From: Promethearchaeota archaeon
Lineage (GTDB): Archaea; Asgardarchaeota; Lokiarchaeia; Sigyniarchaeales; SOKP01
Reading direction: 5' to 3'
Length of the DNA stretch: 20,810 nt
Assembly (NCBI GenBank): GCA_016839745.1
Contig: JAEOTS010000061.1
Coordinates: 1-20,810 of the forward strand
This document shows positions 1 to 20,810 of the stretch, in pieces (the stretch's first letter is position 1; the number at the start of each line of letters is the position of its first letter). A program made the position numbers and the translations under genes. The notes under the pieces were generated by a model that had not been told where the DNA came from, did no database searches, and saw only the letters and a list, made by a program, of their open reading frames with translations.

Positions 1-2842
1 AGTTATAGGTAGTATAATCAACATTTCCAGCTACATCTCTTAACCATACATAAACGGTATGAGCTCCATCAGACCCTACAGTAATTCCGGTAATTGACGT
101 TATACCCGCACCTGCTTGATAAGTTCCGTCTGTATCAAAGGTCGGAGCAGAATCCAATTTATAGTATGCACCAGCTATACCAGACATTTCTGAAGGATTT
201 GACCAGGAAAGATCAAAATCGTCTGTGCTTGTCCAAGAGGATGGATCAGCAGCTAATCCGCCCGGTGAGGCGGGATCCGTTGTGTCTAAGGATAATACTA
301 CAGAGTCGCGGTTGTTATAATCAACATTTCCAGCAGCGTCTCTTAACCATACATAAACGGTATGAGCTCCATCAGTTCCCACAGTAATTCCGGTAATTGA
401 TGTTATATCCGCACCTGCTTGATAAGTTCCGTCTGTATCAAAAGTTGGAGCGGAATCCAATCTATAGTATGCGCCAGCTATACCAGACAGATCTGCAGGA
501 TTTGACCAGGTTAGATCAAAATCGTCTGTGTTTGTCCAAGAGGATGGATCAGCAGCTAATCCACTCGGTGAGGAGGGATCTATGGTATCTATTAAGAGAT
601 CTTTATTGTCTCCTAAAGAACCTGCAGTTCCAGGCACTGGAAGAGTTAGATCAGCAAGTAATTCATCTGAATCTTTAATTATTCCATTTAGGGCATTTGT
701 ACTATTATAATCAAGATCGCTTGAATAATGTCCTAAAGCTACTGTGTAAGTGAATGTGAGAGTAGCTGTTTCGTTACCGCTAGTGTAATATGCTATCCCA
801 TCTGGAATGCTATTTGTTTCTAAAGAAAGTGTAGGAGTACCAGTGACAAATACAGGTTCTGAAAAGGTTATTGTTATATCAATTACTTCTCCCGTAGTAT
901 ATGGTGTAATATCTGGTTTAGTAGAACTAACACTATTTACAGATGGCGTTCTAGCATCAACAATTATATCTTTATTTCCACCAAGAGAATCTGGGCTCCC
1001 TGGGACTGGAAGCGTTATATCAGCATCATTTCCAACAATACCTTTGATAGTTCCACTGTTTAAATCCAAGGCGCTGGTGGAAATATAATCAAGATCGGTA
1101 GAATTATGGTCCAAAGCGACCGTATAATTGAATGATAATATATTAGTTGCATCTCCACTAGTGTAATCAACTACTGCGTCATTATCACCTGTCTCCAGAG
1201 TAAGTTGCGGTGTTCCTGTTACATATACTATATCTGAAAATTCAATTGTAATTTCAATTGTATCCCCAAACCTATATGTGCCATTAGCATTAGTGGATGT
1301 AACATCAATTATCGATAAAGGAGGTATACAATAATTATTTTCAAACGTATTACCTACACTATTTTCTTCGAGAGCATACTCAGTGTTATCAACAAAAGTG
1401 TTTTCTGAAATAGTGTTAGAATCACTATCATTCAAACAGACTCCGTAATAATTTTCATGTAATATATTCTCTATAATATCGTTATTATCACTTAAATATA
1501 AAGAAATTCCACACTGATTATTTGAACAATTATTTCCAATCAATTGCGCGTTATCAACTGAATCTAATTTAATTCCTCCATCCATAGAACTTGATCCTGA
1601 ATTTAAAAGTTTAGAATTTTCTATTGTAAAATAGACACTCGAATTTCCGATTAAAATACAACTACCGTCATTCGCCGCGTCAATTATCAAATCACTAATT
1701 ATATATGGGTTACCTGAAGTACCTGAACCGCTACACCATGCTCTTGTAGAACTCCATGTCCAGCTTTTATTTCCACTTGCCTGGTTGCCATCAATATGAA
1801 TTTTACTGCCATCGTGGAATGGATCTCCATAAATTGGAAGATAATCAGTAGGATTAGCAGCACCAACGATATAGGTATACTCATTATCATCAATTCCATT
1901 TCTATCTGCGTCAGCTGTCGTGTGGTTATCCCAATAGTTTCCAATAACAGTGTTATTCCAGTAATTGATGGAAGGAAGAAAAGCATGTTCTTCGTCCTCT
2001 GCATGATTCGTATTATTAAGAAAGTAATTTTTATAAATATCATTTGCATTAGACCATTTAACAAATATTCCTTTTAAAGTATTAAAACTTGCAAGGTTTT
2101 CCGTGATATTGTTATTGTCACCATAATGTATAAAGAGCCCTATATTCCCGTTATTACTTAAATTATTCTTGATGATGGTGTTATATGTACATCTCTTTGT
2201 CAGACCAGTTGAGTCTGAATTGGAAAGATACAGTCCATAATAATAATTGTAATTCATGGTATTGTCTGAAATCGTATTATAGCTACAGCTATCATATAAT
2301 TGTATTCCGTGATAACTATTATTATATAACAAGTTTTCAGCTATGGTGTTATAGCTACTTTCAAACAGGTATATTCCAATTGTGTTGTTTAAACAATAAC
2401 TATTTATTATTTTTCCATTAGTAACATCTAATAATTTTATTCCCGAATCCGTTGCGTTCTCTCTCGAATTGTAGAATGTACAATTTCTAATGATAAAGTA
2501 TTCACTAGACTCATAAATCCCTATACCTTGAGCTGAACCTTCTCCATTTATAATAATATTTTCAATAATATAAGGCTCACTCACAGTGCCATTTCCAGTA
2601 CACCATGATTGTGCCTTAGCCCAAGTCCAATTGTGTGCACCAACACCTGTCGCACTTCCATTAATTTCAATTGGGCTTTCGTATCCCGAAACCTTTAGAT
2701 GACCTACATTATTTCCAACTTCATTTTCTACGATATCTCTATTAATTATTTTAACATCAGTTTGTATAAAACCAGCTATGATAAATAATGAAATGCCAAG
2801 AAATGATAGAATCAGAATTTTTTTTTTACGATTATTATTCAT
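1..2842 (-). CDS. Large secreted surface protein/adhesin, 3'-truncated by the window edge: signal peptide, 2 NosD-like right-handed beta-helix modules, 2 Ig-like ~120-aa repeats, at least 2 near-identical 101-aa FN3/Ig-like repeats
   Basis: Manual translation from ATG 2842 (MNNNRKKKILILSFLGISLFIIAGF...) found no stop before the window edge. Contains PIEING...NWTWAKAQSWCTGNGT..EPYIIENI cap, N-x-I-x-x-N / GIYL beta-helix rungs, GNYWD motif, then GTPQLTLETG / GTPTLSLET repeats and DGAHTVYVWLRDAAGN repeats. Absent from the ORF track, presumably because it has no stop in the window. Confidence 0.9.
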   Translation of the reverse strand, partial: MNNNRKKKILILSFLGISLFIIAGFIQTDVKIINRDIVENEVGNNVGHLKVSGYESPIEINGSATGVGAHNWTWAKAQSWCTGNGTVSEPYIIENIIINGEGSAQGIGIYESSEYFIIRNCTFYNSRENATDSGIKLLDVTNGKIINSYCLNNTIGIYLFESSYNTIAENLLYNNSYHGIQLYDSCSYNTISDNTMNYNYYYGLYLSNSDSTGLTKRCTYNTIIKNNLSNNGNIGLFIHYGDNNNITENLASFNTLKGIFVKWSNANDIYKNYFLNNTNHAEDEEHAFLPSINYWNNTVIGNYWDNHTTADADRNGIDDNEYTYIVGAANPTDYLPIYGDPFHDGSKIHIDGNQASGNKSWTWSSTRAWCSGSGTSGNPYIISDLIIDAANDGSCILIGNSSVYFTIENSKLLNSGSSSMDGGIKLDSVDNAQLIGNNCSNNQCGISLYLSDNNDIIENILHENYYGVCLNDSDSNTISENTFVDNTEYALEENSVGNTFENNYCIPPLSIIDVTSTNANGTYRFGDTIEITIEFSDIVYVTGTPQLTLETGDNDAVVDYTSGDATNILSFNYTVALDHNSTDLDYISTSALDLNSGTIKGIVGNDADITLPVPGSPDSLGGNKDIIVDARTPSVNSVSSTKPDITPYTTGEVIDITITFSEPVFVTGTPTLSLETNSIPDGIAYYTSGNETATLTFTYTVALGHYSSDLDYNSTNALNGIIKDSDELLADLTLPVPGTAGSLGDNKDLLIDTIDPSSPSGLAADPSSWTNTDDFDLTWSNPADLSGIAGAYYRLDSAPTFDTDGTYQAGADITSITGITVGTDGAHTVYVWLRDAAGNVDYNNRDSVVLSLDTTDPASPGGLAADPSSWTSTDDFDLSWSNPSEMSGIAGAYYKLDSAPTFDTDGTYQAGAGITSITGITVGSDGAHTVYVWLRDVAGNVDYTTYN
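13..593. repeat. Two tandem 303-bp intragenic repeats (13-290 vs 316-593) encoding 101-aa beta-sandwich domains
   Basis: Manual alignment at offset 303 gives about 28 mismatches in 278 nt (~90% identity). Confidence 0.95.
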
Positions 2843-3012
2843 ATGTTTTTTTTCAACCCTGTTATTAATAGATTAATATTAATTTTAATCTGTTAGGTTA
2901 TTATTTAAATCTATGCTTTCTGGATAGGATTAATCAGCTTTTTAGATTAATCTAAAGTAAAGCTGTAATAATTTTTACATTCAATAATAAAAATTAGTGT
3001 GTTAACATATCA
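2804..3012. repeat. Left arm of ~210-bp inverted repeat (promoter plus first 13 codons of the surface-protein gene)
   Basis: Reverse complement aligns with 4761-4970, about 15 mismatches and 1 indel (~92%). Confidence 0.95.
2902..2956 (-). promoter_or_regulatory. Putative TATA box (TTTAAATA on minus strand, 2909-2902) with upstream GATTAATC palindromes
   Basis: TTTAAATA lies ~60 nt upstream of ATG 2842. Perfect 16-bp palindrome TTTAGATTAATCTAAA at 2941-2956 and a second GATTAATC at 2928-2935. Confidence 0.5.
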
Positions 3013-3065
3013 AATGAAATATTAATATAGTTAATATTAAATCCACACTACATAAAATAACCAAA

Positions 3066-3072
3066 TTTATAT
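3066..3072 (+). promoter_or_regulatory. Putative TATA box for a leaderless transcript of 3098..3613
   Basis: TTTATAT ~26-32 nt upstream of ATG 3098; no Shine-Dalgarno seen. Confidence 0.45.
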
Positions 3073-3097
3073 CCTAGTTTTAATTTAATAATTAAAG

Positions 3098-3613
3098 ATG
3101 TCGAATAGAGAGCTCAATCTTGAAAGCCTAATTCAAGAATATTTATCAGAAGAGGGTATCTTTAAAGAAAAATTACAGAGTTCTGACTTTGAGTTTGGAT
3201 TCATAATTTCTTTTCCTTCAGGACCAAAAAGCCAGAATATGAGTATCTATAAACCAAAGAATAAAAATTGTGTATATATAACAATTCGAACCCAAATATC
3301 AGAAAAATTTTCTAAACCGTTAAGCTCGCTTAAGGGCAATAGAACCTTTCAATTTTTTAACCAAATAAGAAAATATTTTCTAATTAAGGAAGTTTATTTT
3401 AGAATAGACCCCCAAAATTTTAAATTTGAAATACATGAGCAAACTTATCCTGATAGGGATGGATATATTTCTAAAGATACTTTGTTTAAAGGAATTCAAA
3501 AAGTTTTTTACTGTTACGTATTCAGCCATATATTATTAGAGGAGCTTAGCTCAGGAAAAGACATGTCATCCACAAAATTCGGCCCTGAATTTGATCTTTC
3601 ATTATATTCATAA
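3098..3613 (+). CDS. DUF2299-like archaeal conserved protein
   Basis: 171-aa ORF. N-terminal IQEYLSEEG and FGFIISFP pattern and alpha/beta layout resemble DUF2299 proteins; family recognised from memory only. Confidence 0.6.
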   Translation: MSNRELNLESLIQEYLSEEGIFKEKLQSSDFEFGFIISFPSGPKSQNMSIYKPKNKNCVYITIRTQISEKFSKPLSSLKGNRTFQFFNQIRKYFLIKEVYFRIDPQNFKFEIHEQTYPDRDGYISKDTLFKGIQKVFYCYVFSHILLEELSSGKDMSSTKFGPEFDLSLYS

Positions 3614-3786
3614 TAATTAATATATGATTATTCAATTTTGATACCCATAGATAGAAAAAAAAGTTAAGATAATTAATCAATTTTGTACCAAAATGAATAT
3701 TTTGTTATAAAATTTAAATCGCTCTGTGTATACATTCTGCTACCGTAAACTTTATATATTAGTTTAGGACTATATATTAATTGGTG

Positions 3787-4557
3787 ATGTATCCTAACAT
3801 CAAACATAGTCTCGATATAGAGACCAACGGTAGTTATTCTAAAGCTGTTACAGGGATTATTATTATTACTTTAGCGTTTTCAGTTGGACTCATTATTTTG
3901 GGAGTTTGGGAACCTGAGCAGAATGGTATTGAACAAGAGAATATTAATATACCATTCGTTCCGGAAAATAAAATTTCAGAAGAGAGCTCTTCAGAACCAT
4001 CGAGTTCTGAGGACCTGTCGGAAGAAATAATATCTTCTTCTGAAGAAGAATTTTCGGATGCTGTAATTTCTGGGTCGGGTGACGTTCCAGTACTAGAATG
4101 TGGAGCTGTCTGTGGTTTAGACACCGAAGTAGGTACCCTAGAAATTATATGTGAAACTCTCCCAACAGAACCCTTACCACTCTGCATCGATCAAGATTGG
4201 TTAGACCAATGGAGTGTCGTTGTAGAATCATACGGTGGTTATGAGTTCCAAGGAGGCCTTATGGTCATAAAACAAAAAGATCTTCCTGATCAATACGTTG
4301 AAATTTATAAAAAATGTGCAGTTTTCTGTCATCCTTATATGGAATACGTTCTCGGATTCCGATTAGTCGATGGCCATCCAATCGTGCTAGAAAGTAACCA
4401 TGTCCCAGACATAATTGGAGACTGGTTCTGTGTAATGCCTGATAAAGAATTAGATAAAAGGGTCGATCTGTGTTTCTGTACCACATGGACAGGTTGCTTC
4501 TTACCGGAGCAAGAATTCCTAGTAATACTGGCACATAAAACTATGTCCCAGAAATAG
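3787..4557 (+). CDS. Hypothetical membrane-anchored protein: N-terminal TM helix, Ser/Glu-rich linker, Cys-rich C-terminal domain
   Basis: ORF 3781..4557; ATG 3787 preferred, with TTTATATA at 3751-3758. Hydrophobic AVTGIIIITLAFSVGLIILGVW, then EESSSEPSSSE linker, then 10 Cys. Confidence 0.75.
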   Translation: MYPNIKHSLDIETNGSYSKAVTGIIIITLAFSVGLIILGVWEPEQNGIEQENINIPFVPENKISEESSSEPSSSEDLSEEIISSSEEEFSDAVISGSGDVPVLECGAVCGLDTEVGTLEIICETLPTEPLPLCIDQDWLDQWSVVVESYGGYEFQGGLMVIKQKDLPDQYVEIYKKCAVFCHPYMEYVLGFRLVDGHPIVLESNHVPDIIGDWFCVMPDKELDKRVDLCFCTTWTGCFLPEQEFLVILAHKTMSQK

Positions 4558-4621
4558 ATCCCCAACTCTCGATAAGAGTTACATCGCCAGTTTAAAAGTA
4601 ACAGTTTTTAATAGCTGCTAC

Positions 4622-4646
4622 AATGGCAAGTTATCTTGCCATTTTT
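4622..4646 (+). terminator. Stem-loop followed by T-run downstream of 3787..4557
   Basis: AATGGCAAG-ttat-CTTGCCATT is a perfect 9-bp stem, followed by TTT and further T-rich sequence. Confidence 0.45.
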
Positions 4647-4760
4647 ACTTTTTCTAACTTGAAATTATAATGTTAAATTCATTCATTTAGTTTAACTAAA
4701 GTTTATAAGCAGTTTTTGAATACCTAAATATTATTTTGTTTTCACAATCCCCGCTTTATA

Positions 4761-4970
4761 TGATATTTTAACACACAGATTCTTTTTATTGATTGTAAAA
4801 ATTATTACAGCTTTACTTTAGATTAATCTAAAAAACGGATTAATCCTATCCAGAAAGTAAAGATTTAAATAATAACCTAACAGATTTAACATTAATATTA
4901 ATCTATTAATAAAAGGGTTGAAAAAAAACACATAAATAATAATCGTAAAAAAAAAATTCTGATTTTATCA
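4761..4970. repeat. Right arm of ~210-bp inverted repeat; start codon degenerate (ATG to ATA)
   Basis: cacATAaataataatcgtaaaaaaaaaattctgattttatca versus catATGaataataatcgtaaaaaaaaaattctgattctatca in the left arm. Confidence 0.95.
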
Positions 4971-5022
4971 GGTCAGATTATGAAATAAATTACTGAAAAG
5001 CCATTTTTTCAGAAATTATTTA

Positions 5023-5050
5023 ATTAAGTTTAAAAAAAAGAATTGAATAA
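5023..5050 (+). promoter_or_regulatory. Conserved promoter motif ATTAAGTTTAAAA-N6-ATTGAATAA of paralog 1
   Basis: Same motif and spacing at 8507-8534. Both begin exactly 68 nt before an in-frame ATG (5091 and 8575). Contains TATA-like TTTAAAA. Confidence 0.7.
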
Positions 5051-5090
5051 TGTACCATACCGAAATTGGACGTATTCATATGAATTTATT

Positions 5091-7184
5091 ATGACATTAG
5101 ATATACAGTTGGTTAATGGGATTGGAAAAAAAACCGCAGAAAGAATGAAACAGAAAGGGATAGACTCCGTAGAAATATTAGCGTCATCGAACGTTGAAGA
5201 TTTATTAAAAATTAATGGTATTGGGAACGCTACTGCAAGAAGATATATTAATACTGCCCAAAACTATCTTGAAACCATTAAAGAAAAAGAAAAAGGAGCA
5301 AATATTATTAAAGAAGTGGTACGACCGTCCTCAACTAGCTCAGAAGCGATATTAGATGTTTCAAGACTCTCTGAGAAGAGTCTTGATATTGTTCAAGAAT
5401 ATCATGATAATATAAATGTAGGGGAAAGAGAGAAAAAGACCATTAAAAAAGAAAAAAATCAAATCCCTCTTAGTTTAGAAGAGTTTTTGGGTGAATCAGA
5501 GGCGTCTATTTCGGAAGAAATATTAGACAATTCGAAACTAACTAATGAAAAAAATATTCCTGGAGTACCAATTATCACTAATAGTCAATTAAAAAAAGAA
5601 AAAATTGCCCCCACAAAGGCAGAAATGGTAAAGCCAACAAAAAAGTCAACAAAAAAGTCAACAAAAAAATCAACAAAAAAATCAAAAAAGAAGAAAGATT
5701 TTGTTGAAAAAAAGAAGAATTTGTCAACCATGAAAAAAATAGGATCTCATCAAATAAAATCAAAAATTGAACCTCAACCAGCCAAAAAGCAACAATTAAC
5801 GCACAAAAAACAGCAATTAAGGCAAATAGATCAAAAAATTACATATAAACATAGTACAAAAATTATAGAAGAACCAAGAATGAAAAAACCGTTACTTAGA
5901 ACATTTTTCTCTCCAGAAACAATACAAAAGATTCGTTTTTTCCATTTTAAAATTAAACATTTAGAAGTGGCAATGCAAAAAAATGAAGATTTCTCATTCG
6001 ACGATCTTGATTCTATTGTAGATTATATAGATATCTTAAATATTAATTACAAAACTCAGAGCCAAATAAAAATCATAAAAGAATTAGATATTACTCCCTC
6101 TTTTTCTGATCCCCTTGAAAAGAAAAAGATAGAAATATGGGATTTAATGTTTGAATGTGCACGGGTATTATGGGTAGCGGCACAAGCATGTTCTTATCTT
6201 TCTAAAAAATTTGAATCTGAAGGTATTTTGAAAAACGCGATAGTAGCGATGGTAGAATGTAGTAAAATGTATAAGGCTGCAGCATATTTTAGCGCGGCGT
6301 GTACTCGCCAAGAAACCAGGGGAACTACATTGTCAGCTGGAAATCTTGAACTAAATTCTGAGGAATCTCGAATTCTCGCTCAAAATCTCGCTGCTATACG
6401 CGAAGAACAAAAAGAAAACCTATCAATGGCATCAAATCTATGTGCTGGATTAAGTGCATTAACAAAAAGATTGTACTTTTTAAAGAGATATGATATAGTA
6501 AAGAAAAAACAGTTAAAAGCTCAATATAATTACGATATAGGCAAAGCTTGTCATTTGAAAGCTAAATCATTGTTAGAAATATCAGATGATAGTGAAAAAC
6601 ATGAACGCATTGAAGAGATACAGAAAAAAGCTAATTATTATTTTTACAAAGCGGAAGAAACATGGGAATACATGTTAGTGAATTTAAAAGAACTTTCAAA
6701 TTATGAAAAGGAAAACATACAAGCTAATTTGTCAATCGTTAATGAACACATCATAGAAAACGATGTTGAAATTATAGAAGAAGATGAAGCCATGAAAATT
6801 CAAGATCCGGAGCCACTAATCATAGTCCCAGAAAATATAGCACCATTTTTACCAAGGACTACTAATTATCTGACTCAATACAAACCAAGAGATCTCAATT
6901 TTTCCGCTTATAGACGTTATAAAGATCTACTCTCAGAAATTTCGGTTGTTTATAACAAAATGGAAGAATTAAAAAATAAGAAAGCAGGAATCGGTCGAAC
7001 ATTGAAACAATTGAGAGTTTTGTATGATAATAATGATATTGATATCAGTGAGTTTACTTATCTTTTTGAAAAATATTCAACCAAACTCGTAACAGTTGAG
7101 AATGTTATTGAAAAAATAAGAAATCCTGAGAAAAGAAGCAATATTAATAAGCAACAAATAAAAGAAACTAAATCTAAAACATAA
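5091..7184 (+). CDS. HhH-domain protein with Lys-rich linker, putative Bro1-like domain and C-terminal steadiness-box-like hairpin (paralog 1)
   Basis: Tandem HhH motifs VNGIGKKTAERM and INGIGNATARRY (HHH_5/RadA-N-terminal-like). C-terminal ~410 aa strongly similar to 8575..10536. ATG 5091 preferred over TTG 5043 from paralog alignment and promoter spacing. CDS and HhH calls are firm; Bro1 and steadiness-box calls are by eye. Confidence 0.8.
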   Translation: MTLDIQLVNGIGKKTAERMKQKGIDSVEILASSNVEDLLKINGIGNATARRYINTAQNYLETIKEKEKGANIIKEVVRPSSTSSEAILDVSRLSEKSLDIVQEYHDNINVGEREKKTIKKEKNQIPLSLEEFLGESEASISEEILDNSKLTNEKNIPGVPIITNSQLKKEKIAPTKAEMVKPTKKSTKKSTKKSTKKSKKKKDFVEKKKNLSTMKKIGSHQIKSKIEPQPAKKQQLTHKKQQLRQIDQKITYKHSTKIIEEPRMKKPLLRTFFSPETIQKIRFFHFKIKHLEVAMQKNEDFSFDDLDSIVDYIDILNINYKTQSQIKIIKELDITPSFSDPLEKKKIEIWDLMFECARVLWVAAQACSYLSKKFESEGILKNAIVAMVECSKMYKAAAYFSAACTRQETRGTTLSAGNLELNSEESRILAQNLAAIREEQKENLSMASNLCAGLSALTKRLYFLKRYDIVKKKQLKAQYNYDIGKACHLKAKSLLEISDDSEKHERIEEIQKKANYYFYKAEETWEYMLVNLKELSNYEKENIQANLSIVNEHIIENDVEIIEEDEAMKIQDPEPLIIVPENIAPFLPRTTNYLTQYKPRDLNFSAYRRYKDLLSEISVVYNKMEELKNKKAGIGRTLKQLRVLYDNNDIDISEFTYLFEKYSTKLVTVENVIEKIRNPEKRSNINKQQIKETKSKT
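5635..5682 (+). repeat. 4 x 12-bp tandem repeat CAACAAAAAA(G/A)T encoding (TKKS)4
   Basis: Directly visible; protein reads KPTKKSTKKSTKKSTKKSKKKK. Confidence 0.9.
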
Positions 7185-7190
7185 ATCAAA

Positions 7191-8162
7191 TTATAGCTTT
7201 TTTCTGGTCAAGTGCCAAATTAGTGCTAATTCTGTTATGATTCCGATACTAAAAATCTCAATAAGTCCAAATGAACTTATAGTTAAATCTGTTATCTTCG
7301 CGATCCACTTCATCGCTTCTAACAATAAAGGCCAATCTGATCCCTCATCAGACCGCTCTATAGTGTAATTAATCGGAATACCGTCTCTCTCGCTATCTTC
7401 CTCGAATTCTGCATGAGGACCGCTTAGAAAAACTCTCCCATTCCCATATTCGAAAGCAACAATTGCAGGTGTTTCAGTCGCGCTATATGTGCCTAGGATT
7501 GATACATTAGCATCTTCATATGGTATGAGTTCAGGACCTCCAATATATACGATCTGCATGTAGTTAGGCATGGACTTTGTAATGGGATGAGTGTGGTTAA
7601 TAATATCGATTCTGGTCATATTACCTGTATAAAATGGAGTAATCTCCTCTATAGGTCCAACTGCAACTCCACTAAACAAATCTAAATTTAATTGATCTCC
7701 CTCTATCTTATATGTAGGTGGTGGAAAAACAGGATCAGCCTTCCAAATCATATAATCAGAAGCATACCATGCCCCAGCACATATTCCAAAATATCCACCC
7801 CCCTTGCTTATAAAATTTTGAATTTTAATCTTACCTTCCAAACCTAACTCCCAATATGAGACATAATCACCTCCAGGCCAAGCGAGAACATCGAAATCAT
7901 CTAAACCTCCTCCAATAATATCATCGCCAGTGATATTAATAACGTTGCAACCCATCCACTCAAAACATTTTGTCATGGCGATGATACATTTACGAGCCGC
8001 TCCAGGACCATTATATAAGGCTATGTTTGTATTATGAAGCATTCTTATTTGATAATTCTCACTTGCTCTAACATTTGGGTGATAAAACGTAAATCCGTAT
8101 AGATATATTATAAGCCCTAAAAACACTAGAAGTAATAATGTTTTTCTATTTCTTTTCGGCAC
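7191..8162 (-). CDS. BPL_N-family (class I glutamine amidotransferase-like) hydrolase with signal peptide and C-terminal membrane anchor
   Basis: IALYNGPGA, WPGG, GGGYFGICAGAWYA (nucleophile Cys), GRVFLSGPHAE (His-x-Glu). N-terminal basic plus hydrophobic segment; C-terminal hydrophobic stretch ending RKKL. GTG start. Confidence 0.85.
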   Translation of the reverse strand: MPKRNRKTLLLLVFLGLIIYLYGFTFYHPNVRASENYQIRMLHNTNIALYNGPGAARKCIIAMTKCFEWMGCNVINITGDDIIGGGLDDFDVLAWPGGDYVSYWELGLEGKIKIQNFISKGGGYFGICAGAWYASDYMIWKADPVFPPPTYKIEGDQLNLDLFSGVAVGPIEEITPFYTGNMTRIDIINHTHPITKSMPNYMQIVYIGGPELIPYEDANVSILGTYSATETPAIVAFEYGNGRVFLSGPHAEFEEDSERDGIPINYTIERSDEGSDWPLLLEAMKWIAKITDLTISSFGLIEIFSIGIITELALIWHLTRKKL

Positions 8163-8340
8163 CTTTTCTTCATAACTGCTAATAATTAGTATGAATTATC
8201 TTTAAAATTGATTTAAAATTCAATTTCAAAAGAAAATAAAGAAAACTTTATTTATAAATCATATGACAATAATGTAATCCAATGATCACTTTCCATTCAT
8301 AGTAAGGTTTAGATATGCGTTCATAATCATATAAAGATTG

Positions 8341-8375
8341 TTTTCTTAGTTAATTTTCTTAGACTATTTTCTTAG
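8341..8375. repeat. Three direct TTTTCTTAG repeats at 13-bp period in a divergent intergenic region
   Basis: Copies at 8341, 8354 and 8367. Confidence 0.75.
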
Positions 8376-8506
8376 ATTTATTAATATATTTAATTGAAAA
8401 CTGACAATTTCGGGATGAATTAAGTTATACCCAGATTGTTATCAGCTAGCTTACCTTTTGTTATAACAAAACATATTTTCTTGATTCCAAATTTGTTAGA
8501 AGGATG

Positions 8507-8534
8507 ATTAAGTTTAAAATGAACTATTGAATAA
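8507..8534 (+). promoter_or_regulatory. Conserved promoter motif ATTAAGTTTAAAA-N6-ATTGAATAA of paralog 2
   Basis: Matches 5023-5050; begins 68 nt upstream of ATG 8575. Confidence 0.7.
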
Positions 8535-8574
8535 ATATAATATAGGTATTGAAGTCAATATTATGTGATTAATA

Positions 8575-10536
8575 ATGCACTCAATTATGCAAATAGCAAA
8601 TGGTATCGGTTTATTAAATGCAGAAAGAATGAAGCAAAAAGGAATAAACTCGATAGAAAAACTCGCATCCTCTTCTGTCGAAGATTTGATTAAAATAGAT
8701 GGTATTGGAGTTAATAACGCGATAAGTTACATTGAACTCGCTAAGAAGCACCTAAAGAGTATGAGGACAAGAGAAAGAATCCAAAGTATTATTAAAAAAG
8801 ATAAACCTAAAGAAATCTCAAGTGCAGAAACGAAAACTTGCGATTTAATGCTCTTTGGAAGGAACCAACATAAGATTTCTATAAATTCTATAAAAAAACT
8901 CGCTTCATCTAATGTAGAAGATATTTCCAGAATAAAGGGTATTGAAATATCGAATGCAAAAAGGTACATCGATATTGCGATCAAATATCTTGAGAGTATG
9001 AGGATATCCGAAAGAGAAGAAGATATAGCAGAAATAAAACCCCTTAAACAGAAGAAAGAAATTAAAATACCACACGACTCAAAACTAAAAAAAGTTTCTG
9101 TTTCATCAAAATTAAAAATGAAGGAATATCCTCAAAAACGAGCTGTTAAAACGCAGGATATTGATGGTAAGTTGACAAAGAGAGCCAGTCATGGAATTGA
9201 TATAAAATCAGGTCAAAAAAAAAAACCGAAAAGCAGTCCATCAATTCTGAAAACCTTTTTCCCTTTAGTTACAATGCAAAAAATTCGTTTTTTACATTAT
9301 AAAATTAAAAATTTAGAACAAGCACTATGGAAAAATAAAGAGTTTTCCTCTTCTGAGCTTAATTATATTTTAGATTATATAAAAATCTTAAATGTGAATT
9401 ATAAAACCCAAAGTCAAATTAAGATCCTTAAAGAACTAGACATTTCTAATACTTTCTATGATCCTTTAGATAAAAAAGAAATTAGAATCTGGGATTTAAT
9501 ATTCGAATGTTCGCGCGTGTTATGGGTTTCAGCACTAGCGTATTCTTATCTTTCTAAAAAATACGAAGCAGAAAATTTAATGGAAAATGCAATAGTAGCT
9601 ATGGTAGAATGTAGTAAGATGTATAAAACTGCTGCCTATTTCAGTGCAGCATGTACTAGGCAAGAGGATAGGGGGTCTACATTATCTGTTGAGAATCTTG
9701 AATTAAATTCTGAAGAATCTCGAATACTCGCCCAAGCTCTTGCTACTACAAGTGAAGAAAATAAAAGAAATTATTCAATGGCAGCGAAATTATCAGCAGG
9801 ATTGAGCGCTTTGACCAAACGATTAGCATTTGTTCAGAGATCCGATAAAATCAAGGAAAATCAGTATAAAGCTCAATATCAGTATGACATAGGTAGAGCG
9901 TGCCATTTGAAAGCCAAATCCTTATTTATATTATCACCTGAGGAAAAAAATGAGGAAAGATTAGAAAAAATACAGAAGAAAGCAAACTATTACTACCACA
10001 AAGCAGAAGATTTATGGGAAAACATGCTACAAGAAGAAAAACTATACCCTTTTGAGAAAGATTGCATAATAAACAATTTGTCAATAGTAAATGATTATAT
10101 TATAGAAAACGACACGGAGCTTATAGACGATAGCGAAGCATTGGAAATTCAAGATCCGGAACCACTTATAATCGTTCCTGAAAATCTGGCCCCATTTATT
10201 CCAAGAACAATTAGTTACTTAACCGTATACAAACAAACAGATCTTAATTTTGACGCTTATTTACGTTATAAGAATTTAATGGCTGATGTTTTGGTAAATT
10301 TTAGTAAAGTAGAAGAGTTAAAAAACAGTAAAGCAGGTATCGGTCGAACTATAAAACAATTAAAAATTCTCTATGAGAATAACGATATCGATATAAACAG
10401 TTTTACCGAGCTCTTCGAAAAGTATTCAATAAAACTTGAAACTATTGAAAGTGCGATACAAGACATTAGGTCTCCTGTAAATAAAAAAGAAAGGAATAAG
10501 CTAAAATCACCATTAATTGAAACTACCGTAAGGTGA
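8575..10536 (+). CDS. HhH-domain protein (duplicated HhH unit) with Lys-rich linker, putative Bro1-like domain and steadiness-box-like hairpin (paralog 2)
   Basis: INSIEKLASSSVEDLIKIDGIG and a second unit INSIKKLASSNVEDISRIKGIE. C-terminal region shares long identical blocks with paralog 1, e.g. NAIVAMVECSKMYK, AAYFSAACTRQE, NLELNSEESRILAQ, IQDPEPLIIVPEN, KAGIGRT. Confidence 0.8.
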   Translation: MHSIMQIANGIGLLNAERMKQKGINSIEKLASSSVEDLIKIDGIGVNNAISYIELAKKHLKSMRTRERIQSIIKKDKPKEISSAETKTCDLMLFGRNQHKISINSIKKLASSNVEDISRIKGIEISNAKRYIDIAIKYLESMRISEREEDIAEIKPLKQKKEIKIPHDSKLKKVSVSSKLKMKEYPQKRAVKTQDIDGKLTKRASHGIDIKSGQKKKPKSSPSILKTFFPLVTMQKIRFLHYKIKNLEQALWKNKEFSSSELNYILDYIKILNVNYKTQSQIKILKELDISNTFYDPLDKKEIRIWDLIFECSRVLWVSALAYSYLSKKYEAENLMENAIVAMVECSKMYKTAAYFSAACTRQEDRGSTLSVENLELNSEESRILAQALATTSEENKRNYSMAAKLSAGLSALTKRLAFVQRSDKIKENQYKAQYQYDIGRACHLKAKSLFILSPEEKNEERLEKIQKKANYYYHKAEDLWENMLQEEKLYPFEKDCIINNLSIVNDYIIENDTELIDDSEALEIQDPEPLIIVPENLAPFIPRTISYLTVYKQTDLNFDAYLRYKNLMADVLVNFSKVEELKNSKAGIGRTIKQLKILYENNDIDINSFTELFEKYSIKLETIESAIQDIRSPVNKKERNKLKSPLIETTVR

Positions 10537-11033
10537 CTCCTATATCGAAATTGAAAAAGTACCTTAAGACAAGCATATTTTATGTCATATTAGGAATTAT
10601 ATTAATTATTTATTTTTATAATCGATTATGGGGAATATACCTGGCAAGTTTTGTTTTCGTAGTATACTTAGTATTTTTTTTAATTTCACTTTCTTCTAAG
10701 AAAAGACTTCTAAAAATAATTCGAGAATATCCAATTATAAGCGACAAAGAAATTTCTCATAAATTGGAGCGTCCTTTAGACGACGTTAGGAATATTCTAT
10801 TCTCGTTATCTAAAAATCAGAAAAAGAAAAAATGGTTAGTAGTGTTTCTGAATACACGGTATATATTTCTCAACGAACAAGCAGTTGAGAATTTTAAACA
10901 ACTATACAATATGGGATACAATGAAAAAAAGATTCTAGAACATTTACAACGTAACACAAGAATCAAATCCAGAGCTGAAGTAAAAGCTATTGAACTCACT
11001 CTTGCCAATCAACATAGACTTAAAAAAGAGTAG
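10533..11033 (+). CDS. Two-TM membrane protein with cytoplasmic winged-helix/HTH-like domain(s)
   Basis: GTG start overlaps the upstream stop (GTGA). Two hydrophobic helices at aa ~15-54, then LLKIIREYPIISDKEISHKLERPLDDVRNILFSL (HTH pattern) and beta-wing-like WLVVFLNTRYIFL. Confidence 0.7.
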   Translation: MTPISKLKKYLKTSIFYVILGIILIIYFYNRLWGIYLASFVFVVYLVFFLISLSSKKRLLKIIREYPIISDKEISHKLERPLDDVRNILFSLSKNQKKKKWLVVFLNTRYIFLNEQAVENFKQLYNMGYNEKKILEHLQRNTRIKSRAEVKAIELTLANQHRLKKE

Positions 11034-11039
11034 TTGCAG

Positions 11040-12167
11040 CTAATTTAGCCCTTTAAATTTCTCTAATAATTTTCTCTGTTCTTCAGTTACTTTTTTCGGA
11101 ATTTCAACAGTAACTACTACGTATTGATCCCCTTTTCCTTTTCCCCTTAGATACATAGCCCCCCTATTTTTAATTCTAAATTCCGTCCCATGTTGGGTTC
11201 CCGGGGGTATTTTTAATTCCTTTTCGGTTAATTTTTCATTTTTATAATCTAAAGTTGGAACATTTAGTTCTCCACCTAAAATAGCAGTAACGATATCAAT
11301 GTCAATTTGAGTAAAAAGATCGTTTCCACGACGTATAAATTGGTCGTTTTCTTCAACTCTTATACCTAAATAGAGATCACCTGGAATAGCTCTGCTAGAT
11401 GGGATGTGACCTGCGCCTTGAACTTTTAAATGGACGCCATTTTCTACACCAGGAGGAGTCTTTACGTGAATTGTTTTAGTTTCAGCAACTACTTTTCTCC
11501 CGTTACATACTGGACACTTCTTCTTAATAATTTTGCCTGTACCATTACAAGTATAGCATTCAGCTTCACGAATGATTGTACCGAATCCAGATTGAGTCAT
11601 TTTTCTCACTCTACCTGAACCTTGGCATTCTGTACATGTCTTTATACTTGAAGGATCCTCAGCACCAGTTCCCTCGCACTCGTCGCAAGGTGTGTATCTT
11701 TGAATAACTACGTCCTTTTTCGAACCAAACATCGCTTCTTCGAAAGTAATCTCTACAAAATCTTCGATATCTTGCCCTACTTCTCGCCGAGGGGCTGATC
11801 TTGCCCTACCTCGGGAGCCAAAAATGCTTCCAAATCCAAAATCATCTCCTCCAAACATGCCCCCTCCAAATATTGATCTGAGTAATTCATCAATACCCGG
11901 GATTCCTCCTCTCATAAAACTACTCATATCAACATCAACGCCACTAAAACCGTATCTATCGTAATTATTTCGTTTGTTTGCATCGCTTAGGACTTCGTAA
12001 GCTTCTTGAAGTTCGATAAACTTTTCCTTAGCTTTAGGATCAGTCTTATTAAGATCTGGATGGAGTTGCCTTGCTAAACGCCTGTACGCAAGTTTAATAT
12101 CGTTTTCGCTCGCATTCTTATCTACTCCTAATACTTCGTAGTAATCTCGCTTTTTATTTGAACTCAT
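11040..12167 (-). CDS. dnaJ: Chaperone DnaJ (class A Hsp40)
   Basis: [13 protein letters not shown] motif, G/F-rich region, four zinc-finger repeats ([32 protein letters not shown]), IPPGTQHG. Confidence 0.98.
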
Positions 12168-12358
12168 TATCTAATTGCCACGTTATGATCTCTGATAAGT
12201 TAAAATTCTATTTACTAGAATTAATTATGAAATTTATCTTTTTAGGTGATAGGATATCTAACAAGAAATATTTAAACTTTTAAAAAATAATACTTATAAG
12301 GAACTCAAAATATAAGAAAAAGAAATAAAATAGAGTAATTTCACGTAACAGCGGGATT

Positions 12359-14365
12359 TTATTCGTCAGATTCTTCCCAATCTACGTCTACAACACGTTT
12401 CTTGTCTTTCTTCTTTTTATCTTGCTCCGCTTTATATGATGCTCCACCAGCACCAGCACCACCCATATCACCAGGTGGGACTCCGCCCATTCCTCCCGGA
12501 GGCATACCTCCCATTCCACTCGCTGCTTGTTGGGCCTGTTGAGCTGCTTGCTGATACACTTGGTCTTGAGATTGCTGCGAATAAATCCTTTGAGAGAAGC
12601 CATGCATTGATTTTTGAAGATTTTCTACTCCCAATTTAATTCTCTGAAGGTCGTCTGTTTTAATATCTTCTTCAAGAGATTTAAGAGCCCCTTCTATCTC
12701 GGTTTTCTCATTTTCTTCGAGCTTATCCTTGTTCTCTTCCATTAATTTTCTAGTCTGGTAGATCATCGAATCTGCGTTATTTTTAGCTTCGATTAATTCT
12801 TTGATTTTTTGATCTTCCTCTTCAAATTGTTCGGCGTTTCTTACTTTCTCTTCAATTTCTTCCGGCGTTAAGCCTTTTGCTCCTGTAACTGTAATACCTG
12901 TTTCTTTACCAGTCCCTAAATCTTTGGCAGTGACGTGAACAATACCGTCTGCATCGATCGAAAATTTCACTTCTATTTGCGGAATTCCTCGAGGCGCAGG
13001 TGGTATACCCGTAAGGTGAAACATACCTAATGGGATATTATCTTTTGCCATTGCTCTCTCTCCTTGCAATACATTAATTGTGACAGCTGGTTGATTATCT
13101 GCAGCAGTACTAAAAATTTGTTGTTTCTCTGTTGGTATGGTAGAGTTTCTCTCTATTAGTTTAGTAAAGACCCCTCCTAAAGTTTCAACTCCTAAGGAAA
13201 GAGGTGTGACATCTAATAATAGAAGATCATCAACATCACCAGCTATTATTCCCCCTTGAATTGCAGCTCCAATTGCAACGCATTCCATAGGATCAACTGA
13301 ATGTTCTGGTTCTTTACCAAAGAAATCTTTAAATCTCTTCTGAACAGAAGGCATTCTTGTTGGACCACCAACTAAAATTACTTTGTCTACGCTACTTGCT
13401 GGCATTTTAGCATCGGAAATAGCTCTCTTCATAATAGGATCTAGTCTTCTTAAAGTTGGTTCAATTAACTGTTCTAAATTTGCTCTTGTCAATTCAACTT
13501 CGATATGAACTGGGTTTCCATCTTTTTGAGTAATATAAGGTAAGTTAATTTGAGTATTTAGAGCGGTAGATAATTCGATTTTTGCTTTCTCAGCAGCATC
13601 TTTAATTCTAATCATTGCTTTACTGTCTCCCTTAAGATCGATCCCCTCTCTCTTTTGAAAGTTACCAGATACCCAATCTATAATCGCGTTATCCATGTCA
13701 GTTCCGCCCAATTGAGTATCTCCCGCAGTAGACAGAACTTCAACTACTCCTTCTCCGTACTCCATAATAGTGATGTCGAAGGTTCCACCTCCTAAGTCTA
13801 AAACGCAAATCTTTAATAATTTATTTTTTGTATCTTTATCGAGACCGTAAGCTAAACACGCTGCTGTAGGCTCGTTAATCATCCGTACAACCTCAAGACC
13901 AGCGATCTCACCAGCGTTCTTAGTGGCTGTTCTTTGGGCATCGTTGAAGTAAGCAGGAACTGTAATAACAGCTTTTTTTACTTCTTGACCAAGATATGCA
14001 CTTGCGTCGTTTTTTATTTTCTTGAGGATCATCGCAGAAATCTCTTCTGGGGCAAATTCTTTCCATTCAGCTCCAACTTTTATTTTAGCCTTATACGATA
14101 AGCCCATTTTACGCTTAATTGCTGTAACTGTCCCATCAGGATTAGATACTGCTTGCCTTCTAGCTGGTTCACCTACAATTTTTCTACCACTCTCATCAAA
14201 TGCTACATATGAAGGAAATGCCTTGCCCCCTAAAGTTCGTCCTTCGGCAGCAGGAACAATTTCAGGTTGACCAGTGCCGCTTAAAACCGCACACGCGCTA
14301 TTAGATGTCCCTAAATCGATTCCAATAATCTTTTCTTTTCTCTTTGGTTTACTTTCTTCACTCAT
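12359..14365 (-). CDS. dnaK: Chaperone DnaK (Hsp70)
   Basis: [64 protein letters not shown]. Confidence 0.99.
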
Positions 14366-14597
14366 AATAAATAATCACTAAATTCATTCGATTAAGTTAT
14401 TTTTTTCTGAGTACATTCTATTATAATAATAATTTATCCTTAAAATTAAATTTTTCTTATAATGATCTATAAATCACGAAAAATGATAAAAATTTTATTT
14501 TATTATAATTTACTTAAATTACCCTAACACATTAAAACATACAATTTTTACGAATTAAATGTAAAAAAAACTTATTGAATATTTATTGTCAGCAAAA

Positions 14598-15437
14598 ATG
14601 ACTCGAAAAAAGAAGGATAAAGAAAAAATGAGCGATGAATCGACAAAAAAGGATAAAACGAAATCATCTAAGGAAGAGAATATGGAATCTAAAGAAGGAG
14701 ATTTAAGTAAAACTAAAGAGGAAGAAGAAGAGCAAGATGTTAAACTTCTAGAGGGTGAAGAACAGAAAGTTCTCGAATACCTTGATCTTGATGACCTCAT
14801 CTCGAAGTATAATGTCCTTAAAGAAAATAATAAAAAAGATAAAGAACTCCTCGCTAAGCATCAAAAAGAAAGTGAAAATTGGAAAAGTAAACACATGAGA
14901 CTTCAAGCTGAGTTTGATAACGCTCAAAAACGATGGAATAAAAACCGGCAAAATTTAAGAAAAGAATACATAGGTTACACTTTAAAATCATTTCTACCTT
15001 TGTATGATTCCTTTAAAAAAGCGCTAGACGGCGACGATGAAAATCAAGCTTTTTTAAAGCAATTCTATGACCAATTCATGGGCATTTTAAAATTTCACAA
15101 AGCAGAACCAATTAACGTCAAAATTAACGATCCTTTTGACTATTCTAACCATGAAGCGTTGAGTTCTCTAGAAAGAGATGATCTTCCTAATAATTCGATT
15201 ATAGAAATCATTCAAGACGGTTGGAAAATAGATAATGCTATATTACGTTATGCTAAAGTTATAATCTCCAAGGAACCTAAACCACCAGAGCCTGAACCTG
15301 TCGAGGAAGAACAGCAGAAGCAAATTGAGGAAATTAAAGAGGAAATACCTAAGGAAGAAATCACCGTTGAGGTTGAAACAGATGACAAAAAATCTCAGAA
15401 CCAAGATACTAAAGCTGAAAACGAGTACGTTTCTTAA
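14598..15437 (+). CDS. grpE: Nucleotide exchange factor GrpE with long charged N- and C-terminal extensions
   Basis: RLQAEFDNAQKR, FLPLYDSFKKAL, FDYSNHEAL, IIQDGWKIDNAILRYAKVII. Start uncertain (TTG 14586, ATG 14598 or ATG 14628). Confidence 0.93.
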   Translation: MTRKKKDKEKMSDESTKKDKTKSSKEENMESKEGDLSKTKEEEEEQDVKLLEGEEQKVLEYLDLDDLISKYNVLKENNKKDKELLAKHQKESENWKSKHMRLQAEFDNAQKRWNKNRQNLRKEYIGYTLKSFLPLYDSFKKALDGDDENQAFLKQFYDQFMGILKFHKAEPINVKINDPFDYSNHEALSSLERDDLPNNSIIEIIQDGWKIDNAILRYAKVIISKEPKPPEPEPVEEEQQKQIEEIKEEIPKEEITVEVETDDKKSQNQDTKAENEYVS

Positions 15438-15515
15438 ATTATTTAAAATTATTTAAAATTTCTTGTTCCTTAATCATCTTTAGTTAGAAATCAACTCTCT
15501 CTAAAAAAATCAATC

Positions 15516-15565
15516 AAGAATTCTTAAAAACCTAACTCATAAGTATTCTTAAAAACCTAACTTAT
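15516..15565. repeat. Tandem 25-bp duplication between grpE and pirin
   Basis: AAGAATTCTTAAAAACCTAACTCAT / AAGTATTCTTAAAAACCTAACTTAT, 23/25 identical. Confidence 0.85.
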
Positions 15566-15718
15566 CAAATCTCTTCTTATTTATTATGAGCAATAATTTA
15601 TTAATTCAATATTTGTGGGGAGATTACATTATGATTTATAATAAAAACTTTTTATTACTTGAGTTTAGATATGTAAACTTAGTACAATAGGAAAAATACT
15701 AAATAAGAGAGATAACTT

Positions 15719-16576
15719 ATGTCAAAAATCCGAGAAGTAAGTGTAACTTTAAAAAGTAGAGCAACAATGGAGGGAGCGGGAGTTAGGTTGAAACGAGCGT
15801 TTGGATATTCTGATCCATCATTAGATCCATTTTTACTTTTAGACGATTTCCGTTCAGATGATCCGAACGATTATTTAGCAGGATTTCCATGGCACCCTCA
15901 TCGAGGAATCGAAACGATTACTTATATGCTTCATGGGCAAGTTGAGCATGGAGATAGTATGGGCAATAGTGGAGTTATTGGAGCTGGTGATGTTCAGTGG
16001 ATGACCGCTGGGAGCGGGATAATACATCAAGAGATGCCGAAGAAAAATGTAGATGATCCTGTCTTAGCTGGCTTTCAATTGTGGGCAAATCTTCCTGCGT
16101 CTCATAAAATGATGGACCCCCGCTATCGAGATATAACAAAAGAACAGATTCCCGAAGTTATCGTAAACGATAGCGTGAAAGTAAAAATAATTTGTGGGGA
16201 AATAAATGGCGTCAAAGGACCCGTGCAAGATATTGTAACTGATCCAGAATATCTAGATGTTTCTATAGAGCCAAATTCTGAATTTAGACACACAATAGAT
16301 AATACTCATAATGTTTTTGCGTATGTTATAGAAGGAGAGGCGATTTATGATCCAATCAAGAATGAAATTGTTGGTGCAGAGCACCTTGTAATTTATCGAG
16401 AGGGGGACGAAGCTTTAATTCAAACTAAAGATAAACCCGTTAGATTTCTTTTGATATCTGGTAAGCCAATAGGGGAACCTGTCGCGTGGCAAGGTCCGAT
16501 TGTTATGAATACGGAAGAAGAATTAAGAATTGCTTTTAATGAATACAATAAAGGAACATTTATTAAACATAAATAA
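15719..16576 (+). CDS. Pirin family protein (bicupin)
   Basis: DPFLLLDDF, GFPWHPHRGIETITY, VQWMTAGSGIIHQEMP, GFQLWANLP, GPIVMNT. Confidence 0.97.
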   Translation: MSKIREVSVTLKSRATMEGAGVRLKRAFGYSDPSLDPFLLLDDFRSDDPNDYLAGFPWHPHRGIETITYMLHGQVEHGDSMGNSGVIGAGDVQWMTAGSGIIHQEMPKKNVDDPVLAGFQLWANLPASHKMMDPRYRDITKEQIPEVIVNDSVKVKIICGEINGVKGPVQDIVTDPEYLDVSIEPNSEFRHTIDNTHNVFAYVIEGEAIYDPIKNEIVGAEHLVIYREGDEALIQTKDKPVRFLLISGKPIGEPVAWQGPIVMNTEEELRIAFNEYNKGTFIKHK

Positions 16577-16765
16577 TCACCCTAGCTTTACATTATACAC
16601 TTCCCACCCAAGTGGATTAAAATCCTAATTTACACGCTAAAAATAAAAAGCTAGCTATTTCTTAATCTATAATTTAGGTGTAATAATCTAAAATGTGGTG
16701 GTAAATTATGTCATTAGATTTAAATACTATTTTAACAAGTACATAAGACATATAGAGGAGAAAAT

Positions 16766-19700
16766 ATGAGCATTAAAAGAAATAAAATCATTCTACTTAA
16801 TCTTTTAGGAGTTTGTACACTAATTCTATTTAGTTTACCTCAGATTAATGTCAGTTTTAACCCTCCTAATTCTATTAATGATAGTGAAGTAAGGAACACC
16901 CCAAGAAACTTAAAAGGCTCAAACTATTGGGAATTGACATCCCCGATTGAAATTAATGATATGGGAGTTAATAATTGGACCTGGGTTGAAGGAGAGGCAT
17001 GGTTTGGAGGTGGTAATGGGACGCAAGCTAATCCTTACATTATCGAGAATGTAACGATTGATGTTGACAACAATTTTGAATATTGCATTAGTATACAAAA
17101 TTCCAACATGTATTTCATAATTAATAATTGCACAGTATCGAAAGCAAATATAACTGGAATTTTTTTAGGAAATGTTAACAATTCACAAATAATTAATAAC
17201 AAGGCTTTGAATAACAGCTATGTAGGGATAGGCTTAATTGAGAGTAATTCAAATTTAATATTAGGAAATAATGTAACTGGCAATTTTATAGGGGGTTTCG
17301 GTTTAAATAATAGTAATCATAACTCAATTTTAAATAATACTGCATATTCCAACGAGGGTTATGGAATAGGGGTAGGAAACGGTAATAATAATACAATCTC
17401 AGATAATGTAGCAACTTTTAATGGCGAACAAGGAATAGGATTACTGAACTGTAATAATATTACAGTTTCAAGAAACAATGCGAGCTTTAATTCATTGGTA
17501 GGTATAGCCTTTGGAAGTAGTAACAATATCTCAATTTTAAATAATATAGTAAATTCGAACACTGGTTCTGGAATAGGTTATGGGTTTTGTAATTATATTA
17601 CAATTACAAATAATATAGTAAATTCAAACGGTGAAGCTGGAATGGGAATAGGAAATTCGAATTATAATACTATTTCGAATAATACTGTAAATTCTAACAG
17701 TAATCCAGGAATCTCTATAGGGGATTGTAATTATAATACAATTTTGAATAATACGATAAATTCTAATGGTGATCTAGGTTTAGGTTTATGGAATTGTAAT
17801 TATAATGATATTTTAGGTAATACAGCAAATCAGAACTCTCGTATTGGGATATATTTAGATAATTGCACCGTAAACGATATTTCAGGAAACACAGCAACTT
17901 CCAATTCTGAAAATGGTATCAACTTAGTTGATAGTTATAACAGTTTGATTTTAAATAATATAGCAAACAATAACGCGTGGGATGGGATATCTTTCGGTGG
18001 TTGTAATTATAGTAACATTACAGGAAATACTATAAATAGCAACTCAATAGGGATATTTTATTGGGATGGTATAAATATACACATTTCAGATAATTCTGCA
18101 AGCAACAACGCAGAATATGGGATTGGTTTATGGTACGTTTATAATAGTAATATCTCGAAAAACTTGGTAGAAAGTAATGGATGGGCAATTTGCTTAGAAT
18201 CTTGCGATAATAATAATATAATGGAAAACGATGTAATAAACAACATTAATATGGGTATAGGTCTATGGAATAGCTATTACAACACCATTTCGGATAATTA
18301 CTTAAACAACGACGACTATTATGGTATTTATTTCTATAATAGTCATAGTAATAGCATTAGAAGTAACACCATAGGTGCCAATTATAATGGAATATATTTA
18401 GAAACAAGCAATCTAAATACAATTGAATTAAATACAATTAATAACAATCAAAATGGTATTTATATAGAAAGTGGACATTCCAATGTAGTTTTAAATAACA
18501 TATTTAACGGTAACACACAAGATATTGTTGATTTACAAGAAAATGGAGGAAATCCTCCTCTTCCTCCCGAAATACCCTTACAACTAATAATTGGAATTGT
18601 GTCAGTCATAGGTGGTGTTGCGATTCTAGCCATTATGCTTTTTATGAGAGTCAGATCTTCGAGAGCTAAAGCTCTTAAGCGAGAAAAGTATAGAGTGCCT
18701 GAAATAGAACGAGAATTAATCGCTCCAGTGGAAAAAGAAAAAGTGGAATCTTTTAAAGAGGAAGAAGAAATTGTAAAACCGCTAGTAGAATTATCGGTTG
18801 AAGATGAGCTCTTGGAAAAAGAAGTGGTTATTCCAGAAGAAATACTTGAAAAGGAAAAAGTGGTGAAAGAAGAGGTAATAATTCCTGCAGAAGAAACTGT
18901 AGATGAGGAAGTAGTAACTCCAGAAGAAATATCTGAAGAAGCAGAACTCTTAGAAGAGGAAGCAGATATTATTCCAATAGAACTGCTTGAAGCGAAAGAA
19001 ATCGTAGAAGAGGAATTTGTTGCTCCGGAAGGAAAACCAGAAGAAGAACCAATCTTAGAAGAGGAAGTAATTGTCCCAGAAGAAATACCGGAAGAAGTAG
19101 AAGTCTTAGAAGAGGATGTAGTTGCTCCAGAAGAATTACATGAAGAAGTAGAAGCCTTAGAGGAGGAAGTAGTTGTTCCGGAAATAATTCCTGAAGAAGA
19201 AAAAGTGGTAGAAGAGGAGGTAAGTATTCCTCCAGTAAAAATGCTTGAGGAGGAAGAAATCGTGGAAGAAGCAGTGATAGTCAAAGCTCCTGATGTTGTT
19301 GAAAAAGTTATACAGACCAATACTCTTAAAGGACATTTAATGGGAGTGACTTCAGTAGCGTTCTCTCCTGATATGAAATATATTGTAAGTGGCTCAAAAG
19401 ACAAAACGATTAAAATTTGGGAATTATTCTCGGGTAAACTTGTAAGAACCCTCACAGGGCATAAAAAACATGTAAATTCAGTTGTTGTGTCTCCTGATGG
19501 GAATTATGTAATCAGCGGCTCGAACGATAAATCTGTTAAAGTATGGGAATTAAATACAGGTAAACTAATTCAAACACTCGAAGGACATACTTTTTACGTT
19601 TTATCTGTAGATATTTCTGCTGATAATAATTATGTTGTAAGCAGTTCTTTCGATAAGGATATTAAAGTATGGGAATTATCGACTGCAAAGCTTGTGAGGA

Positions 19701-20188
19701 CGATTAAGGGGCATAAAAAGGAAATAGGTTCAGTTGCAATATCTTCTGACAATAAATACCTCGCGAGTGGCTCGAACGATAAGACTATAAAAATCTGGAA
19801 TCTTACTAATGGGGAGTTAGTTAATACAATTGGGGACAATCTAAAACCCATTACTTCAGTTGCTTTCTCTCCTGATGGGAAAAATATAATCAGTAGCTCA
19901 AACGATAAATCCATTAAAGTGTGGGAAATTTCGACAGGAAACCTCGTAAGGACACTGGAAGGACATACCTTTTACGTTTTATCTGTAGATATTTCTGCCG
20001 ATAATAATTATGTAGTTAGTGGTTCGTTCGATAAGGATGTTAAATTGTGGGAATTCTCAACAGGAAACCTTATAAAGACTTTCGAAGGGCATAGAAAAGA
20101 GGTAAATTCAGTAGCTCTGTCTCCAGATAATAAATATATCATCAGTGGTTCAAATGATAAAACGATAAAGATTTGGGAAGTTCAGTAA
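16766..20188 (+). CDS. Single-pass membrane protein: extracellular NosD-like beta-helix, TM helix, acidic repeat linker, 7 WD40 repeats
   Basis: Signal peptide; ~22-aa N-x-I-x-x-N-x-x-x-x-N..GI rungs; TM LIIGIVSVIGGVAILAIMLFM (~18572-18647) followed by basic RVRSSRAK; EEEV(V/I)xPEE repeats; seven 42-aa GH...DK.IK.W repeats from ~19316. GAGGAG and TTTAAATA upstream. Confidence 0.92.
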   Translation: MSIKRNKIILLNLLGVCTLILFSLPQINVSFNPPNSINDSEVRNTPRNLKGSNYWELTSPIEINDMGVNNWTWVEGEAWFGGGNGTQANPYIIENVTIDVDNNFEYCISIQNSNMYFIINNCTVSKANITGIFLGNVNNSQIINNKALNNSYVGIGLIESNSNLILGNNVTGNFIGGFGLNNSNHNSILNNTAYSNEGYGIGVGNGNNNTISDNVATFNGEQGIGLLNCNNITVSRNNASFNSLVGIAFGSSNNISILNNIVNSNTGSGIGYGFCNYITITNNIVNSNGEAGMGIGNSNYNTISNNTVNSNSNPGISIGDCNYNTILNNTINSNGDLGLGLWNCNYNDILGNTANQNSRIGIYLDNCTVNDISGNTATSNSENGINLVDSYNSLILNNIANNNAWDGISFGGCNYSNITGNTINSNSIGIFYWDGINIHISDNSASNNAEYGIGLWYVYNSNISKNLVESNGWAICLESCDNNNIMENDVINNINMGIGLWNSYYNTISDNYLNNDDYYGIYFYNSHSNSIRSNTIGANYNGIYLETSNLNTIELNTINNNQNGIYIESGHSNVVLNNIFNGNTQDIVDLQENGGNPPLPPEIPLQLIIGIVSVIGGVAILAIMLFMRVRSSRAKALKREKYRVPEIERELIAPVEKEKVESFKEEEEIVKPLVELSVEDELLEKEVVIPEEILEKEKVVKEEVIIPAEETVDEEVVTPEEISEEAELLEEEADIIPIELLEAKEIVEEEFVAPEGKPEEEPILEEEVIVPEEIPEEVEVLEEDVVAPEELHEEVEALEEEVVVPEIIPEEEKVVEEEVSIPPVKMLEEEEIVEEAVIVKAPDVVEKVIQTNTLKGHLMGVTSVAFSPDMKYIVSGSKDKTIKIWELFSGKLVRTLTGHKKHVNSVVVSPDGNYVISGSNDKSVKVWELNTGKLIQTLEGHTFYVLSVDISADNNYVVSSSFDKDIKVWELSTAKLVRTIKGHKKEIGSVAISSDNKYLASGSNDKTIKIWNLTNGELVNTIGDNLKPITSVAFSPDGKNIISSSNDKSIKVWEISTGNLVRTLEGHTFYVLSVDISADNNYVVSGSFDKDVKLWEFSTGNLIKTFEGHRKEVNSVALSPDNKYIISGSNDKTIKIWEVQ

Positions 20189-20226
20189 CTAAAAAGTCTT
20201 AAATAAGATAAGAACTTAAAATTCTA

Positions 20227-20810
20227 ATGGTATACAGCGGAAGGTCTATCGAAAAAAAAATAAAGGAATATCTTATCTATAATTTTATTGTCGTTCTGAT
20301 TATTGTTTTTTGGTTTGTTTACTCAACGTCTCAGAACATTTTAATTCTGGTTCTAATCGCTGTTATCGCTACAGTTCTAATCTTTATTATAATTACACAA
20401 AAAAAAAAGCAAGGATTAAGTATCAATGAAAGATATCAATATTACCTTTTTCTTGTAATTCCAATTTATTTATATTCATATATTATCCTTTCGTCAAGAG
20501 GAATAACACCCCCATTCTTTATTCCATTTAATAGTTTAGTAGGAATAAAACACAACCACGATTTTTTTTTAATTTTGCTCTATTTCTCAATAACTATTTT
20601 AAAATTAATCGTTATCAAGATCTACTTTACGAAAAAGTTGAAGACCTCTAAAATTGAGAGAGGAGATGATATATTTCAATTTTTTGTCAGGGAGTTCTCT
20701 TACAAAAAGTTACTTATGTTAATTTTACTTTTTCCTCTCTCGGCGTTTGTAGAAGAGTTCATTTATCGAAGCTTTTTAATAAGTATTTTTACTTATTACT
20801 TTAATTGGGA
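20227..20810 (+). CDS. CPBP-family (Abi/Rce1-like CAAX type II) intramembrane protease, 3'-truncated
   Basis: Manual translation MVYSGRSIEKKIKEYLIYNFIVVLIIVFWFVYS... is open to the window edge, has multiple TM segments and the motif SAFVEEFIYRSFL (EExxxR). Later His motifs would lie beyond the window. Confidence 0.75.
   Translation, partial: MVYSGRSIEKKIKEYLIYNFIVVLIIVFWFVYSTSQNILILVLIAVIATVLIFIIITQKKKQGLSINERYQYYLFLVIPIYLYSYIILSSRGITPPFFIPFNSLVGIKHNHDFFLILLYFSITILKLIVIKIYFTKKLKTSKIERGDDIFQFFVREFSYKKLLMLILLFPLSAFVEEFIYRSFLISIFTYYFNW

Follow-up and report, generated by a model that had tools for sequence, protein, structure and literature searches.

Domain organization of the paralogs

The window, by which we mean the whole 20,810-nucleotide stretch of Promethearchaeota archaeon DNA analyzed here, contains two paralogous genes whose products share an order of domains: a helix-hairpin-helix (HhH) head, a Bro1-fold domain, and a C-terminal two-helix hairpin. 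The open reading frame (ORF) of paralog 1 is 713 amino acids in length and opens at TTG 5043, with the first ATG and the match to the family profile starting from 5091. The two paralogs are 64% identical across their last 450 amino acids, and a third, shorter paralog with the same hairpin occurs on another contig (C4) of the same genome.

5091–7184, + strand: paralog 1 gene, with HhH head, Lys-rich linker, Bro1-fold domain, steadiness box (SB) hairpin, and basic tail
5109–5258, + strand: paralog 1 HhH domain (Pfam HHH_5, E 1.3e-12)
5898–6857, + strand: paralog 1 Bro1-fold domain (model residues 2–321; Foldseek and VIA-align)
6900–7028, + strand: paralog 1 hairpin helix 1 (residues 620–662), aligning to steadiness boxes from 6957 onward
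6945–7121, + strand: 59-amino acid segment of the preliminary description (residues 635–693), containing the SB-homologous core (~6957–7121)
7029–7043, + strand: paralog 1 hairpin turn DNNDI (residues 663–667), with Asn at the position of the Vps23-SB Gly
7044–7121, + strand: paralog 1 hairpin helix 2 (residues 668–693), with conserved F, L, and K-Y positions
7122–7181, + strand: paralog 1 basic C-terminal extension, poorly conserved and of low model confidence
8575–10536, + strand: paralog 2 gene (653-amino acid ORF), with the architecture of paralog 1 and a duplicated HhH head
10249–10470, + strand: paralog 2 hairpin (segment of the preliminary description, 10294–10470)
10533–11033, + strand: gene of a small 2-TM protein (context), overlapping the paralog 2 stop

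Translation of 6945–7121 and 10294–10470 gives exactly the 59-amino acid strings quoted in the preliminary description, which had proposed that they resemble the steadiness box of TSG101/Vps23, and the paralog 2 segment does lie at the same relative place in its ORF. The neighbors of both paralog genes encode DnaK/DnaJ/GrpE, a BPL_N-like protein, and a small membrane protein; no ESCRT genes adjoin the paralogs in the window. The small 2-TM gene is also found downstream of paralog 2 orthologues in three other genomes.

The Bro1-fold domain

The ~320-residue region between the Lys-rich linker and the hairpin has a predicted Bro1 fold, as seen by structure comparison. The top 21 Foldseek matches to this region are all Bro1 domains (E 1e-5), and VIA-align gives Z-scores of 21–22.5 to HD-PTP, BROX, ALIX, and Bro1p over 276–298 aligned residues, as compared with Z≤12.5 for the next, unrelated (TPR-like) structures. 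The Pfam Bro1 sequence model (PF03097) has no match here. According to Makarova et al. 2024 (PMC10936438), Bro1/ALIX orthologues are not identifiable in Asgard archaea. Proteins labeled "Bro1" by Eme et al. 2023 were considered as the same family and rejected, being short proteins assigned through PF18097 in the supplement of that study.

The hairpin lies outside of the Bro1 fold. The fold extends to model residue 321 and is followed by a low-confidence linker (model residues 325–338), and the hairpin is absent from every Bro1 structural alignment. We also considered the tail as a remnant of the ALIX V domain. This was rejected, as no V-domain chain occurs among the structural neighbors of the tail and its sequence signal leads to the SB.

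Predicted structure of the C-terminal hairpin

The tail of paralog 1 is predicted by AF2 to form an antiparallel two-helix hairpin of the size of an SB (~60 residues), with a pLDDT of 88–91 within a 429-amino acid model and of 94.3 when the tail is modeled alone. The predicted hairpin begins ~15 residues upstream of the start of the 59-amino acid segment. It superposes on the Vps23/TSG101 headpiece: of the 11 best PDB matches found by Foldseek, ten belong to the ESCRT-I headpiece (among them chains 2f66_A, 6vme_B (TSG101), 2f6m_C, and 2caz_D), with rmsd 0.5–1.5 Å over 53–60 columns and weak E-values of 0.14–0.7. A structure search independent of Foldseek placed yeast Vps23 at ranks 1 and 2 (for 2f66_A, Z 9.7, rmsd 1.4 Å, 64 of 65 residues aligned).

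Two-helix hairpins are common, and the geometry of the hairpin is not by itself discriminating in these comparisons of a predicted model. Generic hairpins score about as well as Vps23 (Z 8.4 at rank 50, as compared with 9.8), and a chain of the CdvA filament (9s9g_A, Z 9.0) is among the tied neighbors. These scores, which fail to separate Vps23 from other hairpins, would fit a generic amphipathic hairpin, either SHOCT-like or a plain coiled coil, that has come to look like an SB by convergence and has no ESCRT meaning. The sequence relationships of the tail bear on this point.

Sequence relationship to steadiness boxes

HMMs built from the tail only match the SBs of Asgard proteins having a UEV, coiled coil, and SB, with E-values of 2.9e-9 to 1e-3 in a search space consisting of 23.5k six-frame ORFs of the same genome and the test sequences. 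The best of these matches are L060 (2.9e-9, 37 bits), L061 (8e-9), L068 (4e-7), and L066 (7.5e-6), all four of which carry UQ_con and UEV matches, with a Vps23_core match in L060, L066, and L068. Vps23 SBs chosen independently through Pfam were also matched (L006, 9e-5; L008, 4e-4; L005, 1.4e-3). The best unrelated ORF in this search reached ~12 bits, and a tail model built from the close lineage alone still gave 2.6e-7.

The relationship holds in the reverse direction. At least 19 family members from sister genomes were matched through their tails (best E 4.3e-6), alongside Znr_CC_PH_SB, when a model of eight UEV-Vps23 SBs was searched against 81 genomes. The two window copies were not reached by this model at E≤1e-3; only their orthologues were. 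Within the same genome, an SB model ranked paralog 1 fourth among 23,519 ORFs, level with true Vps28.

Profile-profile comparison by hhalign relates the tail to the Vps23 SB with a probability of 95–96% (down to 88%) and P 1e-8 to 4e-8, over 54–64 gapless columns. Reversed profiles, which preserve composition and helical periodicity, gave ≤5% (P 0.03–0.06), and the Vps28 N-terminus gave 0.5%. BLASTP of the tails with Asgard Vps23 SBs yielded gapless alignments of 53 and 52 residues (25–31% identity; E 6e-6 and 4e-7). The hairpin is present in all full-length family members, including 400-amino acid ones that are 21–26% identical overall.

SHOCT (PF09851) and the CdvA hairpin (PF18822) resemble the tail in being short helix-turn-helix elements with a pattern of L..L...G.I..(E/D)(F/Y). 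SHOCT spans only ~25 residues around the turn. With the isolated tails as queries, the Pfam matches were limited to SHOCT (E 0.14) and FlaC_arch (E 0.029), and the SHOCT match to this 28-residue C-terminal motif covered 18 residues at 12.4 bits, below the cut-off of 27 bits. Known SB sets themselves show hhalign signal to SHOCT (34–75% and 39%), but for the tail this signal was 1–6.5%, so that SHOCT, named in the preliminary description as a possible better match, turned out to be the poorer one. The SHOCT model also has no matches in the same genome at E≤0.01.

The proposed gapless alignment to the TSG101/Vps23 SB held in part. Its register recurs in the hhalign comparison with Asgard Vps23 SBs, and the first 37 residues of the TSG101 string given in the preliminary description match chain 6vme_B. 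Likeness to human TSG101 directly does not exceed chance, with BLASTP giving nothing at E≤100 and hhalign P 0.052, although in the proposed register. Support for an SB rests instead on the Asgard UEV-Vps23 intermediates, the reciprocal search, and Vps23/TSG101 as the top structural neighbors. The Asn in the turn, which had been noted as a departure from the usual Gly, is indeed present but poses no obstacle, as the divergent 400-amino acid members have Gly in the turn and sequences in other members include NGDIDI, SGDIDI, REGSIS, and NQGTIS.

Reach of the sequence searches

The tail falls below the Pfam threshold for the Vps23 SB. No match to Vps23_core, Mod_r, VPS28, or CdvA was seen at E≤1 with either protein or the isolated tails, and the window proteins do not attain the gathering score of Vps23_core (PF09454), which is 26.8 bits. 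Bona fide Asgard UEV-Vps23 proteins also lie just under this cut-off (22–24 bits), and in the same genome Vps23_core reaches only Znr_CC_PH_SB (19.3 bits). An alignment of close-relative tails searched against 151 Asgard genomes recovered essentially the family itself at E≤1e-4; the link to the Vps23 SB required a broader family profile, a lower threshold in a local search, or hhalign. PDB sequences searched by phmmer and hmmsearch with the whole protein and two tail profiles gave no ESCRT-I chain at E≤10, one of the two profiles being a poor query (three full-length rows yielding a 406-position model). A search of the ESM Atlas with the tail gave no usable match, and a related-locus search of genome and metagenome contigs for the divergent 400-amino acid members found nothing.

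UEV has no match in the same genome at E≤1, and no canonical Vps23 having a UEV, stalk, and SB was found in 66 genomes of the Lokiarchaeial family-level lineage.

Discussion

Taken as a whole, the evidence makes it probable that the tail hairpin is a Vps23-type SB placed behind a Bro1 fold, where it would act as an assembly module. The predicted hairpin fold, the two-way homology to Asgard SBs, and the order of domains are shown by the comparisons above. Both window proteins would thus end in an antiparallel two-helix hairpin of ~55–75 residues that is probably homologous to the SB of Asgard UEV-Vps23 and, through those proteins, to eukaryotic Vps23/TSG101. The tail and the Vps23 SB (PF09454; yeast 2F66/2P22/2CAZ, human TSG101 6VME, and Asgard UEV-Vps23) have the same length and the same gapless register, and they share hydrophobic and K-Y positions and a location at the C-terminus of the protein. 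They differ in the turn, which has Asn rather than Gly in the window lineage, and in what precedes the hairpin, which is a UEV and a coiled-coil stalk in Vps23 but a Bro1 fold and an HhH head here. With neither a UEV domain nor a coiled-coil stalk, the protein does not qualify as a Vps23 orthologue and instead represents a new architecture, a Vps23-type SB on a protein with a Bro1 fold and an HhH domain. We know of no eukaryotic protein that combines a Bro1 fold, a DNA-binding head, and an SB.

Asgard archaea have other multidomain proteins bearing an SB, such as Znr_CC_PH_SB (cog.011556) and Vps22-SB (Makarova et al. 2024, PMC10936438), and in these the hairpin is likewise appended to non-Vps23 domains. 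Znr_CC_PH_SB of the same genome, whose gene on contig C105 adjoins a Snf7 gene, is related to the tail profile with an hhalign probability of 90%. We found no architecture combining HhH, Bro1 fold, and SB in the portions of the text and supplements of PMC10936438 that were available.

SBs keep the membrane-sorting complex ESCRT-I together, with SB hairpins such as those of the Vps28 N-terminus and Vps37 joining into a headpiece. As suggested by this role, the hairpin would pack laterally against other hairpins of the SB type. A flexible linker would place it behind the Bro1-fold domain, with the putative DNA-binding HhH head ahead in both window genes. The protein is thereby a candidate tether. 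On one side it may hold a Bro1-type module for ESCRT-III binding and, through HhH, DNA; on the other it may hold an ESCRT-I-like headpiece or a further protein bearing an SB. The same genome encodes at least four other candidate SB partners: Vps28 (contig C66), Znr_CC_PH_SB, and proteins of 466 and 626 amino acids. A more specific and distinctly tentative possibility is that these Bro1-SB proteins take the seat of Vps23 beside Vps28, joining an ESCRT-I headpiece, an ESCRT-III-binding Bro1 domain, and DNA. A complex prediction of the tail (model residues 330–415) with the N-terminus (1–105) of Vps28 from the same genome, run without controls, gave a score of 0.00 (mark 0.32), a value that argues in neither direction on binding.

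As an SB/CdvA-type module, the hairpin might instead associate with itself and not enter an ESCRT-I headpiece. It would then form a dimer or, with the HhH heads holding DNA, a polymer along that DNA resembling CdvA. We regard this as rather unlikely, although several observations fit it. A link between SB and CdvA hairpins has been published (PMC10936438; bioRxiv 10.1101/2023.07.25.550441), the CdvA filament chain is among the tied structural neighbors, the paralog genes have no ESCRT synteny, and HhH heads would provide a DNA-bound scaffold. The family is present as a single copy in many genomes of the lineage; for this reason co-assembly of the two paralogs, as raised in the preliminary description, cannot be the general mode, and the single copies are also consistent with self-association. 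However, the nearest sequence relatives of the tail are the SBs of UEV-Vps23, which act in hetero-assemblies. Moreover, Pfam CdvA (PF18822) matches neither of the window proteins and, at E≤1e-3, nothing in the same genome or in any of 12 genomes of its genus.

An autoinhibitory role, in which the hairpin is a lid on its own Bro1 domain that is freed on activation, as in the closed/open switch of ALIX and Asgard UEV-Vps23, is improbable as the main explanation. The flexible low-confidence linker would permit such fold-back, and an autoinhibited Asgard UEV-Vps23 has been reported (bioRxiv 10.1101/2023.07.25.550441), but the hairpin is part of no Bro1 alignment, and a lid is compatible with a Vps23-type SB and does not replace it. 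That the tail is only a generic hairpin appears very improbable given the two-way HMM matches that span the entire hairpin (E 1e-9 to 1e-4), the hhalign contrast with SHOCT and reversed profiles, and the presence on the same chain of an ESCRT-associated fold.

Eukaryotic Bro1-domain adaptors, including ALIX/PDCD6IP, yeast Bro1, HD-PTP, and BROX, bridge the early ESCRT factors and ESCRT-III. ALIX has a V domain after its Bro1 domain, and then a proline-rich tail that binds the UEV of TSG101 through a peptide motif. These adaptors and the proteins described here have in common a helical module behind a Bro1 fold, but in the latter a hairpin of the ESCRT-I assembly type directly follows the Bro1 fold; binding to ESCRT-III would be by analogy. 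This suggests a wiring in which the Bro1 module is built into an SB assembly, as opposed to the contact between peptide and UEV by which eukaryotic ALIX reaches ESCRT-I.

To our knowledge, SB hairpins in Asgard archaea were previously known only on Vps23, Vps28, proteins like Vps22, and a small number of others. Lying on the same chain, a Vps23-type SB constitutes a second, independent ESCRT signature for the Bro1-fold family, with which an ESCRT role becomes much more credible than it would be from the match in fold by itself. If these proteins do take the seat of Vps23, they would constitute an archaeal ALIX/CdvA-like adaptor that marks the site of ESCRT-III action relative to the chromosome, and would provide a hint that Bro1 proteins were formerly integral subunits of ESCRT-I.

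Organization of the two genes

The two 59-residue segments that the preliminary description assigned to the steadiness box (SB; Vps23_core, PF09454) of TSG101/Vps23 are exact translations of 6945–7121 and 10294–10470, and lie near the C-termini of two open reading frames on one strand.

Genes of the window
5043–7184, + strand: paralog 1, 713 aa; first ATG and family profile match begin at 5091
8575–10536, + strand: paralog 2, 653 aa
10533–11033, + strand: small protein with two transmembrane (TM) segments; overlaps the stop codon of paralog 2

The paralog 1 frame opens with TTG at 5043, but the true start is probably 5091, because the first ATG and the match to the family profile both begin there. 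The paralogs are 64% identical across their C-terminal 450 residues. Pfam recognizes only HhH motifs at the N-termini of both proteins and has no match on their C-terminal 430 residues. Neighboring genes in the window encode a BPL_N-like protein, the small 2-TM protein, and DnaJ/DnaK/GrpE; no ESCRT gene was found among them. The 2-TM gene also lies directly downstream of paralog 2 orthologues in three other genomes (G023, G026, and G032, with 42% identity in G032). Family members in databases come from Loki-type Asgard archaea and are named only "helix-hairpin-helix domain-containing protein" or "hypothetical."

Predicted architecture

An AF2 model was built for the C-terminal 429 residues of paralog 1, using 22 diverse relatives as input (pLDDT 83.7). 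It comprises a large domain of helices, a linker of low confidence (model residues 325–338), and two long helices (336–378 and 384–409). Model residues 2–321 adopt a predicted Bro1 fold: the top Foldseek matches are all Bro1 domains (E 1e-5), and VIA-align yields Z of 21–22.5 to HD-PTP, BROX, ALIX, and yeast Bro1, with the next rows, unrelated TPR-like proteins, at ≤12.5. The helices form a hairpin (protein residues 620–693) past the end of the Bro1 fold and, as modeled, constitute a module separate from it; at this position ALIX instead has its V domain. Modeled alone, the 77-residue tail forms a clean hairpin (pLDDT 94.3).

The C-terminal tail is a steadiness box

Our evidence, all of it computational, shows that the tail is a Vps23-type SB hairpin, carried on a flexible link behind the Bro1 fold; in both window genes an HhH head also precedes the hairpin. 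The family profile was searched across 151 Asgard genomes, and with its tail columns only it hit the C-terminal ends of 245–267-aa proteins in which Pfam detects UQ_con and UEV and, in three of four, Vps23_core; this domain content identifies them as Vps23/TSG101 homologues of Asgard archaea. Further hits of the tail columns were to CDC48_N-SB-Zn-ribbon and Znr_CC_PH_SB proteins. Tail-only HMMs were run against 23,519 six-frame ORFs of the window's own genome plus UEV-Vps23 and related test sequences. The SBs of UEV-Vps23 proteins scored at E 2.9e-9 to 7.5e-6, values that carry a selection effect for sequences first found in the 151-genome search (multiplying by 151 leaves ~4e-7). Vps23 SBs chosen by the Pfam model, a set independent of this effect, scored at 9e-5 to 1.4e-3; the top unrelated ORF reached ~12 bits. 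A tail HMM from the close lineage only still gave E 2.6e-7, and BLASTP aligned the window tails with two UEV-Vps23 SBs without gaps over 53 and 52 residues (25–31% identity; E 6e-6 and 4e-7).

In the reciprocal direction, a model of eight UEV-Vps23 SBs searched against 81 genomes of the class matched at least 19 members of the family in sister genomes at their tails (best E 4.3e-6); neither window copy was among the matches at E≤1e-3. A broader SB model ranked paralog 1 fourth among all ORFs of its genome, on par with genuine Vps28. Comparison of the tail with Vps23 SB by hhalign gave 95–96% probability (P 1e-8 to 4e-8; 54–64 gapless columns), as against 1–6.5% for SHOCT, an alternative raised in the preliminary description, so the SB reading stands; reversed profiles gave ≤5% and the Vps28 N-terminal hairpin 0.5%. 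Chaining the tail-SB alignments with an Asgard-SB-to-TSG101 alignment exactly recovers the register originally proposed. Compared directly with human TSG101, the tail shows no significant similarity on its own, but hhalign chooses that same register. No ESCRT-I chain in the PDB was reached by sequence search with tail profiles. Pfam Vps23_core has no match on the window proteins; its sole hit elsewhere in the genome is a member of a family, Znr_CC_PH_SB, reported by Makarova et al. 2024 (PMC10936438).

In a Foldseek search of the whole PDB with the tail-only model, ESCRT-I headpiece chains account for 10 of the top 11 matches (including yeast Vps23 2f66_A, 2f6m_C, and 2caz_D and human TSG101 6vme_B), superposing at 0.5–1.5 Å over 53–60 columns. 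When 48,161 chains were searched by a method independent of Foldseek, yeast Vps23 took ranks 1 and 2. These model-based rankings agree with the sequence result and are weak taken alone: Foldseek E is 0.14–0.7, and the VIA Z of 9.8 is tied with that of many generic hairpins (rank 50 still has 8.4).

With the Asgard Vps23-SB profile, the strongest sequence match in the PDB (E 0.011) is 8whn_A, the OST1/ribophorin I cytoplasmic domain of Ca. Prometheoarchaeum syntrophicum. This domain, which may contain a hairpin resembling the SB, also ranks fifth among structural neighbors of the tail (Z 9.4, 17% identity).

Distribution of the family and other SB-like proteins

Of 66 genomes in the GTDB family to which the window belongs, 65 carry the Bro1-hairpin unit; the same query found it in none of 14 genomes from the four other families of the class. 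The universal family copy, found in nearly every genome of the lineage, is a 415-aa short form lacking HhH; the long HhH forms, including both window genes, occur in only some genomes. In many genomes the short form has a convergent gene for a 158-aa multi-TM protein downstream and an ATP-grasp gene upstream. The hairpin ends every full-length family member and is kept in highly divergent members of 400 aa that come from other Asgard MAGs. The turn, where the preliminary description cautioned that the usual glycine is replaced by asparagine, reads NND in the window proteins, NGD or SGD in some closer members, and REGSIS or NQGTIS in the divergent ones; glycine in these relatives answers that concern. 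Three other families of the class have a short UEV-stalk-SB protein; a search of the window's family (66 genomes) with the Vps23-SB model found none. A distinct 520-aa Bro1-like protein of another Asgard genus lacks the SB tail; its C-terminus differs and has an acidic repeat.

Related proteins beyond the window (C, contigs of the window's own genome; L, sequence loci)
C4, L025:1802–3049, + strand: third paralog, 415 aa, Bro1 fold and SB tail, no HhH head
C105, L024:9852–11957, + strand: Znr_CC_PH_SB protein, 701 aa, Zn-ribbon/PH-like/SB; Vps23_core 16–19 bits
C105, 11992–12651, − strand: adjoining Snf7/ESCRT-III gene
C115, L069:95–1495: 466 aa, no Pfam match; C-terminal hairpin, Asgard SB model E 6.6e-8
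C127, L070:1385–3265: 626 aa, no Pfam match; C-terminal hairpin, Asgard SB model E 0.3
L062:1097–1948 (− strand), L063, and L064, genomes of genus g33: ~280 aa, CDC48_N, CDC48_2, SB-like hairpin, and C-terminal zinc ribbon; tail HMM E 1e-7 to 1e-5
L067:697–1482, + strand: membrane-anchored protein, 262 aa, no Pfam match; C-terminal hairpin, tail HMM E 3e-7
L114:1274–2836 and L115:1310–2869, + strand: 520-aa Bro1-like proteins; family profile matches in its Bro1-like part only, E 1e-16 to 1e-20

The CDC48_N/CDC48_2 proteins represent a further SB architecture, and proteins bearing an SB seem to be fairly numerous in the window's own genome.

Relation to known proteins and proposed mode of action

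Vps23 has a UEV domain and a stalk; the window proteins have neither and are therefore not Vps23 orthologues. The tail is instead an SB member on a new architecture. SB hairpins on Asgard-specific multidomain proteins have been described, and Bro1/ALIX orthologues were stated not to be identifiable in Asgard (PMC10936438); the HhH/Bro1/SB architecture was not found in the accessible portions of that paper's text and supplements, nor did a literature search find a paper on this family. The "Bro1" of Eme et al. 2023 is not this family, since it comprises short proteins assigned via PF18097.

The tail most likely pairs, by analogy, with other SB hairpins. SB hairpins are assembly modules; those of Vps23, Vps28, and Vps37 form the ESCRT-I headpiece by packing together. 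A lone two-helix hairpin has an exposed hydrophobic face and needs a partner. Pairing is further suggested by the reported two-hybrid interaction of a free-standing Lokiarchaeota SB protein with Vps28 and Vps22 (PMC9192718). The main rival is CdvA-like self-association; CdvA has been described in the literature as related to the SB. Pairing between paralogs cannot be the rule, given that many genomes hold just one copy of the family. As an assembly module pairing with other SB hairpins, the tail would have as candidate partners in its own genome Vps28 (contig C66), Znr_CC_PH_SB (C105), the SB-like proteins of C115 and C127, and the paralogs themselves.
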